A DNA stretch of 64,000 bases from Candidatus Marinacidobacterium sp. (GTDB lineage Bacteria > Acidobacteriota > Vicinamibacteria > Marinacidobacterales > Marinacidobacteraceae): positions 384,001 to 448,000 of the forward strand of contig OZ244852.1 of NCBI GenBank assembly GCA_965220965.1. The letters are read 5' to 3'. Each line of letters opens with the position of its first letter. Position 1 is the stretch's first letter. The translations under genes and the position numbers were made by a program. Shown in pieces: positions 1 to 64,000 of the stretch. The notes beneath the pieces were generated by a model. The model had not been told where the DNA came from, did not search any database, and was given only the letters and a program-made list of their open reading frames with translations.

Positions 1-1343
1 TCGACGGTCACGGCTTCCACCTGCTCCCGCCACCGGGACCAGTAGGCGTGATCGCGGCCGAGGAACGCGTCGGTGGCGAAGATGGAGGCCCGGGCGCCGG
101 CGCTCTCGAACCGGCGCGGGAAGCTGTCCACCAGCGCCCGGCGGGCGAGTTCCAGCTCCGCTTCGGAGACCGGTTCGTCCCGGATCCGGTTGAGCTCCTC
201 GAACGCGATGACCGCGGCGAGCGCGACGGTCGGGCTCTTCGACTGATAGCCCACCGAATAGCCGCTCGGCCCCACCGGGTCGAAGCGGAAGCGGCCGCCG
301 GCGCCGTAGGCGAGGCCCTCATCCGAGCGGATCCGCTGCATGATCCGGGATGTGAATCCGCTCGCGCCCAGAATGTGGTCCATGACCTGGATCGCGGCGC
401 GCTCCGGGTTCTCCCAGTCGTCCCACCGGGGCGCCAGGCTGCCGATGCGCACCTTGCCCTGGGGGATGTCCTTCTCCAGGTGGTAGACGCCGGGCTCGGG
501 GCTCGCCGGCTCGCTTTCGGGAGGCCACGCGAACGCCGGCGCGGCGCCCGCCTCGGGCCACTCGGCAAGCTTCGCCTCCAGAGTGCTCAGGATCTCCCCG
601 GTGTCCACATCGCCGGACACCGCGAACACCATGTGTTCGGGCCGCCAGTAGCTTTGGTGGAACTCCCGGAGGTCGTCGGTGGTGATCGCGTCGAGGTGCG
701 CGGTGGTCATCCGCCGGCCGCGATAGTGCCCCTCGCCGTAGAGGAGCAGGCTCCATTCGCGGGCCAGCATCCCGTCGGCGTCATCGTTCCGCTGCTTCAG
801 ATCCTCGAGGATGTTCTCCTTGCGGATCCCGAAACGGGTCTCGTCGAACCGGGGTCGCCGCAGCACGTCGAAGAAGAGATCGAGGCTGTCGGAGAACACC
901 GGAGTGATCGTCCGGAGCGAGGCGGTCGCCTGGGTGTCCCCGGAGTTCGTGGAGATCCGGGCGGCGAGGAACTCGATCCGCTCGTCCAGCTCCTCCGGAC
1001 CCCGGTCCCCGGCGCCGCCATCGCGCATCATGACCGCGGTCAGCGAGGAGAGCCCCACCTGATCCGCCGGATCCAGGAAGCCTCCGATGCGCAGCGTCGC
1101 CTGGATCCGGATCAGCGGCAGGGTGTGGTCCTCGACCACGATGACCGGCGTCCCGTTCGCGAGCTGGTGGTGGACTTCGGTCCCGTCCGGCACATCGAAC
1201 ACGAAGTCCGGGAAGACGAGCTCCTCGGGACGGTCGGGGATCGCCCCGTCCTGCGCCGCCGCGGCCGGGGCCGTAAGCGTGGCGACGAGCAGGATCCGGC
1301 CGAGGCCTGCGCGCCGGGGAACGGGAGCGCCGTTGCGCGTCAT
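1..1343 (-). CDS. M16 (pitrilysin/insulinase) family peptidase, non-catalytic-type subunit; truncated by the window start
   Basis: Not in the ORF track; read manually. ATG overlaps the upstream stop (ATGA at 1340-1343). Signal peptide, then LANG.PVIVVEDHTLPLI and a C-terminal ILGASGFTSRIMQRIRSDEGLAY motif (M16 R/Y pair). No HxxEH at the expected position. Confidence 0.85.
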   Translation of the reverse strand, partial: MTRNGAPVPRRAGLGRILLVATLTAPAAAAQDGAIPDRPEELVFPDFVFDVPDGTEVHHQLANGTPVIVVEDHTLPLIRIQATLRIGGFLDPADQVGLSSLTAVMMRDGGAGDRGPEELDERIEFLAARISTNSGDTQATASLRTITPVFSDSLDLFFDVLRRPRFDETRFGIRKENILEDLKQRNDDADGMLAREWSLLLYGEGHYRGRRMTTAHLDAITTDDLREFHQSYWRPEHMVFAVSGDVDTGEILSTLEAKLAEWPEAGAAPAFAWPPESEPASPEPGVYHLEKDIPQGKVRIGSLAPRWDDWENPERAAIQVMDHILGASGFTSRIMQRIRSDEGLAYGAGGRFRFDPVGPSGYSVGYQSKSPTVALAAVIAFEELNRIRDEPVSEAELELARRALVDSFPRRFESAGARASIFATDAFLGRDHAYWSRWREQVEAVTV

Positions 1344-3178
1344 GGGTTGGCTCCTTCGGGGCCGGGGGCGGCCCCGCCGCTGTCCGCCGCCGAATCCGGC
1401 GGGGGTTCGAGTTCGGCGATCCGGTCCCGGATCACCTGTTCCACGTACTCCAGCGCGCCCGACATTTCCGGCGGCGCCTGGGATCGCATCGCGGAGAACT
1501 GGGCCAGCGCCTGTTCGAGCGCGGCCCGGTCGGTGGACTCCCGGATCTGACGGATCTGCGCCATGACCTGGCTTCGGACGGCGTCGGGCAGGGCCGCCAG
1601 TTCGGTCGGGACCGGCTCCGCCGAAGTCCCCTCCGTGCGGAAATAGTGAGCCACCGCCCGGTTCGTTTCGGTGAAGTACTCCCGGGCGACGCGCTGGACA
1701 TCCTCGGCGGTGACCGCCAGCGTCGCGTCGGCCCACTCGTTCATGTACTCCCAGCTTCCCAGCGAGTCGTAGACGAGGAGCTGGAGCAGGAGGAAGAACC
1801 CGCTGTCGAGCTGTTCCCAGGCCGTGGCGCTCGCCTGGTTCTTGACCTTCTGGATCTCCTCTTCGGGAATGGGCTCCTCCGCGAGGCGCCGCAGCTCCCG
1901 GTGGATCGCCGCTTCCAGCTCCGCCGGCGCGGCCTCTCCGCGGGACTCGGCGGTCACCTGGAAGTAGCCCGCCCACTTGCGGTTGTCGTGGAAGGCGGAG
2001 GCGGAGCTGGCGATCTCGTCGCCGAGCACCATGCTCCGGTAGAGCCGCCCGGTGCGCCCGTTGAGGAGTCCGGCGAGCACATCCAGCGCGTACTGGTCTT
2101 CGTGCCGGAAGGCCACGGTGTGGAACCGGATCGCGACCTGCGGCTGGCAGTCGCAGCGCGCCGTCATGCGCTTCTCGGCGTTCTGCTCCATCTCGAGCGT
2201 CACGACATCGGGCGCCTCGCGGCCGGCCTCGAGCCGCCCGAAGTAGCGCTCGGCCAGCGCCTTCGCTTCGTCCAGATCGAAGTTGCCCACGAGCGCGCCC
2301 GTCAGATTGCCGGGGGCGTAGTAGGTGTCGTAGAAGTCCTCGGCCTGCTCCAGGGTGTACACCCGAAGGTCGGAGGGCCATCCGATGACCGGCCATGAAT
2401 AGGGGTGCGACTGCCAGAACATCGCTTCGAACGCCTCGTCGAACTCCCCGGTCGGAGTGGACTCGGTGCGCAGCCGGCGCTCCTCGTGGACAACGTCGCG
2501 CTCGGCGTAGAACTCCCGGAAGACCGGGCGGAGGAGGCGTTCGGACTCCATCCAGAACCAGAGTTCCAGCCGGTTCTGCGGGACGGTGATGAAGTAGACC
2601 GTCTGGTCGTGGGAGGTGAACGCGTTCATCCCGGTGGCGCCGGCTTCGGTGTAGATCCGGTCGAACTCGTCCTTCACCATGAGGGACCGCTGTTCCTCCA
2701 CCAGTTCGTCGAAGCGGGCGCGCAGATCCAGCAATTCGGGAGGGAGATCCTCCTCGCCGAAGGGGTCCTCGATCCTGCCCAGCCGCGCGTCGCGGCGCCG
2801 GTCCCGGTAGATCGCCCGGACGCGCTCCTGGATCGCCTCCTGCTCCTCGATGATGGCCTGGTCCCGCTCGGCGTCGGTCGTTCCCACCGTGGGCGTGCCC
2901 TTGAACATCATGTGTTCGAAAAAGTGGCTCATCCCGGTGATCCCGGGTCGCTCGTTCGACGATCCCACGTGCGCGGCCCACCCGGCGGAGACCGTGGTCA
3001 TCTCCGGGCGGACCACCGCGAGGAAGCGCATTCCGTTCTCCAGTTGGAACTCCTGGACCGGAACGCGCGACTGGGCGGCGGCGGGGGAGAGCGCGGGCAG
3101 CGCGAAGCCCAACCAGGCGAGGGCGGCGCGCCGCGCAAAGCGTGAGGGCCGGCGGCCCCCGAGCGGGTGTCGGGACAT
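1340..3178 (-). CDS. M16 family zinc peptidase, catalytic subunit, exported
   Basis: Signal peptide, LENGM, GSSNE..GITGMSHFFEHMMFKGT (inverted HxxEH zinc motif), NAFTS, ERDVVHEERR. Confidence 0.92.
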   Translation of the reverse strand: MSRHPLGGRRPSRFARRAALAWLGFALPALSPAAAQSRVPVQEFQLENGMRFLAVVRPEMTTVSAGWAAHVGSSNERPGITGMSHFFEHMMFKGTPTVGTTDAERDQAIIEEQEAIQERVRAIYRDRRRDARLGRIEDPFGEEDLPPELLDLRARFDELVEEQRSLMVKDEFDRIYTEAGATGMNAFTSHDQTVYFITVPQNRLELWFWMESERLLRPVFREFYAERDVVHEERRLRTESTPTGEFDEAFEAMFWQSHPYSWPVIGWPSDLRVYTLEQAEDFYDTYYAPGNLTGALVGNFDLDEAKALAERYFGRLEAGREAPDVVTLEMEQNAEKRMTARCDCQPQVAIRFHTVAFRHEDQYALDVLAGLLNGRTGRLYRSMVLGDEIASSASAFHDNRKWAGYFQVTAESRGEAAPAELEAAIHRELRRLAEEPIPEEEIQKVKNQASATAWEQLDSGFFLLLQLLVYDSLGSWEYMNEWADATLAVTAEDVQRVAREYFTETNRAVAHYFRTEGTSAEPVPTELAALPDAVRSQVMAQIRQIRESTDRAALEQALAQFSAMRSQAPPEMSGALEYVEQVIRDRIAELEPPPDSAADSGGAAPGPEGANP

Positions 3179-3355
3179 GGAAGGCATGGTAGCGAAACGA
3201 TTTTGGCCGGGACTCGCCGGACGCCGCGCGTCCCGCGCCCGCGCCGGCCGATCGGGGCGCCCTGCTACGATGGAGAGTTGCCCCAGTTCCCGGGTCGATC
3301 GTCCGGGACGGCCTTGCCTTTCGGTCAAGGCGCGGGCGCGCGAGGTTTCGTTCTC

Positions 3356-5110
3356 ATGAGTATCCAGCCCGGGGGCCTTGTTCGCCGCCGATTCCTCACC
3401 GCCGCCACCAGCGCGTTCGTTGCGCTGGCGACGGCGTTCGCCCCGCTGGCGGAAGCTCGCAGCACTCCGGTGCGCGCCCGCCACGGCATGGTGGTCTCCC
3501 AGAGCCACATCGCCTCCGAGGTCGGGGCGGTGATCCTCCGCGAAGGGGGGAACGCGGTGGACGCCGCGGTGGCGACCGCCTTCGCGCTCGCGGTGACCCA
3601 CCCCACCGCCGGGAACATCGGCGGCGGCGGATTCCTCGTCTTCCGGTCGGCGAACGGCGAGGCGGTGGCCTACGACTTCCGCGAAATGGCGCCCGCGGCC
3701 GCGACTCCGGAAATGTGGCTCGACGAGAACGGCGAGTACAGCTTCCAGATCCACCACCTGAGCCACAAGGCGGTGGGTGTGCCGGGCACCGTGGCCGGCC
3801 TGAGGCTCGCCTGGGAGCAGCAGGGGAGCCTTCCCTGGGAACGGCTCGTGCGGCCGGCGGTGGAACTGGCGCGCGACGGGTTCGTGGTGTCGCACGGGCT
3901 CGCCGCCTCGCTCGCCCGGGTCCTCGACCGGATGCAGCCGTACCCCGCCTCCGTCGCGCAGTTCTCCAAGGGCGGCGTCCCCTACGAAGCGGGCGAAGTC
4001 CTGCGCCAGCCGGACCTCGCCGGGAGCCTCGAGCGCATTCTGGAGAATGGCGCCGACGGGTTCTACCGGGGCGAGACCGCGGAGCTGCTCGTCCGGGAGA
4101 TGGAGGCCGGAGGCGGCCTGATCACCATGGAGGACCTCGCGAACTACCGCGCCATCGTGCGCGATCCGATCCGCGGCGAGTACCGCGGCTACGAGATCCT
4201 GTCCATGCCGCCGCCGAGCTCCGGCGGGGTCGTGATGGTCCAGATGCTGAACATTCTGGAGGGGTTCGACCTCGCCGGGAACGGATTCGGCTCGGCGCTC
4301 AACATGCATCTCATGGCGGAGGCGATGCGGCGGGCGTATTCGGACCGCGCCCTCCATCTCGGGGACCCGGATTTCAACCCCGCCATGCCGATCGGGCGGC
4401 TCACCTCCAAGGCGTACGCCGACGAGCTGCGGCGCACCATCGATGAGGACCGGGCCTCGGTCTCCTCGCCTTCGAGTTTCGAATGGACATCCGAGAGCGG
4501 CGAGACGACGCACTTTTCCGTCGTGGACCGCGACCGCAACGCGGTATCGCTTACCTACACGCTCGAGTTCGGCTACGGATCGGGGATCGTCGTCCCCGGC
4601 GGCGGCTTCCTCCTGAACAACGAGATGGGCGACTTCAACGGCGCCCCCGGGCTCACCGATGAGCGCGGCCTGATCGGCACCGACCCGAATCTGGCGGAGG
4701 GCGGCAAGCGGATGCTCTCGAGCATGTCCCCGACGATCGTCACCCGCGACGGCAACCTCTTCATGGTGACCGGCACGCCGGGGGGGCGCACGATCATCAA
4801 CACCGTCATGCAGACGATCCTGAACGTGGTGGATCACGGGATGAACGCCCAGGAGGCGGTCGACGCCGGCCGCATGCACCACCAGTGGCTGCCGGACCGG
4901 ATCAACTACGAGCGGCAGAAGTTCTCGCCGGACTCGCTGCGGCTGCTCGAGGCCCGGGGTCACACCCTGAACGAGATCGCGGCGCAGGGCGCCGCCGAAG
5001 TCATCGTGGTCACCGAAGACGGGACGCTCGAGGGCGGCGTGGACCAGCGTCCTCCCGACGGCGGCGCCGGGGTGCACGACGATCTCGTCCCGGCGGGCGG
5101 GAGCAACTGA
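3356..5110 (+). CDS. ggt: gamma-glutamyltransferase with twin-arginine-like signal
   Basis: GGNAVDAA, GNIGGGGF, DFRE.AP, ETTHFSVVD (nucleophile Thr), LNNEMGDF, SSMSPT, GTPGG; N-terminal RRRFL. Confidence 0.96.
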   Translation: MSIQPGGLVRRRFLTAATSAFVALATAFAPLAEARSTPVRARHGMVVSQSHIASEVGAVILREGGNAVDAAVATAFALAVTHPTAGNIGGGGFLVFRSANGEAVAYDFREMAPAAATPEMWLDENGEYSFQIHHLSHKAVGVPGTVAGLRLAWEQQGSLPWERLVRPAVELARDGFVVSHGLAASLARVLDRMQPYPASVAQFSKGGVPYEAGEVLRQPDLAGSLERILENGADGFYRGETAELLVREMEAGGGLITMEDLANYRAIVRDPIRGEYRGYEILSMPPPSSGGVVMVQMLNILEGFDLAGNGFGSALNMHLMAEAMRRAYSDRALHLGDPDFNPAMPIGRLTSKAYADELRRTIDEDRASVSSPSSFEWTSESGETTHFSVVDRDRNAVSLTYTLEFGYGSGIVVPGGGFLLNNEMGDFNGAPGLTDERGLIGTDPNLAEGGKRMLSSMSPTIVTRDGNLFMVTGTPGGRTIINTVMQTILNVVDHGMNAQEAVDAGRMHHQWLPDRINYERQKFSPDSLRLLEARGHTLNEIAAQGAAEVIVVTEDGTLEGGVDQRPPDGGAGVHDDLVPAGGSN

Positions 5111-5145
5111 TGGATCGGGGCGGCCCCGCCCAAAGGAGACTCACC

Positions 5146-5691
5146 ATGTCCCGGAACCCTGGAGTGGCCTTCGCCGCCTCCGCGGCTGTTCTCTTTGGCG
5201 GCCTCACCGTCGCCGCGGCGCAGGAGTCCGGCCTCGAGGAGGTCTACAACTTCGTTCGGATCGGGGACCGGCTCGCGACCTCCGGCCAGATCACCAACGA
5301 CGAGGTGACGGCGGTGGGAGCCGCCGGTTTCGACGTCGTCGTGAACCTGGCCCCGGCGCGCGAAGACCGCAACTTCGAGGAGGGTTTCCGGGTCGCCGAG
5401 ACCGGGATGACCTACGTCCAGATCCCGGTGGACTGGCGGGATCCGTCACTCCGCGATCTCGAGCTCTTCTTCGACGTCATGGACGCCAACCGCGACCGGC
5501 AGGTCTACGTGCACTGTTTCGCCAACATGCGGGTCTCGGTCTTCGTCTATCTCTACCGCACGCTGCGCGAAGGCGTTTCCGAGGACGAGGCGTGGGCCGA
5601 TGTCCTCAAGGTCTGGGACCCGGGCTCCGACCCGGAGACCGCCCAGTGGCCGCGGTTCATCACCGAGGCGCGACGCCACTTCGGCGGCTGA
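5146..5691 (+). CDS. secreted PTP-like / DUF442-type phosphatase or sulfurtransferase domain protein
   Basis: AAGGAG RBS, signal peptide, LATSGQ, VVNL, HCFANMR (C-x4-R active loop). Confidence 0.8.
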   Translation: MSRNPGVAFAASAAVLFGGLTVAAAQESGLEEVYNFVRIGDRLATSGQITNDEVTAVGAAGFDVVVNLAPAREDRNFEEGFRVAETGMTYVQIPVDWRDPSLRDLELFFDVMDANRDRQVYVHCFANMRVSVFVYLYRTLREGVSEDEAWADVLKVWDPGSDPETAQWPRFITEARRHFGG

Positions 5692-5713
5692 CGGGGCCGT
5701 CGCCGCCGGGCTG

Positions 5714-6721
5714 CTAGCGCGAGGGGGCGGACCGGTCTCCCCCGCGGAGCGCCCTTTCGTCTTCCGAAAGCCGGTCCAGGTCGGACACGACCAGCGTGCC
5801 GAGACCTTCCGGAGTAAAGACCTCGAGGAGCAGGCTGTCCGGCCCGGCGGGCAGCAAGTGGGCGCGCGCCACCCCTCCTTCGAGGGCCCGGCGGATGCAG
5901 TCCGCTTTCGGCAACATCCCGCCCCGAACGCCGCCCGCCCGCTCCATCCGCTCCAGATCGGCGAGATCGAGGAAGGACACCAGCGAGTCCCGGTCATCCG
6001 GGTCGGTAAGCAGGCCGGGGACGTCCCCGACCAGCACCAGTTTCTCGGCGCCGAGCGCGACCGCGAGCGCTGACGCCACCGTGTCCGCGTTGATGTTCAG
6101 CAGGGTCCCCGCCTCGTCCGCCGAGATCGGGCTGATCACCGGGAGGGCGCCGGTGTCCAGCAGCCGTCCGAGGAGGCTGGTGTCCACTGCGTCGATGTCG
6201 CCGACGAAGCCGTAGTCCACGGTTCTGGGGGCGTCGCCTTCGCGCACCTCGACCGGGGGTCGGCGGTGGGCGCGGATGAGCCCGGCGTCCACCCCGGAGA
6301 GGCCGATCGCCGGAAGCTCCAGATCACGGCAGGCGGCGAGGATCTGGGTGTTGATTTCGCCGTTCAGGACCATGGTCGCCACCCGAAGGGCCTGCTGGTC
6401 CGTCACCCGGCGGCCTCCGACGAACTCGGCGCTGACCCCGAGCGCTCGGGACAGTTCGGTGGACTGCGGTCCCCCGCCGTGGACGAGCACGATCCGGATC
6501 CCGAGCTGGAACAGGAGCGCCACCTGTTCCACGAGGGCGTAGAGGTCGTCCCGGTGGGCCAGGGTGGCGCCCCCGGTCTTGATGACGAAGGTCTTGCCCC
6601 GGAACTTCCGGACGTACGGGGCGGCGTGCTTCAGCGCCCGGACGCGGACGCTTCGCGACGCGCTCCCGTCCGCGCCGGGGACGGCGCGCCCCCGGGAGGA
6701 ATGCGGTTCGCGGGTCGTCAT
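5714..6721 (-). CDS. argB: acetylglutamate kinase
   Basis: VIKTGG, VHGGGPQ, GRRVTD, DYGFVG, NINAD, GGMLPK; ATGA overlap with the upstream gene. Confidence 0.95.
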   Translation of the reverse strand: MTTREPHSSRGRAVPGADGSASRSVRVRALKHAAPYVRKFRGKTFVIKTGGATLAHRDDLYALVEQVALLFQLGIRIVLVHGGGPQSTELSRALGVSAEFVGGRRVTDQQALRVATMVLNGEINTQILAACRDLELPAIGLSGVDAGLIRAHRRPPVEVREGDAPRTVDYGFVGDIDAVDTSLLGRLLDTGALPVISPISADEAGTLLNINADTVASALAVALGAEKLVLVGDVPGLLTDPDDRDSLVSFLDLADLERMERAGGVRGGMLPKADCIRRALEGGVARAHLLPAGPDSLLLEVFTPEGLGTLVVSDLDRLSEDERALRGGDRSAPSR

Positions 6722-7791
6722 CGCAGCATTGTGTAAAGCGCGGCCATTTGCGCCCACATCCGGTTTTCGGCCTGCCGGACCACCTCGCTGCGCTTCCCGT
6801 CGAGCACCTCGGCGCGCACGACGACTCCCCGGCGCACCGGGAGGCAGTGGAGGAAGCGGCAGTCGGACGACGCGTTCGGGAACCAGTCCTCCGCGACTGT
6901 CCAGTCGGGGAGACCGGCGCGAAGCTCCCGCTCCGCCTCCGGATCGCCGTAGTGACGCGTCGAACTCCAGGACTTGGCGTAGAGGATGTCCGCGCCCTCC
7001 ATCGCCTCGATCCGGTCGGTCGTCTCGCGGACGGCGCCGCCGCTCAGGTCCGCCAAGCGGCGGGCCTCCGCCATGACCGGCGCCGGGAGTTCGTAGCCCT
7101 CCGGGCGGAGCACGGTCACCTCCATCCCCCGGAGCGCCGCCATGCGCAGCGTGTCAGAAGGCACCGCGAGGGGCAGGGCCCGGGGATGCTGCGCCCACGA
7201 CAGCACGAGCCGGCCCGCCCGGGCCGGCGTCCCGGTGGCCGCGCCCGGAACGCCCAGGTCGTCGAGCGTGAGCCAGTCGCCGAGCGCCTGGCACGGATGG
7301 CGGACGGCCGACTCCAGGTTCAGGAACGGCCCCGGACAGAGCTTCCGGATCGTCTCGAAGCGGGTGTCGGCGAGATCCTCGTCGAGGTCGCTCAGCCGGG
7401 CGAACGCCCGGACCCCGAGGGCGTCGCCATAGGAGGCGAGCACCGGAAGCGCCTCCTGGATGTTCTCGGCCGCCTCCCCGTCCATGACGGCCCGGGGATC
7501 GAACTCGAGCTTGTGGATGAACCGGTCGGGAGCGATCACGAAGCTCCCCCCGCCGAGCCGGGTCATGGCCGCCTGGAAGGACGCCTGGGTGCGCAGCGAG
7601 GGCGACAGGAACAGGAGCGCGAGCACCTTGCCTTCAAGGGCGCGCGGTTCGGGCCGGGCGCGGAGAAGCTTCGCGATCGCGACCAGCTCCCGAACGCCCT
7701 CCGTCCCGAGGTCCTCGAGGCGGTGGATCTCGCGGAGCTCTCCGGAAGCGCCGGGCCGCGAGCCACCGCCGCTCACCAGGCGCGGCCTCAC
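6718..7791 (-). CDS. argF: N-acyl (acetyl/succinyl)-ornithine carbamoyltransferase
   Basis: SLRT, VMDGEAAENI, HPCQ, W.QHPRALP.AV, YAKSW, HCLPVRR, QAENR; GTGA overlap with the argD stop. Confidence 0.9.
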   Translation of the reverse strand: MRPRLVSGGGSRPGASGELREIHRLEDLGTEGVRELVAIAKLLRARPEPRALEGKVLALLFLSPSLRTQASFQAAMTRLGGGSFVIAPDRFIHKLEFDPRAVMDGEAAENIQEALPVLASYGDALGVRAFARLSDLDEDLADTRFETIRKLCPGPFLNLESAVRHPCQALGDWLTLDDLGVPGAATGTPARAGRLVLSWAQHPRALPLAVPSDTLRMAALRGMEVTVLRPEGYELPAPVMAEARRLADLSGGAVRETTDRIEAMEGADILYAKSWSSTRHYGDPEAERELRAGLPDWTVAEDWFPNASSDCRFLHCLPVRRGVVVRAEVLDGKRSEVVRQAENRMWAQMAALYTMLR

Positions 7792-8927
7792 AGGGCGGCC
7801 AGCGCGGCGGTCAGCGAGCTCACTTCCTCGTCGAGGAGCGTCAGCGGAGGCATGAGGCGGAGCACGGCGGGATCCGAGGAGGTCCCGGCGAAGACGCCGT
7901 GCTCCAGCAGGGCGTTCCGGACCTCGCGCGCCGGGCGCGAACAGACGAGGCCCAGCAGGAAGCCGCGCCCCCGCACCCGGGTCACCGGTCCCACCGCGGC
8001 TTCGCTGCGAATCCGGTCGGAGAGGCGACGAACCCGTTCGAGCAGGTTCTCCTCGCGAATCACCCGGATCACGGTCGAGACGAGGGCGGCCGCGAGCGGA
8101 CCGCCGCCGAAGGTGGTTCCGAGCGCGCCCACCGGCAGGGCGCCGGCCAGTTCGGACGAGGCGAGCACCGCCCCGACCGGGTATCCCGCGCCGAGCGCCT
8201 TGGCGGTGGTCAGCAGGTCGGGGCGCACGCCGGACCACTCGCAAGCGAACGGCTTTCCGCTGCGCCCCATGCCGCACTGGACCTCGTCGAAGACGAGCAG
8301 CGCCCCGGCCCGGTCACAGGCCTCCCGCGCCGCCTTCAGGAAGTCGTCGGAGAGCGCGACCGCGCCGGCCATTCCCTGGACCGGCTCGAGGATCAGCGCC
8401 GCCACCGAGTCATCGATGGCTTCGGCGAGCCCGGCGGCGTCTTCCGGCGCGACCCGGCGGACATCGAACGGGGCCTGCGGGAACTGGTACCACTTCGCCG
8501 AGCCGTCGGTCACCGCCGCCGCGGCCGCGGTGCGCCCATGAAAGCCCCCGGAGATCGCCACCACCGTCGCCCGCCCGGGCCGCGCCCGGAAGGCCAGCCG
8601 GAGAGCGTTCTCGTTCGCTTCGGCGCCGCTGTTCACGAAGAACACCTGGTCGAGCCCTTCGGGCGCGAACCCGGCGAGCGCTTCGCCCGCCGCGGCCCGC
8701 TCCCGGTTGGGAACGGCATTGGTCTGGAAGATCAGGCGGCCGCCGACCTCCTGCAGGCAGGCGGTCACCGCCGGGTGGCCGTAGCCGAGGCCGCAGACCG
8801 CGTGCCCGCCGTAGAAGTCGATGTACTCGCGCCCGTCCGCCGCGCGGATGCGCGCGCCGGCGCCGGCGACCGGCTCGAAGGGAAGCTGGGCGTAGACCGG
8901 GAAGAGGTGCGGGGATTCGGCGGGCAT
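7788..8927 (-). CDS. argD: acetylornithine/succinylornithine aminotransferase (class III PLP)
   Basis: DFYGGHAV..LGYGHP, NSGAEANE, FHGRT, EPVQG, DEVQCG, TAKALG, TFGG. Confidence 0.92.
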   Translation of the reverse strand: MPAESPHLFPVYAQLPFEPVAGAGARIRAADGREYIDFYGGHAVCGLGYGHPAVTACLQEVGGRLIFQTNAVPNRERAAAGEALAGFAPEGLDQVFFVNSGAEANENALRLAFRARPGRATVVAISGGFHGRTAAAAAVTDGSAKWYQFPQAPFDVRRVAPEDAAGLAEAIDDSVAALILEPVQGMAGAVALSDDFLKAAREACDRAGALLVFDEVQCGMGRSGKPFACEWSGVRPDLLTTAKALGAGYPVGAVLASSELAGALPVGALGTTFGGGPLAAALVSTVIRVIREENLLERVRRLSDRIRSEAAVGPVTRVRGRGFLLGLVCSRPAREVRNALLEHGVFAGTSSDPAVLRLMPPLTLLDEEVSSLTAALAAL

Positions 8928-8944
8928 TGGACTCCTTGAGGCCC

Positions 8945-10066
8945 TCAGAGCCAGCCGGGGGAGGGGGCGTCCAGCCCGGTTTCCTCGGGAAGGCCGAGCA
9001 GCCGGTTCATCCACTGGACGCCGCCGCTCGCGGCGCCCTTGCCGAGGTTGTCGAGGACGGCGAAAGCCACGACGGTCTCGCCGTCGGTTCGCGCCCCGAC
9101 GACCGCCGCCGCCGAACCCACGGTGTCCTTGAGCCGCGGCGCGCCGTCCACCCGGACGAGCGGGGCGTTGTCGTAATACGCGGCATAGATCGCGCCCAGC
9201 TCCTCGTCGTCCATCGGGGTGACGGGGGTGGCGAACACCGTCGCGTGGATCCCGCGGGCGAAGGGGCCGGAATGGGGGACGAAACGAACCCGGGGCCGCT
9301 CCCCGCCCGGCGGCCGGAGGAGGTCTTCCATCTCGGGCGCGTGCCGGTGGGTCAGGGGCTTGTAGGCGAACAGGTTCGCGTGGCGGAGGGGGTGGTGGGT
9401 CGTGGGTTTCGGGGCGCCGCCCGAACCGGTGCTCCCGGTGATGGCGGCGGCGTGCACATCGGGGGCGGCCCGCCCTGCCCGCACGAGGGGAGCGGCGGCG
9501 AGCGCCACCGCGGTGGCGAAGCACCCGGGGTGTCCCACCCGCCCGCCGTCGTCGCGGCCGATCCCGTGATCGAGTTCGGGGAGGCCGCACCGGAACGTGG
9601 GCAGGAGATGCGGCGCCGGATGGGGGATCCGGTAGATCCGCTCGAAGGTCTCCGGGTCGGGATGCCGGAAGTCCGCGGAGAGATCCACCACCGGAACGCG
9701 GACCCCCTCCGCGTCCGCCGCCTCGAGCAGCGCGGCGATCTGGGGAGCGGAGGCGGTGTGGGGGGCTGCCGAGAAGGCGGCGAGCCGGGGAAACTCGCGG
9801 GCGCCGCGGCGGAGGAGCTCCGGGACCGCGGCGGGTTCCGCGAAGCGCGCTCCCTCAACGGCGGGCCCGAGGTGCGGGAAGGGTCCGGCGACCGGCTGCC
9901 CCGCGTGGCTCTTCGACACCGCCCCGAGCAGCCGCATCCGGGGATGGCCCAGGATCCAGCGCAGAAGCTCACCGGCCACATAACCGGACGCGCCGAGGAC
10001 GACGACCCCGACCGGGTCGTTCGCCGCCGGGTTGGTCACGCCGGCGGGCGTGCCCGTTGCGCTCAT
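8945..10066 (-). CDS. argC: N-acetyl-gamma-glutamyl-phosphate reductase
   Basis: GASGY, DLSADFR, PGCFAT, GSTGSG, HRHAPE, DNLGKGA. Confidence 0.96.
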   Translation of the reverse strand: MSATGTPAGVTNPAANDPVGVVVLGASGYVAGELLRWILGHPRMRLLGAVSKSHAGQPVAGPFPHLGPAVEGARFAEPAAVPELLRRGAREFPRLAAFSAAPHTASAPQIAALLEAADAEGVRVPVVDLSADFRHPDPETFERIYRIPHPAPHLLPTFRCGLPELDHGIGRDDGGRVGHPGCFATAVALAAAPLVRAGRAAPDVHAAAITGSTGSGGAPKPTTHHPLRHANLFAYKPLTHRHAPEMEDLLRPPGGERPRVRFVPHSGPFARGIHATVFATPVTPMDDEELGAIYAAYYDNAPLVRVDGAPRLKDTVGSAAAVVGARTDGETVVAFAVLDNLGKGAASGGVQWMNRLLGLPEETGLDAPSPGWL

Positions 10067-10521
10067 GACGCCCCTCCGGCGGCGCCGACCGCGGTGCGGA
10101 GCCTCTCGAGGATCCCGAGCTGCCCCCCCGGAGTATCGGCCGCGATGAAGATCGTGTCGTCGCCCGCAACCGTCCCCGCCGCCTCGGGCCAGTTTCCCTG
10201 GTCGATGGCGTGGGCGACCCGCTGGGCGCCCCCAGGCGGCGTCCGGATCACGACCAGGTGAGGGCCGGCCGGCCCGTAACTCTCGACGAGGGTGGAGAAC
10301 CCGGGCGGCGAGTCCATGGGGGCGGGCGCCAGCCGGTAGCGGCCGTCGACCTTGCGGGCCCCGACATCGCGCAGGTCCCGGCTTACGCATGGCTGGCTGA
10401 CGTCGTGCCCGTGCGAGCGCAGGTGGGTGACCAGCTCCGCCTGGGTGCGAAAGCGACCCTCGGCGAGCGCCTGCCGCAAGAGGGCCCGGCGCCGGGTGGG
10501 GACGAGGGCCAGGTCAGTCAT
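10063..10521 (-). CDS. argR: arginine repressor
   Basis: TQAEL, SQPCVSRDL, GTVAGDDT. Confidence 0.95.
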   Translation of the reverse strand: MTDLALVPTRRRALLRQALAEGRFRTQAELVTHLRSHGHDVSQPCVSRDLRDVGARKVDGRYRLAPAPMDSPPGFSTLVESYGPAGPHLVVIRTPPGGAQRVAHAIDQGNWPEAAGTVAGDDTIFIAADTPGGQLGILERLRTAVGAAGGAS

Positions 10522-10570
10522 AGTATGCGCAAAATATGTTAGCACGCCGTGACCGCCCTCTATCCTTCCC
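10522..10570. promoter_or_regulatory. AT-rich divergent promoter region; possible ArgR operator and -10 hexamers
   Basis: AT-rich patch TAGTATGCGCAAAATATGTTAGCA directly before argR; TAACAT on the - strand and TATCCT (10561-10566) on the + strand. Confidence 0.45.
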
Positions 10571-10574
10571 GACC

Positions 10575-11108
10575 ATGAGCCAGGCCGAGGCCTCCGAGGT
10601 CCGGAGAATCGTTCGCGCCGCCTTCCTGGCGGCGGGCGCCGTCTTCGCCTTTCTCCTGTGGCAGCTCTACCTGCGCGCGCCACCGGCGGAGGTTCCTGCG
10701 TGGAGCGGGTCGATCCCCCGGATCAACGCCGCCCTGAACGCCGCCACCACCACCCTCATCGCCCTCGGGGTCGCGGCGATCCGGAGCGGTCGGAGGAGGC
10801 TTCACGCGGCTCTCCAGATCAGCGCGCTGACAACTGGAGCGCTCTTCCTGGCCGGGTACGTGACGTATCACCACTTCCACGGCGACACTCCGTATCCCGG
10901 CGTCGGCTTCCTACGCCCCGTCTACTTCTTCGTCCTGATCACCCACATCCTGGCGTCGGGGGCGGCCGTTCCGCTCGTGCTGAGCGCGGCGATGCTCGCT
11001 ATCCGTCGCCGGTGGGTCCATCACCGGAAGTGGGCGAGGGTTGCGGTCCCGGTGTGGCTCTACGCTTCGGTCACCGGGCTCATCGTCTACTTCATGCTCC
11101 ACGGCTGA
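10575..11108 (+). CDS. DUF420 family membrane protein
   Basis: INAALNA, H...Q, FL..YV.YH, YFFVLITHI, H+KWAR...P.WLY.SVTG. Confidence 0.88.
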   Translation: MSQAEASEVRRIVRAAFLAAGAVFAFLLWQLYLRAPPAEVPAWSGSIPRINAALNAATTTLIALGVAAIRSGRRRLHAALQISALTTGALFLAGYVTYHHFHGDTPYPGVGFLRPVYFFVLITHILASGAAVPLVLSAAMLAIRRRWVHHRKWARVAVPVWLYASVTGLIVYFMLHG

Positions 11109-11159
11109 TCGCCGGGCGTCGGCCAGCAGTCCGGCGCAAACCACCTCCAGAGGATTCCC

Positions 11160-11720
11160 ATGATTCGCAGACTCTTCATCGCCACGCTGCTGGCGGCCGT
11201 CCCGGCGGCGGCCCAGGCCCCCCGGGGCGCGCTTCAGGCCGACGTCGGCGGCGCCGTCGTCACGATCGACTACGGCCGCCCGGCTCTCGGGGAGCGGATG
11301 CTCTCCGACCTGCTGGCCATGCTCCCCGAAGAGCGGGTCTGGCGCGCGGGGGAGAACCAGGTGACGATCCTCGAGACCAGCGGTGACATCCTGATCGGAG
11401 GCCGGTCGGTTCCCGCCGGCCGCTACAGCCTCTATCTCCACATTCCCGCCTCGGACGACCCCTGGTCCCTGCTGGTGAACCGCCATCAGGGAATCCCGCT
11501 CGGGGAGCTGTGGGCCGAGGCGCCCGCCGCCACGCGGAACGAGCCCTGGCCGATGCTCTCGGGCTACGCACCGATCGAGAACCAGGAAGTCGCGCGCATC
11601 CCGCTCGAGGCGGACGACGAAGCGACCGGGGGCGACACGTTCGAGATTTCCTGGACCGGCGACATGCTGCGATTCGCCTGGGGGCCCGCCAGCTACAGCG
11701 TCTCCGTCGCGGCGCCCTGA
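11160..11720 (+). CDS. DUF2911 domain secreted protein
   Basis: Signal peptide; IDYGRP, VWRAGEN..T, VPAGRYSL. Confidence 0.85.
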   Translation: MIRRLFIATLLAAVPAAAQAPRGALQADVGGAVVTIDYGRPALGERMLSDLLAMLPEERVWRAGENQVTILETSGDILIGGRSVPAGRYSLYLHIPASDDPWSLLVNRHQGIPLGELWAEAPAATRNEPWPMLSGYAPIENQEVARIPLEADDEATGGDTFEISWTGDMLRFAWGPASYSVSVAAP

Positions 11721-11791
11721 CGCGCCCGCGCCCGGCCCCGCCCGCGCGCGGGAACGGTCAGCCGGTCGCGGCGTTGTTTCTGACGACGCCG

Positions 11792-12454
11792 ATGACCGGC
11801 TCCGCGCTCACGACCACCGTTCCGCTCGCCCGCGAGGAGGCGCCGTTGCCGGCGCTGACCGACGGCGACCTCATGGCGCGGGTGGCGCAGGGCGACGCCG
11901 AGGCCTTCGAGCCCATCGTCCACCGCTACCAGCGGCGGCTGTTCGGCTACTTCCTGAGCCTGGTCAACGATCCGGCCACGGCGGCGGACCTGGCGCAGGA
12001 GACCTTCCTGCGCGCCTACCGCGCCGCCGGGCGCTACCGCGAGTCCGGCCGCTTCGAGGCCTGGCTGTTCCGGATCGCGGCGAACCTGGTCCGTAGCGAC
12101 CGTCGCCGGGCCGCCCGCCGGGGCCCTCACCTTCCTCTCGATGAGGTCGGGCCCTCGGGAGAGGTCGGGGATCCGGCGCCCGCCGGATTCGACCCGACTC
12201 CGGCCGCTCCCGACGAGAGCGCCTGGCGATCCGAAGTGCGGGACGCGCTGATGCGCGCCCTTCCGCGCGTGCCGTTCGCCTTCCGCCAGGCCGTGCTGCT
12301 GCGCGATCTCGAGGGCTGGTCGTACCGCGAGATCGCCGAGATGCTCGGAGTCGAGGAAGGAACCGCGAAGTCCCGCGCGCACCGCGGACGCCAGCGGCTC
12401 CGGGCGCTCCTCGCCCCCGGATTCGAATCCGTCTCCTTCGAGGGAGCGTGCTGA
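11792..12454 (+). CDS. ECF-family RNA polymerase sigma factor
   Basis: AADLAQETFLRAY, FEAWLFRIAAN, region 4 SYREIAEML....GTAKSR.HRGR. Confidence 0.93.
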   Translation: MTGSALTTTVPLAREEAPLPALTDGDLMARVAQGDAEAFEPIVHRYQRRLFGYFLSLVNDPATAADLAQETFLRAYRAAGRYRESGRFEAWLFRIAANLVRSDRRRAARRGPHLPLDEVGPSGEVGDPAPAGFDPTPAAPDESAWRSEVRDALMRALPRVPFAFRQAVLLRDLEGWSYREIAEMLGVEEGTAKSRAHRGRQRLRALLAPGFESVSFEGAC

Positions 12455-13005
12455 TGAACCGCCTCCTGTCCGACTCCGAGCTGCGCCGGATGGTCGCCGA
12501 GCTGCCGCATCCCGAGCCCCCCAAGGGGTTCGCCGACGCCACGATGGCCCGCATCCGGGCCGAGGAGCGGCGTCGCCGGCGGCGCCCGTGGTTCCTCGCG
12601 GCCGCCGCGGCGGTCCTCGTCGCCTCGGGTCTCCTCGTCTCGCGCGGGACCGACCCCTCGGGGGAGCTCCCCGCCGCTCCCGTGACCGCCGGGGCCGACG
12701 ACCCCGCGCGGGAGCTCGAGGCCCTGCGGGAGGAAGTCCGGCGGCTGGGGGATCAGCTCGCGCTCATGGACGCGCTGATGCGCGCTCCCTCCGACCCGGC
12801 GCCAGGCCGCGTTTCGCTGCGGCGGGTCGTGAACCGGGTCCCCGACGACTTCCCGCCCCTCGTCTCACCGGTCCGCATCGGTGGGACGGACGAACTCGGA
12901 GTGTTTCTCGACCTCGAGTCCTTCCTCGACGACGCCGCCTTCGCCGCGGCCGCCTCATCTTCTCCGGTCCGGGTCCTGCCCGCGTCCGACCGCCCTCGCC
13001 GGTGA
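12454..13005 (+). CDS. putative single-pass anti-sigma factor
   Basis: Coupled to the sigma stop codon; EPP.GFA...MARI, RRR then a TM helix, then a coiled coil. Confidence 0.7.
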   Translation: MNRLLSDSELRRMVAELPHPEPPKGFADATMARIRAEERRRRRRPWFLAAAAAVLVASGLLVSRGTDPSGELPAAPVTAGADDPARELEALREEVRRLGDQLALMDALMRAPSDPAPGRVSLRRVVNRVPDDFPPLVSPVRIGGTDELGVFLDLESFLDDAAFAAAASSSPVRVLPASDRPRR

Positions 13006-13036
13006 TTTCCCGGCGCCCCTGACAGGAGCTTCCACC

Positions 13037-13741
13037 ATGACGAACACCCGTCCCCGACTGCTGATCCGGTTCCTGCCGGTCGTCCTGCTGGCCGCCGCGC
13101 TTCCCGCCTCCGCCGCCCAGGCCTGGTGGGTCCAGCGCGAGCCCGGAGTGCGGGAAGTCCGCGTCGAGGGCCCCCAGGGCCGGCGGGTCATGGTGAGTTC
13201 GCTGGGCCGCGGATTTCTCGGTGTGGGGCTCCTGAACATCACTGACGAGCTGCGCCAGTTCTACGGCGCGCCCGCCGACGCCGGCGTTCTGGTGTCCCGG
13301 GTCGAGGAGGACTCTCCCGCCGCGGCCGCCGGCCTCGCCGTCGGGGACATCATCACCGAGGTCGACGGCCACGCCGTCGAGCGTCCGTTCGACGTGATCC
13401 GCGGAGTCGGTCGGCTGGCGCCGGAAGACACCGTGGAACTCGGGGTCGTGCGCGCCGGCGCCCCGCTGACGCTGACGGCGACGCTCGGCGAGCGGGAAGG
13501 CGGGGTCTGGTTCTCGGGCGACTTCGAAATGCCGGAGTTCGAGCGGCTGAGCGAGCTTGGCGAGGAGCTTCCCCGGATCATGCTGGACACCGAGGAGACG
13601 CGTCGGACGGTGCGGGAGGCGATGGAGGCGGCGCGCGAACAACTGCGGGGCCTCGATGTCGAGGATCTGACCGCGCGTCTGGCCGAAGCCGAGGAGCGCC
13701 TCGCGGAACTCGAGAAGAAACTCGCCGAGCGCGAGCGGTGA
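13037..13741 (+). CDS. secreted PDZ-domain protein without a protease domain
   Basis: AGGAG RBS, signal peptide, GFLGV, GVLVSRV..DSPAAAAGL..GDII, C-terminal coiled coil. Confidence 0.85.
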   Translation: MTNTRPRLLIRFLPVVLLAAALPASAAQAWWVQREPGVREVRVEGPQGRRVMVSSLGRGFLGVGLLNITDELRQFYGAPADAGVLVSRVEEDSPAAAAGLAVGDIITEVDGHAVERPFDVIRGVGRLAPEDTVELGVVRAGAPLTLTATLGEREGGVWFSGDFEMPEFERLSELGEELPRIMLDTEETRRTVREAMEAAREQLRGLDVEDLTARLAEAEERLAELEKKLAERER

Positions 13742-13804
13742 CGCCCGGCTGAGAAGGCGGATACTCTCCGCTCCGGGGCCGGCGGGGCGGCCCCGGAGCT
13801 CGCC

Positions 13805-15058
13805 ATGTCCGTTCCTTCGTCCTCCTTCGATTTCGGCCCTCCTGGGAAGGGATTCCGTCCCCCCGGTTTCGAGTGTTACCCGGCGGGTCTCGGCCCCGGT
13901 CGGCGCGCCTTCCTGAAGGCCGTCGCCGGCGCCGCCGCGATGGCTGGATTCGCCGGCTGCGGCCGGGAAGCCGGCGGTCAGGACGACGCCTCCGCGTCTC
14001 CGGCGCCGTCCCCTGCTGCGGATGGTCCCGGGCCGCTCCCGGTCTGGCCGGAGGGAGGCTTCGGCCCGGACGCGGTGCGGATTGGCTTCAACGAGAATCC
14101 GCTCGGTCCATCCCCCCGGGCGCTCGCAGCGCTCGCGGCGGACGGGCTAGGCGCCGGCCACGCCTACAACTACCCGGACGTGGTCCGGGACCGGATCGCC
14201 GCCCACCACGGAGTCGAACGCGACAACGTGCTCGTTGGCTGCGGCTCCACCGAGTTCCTGCAATTCCTGCCCTGGGGCTTCCTGAAGCCGGGGACGACGA
14301 GTCTGGTGCTGCCGGAAACGACCTACGGCTGGTGCGGCGGGGTGGCCGCGTCGATCGGCGCGGAGGTGATCCGCACGCCGATGGGGCCGGAGGGCCGCCT
14401 CGACCTCGAGGCGATGGCCGCGGCGATCCGACCCGACACCCGCATCGTGTATCTGGCGAACCCCAACAACCCGACGGGCGACGCCGTTTCCCGGGACGAG
14501 GTCGCCGCGCTCGCCGAGCGCGTCCCCGAGGGAGGGATCCTGATCGTGGACGAGGCGTACGCCGAGTTCCTCGACGAGGGGCAGGACGCCGTTCCGCTGG
14601 CGCTCGCCGGAGGGCCGGTCATCGTGGCGCGGACGTTCTCGAAGGCCTACGGGATGGCCGGGCTGCGCCTCGGCTACGTCCTCGGCTCCGGACCCATGTT
14701 CGAGAAGGCCACCGGGGTGTGGTGGGGAGACTTCGGACTGAACACCGCCGCCGCGGTGGCCTGCGGCCCGGCGCTCGACGACCAGGACCACGTCACCCGC
14801 TACGTCAGCGCGGTGGACGACGGCCTCGCCGAACTCCGCGAGGGCTTCGCCGGACTCGGCTGGCCGGCCTGGCCGCACCGGGCGCCGTTCCTGATGGCCG
14901 ACACCGGACGGGAGGCGCTCCCGCTCGCCTGGGATCTGTTCCGCCGGGGGATCTACGTCCAGGACGGCGGCGGCTGGGGTCTGCCCACGTTCCTCCGGGT
15001 CTCCGTCGGGCTCTCCGCCGACCACCAGGCGCTCTTCGCCGCGCTGCGCGACGCCTGA
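13805..15058 (+). CDS. HisC-like class I/II PLP aminotransferase with Tat/lipoprotein signal
   Basis: RRAFLK...AGC; NENPLGPSP, NPNNPTG, DEAY, RTFSKAYGMAGLRLGY. Confidence 0.88.
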   Translation: MSVPSSSFDFGPPGKGFRPPGFECYPAGLGPGRRAFLKAVAGAAAMAGFAGCGREAGGQDDASASPAPSPAADGPGPLPVWPEGGFGPDAVRIGFNENPLGPSPRALAALAADGLGAGHAYNYPDVVRDRIAAHHGVERDNVLVGCGSTEFLQFLPWGFLKPGTTSLVLPETTYGWCGGVAASIGAEVIRTPMGPEGRLDLEAMAAAIRPDTRIVYLANPNNPTGDAVSRDEVAALAERVPEGGILIVDEAYAEFLDEGQDAVPLALAGGPVIVARTFSKAYGMAGLRLGYVLGSGPMFEKATGVWWGDFGLNTAAAVACGPALDDQDHVTRYVSAVDDGLAELREGFAGLGWPAWPHRAPFLMADTGREALPLAWDLFRRGIYVQDGGGWGLPTFLRVSVGLSADHQALFAALRDA

Positions 15059-16081
15059 TCAGCGCACGAACAGGAAGTAGTCGTGAGCCGCGCGGGCGGC
15101 CTCGGCGATCGCCCGTTCGCGGTCGGGAACCGGCAGGTCGGATTCCTTCACGAAACCGACCACCACGACGTGCCCGGCGTCAGCCGGGAGGGTCACGATC
15201 CCGACATCGTTCGTGGTCCGCCCGATGGTTCCCGTCTTGTGGGCCACAACGGTCCCTTCGGGCAGCCGGCCCCGGATCCGGCCGGCGCCGGTCTCGCACC
15301 GCTCCATGATGTCGATCAGCAGGTCGCGGCTCTCGGTCGAGAGCCCCTCCCCGTTCCAGATCTTCGCCAGCAGGTCGCCCATGCCGCGCGGGGTGGCGGT
15401 GTCCCGGACATCGTCCTCGAACTCGTCCCGGGCGCGCTCGCGAGCGCCGTCGGAGACCCGCTCGTAGTGCTCGGTGTAGGTCGCGCGGATCCGCTCTTCC
15501 CGGGGCGGCAGTCCTTCGGCGCCGACATAGTCGGTGATCAGGTCCGCGGTGTAGCGGGCCACCCGGATCCCCTCGACTCCCAGTTCGCGCATCCGCTCGG
15601 TGACCCGGTCCCCGCCGCCGGCGGCCTTCAGGCAGAGGTCGGTCGCGGAGTTGTCGCTGATCAGCAGCATGAGCTCGAGCAGGTTCAGGACGGAGAGCGA
15701 CACGCCGGGATCATCGAACAGCCGGCTCAGCACCCCGCTCCCGGGAGAGAGATCGGACGGCAGCACGTCCACCATCCGGTCCAGCGCGAACTCGCCTTCG
15801 TCCACCCGCCGCAGAAGCTCGACCGCGATCGGCACCTTGTAGGTGCTCGCCATCGGGAACGACTCGTCCGGGTGGAGGTAGGCGGTTCGCCCGGTCTCCA
15901 GGTGGATCGCGGCGAGGCCCAGACTCCCGCCCGAGAGCGGCTCGAGCCGGGCCCATTCCGCCTCGAGCCGGGGCTCGGTCCCGCCCTGGGAGAACGCGGG
16001 GGCGGCGAGGAGCAGGAATCCCGCAGCGAGCGCGGCGGGAAGCCGGGTCCCGTGCGGAAGGAGCGAGGGGCGTCGGGTCAT
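15059..16081 (-). CDS. class A beta-lactamase-like serine hydrolase
   Basis: Signal peptide; FPMASTYK (SxxK), SDN, DTATP, HKTG, NDVG. Confidence 0.88.
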   Translation of the reverse strand: MTRRPSLLPHGTRLPAALAAGFLLLAAPAFSQGGTEPRLEAEWARLEPLSGGSLGLAAIHLETGRTAYLHPDESFPMASTYKVPIAVELLRRVDEGEFALDRMVDVLPSDLSPGSGVLSRLFDDPGVSLSVLNLLELMLLISDNSATDLCLKAAGGGDRVTERMRELGVEGIRVARYTADLITDYVGAEGLPPREERIRATYTEHYERVSDGARERARDEFEDDVRDTATPRGMGDLLAKIWNGEGLSTESRDLLIDIMERCETGAGRIRGRLPEGTVVAHKTGTIGRTTNDVGIVTLPADAGHVVVVGFVKESDLPVPDRERAIAEAARAAHDYFLFVR

Positions 16082-16150
16082 GGGCTGGACCTCCGGGCCC
16101 GGAAGATACCAATGGCCCTCCGGTCCGCGGTTTGCTTGCAGACAGGCGGA

Positions 16151-16861
16151 ATGTTCGATCTCGCGCGCGCCAGGCGTCGCCCGCGCCCGCTCCGGCGTGC
16201 GCTCGGGGCCGTCCTTCTCCTGAGTGGGCTCGGGGGGCCCGCGTTCGCGCAGCCTCCCTCGTCGGCGGTGCTGGAGATCACCCTCGCGGATCTGGATGAC
16301 GACGCGTTCGACTTCCTGATCGGATGGAGGCGCGGGGACGGGGACATCCTGGAACTCGCGAGCCGGGGAACGGCCCGGTTCGCCGTGGTCGCGGGCGTGG
16401 AGCCCGGCCTTGTCCAGACCGGCGCGCTCGTCCGGTTCGGCGTTCGCCCGGAGGCCCTCCCCGGAACCGGGACCCGCTCCGCCAGACGGCTCCGCCGGGT
16501 CCGGAACCCGAACCACGCTTCGACGGCGCGTCCAGTCGACCGCGTGCGTCCTGGACGCCGCATCGGCTCGAGGCCGGCGGAGCGCAGCCGGGATCGCGCG
16601 CGTCCGGATGCGCCGTCGCGGTCGCCGGCGGGCTGGCGGGGAGACCCCTGGAGGCCGGGGGAGCGGGCCGGACGCCCGCGGTCGGGTGGGCCCGCGCCTG
16701 CCGCCGCGCGGTCGCCCGGCGGACGAGGGAGTGGCGCCGGCGCGCGCCCCCGCGGATCCGGACCCGGTGGACTGGCGCCCCGCTCGAGTGGCGCCGCCCG
16801 CCCGCGCGGCGCCGCGCCACGCTCGCCGTCCCGGGGCGGGGCCGCCCGTCGCCACCGGTAA
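16151..16861 (+). CDS. hypothetical exported protein with Arg/Pro/Gly-rich tail
   Basis: High GC at third codon positions; signal peptide ending in AFA-Q; fills the gap between the flanking genes. Confidence 0.55.
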   Translation: MFDLARARRRPRPLRRALGAVLLLSGLGGPAFAQPPSSAVLEITLADLDDDAFDFLIGWRRGDGDILELASRGTARFAVVAGVEPGLVQTGALVRFGVRPEALPGTGTRSARRLRRVRNPNHASTARPVDRVRPGRRIGSRPAERSRDRARPDAPSRSPAGWRGDPWRPGERAGRPRSGGPAPAAARSPGGRGSGAGARPRGSGPGGLAPRSSGAARPRGAAPRSPSRGGAARRHR

Positions 16862-16989
16862 AATCGTCCGGCTGTCCCGCCGGTTCCGCCGTTCCTTCGG
16901 ATCGGGCCCGGTTCGAGGCGGCGCCACGCGCCCTCGTCCCACCCTGCACCGGGGCGACGGCCCCCCGCGGAATGGAGGCCCCGCACCCG

Positions 16990-19900
16990 ATGCTCCGACC
17001 CACTCTCCTTCCTCTCGCCGTTCTGATCGGCGCGCTGGCGGCGCCGATGGCGCTCGCCCCCCAGGCGTCCGCCCAGCCCGATGCGGACCTGCTCTCCGCG
17101 CTGCGCTACCGCTCGGTCGGACCCACCCGCGGAGGCCGGGTCACGGCGGTGGCGGGCCATCGTTCCCAGCCCGGAACGTTCTACATGGGCGCCACCGGGG
17201 GCGGCGTCTGGAAGACCACCGACTACGGCCACAACTGGCATCCGATCTCGGACCAGGCGTTCCGCAGCCCCTCCATCGGCGCCATCGCGGTGGCGGAGAG
17301 CGACCCGGACGTGGTCTATGTCTCGACCGGTTCCGATGGGCTGCGGTCCAACGTGATCATGGGGAAGGGCGTCTACCGCTCGGACGACGCCGGCGTCACC
17401 TGGAAGAGCCTCGGCCTCGAGAACACCGGGAACACCGGGGCGCTGCTCGTCCACCCGGAGGACGCGGACACCGCGTGGCTCGCGGCGATCGGCAACCCCT
17501 TCGCGCCGAACCCGGAGCGCGGGGTGTATCGCACCCGCGACGGGGGCGCGAACTGGGAACTCGTGCTCCACGTCTCGGAGCGCACCGGCGCCACGGATCT
17601 CGAGTTCGCTCCCGATGACCCGGACACGATCTATGCCTCCATGTGGGAGGCCGAGCGGAAGCCGTGGACGATCCGCTCCGGAGGAATGGAGGGCGGCGTC
17701 CAGCGCTCCCGCAACGGCGGGGACACATGGGAGGTGCTGGAAGACGGTCTGCCCACCGGCCTCCGGGGGAAGTCGGACCTCGCGGTCTCCCCTGCGGACC
17801 CCGACCGGGTCTACGTGCTGATCGAGGCGCCGGGAACCGACGGCGGCGTCTACCGCTCCGATGACCGGGGCGACACCTGGCGTCAGGTGAGCGACTTCCA
17901 GCCGATCCGCAACCGCCCCTTCTACTACACGAACCTCCACGCCCACCCGACCGACGCGGACACCCTGTGGGGCATGGCCGAGGGCTACTGGAAGTCCACC
18001 GACGCCGGGGAAACGTGGGAGCGCAAGTTCACGCCGCACGGCGACAACCACGACCTCTGGATCAACCCGGACAGTCCGAACATCCAGATCCAGGCGAACG
18101 ATGGCGGCGCGAACGTGACGATCGATGGCGGCGAGACCTGGTCCACCCAGGAGAATCAGTCCACCGCCGAGCTCTATCAGGTCGACGTGAGCGACGACTT
18201 CCCGTATCGGCTCTATGCGGGCCAGCAGGACAACTCGACGATCTCGGTTCCGGCTTACCCGACCGAGTTCCGTCCGGGAGGCCAGACCGCGCACTGGGAG
18301 GCGATCGGCGGCTGCGAGACCGGACCGGTCGTGCCGAAGCCAGGGGATCCGGACGTGGTCTACGCGAACTGCAAGGGGCGCTTCGGGCTCTACAACGCGC
18401 GGACCGGGCAGGAGGAGCAGTACTACGTCGGGTTCTGGAACCTCTACGGACATAACCCCAGGGACCTCCAGTACCGGTTCCAGCGCACGGTTCCGATCCA
18501 CGTGTCGCCGCACTCCGCGGAGCGGGTCTTCCACGGCTCGCAATACGTCCACGTCACGGAGAACGGCGGCCGCACCTGGCGCACGATTTCGCCGGACCTG
18601 ACCGCGTTCACTCCGGAGACCCAGGTGGTCTCGGGCGATCCGATCACGCTCGATGTGACCGGGGAGGAGCACTTCGCGGTTCTCTACGACATCCAGGAGT
18701 CGCCCCACGAGGAAGGCGTCATCTGGGCCGGGGCGAATGACGGACCCATCCACGTGACCCGCGACGGCGGACGCACCTGGAGCGAGGTGACCCCGCCGGA
18801 GCTCGGGCCATACGGCCGCGTCCAGAACATCGAGGTGTCGCCGCACCGGCCCGGCAAGGCCTACGCCGCCGTCCTGCGCTACCAGCTCGGCGACTTCACT
18901 CCCCACGCGTATCGCACCGAGGACTACGGGCAGACCTGGACCCGCATGACCGACGGGACGAACGGGGTGCCGAACGACCACCCGGTGCGCGTCGTGCGCG
19001 AAGACCCGGACCGCGAGGGTCTGCTCTACCTCGGCAGCGAGTGGGGGATGTTCGTCTCGTTCGATGACGGCGCCTCCTGGACCTCCTTCCAGCAGAACCT
19101 GCCGATCACCCCGATCACCGACATCAAGATCGTCCGGAAGGACCTGGTTCTCTCCACCATGGGACGGGGTTTCTGGATCCTCGACGACCTGTCTCCGCTC
19201 CACCAGGCGGAGGCGGCCGCCGGCTCGACCTCCGGAGTCCATCTGTTCGCGCCGCGCGACGAGATCCGTTTCCGGGTCGCCGGAGGCTTCGGCGGCGGTC
19301 GGGGTCCGGTCGATCCCGAGTACCCGACGCCCGGTCCCCGGTTCACCTTCAGCCTCCCGGCGGACGCCGCGTCCGCCCGGATCGAGATCCGGGACGCCGA
19401 GGGCGAGGTCGTGCGCAGCTACGAGAGCGGCGGTCCCGGCGCCTCCAGCGAGCGGGTCCAGGCGATGCGCGCTCCCGGGTTCCGCGCCCGGGGCGACGCC
19501 TCGGTTCCGACCTCCGCCGGCGTGCATCGCTTCGCCTGGGACATGCGCCACGTCGGCGCGAAGGACGGGCGGGGGAATCCCTCGGGTCGCGGCGTCCTCG
19601 CGGCGCCCGGCCGCTACACCGTCGAGCTCACCGTGGACGGGGCGACCGTCTCGCGGGACTTCCGCCTGCGGATGGACCCTCGCGTGGTTCGCGAAGGCTG
19701 GGTCACGGCGGAGCATGTCCGGGAGCAGGTCGAGCTGGCGCTGCTGGCGCGCGATGCGCTGAGCGAGGCGAGGATGGCGGCCAGCCGGCTGGAGGCGGCG
19801 ATGGAATCCGGTTCCAGCGCAGAGCTCGAGGCGATCCATGACGACCTGGTGACCGATCCCATCCGCTACTCCCGGCCGATGCTTGCGGACCAGATCGCGT

Positions 19901-20031
19901 ATCTCGCGGGCAACCTCGACACCGCGGACCAGCCGCCTGGCCGCGATGCGGTCGAGCGCTACGAGGAGCTCCGCGGGCAGCTCGACGATGTCCTGGCGCG
20001 GCTCGCCGCCGCCGGCGTCAGCTCCGAGTGA
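16990..20031 (+). CDS. BNR/Asp-box repeat (VPS10/sortilin-like) beta-propeller glycosyl hydrolase-like protein
   Basis: Signal peptide, R.VGPTRGGRV, many S.D.G.TW repeats, RPFYY, HGD.H.LWI, T.GRGFWILDDL. Confidence 0.9.
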   Translation: MLRPTLLPLAVLIGALAAPMALAPQASAQPDADLLSALRYRSVGPTRGGRVTAVAGHRSQPGTFYMGATGGGVWKTTDYGHNWHPISDQAFRSPSIGAIAVAESDPDVVYVSTGSDGLRSNVIMGKGVYRSDDAGVTWKSLGLENTGNTGALLVHPEDADTAWLAAIGNPFAPNPERGVYRTRDGGANWELVLHVSERTGATDLEFAPDDPDTIYASMWEAERKPWTIRSGGMEGGVQRSRNGGDTWEVLEDGLPTGLRGKSDLAVSPADPDRVYVLIEAPGTDGGVYRSDDRGDTWRQVSDFQPIRNRPFYYTNLHAHPTDADTLWGMAEGYWKSTDAGETWERKFTPHGDNHDLWINPDSPNIQIQANDGGANVTIDGGETWSTQENQSTAELYQVDVSDDFPYRLYAGQQDNSTISVPAYPTEFRPGGQTAHWEAIGGCETGPVVPKPGDPDVVYANCKGRFGLYNARTGQEEQYYVGFWNLYGHNPRDLQYRFQRTVPIHVSPHSAERVFHGSQYVHVTENGGRTWRTISPDLTAFTPETQVVSGDPITLDVTGEEHFAVLYDIQESPHEEGVIWAGANDGPIHVTRDGGRTWSEVTPPELGPYGRVQNIEVSPHRPGKAYAAVLRYQLGDFTPHAYRTEDYGQTWTRMTDGTNGVPNDHPVRVVREDPDREGLLYLGSEWGMFVSFDDGASWTSFQQNLPITPITDIKIVRKDLVLSTMGRGFWILDDLSPLHQAEAAAGSTSGVHLFAPRDEIRFRVAGGFGGGRGPVDPEYPTPGPRFTFSLPADAASARIEIRDAEGEVVRSYESGGPGASSERVQAMRAPGFRARGDASVPTSAGVHRFAWDMRHVGAKDGRGNPSGRGVLAAPGRYTVELTVDGATVSRDFRLRMDPRVVREGWVTAEHVREQVELALLARDALSEARMAASRLEAAMESGSSAELEAIHDDLVTDPIRYSRPMLADQIAYLAGNLDTADQPPGRDAVERYEELRGQLDDVLARLAAAGVSSE

Positions 20032-20085
20032 GGCGCCCGGCGATCCCGGGGACCGTCTGGTGACGGTCCCCGCCGGGAGGGGTCG

Positions 20086-21348
20086 GTGACGATCCCGGAT
20101 CCCGGCGTCCGGATCAACGGTCCCCGGCTCGTTGAGTCCATCGCGCAGCTCGCCCAGATCGGCGCTACGCCCGAGGGGGGCGCCCAGCGGCTGGCGTTCA
20201 CCGACGCCGATCGCCGGGGGCGCGAACTGGTTCGGTCGTGGATGGAGGAAGCCGGCCTCGAGGTCCGGGTGGACGGGATCGGCAACGTCTTCGGGCGACG
20301 GGCCGGGACCGGAGCGGGCGAGCTCGCTCCGGTGATCCTGGGCTCGCACATCGACACCGTGGGGAACGGCGGCCGCTACGACGGCAACCTGGGGGTCCTC
20401 GCGGCCCTCGAGGTCGCGCGGACGCTCAACGATGCGGGCGCCTCCACGCTGCGGCCGCTGGAGGTCGCGTTCTTCTCGAACGAGGAGGGCTCCCGCTACC
20501 ACCCGGACATGATGGGGAGCTTCGTCTACATCGGGGGGATGACGCCGGAAGCGGCGCACGCGCTTCCTTCCCCTGACCAGAGTACGACGCTCGGCGAGGA
20601 ACTTGCGTCCATCGGGTTCCTTGGGGACGCTCCGCTCCCCGGCCCCGTCCCGTTCGCCTACGTGGAGCTCCACATCGAACAGGGGCCGATCCTCGAGGCG
20701 GAGAACATCCCGCTCGGCGCGGTGACCGGCGTGCAGGCGATCCTCTGGGAGGAGATCACCGTGTCCGGCGCCGCGAACCACGCGGGCACGACGCCGATGT
20801 CGTTTCGCCACGACGCCGGTCTGGCGGCCGCCGAGGCCACCGTGCTGGCCCGCCGGATCGCGGGATCGATTTCCGACCAGGTGGCCACCATCGGCCAGAT
20901 GCGCCACGAGCCGGGGCTGGTGAACGTCGTTCCGGGCCGGGTCGTGTTCTCGGTGGATCTCCGGAACCCCGATCCCGACCGGCTGGACCAGGCGGAGCGC
21001 GAGTTTTTCGCCGGCCTCGAGGAGATCACCGGGCGCGAAGGGGTCCGCTTCGGGCGCCGCGAGCTGGCGCGCTTCGCCCCCGACCGGTTCGACGAGCAGA
21101 TCATCTCCCGGGTCGAGGCCGCCGCCGAAATCCTGGATATGCCCTGCCGGCGGATTCCGTCCGGCGCGGGCCACGACGCCCAGATGCTGTCGCGGGTCTG
21201 CCCCGCCGGCATGATCTTCATCCCGTCGGTGAACGGGATCAGTCACAGCCCTCACGAATGGAGCCGCGACGAGCACATCACGGCGGGTGGAGACGCCCTG
21301 CTGCTCGTCGCTCTCTCGCTTCTGGATCAGGCCGACCTCGGCGGCTGA
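20086..21348 (+). CDS. M20 family Zn amidohydrolase (N-carbamoyl-L-amino acid / allantoate amidohydrolase-like)
   Basis: GSHIDTV..GGRYDG.LGV, NEEG, ELHIEQGP, NHAGTTPM, SGAGHDA, SHSPHE. Confidence 0.93.
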   Translation: MTIPDPGVRINGPRLVESIAQLAQIGATPEGGAQRLAFTDADRRGRELVRSWMEEAGLEVRVDGIGNVFGRRAGTGAGELAPVILGSHIDTVGNGGRYDGNLGVLAALEVARTLNDAGASTLRPLEVAFFSNEEGSRYHPDMMGSFVYIGGMTPEAAHALPSPDQSTTLGEELASIGFLGDAPLPGPVPFAYVELHIEQGPILEAENIPLGAVTGVQAILWEEITVSGAANHAGTTPMSFRHDAGLAAAEATVLARRIAGSISDQVATIGQMRHEPGLVNVVPGRVVFSVDLRNPDPDRLDQAEREFFAGLEEITGREGVRFGRRELARFAPDRFDEQIISRVEAAAEILDMPCRRIPSGAGHDAQMLSRVCPAGMIFIPSVNGISHSPHEWSRDEHITAGGDALLLVALSLLDQADLGG

Positions 21349-21390
21349 CCGGAAGCGCGGTACCCTCCGGACGCGAACAGGAGAACAGAC

Positions 21391-21684
21391 ATGGCCAGCA
21401 AGGTGACCGTTGCGCGCGCTCTCGCCGCCAGGCTCGGTGTGAAATACAACCGGGGTCACGGCCCCGACATCCGCACCGACGACTGCACGATCAACGTGGA
21501 GACCTCGCGGACTCTCGATACGGCGTGCTCCCGCCTGAAGGGCTATCGCGGTCCGGTCTACATCGCCCTCGCCAACCCCGCCGACCTGGAAGACGCCGAG
21601 TGGTACACCAGCGGGACGACGGTCGGTCTCATGGACGCGAACGGCAAGATCCTGCAGGAATCCACCCGCCGATACTGGCCCTGA
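21391..21684 (+). CDS. small hypothetical protein, possibly a minimal PD-(D/E)xK-like fold
   Basis: AGGAGA RBS, good codon bias; GPDI-x7-NVET. Confidence 0.7.
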   Translation: MASKVTVARALAARLGVKYNRGHGPDIRTDDCTINVETSRTLDTACSRLKGYRGPVYIALANPADLEDAEWYTSGTTVGLMDANGKILQESTRRYWP

Positions 21685-21773
21685 CGACCGGGGCGGGGGT
21701 CCCTCTTTCCCCGGGCGGCGGGTCGCCGCGGATGCGGTGACCGCCTCCTGATGATCCAACCAGAACACCGGAA

Positions 21774-23810
21774 ATGAGCAGGCGCGGCCTCTTCCTCTTC
21801 GGACCGGCCCAGGATCTCGTCCTCCTGATCGCGACGCCGGTCCTGATCCTGCCCTTCGCGTTCCTGTTCTCGGGAAGGGAGTCGGCGTACACCGTCGGTC
21901 TGCTGGTCGCGGGCTTCGGCGCGCTCGGCCACCACCTGCCCGGGATGATGCGCGCCTACGGCGATCGGGCGCTGTTCCGCCGCTTCCGGACGCGGTTCCT
22001 GCTTTCCCCGGTCGTCCTGCTCGCCGCCGCGTTCGGCTTCGCCCTGAACGGGCTCAACGGCGTCTCCCTCGTCGTGCTCGTCTGGGGGATCTGGCACGGC
22101 GCGCTCCAGGTTTACGGCTTCCTGCGCATCTACGACGCCCGGGTCGGGGCCTTCTCGCGCTGGAACGCGCGGCTCGACTTCGCGATGTGCATCGGCTGGT
22201 TCGCGCTCGGCGTGCTCCATTCCGACGGCCGGCTGGGCGAGCTCCTCGAGCTCTGGTACGCGCTGGGCGCGCCGCTGATCGCTCCCGAGGTGTTCTTCGG
22301 CTTCCGGCAGGCGTTCGACTACGCCGTCTTCGGGCTCACCGCGGTGTTCGTGTTCCGGGCCGGGCGCGACCTGCTCGCCGGACGCGGTCAGCATCCGGTG
22401 AAGCTGCTCGCCGCCGCGATGTCCTTCGGGTTCTGGTGGTGGTGTTCGGCGATGGTTCCCCACGCGGTGCTCGGGGTGGCGCTGTTCGAGGTCTTCCACG
22501 ACGTGCAGTACCTGTCCATCGTGTGGGCGTTCAACCGCCGGCGGGCGCGGGACCCGGAGGCCGGGGGCTTCACCCGCGTCGTGTTCGGCGGGGCCCGCGC
22601 GATGATCCTGGTCTACGTCGGGCTGGTCTTCGGGTACGGGCTCATCCGGTTCGTGCCCGAAGCGGTGACCTCGGCCGCGCTGCAGCAGGGGGTCTTCGCG
22701 CTGGTCGCCGCCTCCACCATGCTCCACTTCTATTTCGACGGCTTCATCTGGAAGATCCGCGAGCGCGAAACCGGCGACGCCCTGGGGATCCGGCGGGAGG
22801 GGGGAGATCCCGGCGGAGCGCAACCAACGGGCCCTCGGCGCCGGAACCCCGTCGGAGCGCTCCTGACCCCGCACTTCGGCAGGTGGGTTGCGCTCTTCGG
22901 CGTCCCGCTCGCCGTCCTGTATCTGCTGGAGACGCGGGGCTCCACTGTCCCCCTCCGGGACCGTTACGAGAACCTCACGGCGCTCGCCCCCGGGAACGCC
23001 GAGTTCCATCACAACCTCGGTTTCGCCTACCGGGAGGCCGGCGACCTCGACGCCGCCGAAGCCGGCTACCGACGCGCCCTCGAGATCGACCCGGAGTACC
23101 CCCGGGCTCACGCCAATCTCGGGATCGTCCTGCTCACCCGGGGGGCCTGGGAGCAGGCGGAGACGGCGCTGCGGCAAGCGGTGCGCCTCGACGACGGGTA
23201 CGCCGCGGCCCACCACAACCTGGCGTTCATTCACGAACGGGTGGGAGTCCGGCTGGACGCCGAGCGCCACTACCGCCGCGCCGCCGAACTCGACCCGGAA
23301 CTCGTCGAGCCCCGGCTTGGGCTCGCCCGCCTCCATCTCGCCGCCGACAACCCGACGGCGGCGGAGGAAGTGCTCGAAGGGGCGCTCGAAGTGGACCCCC
23401 GTCTCGCCGAAGCGCACCGGAATCTGGGGCTGATCCGCGCCGGACGCGGTGACTACGAGGCTGCGCTCCGTCATCTCGAGGCGTCGCTCGAGCAGGTTCC
23501 CGACGACGGCCCCTCGCTGGAGACCGCCGCCTGGATCCTCGCGGTGTCTCCCGGGCTCCGGGATCCGGAGCGGGCGGTGCGCTACGCCTCCGCCGCCTCC
23601 GAACTCGCCGGGCACCTCAACCCTTCGGCGGCGGACACCCTCGGCGCGGCGCTCGCCGCCGCCGGGGACTTCGAGGCGGCGCTGGTCGCGGCGCGAACCG
23701 CCGAGGCGCTGGCGCACGACGCGGGGAACGAAGACCTGGCCGAAGCGATCGCCTCCCGGATCCGGCTCTACGAGTCGGGGATGGCGGTCACCGTGGCGCC
23801 GGGCCAATGA
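21774..23810 (+). CDS. polytopic membrane protein with conserved His motifs fused to TPR repeats
   Basis: Many hydrophobic helices with GHH, WHG..Q.YG, HDVQY and HFYFDG.IW, followed by repeated A..NLG....G....A...Y..AL..DP. Confidence 0.85.
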   Translation: MSRRGLFLFGPAQDLVLLIATPVLILPFAFLFSGRESAYTVGLLVAGFGALGHHLPGMMRAYGDRALFRRFRTRFLLSPVVLLAAAFGFALNGLNGVSLVVLVWGIWHGALQVYGFLRIYDARVGAFSRWNARLDFAMCIGWFALGVLHSDGRLGELLELWYALGAPLIAPEVFFGFRQAFDYAVFGLTAVFVFRAGRDLLAGRGQHPVKLLAAAMSFGFWWWCSAMVPHAVLGVALFEVFHDVQYLSIVWAFNRRRARDPEAGGFTRVVFGGARAMILVYVGLVFGYGLIRFVPEAVTSAALQQGVFALVAASTMLHFYFDGFIWKIRERETGDALGIRREGGDPGGAQPTGPRRRNPVGALLTPHFGRWVALFGVPLAVLYLLETRGSTVPLRDRYENLTALAPGNAEFHHNLGFAYREAGDLDAAEAGYRRALEIDPEYPRAHANLGIVLLTRGAWEQAETALRQAVRLDDGYAAAHHNLAFIHERVGVRLDAERHYRRAAELDPELVEPRLGLARLHLAADNPTAAEEVLEGALEVDPRLAEAHRNLGLIRAGRGDYEAALRHLEASLEQVPDDGPSLETAAWILAVSPGLRDPERAVRYASAASELAGHLNPSAADTLGAALAAAGDFEAALVAARTAEALAHDAGNEDLAEAIASRIRLYESGMAVTVAPGQ

Positions 23811-25948
23811 AGCGTCCTTCCGGACGCGCCGCCGGAGCGATCGGCCTGGCGGGGGCGTTGCTCGCGGCCGTCCCGGCCACCGGGCAGGAGCGGGCGGAAA
23901 TGGCCCCCCGGCACCGGGTCTTCCTCGACGAGGAGGTGGTCTACATCATCTCCCGGGCCGAGCGCGAGGCGTTTGAGGCTCTCGAGGGCGAGGACCTCCG
24001 GGACGCCTTCATCGACGCCTTCTGGCGTCGCCGGGACCCGGATCCCACGACCGCGGAGAACGAGTTCCGCGAGGAGCACTTCGCCCGGATCGCCTACGCC
24101 AACGAGTTCTACGGCCGGGACACCGGGCGCGAGGGCTGGCGCACCGACCGGGGGCGCTTCCACATCGTGCTGGGCCCGCCGAGAACGAAGGAAGACCTGT
24201 CCCATTCCGACGCGATCTATCCGGTCGAGCTGTGGTTCTACAACGATCCGGCGCTCCAGGAGATGGGGATCCCGCCGTTCTTCCACCTGCTCTTCTTCCG
24301 CCGCTTCGGCGCCGGCGAAATGCGGCTCTACAGCCCGGTGGAGGACGGACCGCAGGCGCTGCTGGTCGCGCCGTCCCCCTTCATCCAGGGGGACTTCCGG
24401 CTGGCGCAGGAACAGGCCTACGACGACCTCTACATCATCAGCCCGGAACTCGCCTCCGCGGCTCTCTCCTTCCGGACCGACGAGGGCTCGAGCTTCGGCG
24501 ACATCCGGGGGTTCGGGACCGTCTCGCTCCTCGACGAGATCTACCGCGCGCCGACCTTCGGACTGGACACGAGCTACGCGGAACGCTTCGAACCGGGCGT
24601 CGTGGAGAGCGATTACCTGTTCCACTTCGTCGCCAGCGACGGCGTCTTTCATGTCCTGCCCGGTCCGGGGGGGTACTACCTCCACTGGGCGATCGAGGTT
24701 CCTCCCTCCAGCCTCTCGGTCGTCCGCGATCCGGAGACCGGACGCCACGGAGCGGTCTTCATCGCCTCGATCGAAGTCACCGGTCGCGAAGACCCGGAGC
24801 GGATCCTCTACGAGGACCGCGCCGAGTCGTTCTTCGCGGTCTCCGCCGACGAGGCCGCGGCGCTCGGCCGTCCCTTCCTCTTCCGCGGCGTCGTTCCGGT
24901 GATCGCCGGCGATGCGGAGTTCCGGGTGGTCCTGCGCAACCGGGCGTGTCCCAGCCGTGAGGAGGAGGAGTGCCTGCGGGCCTACACGCTGCTGGTCGGG
25001 GCCTTCGAGGTTCCCCGGCTGCAGTTCGACGCCCCCGACCTGACCCCTCCGGTGCTCGGCTGGTCCACCGAAACCCTCGGCGGCGCGCCGCTCTACCGAA
25101 GTTACCGCTTCGGAGGCCGTCGCATTTCCCCGAGTCCGGCCCGGGTGTTCGCGGCGAGCGATTCGCTCACGCTGCTTTCCGAGCCGCTGAACGCCCCGGA
25201 GGGCGCCCGGGTGGAATGGAAGGTGGCCCCCGATCCGGAGGACCCGGCTTCGGCGGTGCGAACCTCCGCCGTCCTCGAGGGGTCGGTCGCCGCGTCGATC
25301 GAACGCGACGGTCCGCTCATCCTTCGCCAGCCGCTCGACGGCCTGCCCGGGGGGCGCTACCTGGTGGAGGTCCGGCTGGTCGAAGCTGGCGGAGCGGTGG
25401 TGGCGCGCCGGGAGGAGCGGTTCAGCGTCACGCCGAGGGCCCGCGTCGTCCGGCCGGCGGTGGACGGCGGCATCGGCGAGTTCCGGGCGGAGGTCGCCGG
25501 CGCCCCCGAGCTGGCCAGGGCGCGGCAGTGGGAGGCGCGGGGAGACCGGGCGAGCGCGCGCGCCTTCGCCGAGGCCAGCGTCGAGGTCGGGCCCGGGTTT
25601 GCGCCCGCGCGGGAGTTCCTGGCCGGACTTCTGCTGCGCGACGAGTCAGCCGCCGACCCGCCGCGCGTCGTGGAGCTGCTGGCCCCGGTCTTCGAGGCGC
25701 ATCCCGACCGCTACCAGACGGCCCGGCGCCTCGGAGAGGCCCGGGTTCGCAGCGGCGACTTCGAGGGCGCGGTCGCGCCGCTCACCCGGGCGATGGAGCT
25801 GCGACCGCCCGACGCCGATCTTCTTGTGCTGCTCGCGACCGCCCGGCTGGTGCTGGGGGATGAGGCGGAGGCGGCCCGGTTGCTGGACCGCGCCTACGCC
25901 CTCGACCCCGACAACGAGCGGGTTCTGGCGTTGCGCCGGCGCGGCTGA
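23807..25948 (+). CDS. GWxTD domain protein with C-terminal TPRs
   Basis: FW.RRDPDP.T.ENEFR.EH..R..YAN, GWRTDRG...I.LGPP; ATGA overlap with the upstream gene. Confidence 0.92.
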   Translation: MKRPSGRAAGAIGLAGALLAAVPATGQERAEMAPRHRVFLDEEVVYIISRAEREAFEALEGEDLRDAFIDAFWRRRDPDPTTAENEFREEHFARIAYANEFYGRDTGREGWRTDRGRFHIVLGPPRTKEDLSHSDAIYPVELWFYNDPALQEMGIPPFFHLLFFRRFGAGEMRLYSPVEDGPQALLVAPSPFIQGDFRLAQEQAYDDLYIISPELASAALSFRTDEGSSFGDIRGFGTVSLLDEIYRAPTFGLDTSYAERFEPGVVESDYLFHFVASDGVFHVLPGPGGYYLHWAIEVPPSSLSVVRDPETGRHGAVFIASIEVTGREDPERILYEDRAESFFAVSADEAAALGRPFLFRGVVPVIAGDAEFRVVLRNRACPSREEEECLRAYTLLVGAFEVPRLQFDAPDLTPPVLGWSTETLGGAPLYRSYRFGGRRISPSPARVFAASDSLTLLSEPLNAPEGARVEWKVAPDPEDPASAVRTSAVLEGSVAASIERDGPLILRQPLDGLPGGRYLVEVRLVEAGGAVVARREERFSVTPRARVVRPAVDGGIGEFRAEVAGAPELARARQWEARGDRASARAFAEASVEVGPGFAPAREFLAGLLLRDESAADPPRVVELLAPVFEAHPDRYQTARRLGEARVRSGDFEGAVAPLTRAMELRPPDADLLVLLATARLVLGDEAEAARLLDRAYALDPDNERVLALRRRG

Positions 25949-25958
25949 GTCGTCGCGC

Positions 25959-25997
25959 AAAAGGGAAAGGGCGGCGGGCCGTTCGGCCCGCCGCCCT
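25959..25997 (-). terminator. intrinsic terminator hairpin between convergent genes
   Basis: AGGGCGGCGGGCC-GTTC-GGCCCGCCGCCCT perfect stem; the A-rich left flank reads as a U-rich tail on the - strand. Confidence 0.75.
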
Positions 25998-26013
25998 CGA
26001 ATGGGTCCTGGCG

Positions 26014-28884
26014 TCAGAACCGGTAGCGCGCTCCCAGCTTGTAGGTCCGCGGCTCGAGGAAGCCGATGACCCGGCCGTAGGCCGAGCCGGCGCGGATGAT
26101 CTGGTTCAGCACCGGGTTCGCGTTCGTCACGTTGAAGCCGTCGAAGAACAGCGACAACTGGTCGCGGGACCAGAACGAGAGGTTCACCTCGGCGCGGAGG
26201 TCGAGGATGTAGACATCGTCCGATCGCTCGGTCATGTCGGAAAGCGGCACCTGGTTCGTTCCCGCCGCGCCCGGAATCGAGACCGCGAACAGCGGCGCGT
26301 AGTTCCAGCCGCTCTGCGCCCGGTACTGGAAGGAGAGCGCCGCCGGGATCCTCGAGAACTGATAGCGGCCGATGGCCTTCAGGTTCCAGTTGGTGTGCTG
26401 CTGCTTGGTGCTCACCGCCGAGTTCCAGTTGAGCCCGGCTCCCTGGATGCCGAGCGTCCAGGGGTCGGCCTGGGTGTCAGCGCTCCCGCTGCTGCCGCAG
26501 CAGACGAGCTCGTTCCGCCACTGGTAGTGGAAGCTGCCCTGGAGGAACAGCCCGCTCCGGAACCGCCGGCCGAGGCCGATCTCGAGGTTGTCGTAGTCGT
26601 TCGAGTCCAGTCCGGCGGGGCCGGTCCGGACCTCGTTCGCGGTTGCGGTGCCCGCGGGCGGCCGGGTCAGCGTCGTGAGCTGCTGGAACCCCTCGGGCGT
26701 CGGGCAGGGGAAGATCTCGTCGCCGCAGAGGATCGCGTTGTTCAGCAGCGCATCGAGGAGCGCCGGCCGGTAGGTGTCGAAGACGTTCCGGTCCATCTTG
26801 CGGACGTAGGAGAGCCGCAGGTTGGTCTCCGGGAGGATCTCGCTCTCGAGCGAGGCGGTGATCTCGTCGTAGTAGCGCTTCTGCGAAAGGTCCACCGGGA
26901 CGCCGCCCTCGACGCGGCCCACCGGGAGACCGGTCCCGGAGGACTGGCTCAGCAGCGCCCCGAGTTCGTTCTGCCCGTCGTAGATCCCGTTGCCATTCGG
27001 GTCGTTGAACTCGAAGACCACCGACTGGAACGCGGCGGGGTTCGCGCCGACGAAACCGTCGGGCCCGACGTTATGGGTGTAGCGGCTCGCCGAGGCCTTG
27101 ACCACGGTGCGGCCCTCGCCCGTCAGGTCGTACGTGACGGCGAACCGGGGGTAGAAGTCGTTCCAGGTGAAGATGCCCTTCTTCTGGATCGAGACGCCGC
27201 TCAGGAAGAACTCGGGATGCTCGGGCGAGAGGTCGGAGGAGTTGTAGTACCCGTGCTGATTCGCGATCCGGATGCCGGCGGTGAGCGTGAGCCGGGGGTT
27301 GATCTGCCAGGTGTCCTGGGCGAAGAAGTGGAGGTTCCGGTCGCGGGTGTCGGATCGGGCCGTCGGGACGTTCGCGAACAGGATCTCCGAAATCCCGAGC
27401 GGGTTCGACGGGGAGATCAGGCTGGAGCGGTCGCGGTACTGGATCGCGCCGGACTCGAAGTTCGAGAAGAAGAGCCGGGCGTCCTCCATGTAGTCCACGC
27501 CGAACTTCAGGTCGTGGCTCCCGGCGGCGTCCGGGATGTAGTAGTTCAGGATCCCGACGAACTGCGGCCGCTCCTTGTCATAGGTGAACGGCCAGACGCC
27601 GGCGCCCGTCCGGCGCGTGGTGTCCAGATCGACCCGGGGCGGATTGGTTCCGGGGTCCACCGCGGGCACCATCGGCCAGGTGACGCCGTAGTACATCGCC
27701 TTCACGTTCGAGAACGCCCGGTCGTTCCAGACGCGCTGCCACTCCGCCTTGTGGACCCACGTCCACGAGTCCTGCGCCAGCCGCACATCGGGGGAGTTCA
27801 GCGCGTTGATGCCGCGGTTCGGCCGGTTCTTGAGGCCCCACTGGCTGTAGCCGATGAGTTCGTCCTTTTCGGAGAGCGCCATGTTCACTTTGGCGTAGTA
27901 GTTCCGGAGGACGGCCTCTTCCTTGATGACCTCGGGGTCGAGGCCGGTGATCGCGCGGTGGGTCAGGTTGTTGTTGTAGGCGAGAAAGAACCAGGCCCTG
28001 TCGCGCAGGATCGGCCCGCCGACATCGGCGTGGGCCTCCCAGTAGGTGATCATGTGGTTCGTGCTGGCGCCCCGGCTCTCGAGCTCGGAGGTCAGGTTCT
28101 CCCCCACGAAGCCCTCGCCGAGATAGTCGGCGTAGAGCAGCGCCGAGAGGTCGTTCCCCCCGGTCTTGATGTCCATCACGATCGTGTTCCCGGCCCAGGC
28201 GTTCTCCACGTCGGCGCCGGCGTTCGAAATGTTGAACTGGTTCACCGTAAGGCTGTCCATGTAGAACCCGAACCCTCCGGTCGAGAAGTTCGAGTCGACC
28301 CCGTCGATCACGATCCGGTTCTGGTCGCGCAGGCCGAAGGCGTCAAAGCCGGACTGCTGCGCCTTGTGCGAGCCGGCCACATCGAACCCCCGCATGCGGA
28401 TGCCGGGCGTCAGCGCGAGCATGGCGTGCGGGTCGGTCGAGTTCGGGACCTCGAGGATCGCGGTGTCGTCGAAGGTCCCGCCGAAACGGCTGGACCTCAC
28501 GTCCACCACCGGCGATTCCCCGGTCACCGTGACGGTCTCGGCGACCGCCGCGACGGTGAGCGTCTGGTTCACCGTGAACGTCTGTCCGGTGACCACCGTC
28601 ACGTCCTCCCGGACGACGGTGGCGAAGCCGGACAGCTCGAACGTCATCGTGTAGCTGCCGGCCGGGAGTCCCTGGAACCGGAACGAGCCGTCCACATCCG
28701 TCACTGCGACCCGGCTTCCCAGGAGCGCGTCGGACTCGAGGGTCACGGTGACCCCCGGAAGCGAGAGGCCCTGCTCGTCGCGGGCGGCGCCGTCGAGCCT
28801 CCCGGCGGTAATCTGCGCGAACGCAAACCCCGGGATCAGAAGGAGGGCGACGATCGCCGCCGTTCGCACTCGTCTCGATTTCAT
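26014..28884 (-). CDS. TonB-dependent receptor, Oar-like, with carboxypeptidase-regulatory-like N-domain
   Basis: AGGAGA RBS, signal peptide, G..LPGVTV, ETVTVTGESPVVD, GGPILRDR.WFF, QDTW, terminal RYRF. Confidence 0.92.
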   Translation of the reverse strand: MKSRRVRTAAIVALLLIPGFAFAQITAGRLDGAARDEQGLSLPGVTVTLESDALLGSRVAVTDVDGSFRFQGLPAGSYTMTFELSGFATVVREDVTVVTGQTFTVNQTLTVAAVAETVTVTGESPVVDVRSSRFGGTFDDTAILEVPNSTDPHAMLALTPGIRMRGFDVAGSHKAQQSGFDAFGLRDQNRIVIDGVDSNFSTGGFGFYMDSLTVNQFNISNAGADVENAWAGNTIVMDIKTGGNDLSALLYADYLGEGFVGENLTSELESRGASTNHMITYWEAHADVGGPILRDRAWFFLAYNNNLTHRAITGLDPEVIKEEAVLRNYYAKVNMALSEKDELIGYSQWGLKNRPNRGINALNSPDVRLAQDSWTWVHKAEWQRVWNDRAFSNVKAMYYGVTWPMVPAVDPGTNPPRVDLDTTRRTGAGVWPFTYDKERPQFVGILNYYIPDAAGSHDLKFGVDYMEDARLFFSNFESGAIQYRDRSSLISPSNPLGISEILFANVPTARSDTRDRNLHFFAQDTWQINPRLTLTAGIRIANQHGYYNSSDLSPEHPEFFLSGVSIQKKGIFTWNDFYPRFAVTYDLTGEGRTVVKASASRYTHNVGPDGFVGANPAAFQSVVFEFNDPNGNGIYDGQNELGALLSQSSGTGLPVGRVEGGVPVDLSQKRYYDEITASLESEILPETNLRLSYVRKMDRNVFDTYRPALLDALLNNAILCGDEIFPCPTPEGFQQLTTLTRPPAGTATANEVRTGPAGLDSNDYDNLEIGLGRRFRSGLFLQGSFHYQWRNELVCCGSSGSADTQADPWTLGIQGAGLNWNSAVSTKQQHTNWNLKAIGRYQFSRIPAALSFQYRAQSGWNYAPLFAVSIPGAAGTNQVPLSDMTERSDDVYILDLRAEVNLSFWSRDQLSLFFDGFNVTNANPVLNQIIRAGSAYGRVIGFLEPRTYKLGARYRF

Positions 28885-29093
28885 GGACTCGGTTCTCCTT
28901 GTGTTCAGGCTCAGGTCCGTCGGGCCGTTTGCGCCGGCCGGTTTCGCCCGCGCTCCCGGTTGGTCGCCGGCGGAGATCCCGCTGGCGACCGGCGCCTCCC
29001 GGCGCTCCGGGGGCGTTGCGCAAGGAGCGAACCAGCCCGAGGCGGCGCGAGAGGCCACATAAGGTGTTGATCTTCTGTTTCTTTCGACGGCTT

Positions 29094-29099
29094 TGTCAA
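29094..29099 (-). promoter_or_regulatory. sigma70-type -35 hexamer for the TonB receptor gene
   Basis: Perfect TTGACA on the - strand in an AT-rich patch; only a weak -10 (GAAGAT) 18 nt downstream. Confidence 0.45.
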
Positions 29100-29182
29100 G
29101 AACCCGTTTCTTGCGGAAACTCCATGAAGTTGGATCCATCCGGGAAATTGGCGCGTTCCGGCCTCGGAGCGGGCGGCGGGCC

Positions 29183-30052
29183 GTGAGTTCCAGGCGGGCG
29201 CCGGCCGGGCTCCTCCGCGCTCTGGAGGTGCGCCCGGAGATCGAATCCGAAGCCGAGATCGACCGGCGGGTGGACTTCCTGGACCAGTATCTCGAGGCCA
29301 GCGGGCAGGCCACCCTTTGGCTCGCGGTGTCCGGGGGCGTCGACTCGGCGCTCTGCGGGCGGCTGTGCTCGCTGGCGGTCGCGCGCCGGAACCGGGAGGG
29401 AAGGGAGGCCCGCCTGGTGGCGGTCCGCCTGCCGTACGGGACCCAGCTCGACGAGGCCGACGCGGCCCGCGCGCTCGAGTGGATCGAGCCGACCGAAGTC
29501 GTGCGCGTGGACATCGAGGCGGCGGTTCACGGCCTCGAGAGCAGCCTGCCGGCGACGCGGCTGGAGGGACGGCCCGACCGGGCCCTCGACTTCGCCCGGG
29601 GCAACACCAAGGCGAGGATGCGCATGGCGGTCCAGTACCACCTGGCGAACGTGGAGGGCGGGCTGGTCGTCGGGACAGACCACGCGGCCGAGGCGGTGGT
29701 CGGCTTCTTCACCAAGTTCGGTGACGGCGCCGTGGATGTCGCTCCGCTCTTCGGCCTGACGAAGCGTCAGGTCCGGAGTCTGGCGCGACATCTGGGGCTC
29801 CCGGAGGACATCGTGACGAAGGCCCCGAGCGCCGACCTCGAGGATCTGCGTCCGGGGTTCCCCGATGAGGAGGCGCTTGGGCTCCGCTACGACGAGATCG
29901 ACGACTTTCTCGAGGGCCGCCCGGTTCCCGGGGCGGTGGCGGACCGGATCGAGGCGCTCTACCGGTCCACCGGGCACAAGCGGCGGCCGCCGGTGACGCC
30001 GGGGGACCGCTGGTGGGCGCCCGCCGTCAGGTCTGCTGCAGAAGGTAGGTGA
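29183..30052 (+). CDS. nadE: ammonia-dependent NAD+ synthetase
   Basis: SGGVDS, RLPYG.Q.DE, GNTKARMRM, GTDHAAE..GFFTKFGDG, PSADLE, HKR. Confidence 0.95.
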   Translation: MSSRRAPAGLLRALEVRPEIESEAEIDRRVDFLDQYLEASGQATLWLAVSGGVDSALCGRLCSLAVARRNREGREARLVAVRLPYGTQLDEADAARALEWIEPTEVVRVDIEAAVHGLESSLPATRLEGRPDRALDFARGNTKARMRMAVQYHLANVEGGLVVGTDHAAEAVVGFFTKFGDGAVDVAPLFGLTKRQVRSLARHLGLPEDIVTKAPSADLEDLRPGFPDEEALGLRYDEIDDFLEGRPVPGAVADRIEALYRSTGHKRRPPVTPGDRWWAPAVRSAAEGR

Positions 30053-30626
30053 CGAGGCCGACCGCGACGACCCGGTCGTTGTCTTCCACGATCTCGATCC
30101 GGCAGGCCACCAGGGTGCGGCCCTTCCGCACGACCTCGCCGATCGCCAGCAGATCGCCCTGGACGACGCCCAGGATGTTCACCTTGAACTCCACAAGGCG
30201 GATGCCGACGGTGGGGGCGATCGAGGCGGCGGCGAAGTGGCCGGCCGCGACGCAGAGGGTCCCCACGACGCCCCCCTCAAGCGGGCCCGGTTCGGTGTTC
30301 GGGCTCACCCCTGGCAGGTGAATCCGGGAGACCCCGTCATCGGCGTAGTCCAGGCGCAGCCGAAGCCCGCGCGCCAGCGGCGCCTGCTCGAGTTCGGTCT
30401 GGAACCGCTGATGGCGCGAGGTCTTCTCGCGTCCGGCGGCGGAAGCGGCGTCGCCCAGCGAACTCATCGCCTCGATCCGCGCCGACGACAACTCCTTCTG
30501 TGGAGGCGGTTTCTCCTCGGGCGGCTGGGCGCCCCGCCGCTGCGCGTGGAACGATTCGTCCGGGCTGCGGGGCCGCCTCGCGGGCGCCGCGTCCCCGTCG
30601 TTCCGGGGCGGGGCCGGCTTCGTCAT
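30027..30626 (-). CDS. PaaI-family hotdog-fold thioesterase
   Basis: GP.EGG....L, FKVNIL, GEVVRKGRTL. Confidence 0.75.
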   Translation of the reverse strand: MTKPAPPRNDGDAAPARRPRSPDESFHAQRRGAQPPEEKPPPQKELSSARIEAMSSLGDAASAAGREKTSRHQRFQTELEQAPLARGLRLRLDYADDGVSRIHLPGVSPNTEPGPLEGGVVGTLCVAAGHFAAASIAPTVGIRLVEFKVNILGVVQGDLLAIGEVVRKGRTLVACRIEIVEDNDRVVAVGLVTYLLQQT

Positions 30627-30860
30627 GGAGGGGCGCTGTCTGTCCGGGGGAGCCCGGCCCCGGGCCGCCGGCCGGAGAGCCCGCTCCAACCGCCGTAGAG
30701 CCTGCCCATGGTATCAGGATCCAACGGACCGCCGACGGTCCCGAAGCCGTCCGGGCGGCCGGCTCGTCCGCCCGAACCCGCGTCCGGAGGCCGGGTTCCG
30801 CGGAGGGGCGGCGTAACATTCCGGCGGTGGTGAGTGGTTTCGCGCGCGTCGGAAGCTTCC

Positions 30861-32288
30861 ATGCCTGAGGACGGGGTCCCCGGCGGCGGGCCCTTCGATG
30901 TCGTCGTCATCGGAAGCGGCCCCGGGGGCTACGTGGCCGCGCTCCGGGCGGCGGCGGCCGGGCTTCGCGTCGCGGTGGTGGAGCGCGACGCGCGCTTTGG
31001 AGGAACCTGCCTCCACGTCGGGTGCATTCCCAGCAAGGTGTTTCTCCACACCGCTTCGCTGCTCGATGAGATCCGCGCCGCGAAGACCCACGGCGTCGTC
31101 GTGGCCGAGCCGGAGCTCGACTGGGATGCGATGCGGAAGCGAAGCCGCCGCGTCATCGCGAAGCTCGCCGGGGGCATCGGGATGCTGTTCCGGCGCTCCG
31201 GCGTCGCCGCGTTCCGCGGAACCGGACGGCTCGCCGGACCGGGCGCGGTGGAGGTCACTCCGGCGGACGCGGAGGGCGAGGTCGTGCGGCTCGAGGCCCG
31301 CAACACGATCCTCGCCACCGGCTCCACCGCCCGCGTCCTCCCGTTTCTTCCGGTGGACGAGGACCGGGTGCTGACCAACGCCGGGATGTTCAACCTGCCC
31401 GAGGTCCCGGCCCAGCTCGGGATCATCGGCGCCGGCGCGGTGGGCGCCGAGTTCGCCTCCATGTTCCGGTCGTACGGGTCCGAGGTGGACCTCTTCGAGG
31501 CGCTCCCGCGCGTCCTGCCGCTGGAAGACGCCGAAGTGTCGGACGTCGTGCGGAAGGCGTTCCAGCGGCGCCGCATCGGAATCCACACCTCGGCGATGGT
31601 CGAATCGGCCGAGGTCTCGGACTCCGGAGTCTCGGTCCGCTACAAGGTGGACGGCAAGGCCTCGGAAGCCCGCTACGACCGGCTGCTGGTGGCGGTGGGG
31701 CGAGCCCCCCGGACCTCCGATGTGGGACTCGGGACCGTGGGAATCGAGGCCGGGGCCGGGGGCTTTCTCTCGGTGGACGGCGCCTGCCGCACGACGGCCC
31801 CGGGGGTGTTCGCCATCGGCGACATCGTGGCGAGCGCCCAGCTCGCCCACGTGGCCTCCGCCGAGGCCGAGAGCGCGGTCGCCGCGATCGCGGGCCGGGA
31901 CGCTCCGCCGCTCCGCCGCGAGCGGCTGCCGGCGGCGACCTACTGCGTCCCCGAGGTCGGCTCGGTCGGCCTCACCGAGGAGGCGGCGGCCGAGGCGGGA
32001 CACGAACTCCGCGTCGGGAAGTTCCCCTTCGCGGCCAACAGCAAGGCGAACATCCTCGCGGACCTCCACGGCTTCGTGAAGATCGTGGCGGAGGCGCGTT
32101 ACGGCGAGGTTCTCGGGGTCCACATCGTGGGCCCTCACGCCACCGACCTGATCGCCGAGGCGGTCGTGGCGCTCGAGCACGAGGCGACGCTCGAGTCGCT
32201 GGCGCGCAGCGTCCATCCGCATCCCACGCTCTCGGAGGCGGTCGCCGAAGCGGCGCTCGCGGCGCTCGGGTCCCCGCTTCACGCCTGA
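30861..32288 (+). CDS. lpdA: dihydrolipoyl dehydrogenase (E3)
   Basis: GSGPGGY, GGTCLHVGCIPSK, ATGS, AIGD, HPHPTLSE. Confidence 0.96.
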   Translation: MPEDGVPGGGPFDVVVIGSGPGGYVAALRAAAAGLRVAVVERDARFGGTCLHVGCIPSKVFLHTASLLDEIRAAKTHGVVVAEPELDWDAMRKRSRRVIAKLAGGIGMLFRRSGVAAFRGTGRLAGPGAVEVTPADAEGEVVRLEARNTILATGSTARVLPFLPVDEDRVLTNAGMFNLPEVPAQLGIIGAGAVGAEFASMFRSYGSEVDLFEALPRVLPLEDAEVSDVVRKAFQRRRIGIHTSAMVESAEVSDSGVSVRYKVDGKASEARYDRLLVAVGRAPRTSDVGLGTVGIEAGAGGFLSVDGACRTTAPGVFAIGDIVASAQLAHVASAEAESAVAAIAGRDAPPLRRERLPAATYCVPEVGSVGLTEEAAAEAGHELRVGKFPFAANSKANILADLHGFVKIVAEARYGEVLGVHIVGPHATDLIAEAVVALEHEATLESLARSVHPHPTLSEAVAEAALAALGSPLHA

Positions 32289-32301
32289 TCGCTTCCGGTC
32301 G

Positions 32302-33072
32302 GTGGCTGCAGCGGGACGCCGGGCGCCCGGGCCCGCGGACTCCGGCGCCCCCGTCTGGCGGCTGGACCACCGTCCGCTGGAGTATGCCGACGCGCTCCGC
32401 CTCCAGCGCGAGCTCGTCCGGAGGCGGCGGCGGGGCGACGTTCCGGATGTGCTCCTGCTGACCGAGCACCCGCCGGTGTTCACGCTGGGAACGACCTCCT
32501 CGCCGGAGCATCTCCTTGAACCGGAAGCGCGCCTGCGCGCCGACGGCGCCGAGGTCTGCGCCACCGACCGGGGGGGCGATGTCACCTTCCACGGACCCGG
32601 GCAGCTCGTCGTCTACCCCATCGTGGACCTGGCGGCGTGGAAGCGGGACCTCCACGCCTACCTCCGGGCGCTCGAGGCGGTCGTCATCGCCGCCGCCGCC
32701 GGATGCGGGGTCCGGGCGCAGAGGCGGGCGGGCCTCACCGGGGTCTGGTGCGGCGCGCCGGGCGATGAGCGGAAGCTGGCCTCCATCGGGGTGAGGGTGT
32801 CCCGCTGGGTCGCCTCCCACGGGGCCGCGGTGAACGTGACGACGGACCTCGACTGGTTTTCGCGCATCGTCCCCTGCGGAATCCGGGACTGCCGGGTCAC
32901 TTCGATCGAGGTCGAGACCGGCGCCCGGCGGTCGCTGGACGAGATGGCGGACCGGGTGGCCGCGGCCTTTCGCCGTGAGTTCGGGCGGCGGGAGACGCCG
33001 GCGCCGTCCGGACTCGTCGAGGACCTGCTCTCCGCCGCCAGCCGGCGCCCGGCCCTGCGAGGCGCCGCGTAG
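32302..33072 (+). CDS. lipB: lipoyl(octanoyl) transferase
   Basis: EHPPVFTLG, RGGDVTFHGPGQ, KLASIG, HG.A.N, PCG. Confidence 0.95.
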   Translation: MAAAGRRAPGPADSGAPVWRLDHRPLEYADALRLQRELVRRRRRGDVPDVLLLTEHPPVFTLGTTSSPEHLLEPEARLRADGAEVCATDRGGDVTFHGPGQLVVYPIVDLAAWKRDLHAYLRALEAVVIAAAAGCGVRAQRRAGLTGVWCGAPGDERKLASIGVRVSRWVASHGAAVNVTTDLDWFSRIVPCGIRDCRVTSIEVETGARRSLDEMADRVAAAFRREFGRRETPAPSGLVEDLLSAASRRPALRGAA

Positions 33073-33084
33073 GAGCTTCGGGGC

Positions 33085-34065
33085 ATGGTCACGTATCTGG
33101 AAGCGATCCGGCGCGCGCTCCACGGGGAGATGAAGCGCGATCCGCGCGTTCTGCTGCTGGGCGAGGACATCGGCCTCTACGGCGGGGCGTTCCGCCTCAC
33201 CGAGGGGTTCCTCGAGGAGTTTGGTCCCGACCGGGTCTTCGACACCCCGATCAGCGAGGAAGGGTTCACCGGGGCGGCGGTGGGGGCCGCGCTCCAGGGT
33301 TTCCGACCGGTGGTCGAGTTCCAGTTCCTCGACTTCGCCGCGAGCGCGTTCAACATGATCACGAACTTCGCCGCCCGCTGCCGATACCGCACGGGCGACG
33401 GCGTTCCGCTGACGCTCCGGGGTCCGGCGGGCGGCGGCGTCCGCGCCGGGCCCTTCCACTCCCAGAACCCCGAGGTCGCCTTCGTTCACACCCCGGGCGT
33501 CAAGGTCGCCGCGCCGGCGACGGTGGCCGACGCCGCCGGCCTGCTGCGCTCCGCTGTGCGGGACGAGGATCCGGTCCTCTACCTGGAGCACAAGCGGCTC
33601 TACCGGAGCCTCCGGATTTCCGAAAGCGAGTTCCGGGCGGCGCCCGAGGTGGTCCCGCCCGGCCGCCTGGCCGTGCGGCGGCCAGGCGACGTCCTGACGC
33701 TGGTGGCCTACGGGGCGGCGGTCGGGCTGGCGCTGGAGGCCGCCGACCGGCTGCGGGATGAGGACGGCGTCGAGGCGGAAGTGCTCGACCTGCGCTGGCT
33801 CGTCCCGCTCGACGAGGAGGGCCTCCTCGAGTCGGTGCGCCGCACGAGCCGGGTCGTGATCGTCCACGAGGACCACCGGAACGCCGGGTTCGGGGCGGAG
33901 ATCGCCGCCCGGATCGCCGAATCCGCGTTCGACGACCTGGACGCGCCGGTTCTTCGGGTGGCCGCGGCCGACGTTCCGGTCCCCTACGCGGGGGAACTCG
34001 AAGACGCCGTCCTGCCGGGGGCCGACGACGTCACCGCCGCCTGCCGCCGACTGCTCCGCTACTGA
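33085..34065 (+). CDS. 2-oxoacid dehydrogenase E1 beta subunit
   Basis: GEDIG.YGG.F, DTPISE, EFQF.DF, GPFHSQ, DPV..LEHK, DLR.L.PLD. Confidence 0.93.
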   Translation: MVTYLEAIRRALHGEMKRDPRVLLLGEDIGLYGGAFRLTEGFLEEFGPDRVFDTPISEEGFTGAAVGAALQGFRPVVEFQFLDFAASAFNMITNFAARCRYRTGDGVPLTLRGPAGGGVRAGPFHSQNPEVAFVHTPGVKVAAPATVADAAGLLRSAVRDEDPVLYLEHKRLYRSLRISESEFRAAPEVVPPGRLAVRRPGDVLTLVAYGAAVGLALEAADRLRDEDGVEAEVLDLRWLVPLDEEGLLESVRRTSRVVIVHEDHRNAGFGAEIAARIAESAFDDLDAPVLRVAAADVPVPYAGELEDAVLPGADDVTAACRRLLRY

Positions 34066-34086
34066 CCGCCGGCCGGTCGGCCGGTC

Positions 34087-35010
34087 TCAGGCGGCCGGAG
34101 CGTCCTGCGGGATCTGGTTCGCCGCGTGGTACGAGGACCGCACGAGCGGTCCCGCCTCCACGTGGCGGAGCCCCAGGGCCCGTCCCCGGGCCGCGAGCGC
34201 GTCGAACTCCTCGGGGGGGACGTAACGCTCGACCGGGAGGTGCGCCGGGGTCGGCCGCAGGTACTGGCCGGCGGTCAGGATGTCGACTCCGATCCCGACC
34301 AGGTCCCGGATCACCGCGTCCAGTTCCTCCGCGGTCTCCCCCAGCCCCAGCATGACGCCGGTCTTGGTGAGCGCTTCGGGTCGGAGCCGTTTCGCCTCTT
34401 CGAGGATGGCGAGCGACCACCGGTAACGGGCGCCCGGACGGACCCGCCGGTAGAGCCGGGGGACGGTCTCGATGTTGTGGTTCAGGATCTCGGGCCCCGC
34501 CGCCATGACGGTTCCGAGCGCCTTCAGGTCGCCCCGGAAGTCGGGGATCAGCGTCTCCACCGTGGTCCCCGGCGTCCGCCGCCGGACGGTCTGGATCGTC
34601 TCGGCGAAGATCCGGGCGCCCGCGTCCTCGAGGTCGTCCCGGTTCACCGACGTGATGACCGCGTGGCGAAGGCCCATCACCTCCACCGCATCGGCCACCC
34701 GCCGGGGTTCCTCGAGGTCGAGTCCGGTGGGCCGCCCGGTGGTGACCGCGCAGAACCGGCAGGCGCGGGTGCAGATGTCCCCGAGGATCATGAACGTCGC
34801 CGTGCCTTCGCCCCAGCACTCGGCGAGGTTGGGACAGCGGGCCTCCTCGCACACCGTGTGGAGATCGCTGGCGCGGAGCAGCTTGCGGAGCCGCGACCAG
34901 GTCGGACCCGCCGGGAGCCGGACGCGCAGCCAGTCGGGGCGGCGTCCCTCGGGGATGGGGGCCCCCGGTCCGCCCCCGACGACCGGAAGCGGGATTTCGC
35001 CGGCGCTCAC
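34087..35010 (-). CDS. lipA: lipoyl synthase (radical SAM)
   Basis: [24 protein letters not shown]. Confidence 0.97.
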
Positions 35011-35017
35011 CGGCGGC

Positions 35018-36319
35018 TCACGGCTCCCCGTCGGGCCAGTCTTCGAGGCGGCGCTTCACCTCGGCCAGGAACTGGTCCGCGACGGCGCCGTCGATCAGCC
35101 GGTGGTCGAACGAGAGCGCCAGGAAGACCATGGAGCGAACCGCGATCGCGTCCCCCTCCACGACGACCGGACGCTTGTGGACCCCGCCCACGCCGAGGAT
35201 CGCCACCTGCGGCTGGGCGATGATGGGGGTGCCGAAGAGCGCGCCGTAGGGGCCCGGGTTCGTGATCGTGAAGGTGCCTCCCTGGACCTCCGAGGGCGCC
35301 AGCTCCCCGGAGCGCGCCCGTGACGCGAGGTCGTGGAGCCCGCGCGCGAGGCCGGCGAAGTTGCGTTCGTCGGCGTGGTCGAGCACCGGCACGATGAGGC
35401 CCTCGGGCAGCGCCACCGCGATCCCGAGTCCCACATGGCGGTGGTGGACGATCTCGTCGCCCGAGATCGAGGCGTTCAGCGTCGGGAACCCGCCGAGCGC
35501 CTCGAGCGCGGCGCGGGCGAAGAACGGCGTGAGGGTCAGCTTCACGCCGGTGCGCGCCAGGAACCGCTCGGCGTTCGCCGCCCGGATCGCCACGACCCGG
35601 CTGACATCCACCTCGAAGACGGTCGTGACATGCGCCGAGGTCTGGCGCGAGCGCAGCATGTGCTCCGCGATCGTCCGCCGCATGTGCGACATCGGCTCGG
35701 TCCGGTCGCCGGGGACGGCGTCGGGCGATGCCGGCTCCGGCCTCGGGGGCAACTCGACCGGGACTTCGACCGGAGGAGTCTCCGGGGGGAGCTCCGGAGC
35801 GTCGGGGGCCGCGGGCGCGGCCTTCTCGCCGGCCTGTTCGATCCAGTCCAGCATGTCCTGTTTGCTGACCCGACCGCCCTCGCCGGTGCCGGGAACATCC
35901 GCCAGGTCGATGCCGTGTTCGCGCGCCATCCTCCGGACGAGAGGAGAACTGCGCGGGCGCCGGGACCGCGCCGGTTCGGAAGGCGCCGGCGCCGGCGCCT
36001 CCTCGCGAGGAGGCTCGGCTTCGGCCTCCGCGGGCGCGTCGGTCGCCTCGTCGGCGCTGTCTCCGGGAGTCCAGACCTCGCCTTCGGCGGCGATGCGGCC
36101 GACGACCGTGTTCACCTCGACCGTCTCGCCCTCGGGCACGAGGACTTCGACCAGCCGGCCGGTCAACGGGGCCGGGACCTCGGTGTCCACCTTGTCGGTC
36201 GCGATGTCGAACAGCGGATCGTCCCGTTCCACCGCGTCGCCGACGTTCGAGCGCCACTTCGTGATCGTGCCCTCGGTGATGCTCTCGCCCATCTGGGGCA
36301 TGATCACGTCGGTGGGCAC
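35018..36319 (-). CDS. 2-oxoacid dehydrogenase E2 dihydrolipoamide acyltransferase
   Basis: MPQMGES, TDKV lipoyl Lys, SPLVRR.A.E E3-binding domain, GTFTITN.G, DHRLIDG. Confidence 0.95.
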
Positions 36320-36362
36320 GGCGGCGGAAGTGTAGCGACGGGTTCTTTCGTCTTCGGAGGCC

Positions 36363-38411
36363 TCAGCCGACTGGGAGGTGAAGCGAGAGGAACTCGAGCG
36401 TTCGCTGCATGAAGGCGTGGACCGCGCCCCGGTCGGTTTCCCAGCGAAGGAGCGAGCGGCCCATATCCCCCCGGAAATACAGCTCGACGAGGGGGTAGTC
36501 GGGACGCGCGCGCAGTTCGTCCAGGAACTCCTCCTTGGCGGCGAACGGCGCTTCCGGAACCTCCTCCCCGTGGAACGAGAGCAGCGGGGCCTGGATCGCC
36601 GCGCCTTCCCCGTTCAGCGAAAGCCGGCGGTAACGCTCCAGGTTCCCGCGCAGCGGTCCCAGCCGACGCTCCAGCCCGGCCCGACGCTCCGGCGGCAGGG
36701 TTCGATGGAGCCGTTCGAGGTCGGCGGTTCCCAGGGCCTCGACCCCGCAACCGAAGCGCTCGGGGTGGCGGGCGAGGGCGGCGAGGGTCAGGAATCCCCC
36801 GTAACCCACCCCCAGGAGGCACGGGGGGTCGGACCCGATTCCCGGCAGCGCCTGGGCGGCGTCGACGGCGGCCATCAGGTCCTCGAGGTCCCCGCCGCCC
36901 CAGTCTCCATGGCTGGCGGCGGCGAACGCGGCGCCGCGACCGCGGGCGCCGCGCAGTTGCGGCGCCAGCACCGCGTAGCCGCGGCGGGCCAGCACCTGGA
37001 CCACCGGATCGAAACCGTCCCGCCAGTCGATCCCCCATCCGGCGCCAGGCGCCCCCCGGAGATGCACGAGCAGCGGCGCCTCCGCCGCCTCGTCGGTCGG
37101 CCGGTAGAGCAGCGCGTCCACCCGGGGTCCTCCGGGCGCCCGCGATTCCACCCGCTCGGGCCGGGAGAACGTCCGCACATCGAGTTCGGGGAAGAGGGTT
37201 TCGCTGACGCGTTCCCGGCCCCCCTCGAGCGGAAATCCCCAGACATCGCGAGCGAACGCCGCCGACTCGTGGATCGCAAAGAGCCGGGCGCCGTCGTCGG
37301 CCCAGCGGAGTCCCTCGTGGACTCCCGACCCCCGGGTCATGACCCGGATCCGGCCCTGCGGGGCCCACCGTTCCTCGTCGTCCCGGTCGAGCCGCGCCCG
37401 GTGGATCCGGTGACTCCCGCGGTCCGCCCCCAGCCACGCCAGCTCGAGGCCGTCCCCGGTCACCGGTCGGAACCGGGGTTCCGACAGGTCCCCGGCGCGC
37501 CGCCCGTCGCCCGCCACCAGGCGATACGGCGCCCCTTCCGACGTCAGGTCGGCGAAGTGCACCGCGTCGAAGCCCTCGCTCGCTCCGCCGCAGTCCGGGT
37601 CGCAGTCGGTCGCGGTGGTCCACGCCAGCCCGGTCCCGTCCGGGGTCCAGGTCGGCGTTCCCCGCGCCGACCGGTCGGGGAGGAGCAGGCGCCGCGCTTC
37701 CGGCGCGTCCCCGGTCGCCGGCGCGACCGCGACGCCCCGGCGGTCCTCTCCGGGAGCCAGCGCCGCGTAGGCGATCCGGGAGCCGTCGGGAGCCCACGCC
37801 GGCGGCCCTTCGTCCCCGGGGTCCCGGCTCCAGCGGCGTGGTTCGGCTCCTTTCGCCAGATCCATCAGCCAGACGTCGAAGCCGGTCTCCCGGTCGGTTT
37901 CTTCGCGGCGCCCGAGGAACGCCACCCGGGTTCCGTCGGGCGAGGGGGCCGGCGACCGGATCAGGAGGTCGGGCGGCGTGAGCGCCTCCGGTTCCCCGCC
38001 CGGAGCGATCCGGAAGAGGCGCCCCGCCTCCGGTTCGTCACCCCGCGGCCGCCGTCCGGAAACGAAGACCGCGGAGAGACTCTCCCCGAGGAAGCGGGGC
38101 GCCGAGTCCCATCGCCGCCCGTCAGTCAGTCGTCCCGGCCGCGCGCCGGGGGCGGTGAGGAAGAGGTTCGCCCGGTTGCCGATCGCGATGGCGGCGACCG
38201 CCCGCCGGGCGTCCGCCGAGACATCGAACCCGAGCAACAGGGGGAGGGCGAGCGCCGTCCCCGGTTCGAGGCCCTCGCTGGGCTCGATCCGGGCGCCGGG
38301 CGCCGGCGCCTGCGCCGCGCGGATCTCGTCCCCGGACATGAGCAGCCCCAGGGTCAGGACGACGGGAGGCCAGCGTCGAAAGATTGCGCCCGGGAGCGAA
38401 CAGCGGGGCAT
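36363..38411 (-). CDS. S9 prolyl-oligopeptidase-like protein with PD40 propeller; catalytic triad apparently lost
   Basis: PSPDG and WAPDG repeats, GY.VLAP..RG..G.G, GDWGGGDL.D; nucleophile elbow reads GVGYGG. Confidence 0.85.
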   Translation of the reverse strand: MPRCSLPGAIFRRWPPVVLTLGLLMSGDEIRAAQAPAPGARIEPSEGLEPGTALALPLLLGFDVSADARRAVAAIAIGNRANLFLTAPGARPGRLTDGRRWDSAPRFLGESLSAVFVSGRRPRGDEPEAGRLFRIAPGGEPEALTPPDLLIRSPAPSPDGTRVAFLGRREETDRETGFDVWLMDLAKGAEPRRWSRDPGDEGPPAWAPDGSRIAYAALAPGEDRRGVAVAPATGDAPEARRLLLPDRSARGTPTWTPDGTGLAWTTATDCDPDCGGASEGFDAVHFADLTSEGAPYRLVAGDGRRAGDLSEPRFRPVTGDGLELAWLGADRGSHRIHRARLDRDDEERWAPQGRIRVMTRGSGVHEGLRWADDGARLFAIHESAAFARDVWGFPLEGGRERVSETLFPELDVRTFSRPERVESRAPGGPRVDALLYRPTDEAAEAPLLVHLRGAPGAGWGIDWRDGFDPVVQVLARRGYAVLAPQLRGARGRGAAFAAASHGDWGGGDLEDLMAAVDAAQALPGIGSDPPCLLGVGYGGFLTLAALARHPERFGCGVEALGTADLERLHRTLPPERRAGLERRLGPLRGNLERYRRLSLNGEGAAIQAPLLSFHGEEVPEAPFAAKEEFLDELRARPDYPLVELYFRGDMGRSLLRWETDRGAVHAFMQRTLEFLSLHLPVG

Positions 38412-38477
38412 GCCGCCAAGTTAGCAGGCTGGTGACAAGGACAAACGAGCTGAACCGGTGTTCGATTGCTGGCTCAG

Positions 38478-38559
38478 GCGGTGTGAGCGACGGGGCGGCT
38501 TCAGGAATCCGCATGCGCGTCGCCGAGGATCAAGAGCGCCGCCCCGTCGCTTACACCGC
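38478..38559. repeat. 22-bp inverted repeat (long hairpin) in the divergent intergenic region
   Basis: GCGGTGTGAGCGACGGGGCGGC (38478-38499) is complementary to GCCGCCCCGTCGCTTACACCGC (38538-38559), with one G-T pair. Confidence 0.9.
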
Positions 38560-38580
38560 GATAGTCTGCGGGAGTCGCCG

Positions 38581-40230
38581 ATGGAAGCCAAAGCCCTGCC
38601 GCCGATTTCCTTCGAGACCCACCCCGGGCGCTACCGGCACTGGAGGCTGGATCCGGAGGGGGCGGTGGCGTCCCTGACGCTCGAGGTGGATCCGTCCGGG
38701 GGGCTCCGCCCGGGCTACTCCCTGAAGCTGAACAGCTACGACCTGGGGGTCGACATCGAGCTGGCCGACGCGGTGGAGCGGCTCCGCTTCGAGCACCCCG
38801 GCGTCCGCTGCGTGGTGATCCGCAGCGGCATGGACCGGGTGTTCTCCTCCGGCGCGAACATCTACATGCTGGCCGGGTCCTCGCACGGCTTCAAGGTGAA
38901 CTTCTGCAAGTTCACGAACGAGACCCGGCTTGCGATCGAGGACGCCAGCGCGCGGAGCGGGCAGCGCTACCTCGCGGCGCTCTCCGGCGCCTGCGCCGGC
39001 GGCGGCTACGAACTCGCGATGGCCGCCGACGAGATCCTGCTGGTGGATGACGGCAGTTCCTCGGTTTCGCTCCCCGAAGTCCCCCTTCTCGGCGTGCTCC
39101 CCGGCACCGGCGGCCTCACCCGGCTGCTCGACAAGCGGGGCGTCCGGCGCGACCGCGCCGATGTCTTCTCCACCCTGGCGGAGGGGATCCGCGGCCGCCG
39201 CGCGCTGGAGTGGGGCCTGGTGGACGCCCTGGCCCCGAAGAGCTCCTTCGAAGCGCGGGTCCGGGAGCGCGCCGAGGCGCTCGCCACTTCGGCGGAGGCC
39301 GGTGTCTCCGGGCCCGGCGTCGCCCTCGATCCGCTGGACCCGGAGGAAGAGGAAAACCGGCTCCGTTACCGCTACGTGGAGGTCGCGCTGGACCGCGCCG
39401 CCCGCTGCGCCGACCTCATCGTTCGGGGCCCGGTGGATCCGTTCCCGGAGACCCCCGACGCGCTTGCGGCCGCCGGGACCGGAGTGTGGCACCTGCGGAT
39501 GGCGCGCGAGCTCGACGACGCGCTCTGCCGGTTGCGCTTCAACGAGCCGGAGATCGGCGTTGTCCTCCTTCGTCCGGCGGGGGACCCCGACGCCGTCCGG
39601 GAGGCCGACGAGCGGCTGGACGCGATGCCGGACGCCTGGCTCGCGCGCGAGACCCGGCTGCGGGTGGCGCGGACGCTGCGGCGGCTCGACCAGACGGCGC
39701 GCAGCTTCTTCGCGGTCGCTGAGGCGGGAGAACGGTTCACCGGCACGCTCGCCGAACTCCTCCTTGCCGCCGATCGCTCGTTCCTGTGCGACGACCCCGA
39801 CCGTCCGGCGGCGGTCGAACTGACCCCGCTCAACTTCGGGGCGTACCCGATGGGGAACGGACTCTCGCGTCTCGAGACCCGCTTCTACGGGGAGCCCGGC
39901 CGCGTCGACGCGCTCCGGGGCAACGGGGTGGTCCCGGCCGCGGACGCCCCGGGACGGGGACTCGCCACCTTCGCTCCCGACGATCTCGACTGGGAAGACG
40001 AGCTTCGGCTGGCCATCGAGGAGCGCGCCCGCTTCTCGCCCGACGCGCTCACCGGGATGGAGGCGTCCCTGCGCTTCGCCGGGCCGGAGACGATGGAGAC
40101 CCGGATCTTCGGGCGGCTCTCGGCCTGGCAGAACTGGATCTTCCAGCGTCCGAACGCGATGGGGGAAGCGGGAGCCCTGACGCTCTACGGCCAGCCTCGC
40201 CGCCCGTCGTTCGACTGGAACCGCACCTGA
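38581..40230 (+). CDS. boxC: 2,3-epoxybenzoyl-CoA dihydrolase
   Basis: LKLNSYDLGVDIELAD, FSSGANI, KVNFCKFTNETR, LPEVPLLGVLPGTGG, SPDALTGMEA, LSAWQNWIFQRPNA. Confidence 0.96.
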   Translation: MEAKALPPISFETHPGRYRHWRLDPEGAVASLTLEVDPSGGLRPGYSLKLNSYDLGVDIELADAVERLRFEHPGVRCVVIRSGMDRVFSSGANIYMLAGSSHGFKVNFCKFTNETRLAIEDASARSGQRYLAALSGACAGGGYELAMAADEILLVDDGSSSVSLPEVPLLGVLPGTGGLTRLLDKRGVRRDRADVFSTLAEGIRGRRALEWGLVDALAPKSSFEARVRERAEALATSAEAGVSGPGVALDPLDPEEEENRLRYRYVEVALDRAARCADLIVRGPVDPFPETPDALAAAGTGVWHLRMARELDDALCRLRFNEPEIGVVLLRPAGDPDAVREADERLDAMPDAWLARETRLRVARTLRRLDQTARSFFAVAEAGERFTGTLAELLLAADRSFLCDDPDRPAAVELTPLNFGAYPMGNGLSRLETRFYGEPGRVDALRGNGVVPAADAPGRGLATFAPDDLDWEDELRLAIEERARFSPDALTGMEASLRFAGPETMETRIFGRLSAWQNWIFQRPNAMGEAGALTLYGQPRRPSFDWNRT

Positions 40231-40236
40231 GAACCC

Positions 40237-41643
40237 ATGTCGGAACTCGATTCACGCATCCCGAACAACGTCGACCTGTCCCAGGATCCCCGGCTTCAGC
40301 GCGCGCTGCTGCGCTGGCAGCCGGCGTTCCTGAGGTGGTGGAGCGAGATGGGGCCGGAGGGGTTCCAGGGGGACGATGTCTTTCTGCGCACCGCGGTTTC
40401 CGTGGAGCCCTCGGGCTGGTCGCAGTTCGACTACGTGCGGATGCCCGACTACCGATGGGGGATCTTCCTCGCCCCCGCCGAGGAGGATCGCCGGATCGGC
40501 TTCGGGGACCACATCGGCGAGCCGGTGTGGCGCCAGGTTCCCGGGGAATACCGCGCGGACCTGCGGCGGCTCATCGTGACCCAGGGCGACACCGAGCCGG
40601 CGAGCGTCGAGCAGCAGCGCATGCTGGGCAAGACCGCGCCCAGCCTCTACGACCTGCGGAACCTGTTCCAGGTCAACGTGGAGGAGGGGCGGCACCTGTG
40701 GGCGATGGTCTACCTGCTCCACTCCTGGTTCGGCCGCGACGGCCGGGAGGAGGCCGACGCCCTGCTCGCCCGCCACAGCGGCGACGAGGACCGGCCCCGG
40801 ATCCTCCAGGCGTTCAACGAACCCATCGACGACTGGCTGAACTTCTACCTGTTCACGATGTTCACCGACCGCGACGGCAAGTACCAGCTCCTCGCGCTCG
40901 CCGAGAGCGCTTTCGATCCGCTGTCGAGGACGACCCGGTTCATGCTCACCGAGGAGGCCTTCCACATGTCGGTCGGCGAGACCGGGGTCGGCCGGATCAT
41001 CGAACGGACGGCGGCGCACATGGCGGCGAGCGACGCCGACCCCCGGGATGCGGGAGTGTTCGACCTGCCGCTGATCCAGCGGCACATCAACTTCTGGTTC
41101 ACCGCCTCGCTCGACCTGTTCGGGGGGGAGATCTCCTCGAATGCGGCGCACTACTTCGCCTCCGGGCTCAAGGGGCGGGCCCGGGAGGCCGCGCGCGACG
41201 ACCACGAGGCGCTCGACGGAATCAGGGCCATGGAGATCCCCGAGGAGGGCGCTCTCGTCCGGCGCGAGGTTCCCCTGCGGAACGCCATGAACGAGATCCT
41301 CCGGGACGACTACATCCGGGACTGCGAGCGCGGCCTGGAGCGCTGGAACCGGATCCTCGAATCCGCCGGTCTGCCCGATCGCCTCACCCTCCCCAGCCGC
41401 CGCTTCCATCGCCGCATCGGGGCCTACGCCGGTCACGACTTCGATCCGGACGGGAACCTGATCCCCGCTGCGACCTGGGCCGCCCGGCGGGACGAGTGGC
41501 TCCCGACCGAAGACGATCGCGACTATGTGCGCAGCCTGATGGTTCCGGTGACCGAACCGGGCCGGATCGCCCACTGGATCGCCGAGCCCCGGTCCAGGGT
41601 CGACGGCAAGCCGTTCGGATTCGAGTACGTCCGCCGGGCCTGA
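40237..41643 (+). CDS. boxB: benzoyl-CoA 2,3-epoxidase diiron subunit
   Basis: IPNNV.L, MPDYRWGIFL, QGDTEPASVEQQR, NVEEGRHLWAMVYLL, TDRDGK, TEEAFH. Confidence 0.96.
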   Translation: MSELDSRIPNNVDLSQDPRLQRALLRWQPAFLRWWSEMGPEGFQGDDVFLRTAVSVEPSGWSQFDYVRMPDYRWGIFLAPAEEDRRIGFGDHIGEPVWRQVPGEYRADLRRLIVTQGDTEPASVEQQRMLGKTAPSLYDLRNLFQVNVEEGRHLWAMVYLLHSWFGRDGREEADALLARHSGDEDRPRILQAFNEPIDDWLNFYLFTMFTDRDGKYQLLALAESAFDPLSRTTRFMLTEEAFHMSVGETGVGRIIERTAAHMAASDADPRDAGVFDLPLIQRHINFWFTASLDLFGGEISSNAAHYFASGLKGRAREAARDDHEALDGIRAMEIPEEGALVRREVPLRNAMNEILRDDYIRDCERGLERWNRILESAGLPDRLTLPSRRFHRRIGAYAGHDFDPDGNLIPAATWAARRDEWLPTEDDRDYVRSLMVPVTEPGRIAHWIAEPRSRVDGKPFGFEYVRRA

Positions 41644-41677
41644 CCCGGAGAGCGCCGCCGCAATTCGCAGCGCTCGA

Positions 41678-41705
41678 GCCGGAACCTGACCCGACAGGTT
41701 CCGGC
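41678..41705. terminator. hairpin between convergent boxB and mltG
   Basis: GCCGGAACCTG-ACCCGA-CAGGTTCCGGC, 11-bp stem with no clear U-tract. Confidence 0.55.
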
Positions 41706-41713
41706 GCCTTGGA

Positions 41714-42778
41714 CTACCTCGACCGGAAGTACTCCACCTGCCACCGTCTCACGGCGCGGTTGTGGTCGCGGAGGGTCCGGTTGAACTCGTGGGTCCCGTC
41801 GTTCCGCGAGACGAAGTAGAGGAAGTCGGTCTCTTCGGGTTCGAGCACGGCGTCCAGCGCCGCGACGCCGAACGAGGCGATCGGGCCGGGGGGAATGCCG
41901 CCGACCTGGTAGGTGTTCCAGGGGGAGTCGATCCGGAGGTCCCGCCGGCGGATGTTGTTGCCCCGGTCCCCGGCCCTCCGCATCGCGAAGAGGACGGTCG
42001 GGTCCGACTGGAGCGGCATCCCGATCCGCAAGCGGTTCCAGAACACCGAGGCGATCCGCGGACGCTCCTCCGGGCTGCCGGTCTCCTTCTCGACGATCGA
42101 GGCGAGCGTGGCCAGCTCGCGCAGCGAGCGGCCCAGGGAGCGGGCCTTCCGCCGCCGGTCCGCGTTCCAGAGGCTCCGGAACTGGCCGACCAGGACTCCC
42201 GCCACCACCTCGGGCTGGATCTCGGGGGACAGCCGATAGGAGCTGGGGAACAGGTACCCCTCGAGGTCCCGGGCCTCCGGATCCAGATCTCCGATGAGCC
42301 GCCTGGCGGTCGCTTCGTCGGAGAAGAGTTCCAGCAGGGCGTCCCGGTCGCCGAAGCCCTGTCGCGCCACCGCCTCCGCCGTCGCCTCGAGGTCGAGGCC
42401 CTCCGGAAGCAGGAGACGGGTCGTCGCAACCTCCCCCCCGGCGATGACGTCCATGACCTCGATCCCGGTCAGCGGCGCGCTGAAGCGGTAGAGCCCGGCC
42501 TGAAGACGGCGGTCGAGTCCCCGGTCCTCGACGCCCCACGCGAAGGCCCTGCGGTCCGCGACGATTCCCACCGCGGCGAGCCGCTCGGCGAGCGAGTCCA
42601 CGCTCGAGCCGGACCCCACCCGGAACATCACCTGCCCGCGGTGCGCGGCGTAGGGCTCGGCGAGGATCCGCTCGAACTCCTGGAAGCGGCCCAGCCATCC
42701 GGACGCCGCGGCGAGCGCGGCCGCGGCGAACGTCGCGAGCAGCCAGACCGCCGGGGAGCGGGAACTCCACGCGGACAC
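41714..42778 (-). CDS. mltG: endolytic transglycosylase MltG
   Basis: LEGYLFP, LASIVEKET, NRL..GMPLQSDPT, SPWNTY...GIPPGPI, LYFV. Confidence 0.95.
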   Translation of the reverse strand: MSAWSSRSPAVWLLATFAAAALAAASGWLGRFQEFERILAEPYAAHRGQVMFRVGSGSSVDSLAERLAAVGIVADRRAFAWGVEDRGLDRRLQAGLYRFSAPLTGIEVMDVIAGGEVATTRLLLPEGLDLEATAEAVARQGFGDRDALLELFSDEATARRLIGDLDPEARDLEGYLFPSSYRLSPEIQPEVVAGVLVGQFRSLWNADRRRKARSLGRSLRELATLASIVEKETGSPEERPRIASVFWNRLRIGMPLQSDPTVLFAMRRAGDRGNNIRRRDLRIDSPWNTYQVGGIPPGPIASFGVAALDAVLEPEETDFLYFVSRNDGTHEFNRTLRDHNRAVRRWQVEYFRSR

Positions 42779-42803
42779 GGCTGGAGTTCCCGTTTGTCCC
42801 GGG

Positions 42804-44102
42804 TCAGCCGGCGGCGGCGTCCTCGTCCAGCCGGTGGCGCAGCAATCGCAGCGCCAGCTCCAGCCAGGGGTCGTCCGCTTCGAGATCCGCTGGCCGGAAC
42901 CCCAGCATCTCCTCCAGCTCGCCAGCCGAAAGCGTGGCCGGCACGCCGGTCGTGAGGATGTCCTCCCCGTCCGGCGTCTGGTAGTGGGCGCTCGAGATCA
43001 GGAGCGCGTCCCCCGCGGGGAGTTCGATCAGCTCCGGCGCGCCGGTCCGCCCGGCGGTGCGCGGCCCGATGATGTCGAGGTCCGGACGGGAAGCCAGCGC
43101 GGCCGCCAGCACCTCTCCCGGACAGACCGTGCCGCCATCGACCAGCACGACCACCGGGCCGGACCAGGACTCGTCGGGATTCCCCTCCGGAATCGGAACC
43201 GGGGTCTGCTCCTCCCCGCCGCCCGGGCCGCGGCGGGTGAGCTGCGCTCCCGTCCCCGAGGTGAACGGCGCGGCGGCGTCCGCGCCGGCGCCGCAGCCGA
43301 CGCCGTCATCCCGACTGCGCCGCAGGTCCAGCAGCAGCCCGCGCGCTCCGTCGGCCCGGAACCCGGCGATGGCGGCCCCCAACTGGGCGGGCGTCGCCTC
43401 GTGGAACCGCTGGATGCGGGCCACCGCGAGGTCCGTATCGACAACCTCGGCGCTCACCGGATGCGCTTCCAGAACCGCCCGCTCGACGGTGACGGTCTCC
43501 AGCTCGCTGTCGGCTTCGTTCCGGATCGCGAGCTCCACCGGCGTCCCCGGGAGGCCCTGGAGCAGAAGCCGGGCCGCCGGGATCCGCAGGTCCCTGGTGT
43601 AGACCCCGTCGATCGAGACGATCGCCGCGCCCGCCTCGATCCCGGCGGCGTCCGCCGGCGAACCGGGCAGGGCGTGGTCGACATGGAGGTAGTAGCGCTT
43701 TTCGAGGCCGATTCCGAGCGACGCCGGGTAATCACCCCGCGCGCGGTAGCGCTCGGTCTCGGCGGCGCTCAGGTAGGTGCTGTCTTCGTCGAGCGCGTCG
43801 AAGACGCCGCGGACAGCGCCCTCCATGAGCCCCTCGGCCTCGACCGGCTCGAGGTACTGCTCGCGCACCAGCATGACCGCGCCGTGGAACACCTCGAGCG
43901 CCTGGTAGACATCCCGCTGGAGCGCCGCGGCCACCGGGGTCGAAGAGGGCCTGATGGCGGCGGCGCCCGCCGAGGGACCGGTTTCGGCGGAGATCCGCGG
44001 ATCCGGTCCGCGGGCGCCGACCAGAGCGGTCGCCAGGACGCCGCCGGCCAGAACGCCGACGAGAGCGGCGGGGAGTCTCCCCGGATTCCCGAAACGGATC
44101 AT
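42804..44102 (-). CDS. S41/CtpA-like PDZ protein with substituted catalytic residues
   Basis: LD..STYL, PDZ GSPADAAGI, LLLDLR, VLVDGGTVCPGE, G.RTAGR. Confidence 0.82.
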   Translation of the reverse strand: MIRFGNPGRLPAALVGVLAGGVLATALVGARGPDPRISAETGPSAGAAAIRPSSTPVAAALQRDVYQALEVFHGAVMLVREQYLEPVEAEGLMEGAVRGVFDALDEDSTYLSAAETERYRARGDYPASLGIGLEKRYYLHVDHALPGSPADAAGIEAGAAIVSIDGVYTRDLRIPAARLLLQGLPGTPVELAIRNEADSELETVTVERAVLEAHPVSAEVVDTDLAVARIQRFHEATPAQLGAAIAGFRADGARGLLLDLRRSRDDGVGCGAGADAAAPFTSGTGAQLTRRGPGGGEEQTPVPIPEGNPDESWSGPVVVLVDGGTVCPGEVLAAALASRPDLDIIGPRTAGRTGAPELIELPAGDALLISSAHYQTPDGEDILTTGVPATLSAGELEEMLGFRPADLEADDPWLELALRLLRHRLDEDAAAG

Positions 44103-44208
44103 GGATCGAACGTCCTCACCGGTGATGTTCGCGGCTGGCGCATCCGGGGAGGTCCGCCCCGGGCCGGCTGACCCGGGACGGACTCAACAGCGCCGCCCGC
44201 GGCGCCTC

Positions 44209-45780
44209 TCAGGACCCGGAGACCTGGAACTCGACGACTTCGGTGACCGACTGACCGCTCACCTGATCGTTCACCGTGATCTCCGCGGTGTAGTCCCCGG
44301 CCTCGAAGGGCTCGCGCCGTCCGTCGGCGAACAGGCGCGCGAGAGGCACGTCCACGATCGCGATGGCGAGCTCCGGCGCGGCCATGTTGAAGCCGGTCGG
44401 GTTGTAGCGGAGGTACTGATCCCCGTCCTTCTTGAACGTGATCTGCCAACTGAGACTCGCCTGGTCGCCGTCCACGCCGTACCCGTAGGCGTTGAACACC
44501 AGGCGGAACGCGGAGTCCGGCTCGTAGACCCGGGACACCTTGGGGATGAAGTGGAAGCCGCCCACGAGCAGGGCGCGTCCGGGGACCGGAGTGAAGTCCT
44601 CGATCCGGCTGCCGTCGCTGAACCGCGCCATGGACGAGATGCTGAGGGTCTGGGCAGTGAAGTCGGGCGACTCCAGCTCGACGTTCGCAGTGCCGTACGC
44701 CTCGCTGCGGGGATCCCGGATTCCGATCCGCACCGTGTAGAGGCCCGCCGGCATCTGCATCGGCAACTCGATCATGGCGCCCCCGTCGGGCGTCCGGACC
44801 AGGTCCACTTCCTCTTCCGCCTGGCCGATCACGGTGCCCAGCGCGTCCTCCACGCTGTAGAAGCTCTGGACCCGGTCCGCCAGTCCGGAGGCGTCCGGGA
44901 TCTCCAGGACCACCGCAACATAGGTGTCGTCCGTGTTGGAGCGGAAGAACGCGAAGTCGGGCGTCATCGGGATGGCGGTGCTGACTTCGCCGCCCTCCCG
45001 CAGCGCGTTCAGGATCTGCTTGGCGGGGCTGTTCGGGTCGAACAGGTCCTCGAGTTCGCGCAACCGTCCTTCTTCATCCCGGGCGTAGTTGATGCTGGGC
45101 CAGGCGATCTGGCGCTGGCGGGCGCGTTCGAGCGCCGCCTCGATCTGCTCGTTCCGGATCAGCCGCAGACCCAGGTTCGTGGTCCGGAACTCGAGTTCGA
45201 GCCCATCGGGCATGCCCCGGTCCGGGTTCGGGACGTAGGTGAACTTCATCCCGCTGCCGCCCGGGCCGCCCATGCCGCCTCCGCCGCCGAAGCCGCCGCC
45301 ACCGCCGGCGCCCGGAGAGCCGCCGCCCTCACTGACCGGGTTGTTCCCGGTGGCGCCCGCCGGAGGACCTCCGCCCCCCGGTCCGGCGCCCCGGCCGCCG
45401 GTCCGCTCCTGATTGTCGGGGGGACCCAGCAGGAGCATGACGAGCGCCATGTCGGTCTCGGAACCCTTCCGACCCCGCTGGCCGAACTGGTCGTCCGCCT
45501 GTTCGCGCCAGTTCTCGAAGGCGTCGCGCGCCTCGTTGTTCCGGTTCGTCGGCGTCGGATCGCGCCGGGCCCAGAACAGGTCCCGGAACAGGTCCCGGTC
45601 GTCGCGATCGATCTCCTGGAACAACTGGCGCTCCTGCGCCGTAATGATCGGGTCGACCTCTTCCAGCCAGCGCCGGTCGCCCCGGCTGAGGTTGTCCTGC
45701 GCGACGGCCGAGGCGGCGAGTCCGAGACCCGCCGCCGCGACGAGAAGGAAGGAGGTCAGGGCTCCCGGTGTCTTCTTCAT
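44209..45780 (-). CDS. GWxTD-like domain protein (variant GSETD) with Gly-rich insert
   Basis: WL.EVDPIIT..ER..F, FWARRDPTP...NE, GSETD....LLLGPP. Confidence 0.85.
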   Translation of the reverse strand: MKKTPGALTSFLLVAAAGLGLAASAVAQDNLSRGDRRWLEEVDPIITAQERQLFQEIDRDDRDLFRDLFWARRDPTPTNRNNEARDAFENWREQADDQFGQRGRKGSETDMALVMLLLGPPDNQERTGGRGAGPGGGGPPAGATGNNPVSEGGGSPGAGGGGGFGGGGGMGGPGGSGMKFTYVPNPDRGMPDGLELEFRTTNLGLRLIRNEQIEAALERARQRQIAWPSINYARDEEGRLRELEDLFDPNSPAKQILNALREGGEVSTAIPMTPDFAFFRSNTDDTYVAVVLEIPDASGLADRVQSFYSVEDALGTVIGQAEEEVDLVRTPDGGAMIELPMQMPAGLYTVRIGIRDPRSEAYGTANVELESPDFTAQTLSISSMARFSDGSRIEDFTPVPGRALLVGGFHFIPKVSRVYEPDSAFRLVFNAYGYGVDGDQASLSWQITFKKDGDQYLRYNPTGFNMAAPELAIAIVDVPLARLFADGRREPFEAGDYTAEITVNDQVSGQSVTEVVEFQVSGS

Positions 45781-45930
45781 GATCTCTCCGGTCGGGCTTC
45801 GAGGCGGCCTGGGGGCTGGCCACGTTTGCGAAGCGGCAATCCCGAAGAATACGCTTCGCAAGGCCCCCCCGCAACAGACGACGGCTCCCGCGAACGGGCG
45901 CCGTTGCTGGCGCTAAACTGGATTTTCCTG

Positions 45931-47157
45931 ATGACGACACATCGTTCAACCACCCCGCTGGCGGAGCGCTCATCGCTCCCCGGGCGCGACAGCGTCCGAC
46001 GTCTTGGCCTCGTCACGCTGGCGGCGGCCGTCCTCGGCGGCGCCGCGTGCGGGACCGCGCCCAAGCGGACGTGGTCCGTGGAGGAAATCCGCGCGGACCT
46101 GAACCACCGGATCACCCCCGAGGTGCTGGCGCGCGTCGAGATCCCGTTCGAGATCGATGACGAGATCCGCGAGCTGGCCTTCCGGGTCACCGAGAACCTC
46201 CGGACCGACAAGGAGAAGATGCGGGCCATCGTGCGCGCCATCCGCGCGCACACCGGCGGGGCGATCTCCTACGACTGGCTCTCCAACAAGACCGCGAAGA
46301 GCGTGTTCCGCGAAGGCCGGGGGAACTGCCTCGCCTACACGAACCTCTTCGTCGGCATGTCGCGCGCGGTGGGCGTGGAGGCCGTCTACGTGGACGTCAC
46401 CACGATCGAGAAGGTGACCCGCGAGGCCGAGGTCATCGTCAACAGCGGCCACATCACCGGGGGCATCAAGGACGGGCCGGATCTGATCTTCGTGGACTTC
46501 ACCGCGAACCCCGAGCGGGAGTACGCCGGAGCGAAGATCATCGACGACTTCGAAGCCATCTCGAACTTCTACAACAACCAGGGCTTCCTCTACGGGTACT
46601 TCGCCGAGGCGCTCGCGGACCAGGGCGGCTTCGATCCGCTCGCCCGCGAGATCGAGATGTATGAACTCGCGCTCTCGATCCGGCCCTCGTTCAACCGCGC
46701 CCGGAACAACCTGGGCGTCGCCTACAAGCGGCGCGGGCGGGTGGACGACGCCATCGAGCAGTACGAACTGGCGCTCGAACTCGAGCCGAGCTTCACCGAG
46801 GCCCGCGCCAACCTGGCCAGCGCCTACTACTCGATGGGCGACACCGACCAGGCGATCCAGGAATTCCTGGTGGCGGCGCGCAACGACGACTCGAACGCCT
46901 ACGTCCAGTACCACCTCGGTGTGCTCCACTACCACCAGGAGGACTACCGCCGGGCGGCGGACTACTTCCGCCGGGCCATCTCCCGCGACCGCGGGATGGC
47001 GGACGCCCGGTTCTTCCTGGGCGAAACGCTCCTGAAGCTGGGGGACGAGAAGGGCGCCATGGAGGCGTACGAACGGGCGATCGACATCGACCCGAACTAC
47101 ATCGCCGCGCGCGCCAAGCTGGATCTGCTTCAGGACGCCCTGGCCTCCGGTCGCTGA
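45931..47157 (+). CDS. transglutaminase-like lipoprotein with TPR repeats
   Basis: Lipobox-like GAAC; TA..VF....GNCLAY (Cys), SGHI (His), VDF (Asp); multiple TPRs (NNLG, A.ANLA). Confidence 0.82.
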   Translation: MTTHRSTTPLAERSSLPGRDSVRRLGLVTLAAAVLGGAACGTAPKRTWSVEEIRADLNHRITPEVLARVEIPFEIDDEIRELAFRVTENLRTDKEKMRAIVRAIRAHTGGAISYDWLSNKTAKSVFREGRGNCLAYTNLFVGMSRAVGVEAVYVDVTTIEKVTREAEVIVNSGHITGGIKDGPDLIFVDFTANPEREYAGAKIIDDFEAISNFYNNQGFLYGYFAEALADQGGFDPLAREIEMYELALSIRPSFNRARNNLGVAYKRRGRVDDAIEQYELALELEPSFTEARANLASAYYSMGDTDQAIQEFLVAARNDDSNAYVQYHLGVLHYHQEDYRRAADYFRRAISRDRGMADARFFLGETLLKLGDEKGAMEAYERAIDIDPNYIAARAKLDLLQDALASGR

Positions 47158-47184
47158 GCGGCTCCGAAGAAGCGCTAACCGCCC

Positions 47185-48933
47185 TTGCCGGTCCAGGGCG
47201 AGACTTCGGGCCTGAAGGCCCGTGACCGGCGGGTTCTCGAGAAGCTCGGAACCCGTCGGCTGCCTCCGGCCGCGCTCGTCACCCCCGAGTTCGCGCGTCA
47301 GCTCGCCGCGATCTCGCGGACCATCCGGCGGCAGGTCGGCGTTCTGGTGGACCGCAAGGGGGCCGTCACCTGGGTCGGCGTCGGCGACGCCCACCGGATC
47401 GAGCTCCCCGACCTGAAGCGGCAGCGCGTCGCCGGCGGTCGCCTTCGCGGACTGCGCTGCGTTCATACGCACCTGGGCGGGGAACCGCTGACCCGCGACG
47501 ACCTGGCGGACCTCGCGCTTCTCCGTCTCGACCTGATGGCGGCGCTCGAGGTGCGGGAGGACGGGTTTCCCGGCGTCGTTCACGCCGCCCACCTGACGGC
47601 GCCGGGCCCTTCGGGGCGGGAAGACGACGGGGAGGAGGCGCCGTGGCGACTCCTCGACCCGGCGCCCCCCTGGGAACTGGAGCTCGACTGCGCGGCGCTC
47701 ATCGCCGACCTCGAACGCGCGTTCGCGCGAATTGCTCCGGAGCGCCCTCCCGGCCGCCGGTTTTCCGGACGGGCGATTCTGGTGGGCGCCGGCGAGCGGC
47801 GGGACGGCGACGTCCGCCTCGAGGACGCGGTGCGGGAACTTGGCGAGCTGGCCCGCGACGCGGGACTCGTCGTCGTGGACTCGGTCCTTCAGCGGCGCGC
47901 CCGTCTCGACCCCCGGACGCTGCTGGGGAAAGGCAAGCTCGAGGCGCTGGTGATCCGGGCTCTCGACCGGGGCGCCGACGTGATCCTCTTCTCCTGCGAT
48001 CTGACGCCCTCGCAGGCGCGGAACCTCGCGCGGGCGACCGATCTGAAGGTGCTCGACCGCAGCCAGCTCATCCTGGATGTCTTCGCCCGCCGCGCCACCA
48101 GCCGCGAGGGAAAGCTCCAGGTCGAGCTGGCCCAACTGCGCTATCGACTTCCCAGGCTGGTCCAGCGGGACACCTCGCTGTCCCGCCTTGGGGGCGGGAT
48201 CGGTGGCCGGGGTCCCGGCGAGACCCGGCTCGAAGTGGACCGGCGGCGCGCCCGCCGGCGGATCGGTCGGCTCCAGCGGGATCTCGAGGGGATCGCGGCC
48301 CACCGCGCGTTGCGTCGGCGCCGCCGGGATTCCCGCGGACTGCCGGTGGTGTCGCTGGTCGGGTACACGAACGCGGGGAAGTCCACGTTGCTCAATCGGC
48401 TCACCCGCAGCGAGGTGGCCGCGGGGAACCGGATGTTCGAGACGCTGGATCCGGCGAACCGCCGCCTCCGGGTCCCTGTGGAGCGCGAGGTTCTGCTGGC
48501 GGACACCGTGGGGTTCATTCACGACCTGCCGCCCGATCTGATCGAGGCCTTCCGGGCGACGTTCGAGGAGATCTCCGCCTCCTCCCTGCTGCTTCAGGTG
48601 CTCGACGCGAGCGACGCCCGGATGCGGACCCGCTCGGCGGCGGTGGAGGCGCTCCTGCGCGAGCTCGGCTTCGCGGATATCCCGCGGCTCGTCCTCCTGA
48701 ACAAGGTGGACCTTCTCGACCGGGCGGCTCGCGCCGACCTCCCCCGCCGGGTCGCCGGCGCCGAAGCGCTGGCGATTTCCGCCGGGACCGGCGAGGGCCT
48801 TGGCCAGCTCCTCGAAGCCATCGCGCGCCTCATCCCGATGCGGTCGCCCCAGCGAGGCAAGGCGCCGGCCTGGCTCCCCGTCGGGCCCCTTTCCGAAGCG
48901 GGCGACGACGCGCCCTCCGTCACGGAGATCTGA
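47185..48933 (+). CDS. hflX: GTPase HflX, long form
   Basis: GKGKL, DR..LILD.F, GKLQVELAQL.Y, GPGE..LE.DRR, GYTNAGKS, DTVGF, NKVD. Confidence 0.96.
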   Translation: MPVQGETSGLKARDRRVLEKLGTRRLPPAALVTPEFARQLAAISRTIRRQVGVLVDRKGAVTWVGVGDAHRIELPDLKRQRVAGGRLRGLRCVHTHLGGEPLTRDDLADLALLRLDLMAALEVREDGFPGVVHAAHLTAPGPSGREDDGEEAPWRLLDPAPPWELELDCAALIADLERAFARIAPERPPGRRFSGRAILVGAGERRDGDVRLEDAVRELGELARDAGLVVVDSVLQRRARLDPRTLLGKGKLEALVIRALDRGADVILFSCDLTPSQARNLARATDLKVLDRSQLILDVFARRATSREGKLQVELAQLRYRLPRLVQRDTSLSRLGGGIGGRGPGETRLEVDRRRARRRIGRLQRDLEGIAAHRALRRRRRDSRGLPVVSLVGYTNAGKSTLLNRLTRSEVAAGNRMFETLDPANRRLRVPVEREVLLADTVGFIHDLPPDLIEAFRATFEEISASSLLLQVLDASDARMRTRSAAVEALLRELGFADIPRLVLLNKVDLLDRAARADLPRRVAGAEALAISAGTGEGLGQLLEAIARLIPMRSPQRGKAPAWLPVGPLSEAGDDAPSVTEI

Positions 48934-48945
48934 GGCGCGAGGGCG

Positions 48946-49968
48946 TCAGGCTTCGTCGAGGTCGGCGAAGCCGGTCGTGAGGCCGCCCGCCTCGGCGGCA
49001 AGACGCAGGAGGCTCTCGCGCCGGGACGCATCGGCGTCGCCCGAGGCGACCGCCGCCTTGACCCCGCAGCCGGGCTCGGTGTCATGGGCGCATCCGGCGA
49101 AGCGGCAGTCCGACGCGAACCGGGACAGGTCCGGATAGGCGGCGCGGACCCGTTCCGGAGTCAGCCCGTCGATTCCCAGGGCGCGCACCCCGGGGGTGTC
49201 CACGATCTCGCCGCCTCCCGGCAACCGGATCGCCTCGGAGCTGGTGGTGGTGTGCCGTCCGCGGCCCCGCCGGTCCACCGCGCCGCTCCGCCGGCCCGGA
49301 ACGCCGAGCGCGGCGAGCAGCATGGTCTTTCCGACCCCCGAATGCCCGAACAGCACGGAGCGCCCCCGTCCGGCGGCCGTCCGCAGCGCTTCGATCCCGT
49401 CCCCGGTCAGCGTGCTGGTCCGGTACACCTCGAGATCCAGAGCCCGGTACTCCCGGAGGTTCTCGTCGAGCCGCTTCAGGTCTTCCGCCTCCGCGAGGTC
49501 CAGCTTGTTGAAGACGAGCGCGGGCTTCACCTCGGCGTCGTGGGCCACCACCAGCGAGCGATCCACGAATCCGGTCCGGTAGGGCGGCTCGCGGAACGCC
49601 GAGACGATGAAGAACCGGTCGAGGTTCGCGGCGAGCACCCGGAGCTGGCGGCGTTCCGGAGGTCCGACGGCCCGCCGCAGCTCGTTCCGGCGAGGCCGCA
49701 CCGCCACGATGCGCCCCCCGTCGTCGACCCGCTCGATCTCCACTTCGTCGCCCACGACCAGGCGGCCGGCCCGGTCGCGATCCCCGGCGCCGAAGAGCCG
49801 CCCTCCCGGGGAGCAGCGCAGCAGCCGGTCTCCCGATTCCTCCGGGGCGATGCGCACCACGATGTGGCGTCGCGCCAGGCGCACCACGACGCCAACGTTC
49901 GCGGACGCCTGCGCCTGGTCCGACGATCCGCCGGCCCCGGACGCCGGACCGGAGTCGCGCTCGCTCAC
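48946..49968 (-). CDS. rsgA: ribosome small-subunit-dependent GTPase
   Basis: NKLDL, GHSGVGKT, GRHTT, DTPG, C.F..C.H..EPGC. Confidence 0.95.
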   Translation of the reverse strand: MSERDSGPASGAGGSSDQAQASANVGVVVRLARRHIVVRIAPEESGDRLLRCSPGGRLFGAGDRDRAGRLVVGDEVEIERVDDGGRIVAVRPRRNELRRAVGPPERRQLRVLAANLDRFFIVSAFREPPYRTGFVDRSLVVAHDAEVKPALVFNKLDLAEAEDLKRLDENLREYRALDLEVYRTSTLTGDGIEALRTAAGRGRSVLFGHSGVGKTMLLAALGVPGRRSGAVDRRGRGRHTTTSSEAIRLPGGGEIVDTPGVRALGIDGLTPERVRAAYPDLSRFASDCRFAGCAHDTEPGCGVKAAVASGDADASRRESLLRLAAEAGGLTTGFADLDEA

Positions 49969-50029
49969 GTCCTCGCGACGCCGCGTCGCGGCCCGGGACG
50001 CGTTGCCCCGGGCGACTCCGACCGGGCGC

Positions 50030-53029
50030 TCAGTCCTGGGCGAGCGCCCGGGCGGCCGCCTCGAGACGCTCGCGAAGCGCCGCGAAGCGGCGCTGGTGTG
50101 CCGGAGTCGGCGGATGGAGCGTCCCCTGGCGAACCTGGTCGCCGGTGAACTCGCCGTAGAGGCGGGCCAGCCGGGAGAGCGCCGAGGGATTGCGGAAGCC
50201 TCCGCCGCCGCGCAGATCGCGCAGAGCCTCGGCCAGCTCGCTGCTCAGGCCGTCCGGATTGCCGGCTGCGGCGGCCGCCCGGCACGCGGCGCCGATCGCC
50301 CCGCGGACCTCGACGAGGAAGGCCGAGCGCTCGGCGTACTGCTCCGGCGTCACGCCGGCGTTGGGGGCCAGCCGGACCTCGAGCTGCACGCTCAGGGTCG
50401 GCTCGCCTTCCTCCGCCGCTTCCGCCGATCCGTCCACCAGCCGAACCTCGTAAGAGCCCGCGGCGACCCGCGGGGCCGGAAGCGAACAGACGCCGCGGGC
50501 CTCGCGGCTTCCACCCTCCAGCGCCGAGGAGCGAAGGTCCCACACGATCCGCTGGAACCCGGGTCGGGGCTCGACCTCGGGGCGGGCCACGACCGCGCCG
50601 TCCTCGTTGCGGATCTCGAGCGCAGGAGACTCCAGCGCCCCGTCCGGCAGGAAGACCGTGAGCAGCGCGCCGTTCGGGGGGTTCTCCCCCGCGAAGCGGG
50701 CCTGCCCCTCGTAGCTCTCGTCCTTCCAGGGAAGGAAGACGTAGGCGGCGCGGGGAAAGAAGAGCTCGGGCGTCGTCGCGCCCGGGCGGTGGCGGGCGAG
50801 CGGAGCGCTGTCGTCGAGGATGTAGATCGAGCGTCCGTGGGTTCCGAACACCAGGTCGCGTTCCCTGGGGTGGACCTCGATGTCATCCACCGGAACGTGC
50901 GGAAGCCCTCCGCCGACCCGCATCCAGGCGCGGCCGCGGTTGAAGCTCCAGAAGGCGCCGACCTCCGTGCCGGCGACCAGGAAGTCCTCGCCCTCGGGGT
51001 GCTCGACGATGTCGTTCACCCAGCCGGGCGGAAGCTGCCGACCGATCCGCTGGAAGGAGACCCCCCGGTCGTCGGAGACGAACAGCAGCGGCGAGAAGTC
51101 ACCGAGCTGGTGGCGATCCAGCGCCACGTAGACCCGGTCCTCGTCGTGCGCCGAGGGGGTCACCCGGGAGACGGTGGCCCGCCGGGTGTCCACCGGAAGG
51201 CCTCCCTCGATGAACTCCCAGGTCTCGCCGCCGTCGTTCGAGACCGAGAGGCGCCCGTCGTCCGTCCCCACGTAGAGCAGACCGGCGACCAGCGGCGATT
51301 CGGCGAGGGTGGTGATGGCGCCCCAGTCGCTGACGCCGTCATGCATCGAGAGCATCCCCTCGGCGGGGAGGACTCCCAGGATCGGAATCTCGCTCCGGTC
51401 TTCCTGGCGGGTCAGATCCGTGGTGGCGCGCCAGTCGCTCCCCAGGTCGTCCGAGATGAACAGCCGGTTTCCCCCGAAGTAGACGCGGTTCTCGACGTGC
51501 GGGGAGAGCGCCACCGGCGACAGCCAGTGAAAGCGGTAGCGGTCTTCGTCTTCCGCCGGGAAGGGGCGGATCGGCGTGCGGTTGCCGGTGGCGGTGTCGA
51601 AGCGGACCAGGTTGCCGTTCTGCGACGCCACGAGCGCCACGCCCGGATCGTGCGGCGTCGCCTCCTGGTCCAGCCCGTCGCCGAAATTGGTCTGCTTCCA
51701 GTCGTCGTTCAGGATCCCCGCCTGGCGGTAGGTGGCCGACGGCCCGACCCAGGAGTGGGTGTCCTGGGCGCCTCCGTAGATGTTGTAGGGGAACTCGTTG
51801 TCCAGCGAGATGGCGTAGAACTGGGTCAGCGGCAGGTTGTTCATCTTCCGCCAGTTCAGCCCCCGGTCCCACGACTCGTATACGCCTCCGTCGTTCCCGA
51901 GGAGCAGGTGGTCTCCCAGCTCCGGGTCGATCCACAGCGCGTGGTGATCCCCGTGGACGCCGATGTCGTAGGTCGGCGTCATGCTGCGGTTCACCCGGAA
52001 GGTGCTCCCCTCGTCGTCCGACATGTGGAGCTGGGCGCCCAGCACGTAGACCTGCCGGATGTCGCCCGGGTCCACCTCGATGTGCGAGTAGTACATCGGG
52101 CGGGGATTCAGGTCCGAGATCCGGGTCCAGGTGGCGCCGCGGTCGCGCGACCGGTAGAGGCCCGACTCGGTGGCGTGCTCGACCAGCGCGAACACGTTGA
52201 GCGGATCGGACTCCGCGATCTCGAGGCCGATGCGGCCGATCGAACCGCCCGGAAGCCCGTTCTCGAGGCGCTCCCAGGTCGTCCCGCCATCCTGGCTGCG
52301 GTAGATGCCCGACTCCGGCCCGCCGCCGTTGAAGCCCCACGGCTGGCGCCGCCGGGTGTACGCCCCGGCGTAGAGGATCGAGGGGTTCCTCGGGTCCATC
52401 TCGAGATCCACCACCCCGGTGTCGTCCGAGATCTCGAGGACCGCCTCCCAGGTCCGCCCTCCGTCTTCGGTCCGGAACACCCCGCGCTCGCCGCCGCTCC
52501 GCCAGAGCGGTCCGAGCGCCGCCACGAACGCCCGCAGCGGGCGTTCCGGATCCACCACGATGCGCCCGATGTGGTGGCTGTCGGCGAGTCCGGCGTGTCG
52601 GAACGAGTCGCCGCCATCGAAGGAGACATGGACGCCGTTGCCGAACGCCGAACTCTGGCGGTTCGTCGGCTCCCCGGTCCCCACCCAGAGGATCGCCGGA
52701 TCCGACGGCGCCAGCGCGATGGCCCCGATCGAGGTCACGCCGTGGGTGTCGAAGATCGAGTCCCAGGTGACGCCGTTGTTCCGGGTGCGGAAGAGCCCGC
52801 CGGAGGCGGTGGCCACGTAGAACTCGTGGGGTCGCCCGGGGACGACGGCGAGTTCCGTGACCCGACCCGCCATCACGGCGGGCCCGATGGCGCGAAGCGG
52901 GAACTCGTCCATCACCGGAAGCGTCGAGCCCCCCGTCTGGCCCGCCGCCGGGACGGCGAACAGCGCCGCCAGCGCGAACGCCCCGGCGAGTCGCCATCCG
53001 GCGCGGTGAACCCTGTTCTGGTGGATCAT
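50030..53029 (-). CDS. second BNR/Asp-box (VPS10-like) glycosyl hydrolase-like protein
   Basis: Signal peptide, R.IGPA.MAGRV, S.D.G.TW repeats, RPMYYS, HGDHHALWIDP, GTHGRS. Confidence 0.9.
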   Translation of the reverse strand: MIHQNRVHRAGWRLAGAFALAALFAVPAAGQTGGSTLPVMDEFPLRAIGPAVMAGRVTELAVVPGRPHEFYVATASGGLFRTRNNGVTWDSIFDTHGVTSIGAIALAPSDPAILWVGTGEPTNRQSSAFGNGVHVSFDGGDSFRHAGLADSHHIGRIVVDPERPLRAFVAALGPLWRSGGERGVFRTEDGGRTWEAVLEISDDTGVVDLEMDPRNPSILYAGAYTRRRQPWGFNGGGPESGIYRSQDGGTTWERLENGLPGGSIGRIGLEIAESDPLNVFALVEHATESGLYRSRDRGATWTRISDLNPRPMYYSHIEVDPGDIRQVYVLGAQLHMSDDEGSTFRVNRSMTPTYDIGVHGDHHALWIDPELGDHLLLGNDGGVYESWDRGLNWRKMNNLPLTQFYAISLDNEFPYNIYGGAQDTHSWVGPSATYRQAGILNDDWKQTNFGDGLDQEATPHDPGVALVASQNGNLVRFDTATGNRTPIRPFPAEDEDRYRFHWLSPVALSPHVENRVYFGGNRLFISDDLGSDWRATTDLTRQEDRSEIPILGVLPAEGMLSMHDGVSDWGAITTLAESPLVAGLLYVGTDDGRLSVSNDGGETWEFIEGGLPVDTRRATVSRVTPSAHDEDRVYVALDRHQLGDFSPLLFVSDDRGVSFQRIGRQLPPGWVNDIVEHPEGEDFLVAGTEVGAFWSFNRGRAWMRVGGGLPHVPVDDIEVHPRERDLVFGTHGRSIYILDDSAPLARHRPGATTPELFFPRAAYVFLPWKDESYEGQARFAGENPPNGALLTVFLPDGALESPALEIRNEDGAVVARPEVEPRPGFQRIVWDLRSSALEGGSREARGVCSLPAPRVAAGSYEVRLVDGSAEAAEEGEPTLSVQLEVRLAPNAGVTPEQYAERSAFLVEVRGAIGAACRAAAAAGNPDGLSSELAEALRDLRGGGGFRNPSALSRLARLYGEFTGDQVRQGTLHPPTPAHQRRFAALRERLEAAARALAQD

Positions 53030-53109
53030 GGGTGGTCTCCTGTTGGGCGCCCTGCGGTTCGTCCGGAACCCGGCGGGGATCCCGTCGCCGGGCGCGCCGG
53101 ACTCGCTCA

Positions 53110-54153
53110 TTATCCGATGCGGACCCGGCGGAGGACGCGGGCGAGGCCCTGGCGGGTCAGCCCCAGGTCCCGGGCCGCCCGGGCGCGGTTTCCGGCGGCG
53201 CGCTCCAGCGCCCGAAGCACCAGGAGGCGCTCGAATGCGAGCCGGGCGACGCCCAGCCGGCGCAGGGCGAGAAGGCGTGCGAGCTGCGGAGGGTCGGCGC
53301 CCGCGCCGGGTTGCTGAGGCCGCACGAGGATCCGGTCGAAGTCCCGGGCTTCGAGTTGCGCGGCCCCGGGACGGCGGAGGAGCGCGGCGGCGAGCGTCGA
53401 TTCGAGTTCGCGCACGTTCCCCGGCCAGTCGTGTGAAATGAGCCTCTCGAGCGCGCCGGCGTCGATCCCGGGCCGAGCCACCCGGTGCCGGCGGGCGAGA
53501 CGCTCCAGAAGCGTCGTGGCGAGGACGGGAATCTCCTCCGGCCGCTCCCGGAGCGGAGGCAGCGACAGCCGGATGACCTGAAGGCGATAGAGCAGGTCGG
53601 GACGAAAGGCGCCGGCGGCCGCGAGCTCCGCGAGCGGGCGCTGGGTGGCGGCGATCAGCCGGAAGTCGGACCGTCGGGTGCGCGTCTCCCCCACCCGCCG
53701 GAACTCGCGTTCCTGGATCGCCCGCAGCAGCAGGGTCTGGCCCCGGGCGGAGAGTTCGCCCACCTCGTCGAGGAACAGCGTTCCGCTCCCGGCGGCCTCG
53801 AGCAGGCCGCGGCGGTCGGTCCGGGCGTCGGTGAACGCGCCCCGCGCGTGGCCGAACAGCTCGGCTTCCAGCAGGCTCTCGGGCAGCGCCGCCGAGTTGA
53901 CCGCGACGAGCGGCCTGTCCCGCCGCCGGCTGTGGCGGTGGACGAAGCGGGCCAGGAGTTCCTTGCCGGCCCCGGTCTCCCCCTCGATCAGAACCGGGAC
54001 GTCGAACCGGGCGATCCGCGCCGCCTCGGCGAGCAGCCGCTTCGTGGGTTCCGACGCGGCCACGAACTCCGGCGCGCTCACCGGTTCGTTCCCGGGGGCC
54101 TCGAGTCGACCGGAGGAACCGGCCGGGGCGTCCTGGACCGTTTTAGCGCTCAC
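53110..54153 (-). CDS. sigma54-dependent enhancer-binding protein lacking a sensory domain
   Basis: GETGAGKE, ELFGH.RGAFTDA, LFLDEV, FR.DL.YRL, WPGNVREL, Fis-type HTH. Confidence 0.92.
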   Translation of the reverse strand: MSAKTVQDAPAGSSGRLEAPGNEPVSAPEFVAASEPTKRLLAEAARIARFDVPVLIEGETGAGKELLARFVHRHSRRRDRPLVAVNSAALPESLLEAELFGHARGAFTDARTDRRGLLEAAGSGTLFLDEVGELSARGQTLLLRAIQEREFRRVGETRTRRSDFRLIAATQRPLAELAAAGAFRPDLLYRLQVIRLSLPPLRERPEEIPVLATTLLERLARRHRVARPGIDAGALERLISHDWPGNVRELESTLAAALLRRPGAAQLEARDFDRILVRPQQPGAGADPPQLARLLALRRLGVARLAFERLLVLRALERAAGNRARAARDLGLTRQGLARVLRRVRIG

Positions 54154-56623
54154 CGCGCGCGGCGCGGGGGGATGGCGCGCCCGGCGCAGCCTCGCCGGTT
54201 CCGCGGACGACGGCGCCCAGGCTGGCCCGGACCCGCTTCAGGATGCCGCGCCGGATCTTGACGAGATCCTTCTCCCCGAGCGTCCGGTTCGGCGCCTGGT
54301 AGCGGACGGCGACCCCGAGCGAACGGGCGCCGGGCGCCGCTCCCGCTTCGCCGTCGAGCGCGTAGTCGTCGAAGACGCGCGCTTCCACCACCAGCGGATG
54401 GTTCGCGACTTCGCGGACGAGGTCGGCGGCGAGGATCCCGGGCCCGACGACGAACGCGAAGTCCTCGGTGGCGGAGGGATGGCGCGGCAGATCGGCGGCC
54501 GGGACCGGCGCGGTGGTGGCGGGGGCCAGCGAAAGGAGGAGGGTCAGGTCCAGCTCCCACACGAAGGCCTCGAGTTCGAGCCCGAACGCGGCGGCGGTGT
54601 CCGGGTGGGCCTGTCCGGCGAATCCGATCACGCCGCCCGCCGCCTCCACCTCGGCGGCCCGACCGGGGAGCATCCCGAATCGGGTCACCGGGCGGAACCG
54701 CGCCTCCAGCCGGAGACCCTCGAGGATCCGCTCCAGGCCCGCCTTGAGGTCGAAGAAGTCCAGGGCGTCGGTCGTGGGGCTTCCGAACCGGTCGGACCGG
54801 ACGCCGGCGACGAGCGCGACCGCGCGCTCCTCCTCCCGAGGCCGTCCGTCGGGATCGCCGGGCGCCGGCAGGTAGACCCTCCCCACCTCGAACAGCCCGA
54901 CGGACCGCGCGCCCCGGTCGAGGTTCAGCGCGGCGGCGCGGAACACGCCGGGCAGCAGCGACGTGCGCAGCGTGTCCCGGGCGCGGCCCATCGGGTTCTG
55001 GACCGTCAGCGGCGCCGGGTTCGCCAGCTCCGCCTCCGGGAGGACCGCGCCGAGATCCTCCCGGGAAACCAGCGAGTAGGTCTGGACCTCGAAGAGGCCG
55101 GCGTTCGCGGCGAGGTCCCTCACCCGTTCGCGAAGATCGCGCGCTGGAAGCAGGGGGTGGTGGGGGACGGCGCCCTCGAGCGGCGCCGCCGGGAGGTCGT
55201 CGTACCCGGTGATCCGGGCCACTTCCTCGACCAGGTCGTCCGGGACCCGGATGTCGCGGCGCCAGTGCGGAACCTGGACCTGGAGCGCCCCGCCATCGGG
55301 CGTGACGCCGAACCCCAGCCGGCGCAGCGCTCCCTCGGTCGCTTCGGCGGAGACCTCCATGCCCAGCACCTGCGAGACCCGCGCGCGGCGGAGCCGGACA
55401 TGGGTCGGAGTCTCCGGCTCGGGCCAGTAGTCGAGGATCCCGCTGGCGACGCGGCCGCCGGCGAGCTCGGCGAACAGGTTCGAGACCCGGGCCGAAGCGA
55501 GCGGCGCGAGTTGCGGCGGAAGACCCCACGCGAAGCGCCGGGCGGCGTCCGAGAACAGATCCAGCGCGCGCGCGGTGCGGCGCACGTTCGCCGGATGGAA
55601 GTTGGCGACCTCGAGAAGGATGTTCCGCGTCGAATCGGTCACCTCGGTCTCGACGCCGCCCATGACCCCCGCCAGCGCGATCGGTCCCGAGGGGTCGGCG
55701 ATCACCAGACGCTCCGGGTCGAGCTTGCGGAGCTTGCCGTCGAGCGTCGTCAGCGTCTCGCCGACCTCGGCGCGGCGCACCAGGATCCGCCGGTCGCGCA
55801 CCTTGTCGGCGTCGAACGCGTGGACCGGCTGCCCCAGTTCCAGCATCACGTAGTTCGTGATGTCCACCAGATTGCTGATGGGGCGCATGCCGGCCGCGGT
55901 CAGGCGTTCCCGCATCCACGCCGGAGACGGGCCCACCCGGACATCCTCGATGAGGGCCAGGGTGAAGCGGTGACACAGGTCGGGCGCGGCGACGTCGATC
56001 CCGGCGCGCCCGGAAATCTGGGGGCCGTCGCCACGGGCCTCGGTGTCCGGAAGGCGGAGCGGAGCGCCGGTGAGCGCGGCGACCTCGCGCGCCACGCCGA
56101 GGACGGAGAGCGCGTCCGAGCGGTTGGGAGTCAGGTCGAAGACGAAGACCCGGTCTCCCAGAACATCGGCGAGTGGCTCGCCGGGGGCGGGGGATCCCTC
56201 CAGCACGAGGATCCCGGCGTGCTCGGCGGAGAGGCCGAGCTCGGCTTCGGAGCACACCATGCCCGCCGACACGACGTCCCGGATCTTCGATTTCTTGAGC
56301 CGGCGGGGCTGACCGGTGCGCGGGTCGGTGAGGATCGCGCCTTCGCCGGCGAAGGCGATGTGCTGCCCGGCGGCCACGTTCGGCGCTCCGCAGACCACCG
56401 TCTGCGTGGCGCCGCCCCGGTCCACCGTGACGAGGCGCAGCCGGTCCGCATTCGGGTGCGGCTGCACCTCGAGGACGCGGCCGACGACGACACCCTCCCA
56501 TTCCCCGCCGATCCGGTCGATGTCCGTGACCTCGAGTCCGGCGAGGGTCAGGCGGTGCGCCAGCGCCGGGATGTCCTCCGGCAGGGGAACGAAGGTTTCG
56601 AGCCAGCTCAGCGGAACGCGCAT
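54143..56623 (-). CDS. pheT: phenylalanine--tRNA ligase beta subunit
   Basis: HPNADRL, VCGAPN, TPNR.D, DITNYV..E.GQP.HAFD, DLVEEVARI.GY, LRTSLLPG, C-terminal ferredoxin-like anticodon-binding domain. Confidence 0.97.
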   Translation of the reverse strand: MRVPLSWLETFVPLPEDIPALAHRLTLAGLEVTDIDRIGGEWEGVVVGRVLEVQPHPNADRLRLVTVDRGGATQTVVCGAPNVAAGQHIAFAGEGAILTDPRTGQPRRLKKSKIRDVVSAGMVCSEAELGLSAEHAGILVLEGSPAPGEPLADVLGDRVFVFDLTPNRSDALSVLGVAREVAALTGAPLRLPDTEARGDGPQISGRAGIDVAAPDLCHRFTLALIEDVRVGPSPAWMRERLTAAGMRPISNLVDITNYVMLELGQPVHAFDADKVRDRRILVRRAEVGETLTTLDGKLRKLDPERLVIADPSGPIALAGVMGGVETEVTDSTRNILLEVANFHPANVRRTARALDLFSDAARRFAWGLPPQLAPLASARVSNLFAELAGGRVASGILDYWPEPETPTHVRLRRARVSQVLGMEVSAEATEGALRRLGFGVTPDGGALQVQVPHWRRDIRVPDDLVEEVARITGYDDLPAAPLEGAVPHHPLLPARDLRERVRDLAANAGLFEVQTYSLVSREDLGAVLPEAELANPAPLTVQNPMGRARDTLRTSLLPGVFRAAALNLDRGARSVGLFEVGRVYLPAPGDPDGRPREEERAVALVAGVRSDRFGSPTTDALDFFDLKAGLERILEGLRLEARFRPVTRFGMLPGRAAEVEAAGGVIGFAGQAHPDTAAAFGLELEAFVWELDLTLLLSLAPATTAPVPAADLPRHPSATEDFAFVVGPGILAADLVREVANHPLVVEARVFDDYALDGEAGAAPGARSLGVAVRYQAPNRTLGEKDLVKIRRGILKRVRASLGAVVRGTGEAAPGAPSPRAARGER

Positions 56624-56636
56624 TTCGGTTGCCCGA

Positions 56637-57665
56637 TCAGAACTGCCGCAGGAAGCGGAGGTCGTTCTCGTAGAAGCGCCGGATGTCGCGGATGCCGTGG
56701 CGGAGCATGGCGATCCGCTCGACGCCGAGGCCCGCGGCGAAACCGGTGTAGACCTCGGGGTCGTAGCCCATCCGCTGCAGGATCTCCGGGTGGACCATCC
56801 CGGCCCCGAGGACCTCGATCCAGCCGCCGGGGCTGCTCACCGAGACCTCGACGCCAGGCTCGACGAAGGGGAAGTAGTCGCATCGGAAGCGGATCTCCCG
56901 GTCCTCCCCGAAGAGGCGCCGCGCGAACTCGAAGAGGGTCCCCTTGAGGTGGGCGAGGGTCAGACCGCGGTCCACCGCCAGAACTTCGGTCTGGGTGATC
57001 ATCCACTCGTGGGTGGCGTCGGTGGCTTCGTTCCGGTAGGTGCGCCCGGGCGCGATCAGCCGGATCGGCGGATCGTTGGCCTCCATGAACCGGATCTGGT
57101 TCGGCGACGTGTGGGTGCGCAGCAGCAGCGGCCGGGGACGTCGGTCTGCTCCGGGCGGCGGCGGCTCCAGCCAGAAGGTGTCCATCGCGTCGCGGGCCGG
57201 GTGGTCCGCCGGGATCCGGAGGGCCTCGAAGTTGTAGTAGTCCAGCTCGACTTCGGGGCCCTCGATGACGTGGAATCCCATCGAGGCGAAGGCGGCCACT
57301 ACGGCGCGTTCCGTCAGGGTGATCGGATGCAGGCCGCCCTCGGGAAGGGGACGCCCCGGGAGGCTCACGTCGAGCGCGGCGAGGCCCTCGGTGCGGCGGG
57401 TCTTCAGCTCCTCGAGCCGGCCGTGGACCGCATCGGTGAGGGTCTTCTTGGCCTCGTTCAGGGCGCGCCCGGCGGCGGCCCGCTCTTCGGGGGGCAGCTT
57501 GCCGAGGCCGCGCAGCGCGAGGGCCAGCCGCGAGCGGCGCCCCAGCCAGCGGACGCGCCAGGCATCGACGTCCGTGTCGGAAGCGGCGTCGGCGAGTTCG
57601 GCGAGCGCCTCCGGAACCTCGCCTCCGGAGAGAACGGGTTCGGTCGGTGTCTCGGAAGGAGTCAT
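56637..57665 (-). CDS. pheS: phenylalanine--tRNA ligase alpha subunit
   Basis: NFEAL..P.DHPAR...DTF, LRTHTS..Q, FPFVEP, GMVHP, GVERIAM, ENDLRFL. Confidence 0.97.
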
Positions 57666-57782
57666 GGGGACGGAGCGGAGGCTGGGAGGCCCGCCGGCCG
57701 GCTGGCCGGACTCACGGGGCGGCAGGTCACGCGCCGCCCCTTCCGCCTCGGGAGGCCGCTCCCCGGAGAACGCGCGCGACGT

Positions 57783-58733
57783 TCACCCGCGTCGCCGCGC
57801 CGCCGTATCGTAGCCGAGCGGCGCCCTTGCGGAACCGGCGATTCCCCCGTCCGCCGAAGCGAAGGCGAGCACGAGACTCATCCACAGCGCCTGCGCCACG
57901 CCGAGGTGGATGAGCTGGAGCCACCCCGGGGCGCCGAGCGCGATGTTCACCGCGCCGATGGCCGTTTCCGCGACGGTCAGCAGGAGCGCCCCGCGGGCCC
58001 ACCGATTCGCCTCGATTCGTAGCAACCAGACGAGATAGATCGCGGCGCCCACCGCGACCACCGGATGGATCACGCGCAGCCGGACGAGGAAGTGGTTCCC
58101 GGCGGAAATGTCCGCGAGCACTTCGGCGAGGAAGACCCCGCCATCGGACACCGGCTGGGGAAAGAGGGTGTCTCCGAGCGCCGTCACCGCTCCGGTCATC
58201 GCGGTCGCCACCACAACGCCCAGCCCGACCGCGAAGGCGGCGCGTCGGCGACGCGAAAAACCGACCCGTCGGAGATCGCCGGCGCGCCAGGCCGCCAGCG
58301 CCGCGCAGGCGGTCAGCGCGAGGGTGTTCGTGAGGTGGAGCGCGATGACCACGGCGCGCGCCGCCGAGTCGTCGTCGCCGGTCAGACCCCCAAGGACCAG
58401 ACCGGCGCCGATCGCCCCCTCGAACACGATGAAGAGCAGGGTGAGCCCGACGGCGGTCGTGACCGGGCCGCGTCCGTAGCGCCGCCAGGACCACAGCAGC
58501 AGGAGGATGCCCCAGAGCCCGCACAGGGCGCTGGTCACCCGGTGGGTGAACTCGATGCGGGTCGCATCGGAGGGGTCTTCGGGAAGGACGACGCCCTGGC
58601 AGGTCGGCCAGTTCGCCCCGCAGCCGTCGCCGGAGTGGGTGATGCGCACCCACGCGCCGAACAGGATGACCCCCAGCAGATAGAGCGTGAAGAGCCACGC
58701 GACGGCGGGGAACCAGGACGGCCGGGCGGACAA
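57783..58733 (-). CDS. ctaA: heme A synthase COX15/CtaA family
   Basis: GA.VR.T.SG.GC...WPTC, IEFTHR, additional His-bearing TM helices. Confidence 0.88.
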   Translation of the reverse strand: MSARPSWFPAVAWLFTLYLLGVILFGAWVRITHSGDGCGANWPTCQGVVLPEDPSDATRIEFTHRVTSALCGLWGILLLLWSWRRYGRGPVTTAVGLTLLFIVFEGAIGAGLVLGGLTGDDDSAARAVVIALHLTNTLALTACAALAAWRAGDLRRVGFSRRRRAAFAVGLGVVVATAMTGAVTALGDTLFPQPVSDGGVFLAEVLADISAGNHFLVRLRVIHPVVAVGAAIYLVWLLRIEANRWARGALLLTVAETAIGAVNIALGAPGWLQLIHLGVAQALWMSLVLAFASADGGIAGSARAPLGYDTAARRRG

Positions 58734-58792
58734 GCGCCGTCATCCTACGCGGCGCGCGGCGGGGAGCCCGTTTCGCCCCCGCTGGCCCGTGT

Positions 58793-58798
58793 TAGACT
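58793..58798 (+). promoter_or_regulatory. -10 element for tRNA-Met
   Basis: TAGACT ending 15 nt upstream of the mature tRNA 5' end. Confidence 0.5.
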
Positions 58799-58813
58799 GC
58801 GATCACCTCTGGC

Positions 58814-58891
<78 letters not shown>

Positions 58892-59010
58892 GTTGGTCGT
58901 CTCCACCGCGCCCGGGAAGGAAGGCGCGGTCGTTTGCTGGTTCCGTTCCGGTCGGGTGGTCCCGGAGTCCGGACCGTCCCGGTGAGCGTTCCGGGTCGAC
59001 GCGCGGCGTG

Positions 59011-60063
59011 ATGGCGACTTCGCGAGGGGGCCGGGGCCGCCGGCTGGACGTCGAGGGGCGCCTCGCCTCGCTGATCCCGCCCTCGCTGGCGGTTGCGGCG
59101 TTCGTTGTGGCGGTCGGGACCTCGGGTTACATGGTTCTCGAGGGCTGGTCGCTGCGCGAGTCGCTCTACATGACCGTGATCACGCTCTCGACGGTCGGGT
59201 TCGGGGAAGTCCGACCGCTTTCCGAGGGCGGCCAGATCTTCACCGTGGGCTTGATCCTGGGCGGCGTCGCCGCGCTCGGCTTCGCCCTGGTGGCGGTCGG
59301 CGAGCGGGTGGCCGACGCGCCCCGCAGGCGTCTCGAACGGAGGGTTCGCCGGATGAACGACCACGTCATCGTGTGCGGTTACGGGAGGATCGCCCGGACC
59401 GTGATTCCCGGGCTGCTCCGTCAGGGCTACCGGGTGAACGTCATCGAGCAGGCGGCGGAGCCGGCCGAGGCGGCGCGCCGCGCCGGCGTCCCGGTGCTGC
59501 GCGGGGACGCCACGGTCGAGGAGAACCTCGAGCAGGCGGGGGTCCGGCGAGCCGCGGTGGTGGCGGCGCTCCTGCCCCACGACGGCGACAACCTCTCGAT
59601 CACGATGACCGCGACCGCGCTGCGTCCGGGGATCCGGGTCGTCGCCCGCTCCGAGGAGGAGCGCTCGGTCGGGAATCTCCGGCGCGCCGGCGCCCATCCC
59701 GAGGATGTGGTTTCGCCCCACCGGACGGCGGGACAGGTCGTGCTCCGGATCCTCACGCAGGACGGCGGAACGCCGCTCACGCCGGACCTCCGGGAGGTCG
59801 CCGACGGCCATTTCGAGACCGGAACCCTGACCCTCGACGAAGACTCCCGGTGGATCGGGAAGAGCGTGGCCGAGGCGTCGATCGGCGCCGGGGCCAACGT
59901 GCTGGTGGTCGCCGTCACCGATCCGTCCGGCTCGACGCGCGTGGCGCCTCCGGGCGACCAACGGCTTCAGGCGGGGGACCGCCTGACCCTCATGGGGCGC
60001 GCCGAGGATCTCGAGACGCTGGGCGCGCGGCGCGGAAACGCCGAAGCGAAGCCCGGCGACTGA
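59011..60063 (+). CDS. MthK-like potassium channel with RCK (TrkA-N/TrkA-C) domains
   Basis: 2 TM helices, LY...IT.STVGFGE filter, HVIVCGYGR, GDAT, LEQAGV..A, C-terminal TrkA-C. Confidence 0.92.
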   Translation: MATSRGGRGRRLDVEGRLASLIPPSLAVAAFVVAVGTSGYMVLEGWSLRESLYMTVITLSTVGFGEVRPLSEGGQIFTVGLILGGVAALGFALVAVGERVADAPRRRLERRVRRMNDHVIVCGYGRIARTVIPGLLRQGYRVNVIEQAAEPAEAARRAGVPVLRGDATVEENLEQAGVRRAAVVAALLPHDGDNLSITMTATALRPGIRVVARSEEERSVGNLRRAGAHPEDVVSPHRTAGQVVLRILTQDGGTPLTPDLREVADGHFETGTLTLDEDSRWIGKSVAEASIGAGANVLVVAVTDPSGSTRVAPPGDQRLQAGDRLTLMGRAEDLETLGARRGNAEAKPGD

Positions 60064-60090
60064 ACGGCCAAGCGGCGGCCCGTCCCCGGG

Positions 60091-60162
60091 AGCCGGCGAG
60101 TGGATTTGAACCACCGACCTGCTGATTACGAATCAGCTGCTCTGCCCCTGAGCTACACCGGC
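60091..60162 (-). tRNA. tRNA-Thr (CGT)
   Basis: Reverse complement GCCGGTGTAGCTCAG...CTGAT-TCGTA-ATCAG...GGTTCAAATCC...CGCCGGCT; CCA is not encoded. Confidence 0.95.
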
Positions 60163-60337
60163 AACCCGTGAGAACCGAACGGTCCGCGTCGCGCCAGCCA
60201 GATGCCCAGTCGAAGCGTTCTGGCGGGCGTCAACGGGACCGCCCCTGATCCCGTGGCGACCCTCCGCCATTCTATTGTGTCCACTGGCAGCCCGCGCCCC
60301 GAACCCTGGCGAGATCTCCGGGGAGACCGTCGCCGGG

Positions 60338-60343
60338 TAGAAT
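60338..60343 (+). promoter_or_regulatory. candidate -10 element for the leader-peptide/TonB receptor operon
   Basis: TAGAAT about 100 nt upstream of the uORF start. Confidence 0.4.
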
Positions 60344-60446
60344 CGGAAGCGCGCAGCCCGGTCTCCAGATCGCTTGGCTGGCAGTCCGGCCTCCGTCGCC
60401 GGCTCTGTGATCCAGCGACGAGAGCGATGAGACCCGCAACCGGAAG

Positions 60447-60770
60447 ATGACGAAACCCGCCACGAGGCCTGGCTGGCTTCGGGCGTGGTCCCCTGCTGGC
60501 GGGCCGTCGCCTCTTGCAGCGGCGCTGGCGGCTTGTGTTCTGCTCGCGACCGGATGCCTCGCCGTCTCTCACGGTCATGACGAAGAACCGGGCGGTGGGA
60601 GCAGTCAGGACTGCGTAACGTGCGCCCTCGGGCATCACACGCTCGCAGGTTCGACCGGCGCCGCGCTCCCCGGTCCGAACGCCACGGCCGTCGCGGTCTC
60701 CGAGGACGGCGGGCCGGCGCGCCCTGACGCCCGGCTGGCGGTCCATGCCGCCCGCGGCCCCCCCGCGTAA
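60447..60770 (+). CDS. DUF2946/CruR-like leader peptide: hydrophobic segment, HxH, CxxC, HH, C-terminal RGPP
   Basis: ...LAAALAACVLLATGCLAVSHGH...DCVTCALGHH...HAARGPPA*, directly upstream of a TonB receptor. Confidence 0.8.
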   Translation: MTKPATRPGWLRAWSPAGGPSPLAAALAACVLLATGCLAVSHGHDEEPGGGSSQDCVTCALGHHTLAGSTGAALPGPNATAVAVSEDGGPARPDARLAVHAARGPPA

Positions 60771-60893
60771 CAACCCCCCAAACGCCATCGGCGCCACCGC
60801 TCCGTCAGCGGGGCGGACCGCGCGCCGTCCCGTCGCGTGCGTCGGGAGTTTTCCGGTCGCCGGAATTCGGCGGCCGTCGGGAGGTTTTGTTCC

Positions 60894-63338
60894 GTGTCTG
60901 TCTGTCGTTCCCTTCTACCTGCGGTCCTCGTTCTGAGCGCCGCCACAGCCCTGAGTCCGAGTCTCGCCCGCGGGACGCCACAGGAGGGCTCCATCCATGG
61001 AACTGTCGTGGCCGCCGAGAGCGGAGCGCCGGTTCCGTCCGCGCTCGTCTTTCTCGACGGTACGACCCTCTCGGCCATCACCGCCGCCGATGGATCGTTC
61101 GTCATCGACGCTGCGCCGTCCGGCGAACATCTGCTGATCGTCCGGGAAGCGGCGTTCCGGGAGCTGGCGTGGCCGGTCACCGTGGTCGCCGGCCAGCCAG
61201 TGAGACTCGACCTGAGTCTCAGCATCCTGCAGTTCGAAGAGAGCGTCGTGGTGACCGCGACGCAGACGGAACGGGCGGTGACCGAGGTGGCGGCCAGCGT
61301 CACGATTCTCGACGCGGACGCGATCGCCGCTTCGTCGGCGCGCAATCTCCAGGATCTGCTTCGGCAGACGCCGGCGCTCGATCTGGCGGAGACCTCGGGA
61401 ATGGCCGCCCGCGCCAACTCGTCGCTCATCATGCGCGGGGTCCCGGGCACGAAGCGGGCGCTGTTCCTGGTCGACGGGATGCCTGCCAACGATCTGGGCC
61501 ACGGAAGTCTCGCCGGGCTGAGCCTCGTTCCGGTCGAATCGGTCGAGCGCGCCGAGGTGGTCCGCGGCCCCTTTTCGAGTCTCTACGGGGCGAACGCCTT
61601 TTCCGGCGCCATCAACGTCATCACCCGACCTGGCGAAGGGCCTCCAGCCGCCGACTTCTTCGCCAGCGGCGGCTCGGCCGGCTACTACCAGTTCGGCGCT
61701 TCGGTGCGTGGCGCATCGGGACCTGTCGCCTACACCTTCACTGCGGATCGCCGCCAGATCGACAACGTCTACAACCGCGACACCCGCATGGTTCCGGTGA
61801 TCGGCGAGGACGGCGGCATTCTGCAGCGGGAGGTCCCGCTTACGAATGTCGGGTACGAGGACACCCGGCTCAACGGTCGGCTCGACATCGACATGTCGGA
61901 CGCGTGGCGGCTGACCCTGCTGCCGAGGATCACCCGCTACGAGACGGGGCTCGATCTGTCGTCACGACTGCCGGCGCCGGTCGAGGAATCCAAGCAGGAC
62001 ACCGCCTTCAACCTCGGCGGCGTCCTCAGCTATGGCGGGGAGGGGGCGCTTACGGCCCGGCTGCGGGCGAGCTACCGCTACTCGACGCAGAGCCTCTTCC
62101 AGGAGAACTTCACGCTTGCCCCGACGCGCCAGACGATCATCGTGGATCCACCGGGTCCCGCCATCAGTGAGTCGGTGACCCGAGGCGTGTTCCCCTTTGC
62201 GGCGCTCACCGGGCAGGAAACCGATTTCTTCACTCTCCTCCTCGAGCCGCAGTTCACGTGGACGCCGAACGCCGACCACACGGTCGTTTTCGGCGCCAGC
62301 TATACCCGCGACCATGGCGCTTTCGGCGAGAGCAGGATCGCGGACGCCTCGAATCTGGTCGGCTCGGACGCCACTCTCGCCGGGATCGCCCGGGGCATCC
62401 AGGCGGGCATGGCGGCGGGCGGAGCGCCCAACCCGAGCGTCACGTTTGTGCGCGACCCGGCCATTGGCGAGATCTTTCCCCTCTCGGACGGGCAGGAGGA
62501 GCAGTTCGACATCTTCTCGGCCTACGTTCAGGACGAGTGGGTCGTGGCCGACCGGCTGCGGTTCGTCCCGGGCCTTCGCTTCGACCACCACGCTTCCTTC
62601 GGGTCCGTCGCTTCTCCCAAGGTGGCGCTGCTGTACTCGCTGGCGCCGACCACGCGGGTGCGCAGCTCCGTCGGGCGCGCCTTTCGGGCTCCGAGTCTCT
62701 TCGAACTGTTCGGCAACGTGGTCTTCCACGGGCCCATTCCCGGCCTGCCGAACGCCGATCTGAAGCCCGAGTACATCAGTTCGTTCGACGCCGGGATCCA
62801 GCACGAGGTCAGCCGCGCCTTGCGGGCCGAAGTGAACGTCTTCTACAACGACATGACGGACCTCATCCAGCTCGTCATTTCGCCGGAGCGCGACCACTTC
62901 GACTGGGTCAACGTGGCCGAGGCGCGCTCCACCGGTCTCGAACTGGTGGCGAATGGTGACGCCGCGTCGTGGTTGGGCTACTACGCCAACTACGCGTACA
63001 CCGACAGCGAGGATCGGGCCACCGGCAACGCGCTGGCCCTCGTGCCGCGTCACAAGGCCAACGCCGGACTCCGGTTGCGGGGCGACGTCGGGTCATGGCG
63101 TTTCACCGGTTCCCTCGACCAGCGCTGGGTTGGCGCGCGAACGCAGAGCTCGCAGGGCGTTCCGGTGGGTCTTGACGCCTACGGACGCACTGATCTCGCC
63201 GTCTACCTGCACCCCACCAGTCGCCTCCGCCTCGGGCTGCAGGTGCTCAACCTCATGAACGCCGACTACCAGGAGACGGCCGCCAGTCCCACGCTCGGCC
63301 GGCTGATCTCGGTAGGCCTGACGGTCACTCCGTTCTAG
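60894..63338 (+). CDS. TonB-dependent receptor (heme/cobalamin-like class)
   Basis: GGAGG RBS plus GTG, signal peptide, ESVVVTAT TonB box, EVVRGPFSSLYG.NA..G.IN.IT plug, FRAP..H..NADLKPE, terminal F. Confidence 0.93.
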   Translation: MSVCRSLLPAVLVLSAATALSPSLARGTPQEGSIHGTVVAAESGAPVPSALVFLDGTTLSAITAADGSFVIDAAPSGEHLLIVREAAFRELAWPVTVVAGQPVRLDLSLSILQFEESVVVTATQTERAVTEVAASVTILDADAIAASSARNLQDLLRQTPALDLAETSGMAARANSSLIMRGVPGTKRALFLVDGMPANDLGHGSLAGLSLVPVESVERAEVVRGPFSSLYGANAFSGAINVITRPGEGPPAADFFASGGSAGYYQFGASVRGASGPVAYTFTADRRQIDNVYNRDTRMVPVIGEDGGILQREVPLTNVGYEDTRLNGRLDIDMSDAWRLTLLPRITRYETGLDLSSRLPAPVEESKQDTAFNLGGVLSYGGEGALTARLRASYRYSTQSLFQENFTLAPTRQTIIVDPPGPAISESVTRGVFPFAALTGQETDFFTLLLEPQFTWTPNADHTVVFGASYTRDHGAFGESRIADASNLVGSDATLAGIARGIQAGMAAGGAPNPSVTFVRDPAIGEIFPLSDGQEEQFDIFSAYVQDEWVVADRLRFVPGLRFDHHASFGSVASPKVALLYSLAPTTRVRSSVGRAFRAPSLFELFGNVVFHGPIPGLPNADLKPEYISSFDAGIQHEVSRALRAEVNVFYNDMTDLIQLVISPERDHFDWVNVAEARSTGLELVANGDAASWLGYYANYAYTDSEDRATGNALALVPRHKANAGLRLRGDVGSWRFTGSLDQRWVGARTQSSQGVPVGLDAYGRTDLAVYLHPTSRLRLGLQVLNLMNADYQETAASPTLGRLISVGLTVTPF

Positions 63339-63351
63339 AGGAGGGTCCCCC

Positions 63352-64000
63352 ATGAAGAACAGCAGCAAACCGGCCCCACGCGGGCCGGTCCGGGCGTTCG
63401 TCGCCGGGCTCTGGTCCCGGCGGCGACGGATTGCGGCCGCCACGCTCGCGGTGGCCACGCTCTGGATCGGGTTCTCGCAGTATGAGCGTCACCTTGCGGT
63501 GACGCGGGTGGCGTTCGTGAATTTTCCGGGCTTCCAGCTTGCCCGCATCGAGCGCGCGCGCCAGAGCGACGCGGTCCGGATCGAGTCGCTGGACCTCGCG
63601 GCGCTCGACCGGGCGGCCGACTACCCGGTCGTCTTTGTGTTCGGGCGCGGCCTGCAGCTCGACGAGACGCAGCTCGGCCACCTCCGCGAAGCGGGCCGCC
63701 GCGGGGCGCGGCTCTTCGTGCAGGGCGCCACGAACCCTGCGCTCGATGTCACGAACCTGCGCGGTCCGCAGCTCGACGCCACCAACGCATACCTCGAGTT
63801 CGGAGGGGCGGAGAACTACGCCCGGCTCCTCAACTTCTCGCGAGTCGAACTCGACGGCAAGACGCTTCGGTCGGATCCGGTGCAGCCTCCCGTCGAACTC
63901 TCGATGGATGTGCTGTTTCATCTGGATGATGACCTGACGTTCGAGACCGTCGATGCGTTCGACGCCTGGTACGCGGGCGAGGGCCTCGTGAAGAGCGCAA
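63352..64000 (+). CDS. CobN/HmuS-like chelatase large subunit with N-terminal membrane anchor; truncated by the window end
   Basis: Not in the ORF track; read manually. GAGGAGG RBS, ATG at 63352, TM helix, TRVAFVNF...Q, Y...GG.ENY.RLL, FH.D....F.....F..WY, resembling the N-termini of Bacteroidota HmuS/CobN proteins. Confidence 0.75.
   Translation, partial: MKNSSKPAPRGPVRAFVAGLWSRRRRIAAATLAVATLWIGFSQYERHLAVTRVAFVNFPGFQLARIERARQSDAVRIESLDLAALDRAADYPVVFVFGRGLQLDETQLGHLREAGRRGARLFVQGATNPALDVTNLRGPQLDATNAYLEFGGAENYARLLNFSRVELDGKTLRSDPVQPPVELSMDVLFHLDDDLTFETVDAFDAWYAGEGLVKSA

Follow-up and report, generated by a model that had tools for sequence, protein, structure and literature searches.

A conserved candidate arrest-type leader ORF upstream of an hmu-type TonB receptor operon in Vicinamibacteria

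Introduction

What is the role of a short open reading frame (ORF) that stands alone between a tRNA gene and the gene for a TonB-dependent receptor? The ORF could encode a leader peptide that acts in cis on the genes behind it, a small protein that works in the cell envelope, or nothing at all. Here we address this question for one locus in an acidobacterial genome, contained in a stretch of 64,000 nucleotides that we refer to as the window.

Several small proteins of known function provide a frame of reference. CruR (Bp2923) of Bordetella pertussis, described in 2022, is the prototype of DUF2946; it needs both its CXXC and its RAPP motif, has a spacing of 45 between the second Cys and the Arg, and acts through Rho, whose loading site on cruR maps to a C-rich, G-poor region (PMC9426467). 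In toeprinting, CruR arrests while Pro-Pro occupies the P and A sites (PMC12992588). CutF, from the cutFOG operon of Rhodobacter capsulatus (2021-2025), opens a stem-loop over the ribosome-binding site of the next gene (PMC9973294, bioRxiv 10.1101/2025.02.05.636593), and its copper-induced stall turns on a detoxifying oxidase (PMC9973294). By these accounts neither CruR nor CutF was detected as a stable protein (PMC9426467, PMC9973294). Moreover, a survey published in 2025 reports an enrichment, across many phyla, of small proteins with RAPP or RGPP and a localisation signal upstream of TonB receptors; it ranks these two motifs as the strongest of their kind in causing arrest, with RGPP arresting like RAPP, and tabulates 5450 RAPP cases before a 'TonB-dependent receptor' (PMC12992588).

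Results

A short ORF heads the unit

The coordinates of the unit are given in Table 1. A previous reading of this DNA, made from its letters alone (the sequence-only reading), had claimed a 107-aa ORF with a set of His, Cys and Pro-Pro motifs. The translation and the codons bear this out, with the ORF at 60447..60770 and all of the listed motifs present: H42-G-H44 (CAC GGT CAT, 60570-60578), C56-V-T-C59 (TGC at 60612 and 60621), H63-H64 and R103-G-P-P-A107-stop (CGC GGC CCC CCC GCG TAA, 60753-60770). The N-terminus is basic, and H63-H64 is followed by a stretch of 38 residues rich in Ala, Gly and Pro. G+C at third codon positions is 0.76, and the Shine-Dalgarno sequence of the ORF itself is poor (GGAAG abutting the ATG). 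The tRNA-Thr gene on the opposite strand bounds the unit upstream and therefore the leader is its first gene. Rfam, searched over 59900-61200 at E<=1, returned the tRNA as its sole match and no riboswitch was found; likewise, a promoter scan found no sigma-70-like promoter upstream of the leader and NCBIfam returned no family for it.

An AlphaFold2 model built on the family alignment (mean pLDDT 71.8, pTM 0.34) contains two helices, at residues 22-40 and, shorter, at 57-64, and nothing else; the former is the one confident helix, and residues 65-107 are without secondary structure. An uncharged 14-mer lies ahead of the CxxC in 134 of 140 family representatives. A lipoprotein reading of L-A-T-G-C37 was ruled out because this Cys is not conserved in the orthologues.

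Table 1. Features of the leader ORF and its surroundings, in window coordinates.
Feature	Position	Strand	Basis or remark
tRNA-Thr	60089-60162	opposite	bounds unit upstream
Leader ORF (uORF)	60447..60770	+	ATG, 107 codons plus TAA; conserved family
Hydrophobic export signal or membrane anchor, residues 22-40	60510..60566	+	AlphaFold2 helix, block pLDDT 85-91
H42-x-H44, probable metal ligands	60570..60578	+	at least 90% conserved, 144 sequences
C56-x-x-C59	60612..60623	+	invariant in alignments A1 (28, motif-selected) and A2 (144, profile search)
H63-H64; H63 is the family CxxC-x-x-x-H position	60633..60638	+	His in 98/140 representatives
Unstructured spacer, residues 65-102, variable in sequence, fixed in length	60639..60752	+	AlphaFold2: without secondary structure
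R103-G-P-P, predicted arrest motif	60753..60764	+	R, P, P invariant; stall position by CruR analogy
Possible Rho loading site, C-rich and G-poor stretch	60723..60836	+	C/G 1.8-2.05 in 78-nt windows
Predicted anti-Shine-Dalgarno strand: last stop-codon base plus CAACCCCCC	60770..60779	+	pairs with 60879-60891
Intergenic spacer, 123 nt	60771..60893	+	internal hairpins
Receptor Shine-Dalgarno GGGAGG	60879..60884	+	P(unpaired) <=0.01 for 5/6 bases, free RNA
TonB-dependent receptor, 814 aa, hmuR-like position	60894..63338	+	CarboxypepD_reg, Plug, barrel
CobN/HmuS-like gene, start	63352..64000	+	protein 1597 aa, continues beyond window

Leader-type ORFs exceed chance in the genome

The region has a G+C content of about 70% and open frames are abundant, many of them overlapping; therefore a control for chance was needed. 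The control set comprised the 30,563 stop-to-stop frames of at least 50 aa in the 3.25 Mb genome. R[AG]PP stands at the C-terminus of 103 of these, followed by 0-4 residues, and a CxxC lies 38-50 residues ahead of it in 5 of the 103, compared with an expectation of 0.74 derived from the six-frame CxxC frequency. All five carry a hydrophobic N-terminal segment. Ahead of the CxxC, four carry a motif of the His-x-His type, whilst the fifth (C1:1397428-1397793) has extra Cys residues in its place. Three of the five precede TonB receptors, in a genome with 18 Plug-domain genes; of the other two, one is followed by genes for an ABC ATPase and two ABC-2/DUF3526 permeases, and the other by a gene for a 390-aa protein without a Pfam match.

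Leaders recur at orthologous loci

The orthologous loci comprised seven from the CobN-bearing genomes of the class and fourteen Vicinamibacteria loci from a CobN scan of one genome per species, three of the latter (L042, L045 and L047) being duplicates of L035, L031 and L032 and counted once; upstream sequence is absent in the fragments L041 and L046 and for the first CobN copies of L048-L050. An ORF with CxxC and R[AG]PP lies on the same strand just upstream of 14/14 other Vicinamibacteria units in which a receptor gene is followed by CobN. These leaders have a gap of 42-45 residues between CxxC and R[AG]PP, stop about 130-400 nt short of where the receptor match begins, and keep frame, length and end point at 25-45% protein identity. 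The loci are relatives and thus the counts are not independent; moreover, the ORFs were picked by motif, which makes the presence of the motif the result and not an independent property. A tblastn search with the window peptide alone recovers two of these ORFs at 43% identity. The sequence-only reading had offered the order uORF, receptor, cobN in related genomes as a check, and the loss of the motifs before orthologous receptors as the outcome that would speak against it; what we find is retention throughout these units.

Most of the 14 leaders belong to the window subtype (MTKP..., SHGHDD, C-x-x-C-C, HH, ...TRGPPA), which is present in 11 or 12 of them, L039 being borderline with GHVEGH at the His motif. 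The leaders of L033 and L035 are of other subtypes and end in RAPPS and RAPPA. CobN genes that lack a receptor have a window-type leader directly upstream in 5/6 cases, and the sixth lies behind a beta-propeller gene carrying a leader of its own. Related Vicinamibacterales have a single island whose adjacent operons each start with one of four to six paralogous leaders; these operons cover two HmuS units, a second receptor, a beta-propeller protein and an ABC-2 transporter. Outside Vicinamibacteria, a leader-type ORF was found at just one of 62 other loci from Bacteroidota, Proteobacteria and others, namely a Cyclobacterium locus (L051) of 40% G+C whose leader ends in RGPPVIS and is followed by genes for a CobW-type GTPase, the receptor, a HmuY-domain protein and the CobN-like protein. 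The CobW-type GTPase family is linked to zinc and cobalt.

The wider family and its relation to DUF2946

Searches with the single leader ORF were of little help: a word-index homologue search gave no match, and a single-sequence six-frame search of 61 related genomes gave weak matches at E >= 0.001, interpretable after the motif scan. A profile from alignment A1, which holds 28 leaders, was searched against 1.84 billion cluster representatives and matched 1192 of them at E<=0.001, including 43 at E<=1e-10. Nearly all members of the family are about 90-100 residues long, and most of those among the best 150 of the 1192 have 85-120 residues and align to the last residue. In the same best 150, the C-terminal motif is RAPP in 93, RGPP in 48 and neither in 9, with exactly one residue after the motif in 89; the gap between CxxC and Arg in the 141 motif-bearing sequences is 44 in 99 and 43 in 24. 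C56, C59, R103, P105 and P106 are invariant over 144 aligned sequences, and H42 and H44 are conserved in at least 90%, figures that overstate independence given that a profile favours its own invariant columns. The 12 residues before the Arg are variable, except for a Pro at -2 in 67/140. CxxCH, the attachment motif for heme c, occurs in 59/140 family representatives and is absent from the window ORF. On these alignments, the pattern of the family is clear, with a spacer of fixed length and free sequence held between two rigid motifs.

The spacing bears on the geometry put forward by the sequence-only reading, in which the spacer would hold the metal site just outside the exit tunnel of a stalled ribosome. 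The second Cys is 43 residues before the Arg in the window ORF, 41-44 in the 28 relatives and 43-44 in most of the family, close to the 45 given for CruR (PMC9426467), and the claim stands.

The same reading had named DUF2946 (PF11162) as the family to search, and the outcome is on balance in its favour. The window ORF scores 11.9 bits (E 0.4), below the Pfam gathering cut-off of 23.7, with its residues 39-106 aligned to positions 47-117 of the 117 in the profile. Relatives scored singly reach 12-22 bits, all of them below 23.7, on the same positions and always as far as the last. Nevertheless, DUF2946 is the sole recurrent Pfam family, with 17/28 relatives at E<=1 and 47/144 at E<=0.01 (best 7.1e-07). 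Judged by these profile scores, the leader family is a diverged branch of DUF2946 and the window ORF is not a member by Pfam's rule. By the features that Roy et al. use, the window ORF fits DUF2946/CruR: it has the CXXC, the spacing, the N-terminal helix, and the position as first gene with a long spacer and a TonB receptor downstream. It differs in a shorter tail and in its C-terminal motif, which is RGPP one residue before the stop, whereas the criterion of the CruR family is RAPP. Since the family scores mostly below threshold, surveys based on DUF2946 would miss most of it.

The downstream genes resemble an hmu operon

The longest open frame of the receptor gene begins at GTG 60837. The most likely start is GTG 60894, which lies 9 nt downstream of GGGAGG (60879-60884) and 123 nt after the leader stop, and is matched by the start of the L030 orthologue (GGGAGGAAGTGTTCC-ATG there, GGGAGGTTTTGTTCC-GTG in the window); with this start, the distance of 123 nt given previously holds. 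The receptor and the CobN-like gene that had been placed downstream are likewise borne out, the former by its Plug domain and TonB barrel and the latter by a CobN family score that is 20 bits for the fragment in the window and 981.8 bits for the whole 1597-aa protein taken from the genome. Next in the operon are a 226-aa membrane protein without an assigned family, a MotA/ExbB-like protein and a DUF2149 protein, for all three of which NCBIfam returned no family.

Whether the receptor is of heme or corrinoid type, as the sequence-only reading held, is a question on which the receptor itself is not diagnostic. Its best NCBIfam matches, TonB-hemin at 192.6 bits (cut-off 316.85) and TonB-B12 at 181.8 bits, are both far below their cut-offs, and its closest solved structures are CirA, BtuB and FepA. 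The claim draws on these sub-threshold scores and on gene order. The locus of Bacteroides thetaiotaomicron (L090) has the order receptor, CobN-like, a gap, MotA-like and DUF2149, i.e. hmuRSTUV, with identities to the window operon of 39-51% for the CobN-like protein, 48% for the HmuU-like and 61% for the HmuV-like protein. In Bacteroides, HmuS is reported to remove iron from heme and HmuU/V to energise import, and hmuY stands at the head of hmuYRSTUV (PMC12583661). Between the tRNA gene and the receptor gene of the window there is the leader ORF alone, and a HmuY domain was seen only at the Cyclobacterium locus. By gene order the window operon would thus be of hmu type, and its HmuS-like protein a putative de-chelatase.

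The nearest relatives of the CobN-like protein, with one genome per species, are from Vicinamibacteria/Vicinamibacterales (70-86% identity), followed by Bacteroidota and others (40-59%), which agrees with the probable acidobacterium of the sequence-only reading. The gene is patchy: it was found in 11/151 members of the class, and neither of the two genomes from the same genus yielded it.

The intergenic spacer may close over the receptor start

The minimum-energy fold of 60730-60920 contains an interrupted helix of 14 bp between 60764-60779 and 60879-60896, in which the Ala codon, the stop codon and CAACCCCCC face GGGAGG, the spacing nucleotides and the GTG. Unconstrained RNAalifold predictions from 5 and then 12 orthologous spacers gave the same long-range helix, formed by the stop codon plus CACCUCC with GGAGGUG and closing a multi-branch loop. 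The cells of the helix are paired in 97.6% of cases, compared with 45-62% when the partner is slid, a test that uses the same sequences from which the helix was derived. Covariation is weak (two pairs change on both sides, and 57/500 shuffles reach the observed score) and the spacer does not fold better than shuffled sequence (z -1.03). In a duplex-energy test of 24 leader/gene pairs of all subtypes, the segment after the stop codon was not the best partner of the ribosome-binding site and the result was not significant (median rank fraction 0.34; top tenth in 4/24). When the footprint of a ribosome is masked, the GGAG of the Shine-Dalgarno refolds into a weak local hairpin of 4 bp.

The end of the leader may also load Rho. 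The first 60 nt of the spacer have a C content of 0.50 and a G content of 0.28, over the first 40 nt C outnumbers G in 12/12 spacers, and the genome carries rho. Of two weak terminator-like hairpins, the one at 60866-60881 was rejected as an intrinsic terminator because its U-tract is not conserved in the orthologues.

Discussion

Weighing the explanations

The window ORF appears to be a genuine, conserved leader of the arrest type, as judged from its sequence and that of its relatives. We consider it likely that the ORF is translated and that its product is a leader peptide of the CruR/CutF (DUF2946-like) class, which acts in cis and controls the operon by stalling. The idea that the ORF is instead a chance frame in 70% G+C DNA, with the operon under a conventional promoter and repressor alone, draws on the many overlapping open frames of the region, the third-position G+C and the word-index search that returned no homologue. 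As far as computation goes, this is refuted by the conservation data: the five copies in the genome where fewer than one was expected, the frame, length and end point kept in every orthologous unit, the 1192 profile matches in public protein sets and the single example in a Cyclobacterium of 40% G+C. We give it practically no credence.

Alternatively, the ORF could encode a small exported protein that binds metal or heme and acts in trans in the periplasm, as a chaperone or as a hemophore-like partner of the receptor, with a Pro-Pro tail that has no regulatory role. The export helix and the conserved His/Cys ligands would suit such a protein, as would the occurrence of CxxCH in the family, though not in the window ORF, and a position that is that of hmuY in the hmuYRSTUV of Bacteroidota (PMC12583661). 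Nevertheless, the invariant positions cluster in R-x-P-P, with a single residue between it and the stop, and the spacer is fixed in length and free in sequence, a hallmark of arrest peptides rather than of folded domains. AlphaFold2 predicts nothing beyond two helices, and the published accounts of CruR and CutF detected neither as a stable protein (PMC9426467, PMC9973294); a role in trans is therefore, in our judgement, unlikely. We rate as very unlikely a secretion monitor of the SecM/ApdP type, in which the pulling force of membrane insertion would free the stall and tie receptor synthesis to Sec/SRP capacity. An N-terminal hydrophobic helix together with RGPP is what peptides of the ApdA/ApdP class are described to have (PMC12992588, PMC10987492). 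However, the genes downstream are not sec or yidC, the His/Cys positions are as conserved as the arrest motif although a pure monitor needs none, and the relation to DUF2946 points to metal homeostasis.

A model for the leader

Stalling and metal sensing by the leader peptide are inferred through homology, and the steps that follow are to be read as a model. The N-terminal hydrophobic helix would target the nascent chain to the membrane, and the His/Cys site (H42, H44, C56, C59 and H63) would bind a metal ion. By analogy with CruR, R103-G-P-P would arrest the ribosome while the P site holds Pro105 and the A site Pro106. C59 would then be 46 and H42 63 residues from the P-site residue, with the signal helix fully exposed, and a metal site at 46-63 residues from the peptidyl-transferase centre would therefore place C56/C59 just outside the exit tunnel. 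A ribosome stalled at 60759-60764 would sit over the stop codon and the bases next to it, i.e. the 5' strand of the predicted helix; left free, those bases could pair with the Shine-Dalgarno and the start codon 110 nt further on, at the head of the receptor gene. The C-rich stretch could also load Rho, and the translational and transcriptional read-outs would not be exclusive.

During the stall, the operon (receptor, HmuS-like CobN and HmuT/U/V-like proteins) would be translated and transcribed. The metal state of the nascent chain would release the stall, leading to termination two codons on, after which the helix would close and/or Rho would terminate, and the uptake operon would be off. The polarity of CruR, in which the stall is on and metal-induced release is off, is expected here because the operon appears to encode an importer. 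Arrest, metal binding and the direction of control are each put forward on this conditional basis.

As regards the metal, homology points to copper and the cargo points to iron or heme. Copper is our leading candidate, held tentatively; iron or heme-iron is a possibility to which we give somewhat less weight, zinc one to which we give a little less again, and cobalt or nickel is improbable, as is some other ligand or none. The neighbourhood of the ABC-2/DUF3526 paralogue recalls the Zur-controlled znuGHI of Caulobacter, as that system is described (PMC4176598). Taken as a claim of its own, that the leader senses iron, heme-derived iron or another divalent metal and not copper is conceivable, and we regard it as rather doubtful.

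Significance

The sequence-only reading knew of no description of such a context. It rated the novelty too high, given that RAPP/RGPP uORFs before TonB receptors have already been published for a range of phyla (PMC12992588); what is new is the hmu-type operon, a target for which we found no report with this class of leader. In the literature covered, which takes in part of the supplementary tables, we found no leader of the CruR/CutF/RAPP class before an hmu/CobN-type operon. Searches found no work joining 'arrest peptide' and 'CobN', and the papers listed for 'RAPP' with 'HmuS' were all unrelated. No CobN or chelatase entry was found in the searched part of the supplement to the survey, the remaining tables of which could list one (PMC12992588), and in the accessible part of the supplement to the CruR paper CobN, chelatase, Acidobacteria, RGPP and MotA are all absent (PMC9426467).

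The locus would extend nascent-chain metal sensing of the CruR/CutF type to Acidobacteriota and to an operon of the HmuS family. We consider the target operon, and the use of the leader in multiple copies in this Vicinamibacteria lineage, to be of moderate interest. The five paralogues before different transporters would allow specificity to be compared inside one organism. If the ligand were not copper, the class would be a general metal-sensing device that takes its specificity from a few His/Cys positions, and the leader would be the first arrest-peptide sensor shown to control an uptake operon for a HmuS-type heme de-chelatase, and hmu genes outside Bacteroidota would gain their first known regulator. 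On that reading, nascent-chain sensors would co-ordinate a whole nutrient-acquisition island, with no dedicated transcription factor involved.

Comparison with known systems

With its C-terminal RGPP, its localisation signal and the TonB receptor downstream, the window ORF is by definition of the same class as the proteins surveyed in 2025, an account that, in the portion available, does not treat individual operons of CobN type (PMC12992588). It differs from the ApdA/ApdP class of Sec/YidC monitors in what follows it, which is not sec or yidC but a receptor and CobN-like, MotA-like and DUF2149 genes. The operon shares with hmuYRSTUV of Bacteroidota the order of receptor, CobN-like HmuS, membrane protein HmuT, MotA/ExbB-like HmuU and DUF2149 HmuV. 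Unlike that operon, it has no HmuY gene, the leader ORF being in that place, its receptor is 22-28% identical and its host is presumably of an aerobic soil lineage.

The closest likeness in architecture and motifs is to CruR, including the position as first gene of an operon, the long spacer before a TonB-dependent transporter, the export signal, the CxxC, the fixed spacer (45 in CruR, 43 in the window), the R-x-P-P near the stop and the C-rich, G-poor end of the leader. However, the window leader has RGPP and one trailing residue where CruR has RAPP and three, carries an additional, near-invariant HxH and scores below the Pfam threshold. The cargo of CruR is a copper transporter and a PepSY protein, whereas here it is an hmuRSTUV-like operon; the host is acidobacterial, and the predicted anti-Shine-Dalgarno helix is not part of the CruR model. 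With CutF, the window ORF shares the nature of a small, exported, DUF2946-like leader and a proposed stall that would open RNA shielding the next ribosome-binding site. CutF has CxxxC, a Pro-rich tail of another form, a short spacer and a multicopper oxidase downstream, whereas the window leader has CxxC and is followed by a TonB receptor. Because the target here would be an importer, a polarity opposite to that of CutF is expected.

Distribution and origin of the hmu-like operon

The hmu-like operon behind the leader (the 107-codon ORF encoding a putative arrest peptide) is patchy: it was found in 11 of the 151 genomes of the class searched, and was not found in the two genomes of the same genus. 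The operon's CobN-like protein is 81% identical to that of another family of the class, versus 70-78% for genomes of its own family, and because it is nearer to the former, sequence comparison suggests lateral transfer. A tRNA-Thr gene adjoins the operon in the window. In some relatives (L034, L036 and L039) the CobN-like reading frames are broken into pieces or across frames, possibly through frameshifts, decay to pseudogenes or errors of assembly.

Among 62 loci outside Vicinamibacteria, the sole non-acidobacterial leader match was a Cyclobacterium record with a G+C content of 40%. Its leader is a 103-aa ORF with HSH, CSLC, a 43-residue gap and a terminal RGPPVIS-stop, and is followed by genes for a CobW-type GTPase, a TonB receptor, an HmuY-domain protein and a CobN-like protein.

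Genomic context and predicted stall site

Upstream in the window, a tRNA-Met gene falls within a long listed open frame that contains a TrkA-type potassium channel gene (domains Ion_trans_2, TrkA_N and TrkA_C). Therefore, the true start of the channel gene must be downstream of the listed GTG. A COX15/CtaA heme A synthase gene is found 1.7 kb upstream of the leader.

A perfect 5-bp palindrome is contained in the R-G-P-P-A codons (CGCGG CCCCC CCGCG) and coincides exactly with the predicted stall site. Joint folding by RNAalifold predicted it as a hairpin in 12/12 orthologues; it probably arises incidentally from the codons.

Coordinates of features in the window, source genome (G000:C1) and fetched loci (locus-internal)
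Feature	Position	Strand	Remark
COX15/CtaA gene	window 57783-58733	-	
TrkA-type channel frame	window 58687-60063		
tRNA-Met gene	window 58814-58891	+	
R-G-P-P-A palindrome	window 60753-60767		
hmu-like operon with CobN-like gene	window 63352-64000; G000:C1:447352-453810		
Split CobN-like frames	L034 6541-11324; L036 6467-11157; L039 4806-8728		
Cyclobacterium leader and operon	L051 1383-11686		
Tandem leader pairs	L030 14883-15589; L040 3274-4365; L039 3-1988	- (L030)	
Leader islands	L034 800-16900; L036 880-16500; L031 3950-17400; L043 1870-17700		motif ORF mapping
Fifth paralogous leader	G000:C1:2758501-2758779 (L113 2505-6554)		outside window; end ...ARGPPIRA

Leaders at other loci

In three loci (L030, L040 and L039) a single receptor gene is preceded by two same-strand tandem leaders of differing subtype, whose open frames abut in L039 and L040. 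Related Vicinamibacterales (L034, L036, L031 and L043) carry 4-6 paralogous CxxC...R[AG]PPA leaders within ~15 kb, each with one separate unit behind it: an ABC transporter, a divergent TonB receptor, a 316-aa SGL/NHL beta-propeller protein, a CobN-like gene, or a receptor with a second CobN-like gene. Downstream of the fifth paralogous leader in the source genome lie genes for an ABC ATPase and for a pair of ABC-2 permeases that carry DUF3526, a gene set similar to the Zur-regulated znuGHI of Caulobacter (listed in PMC4176598).
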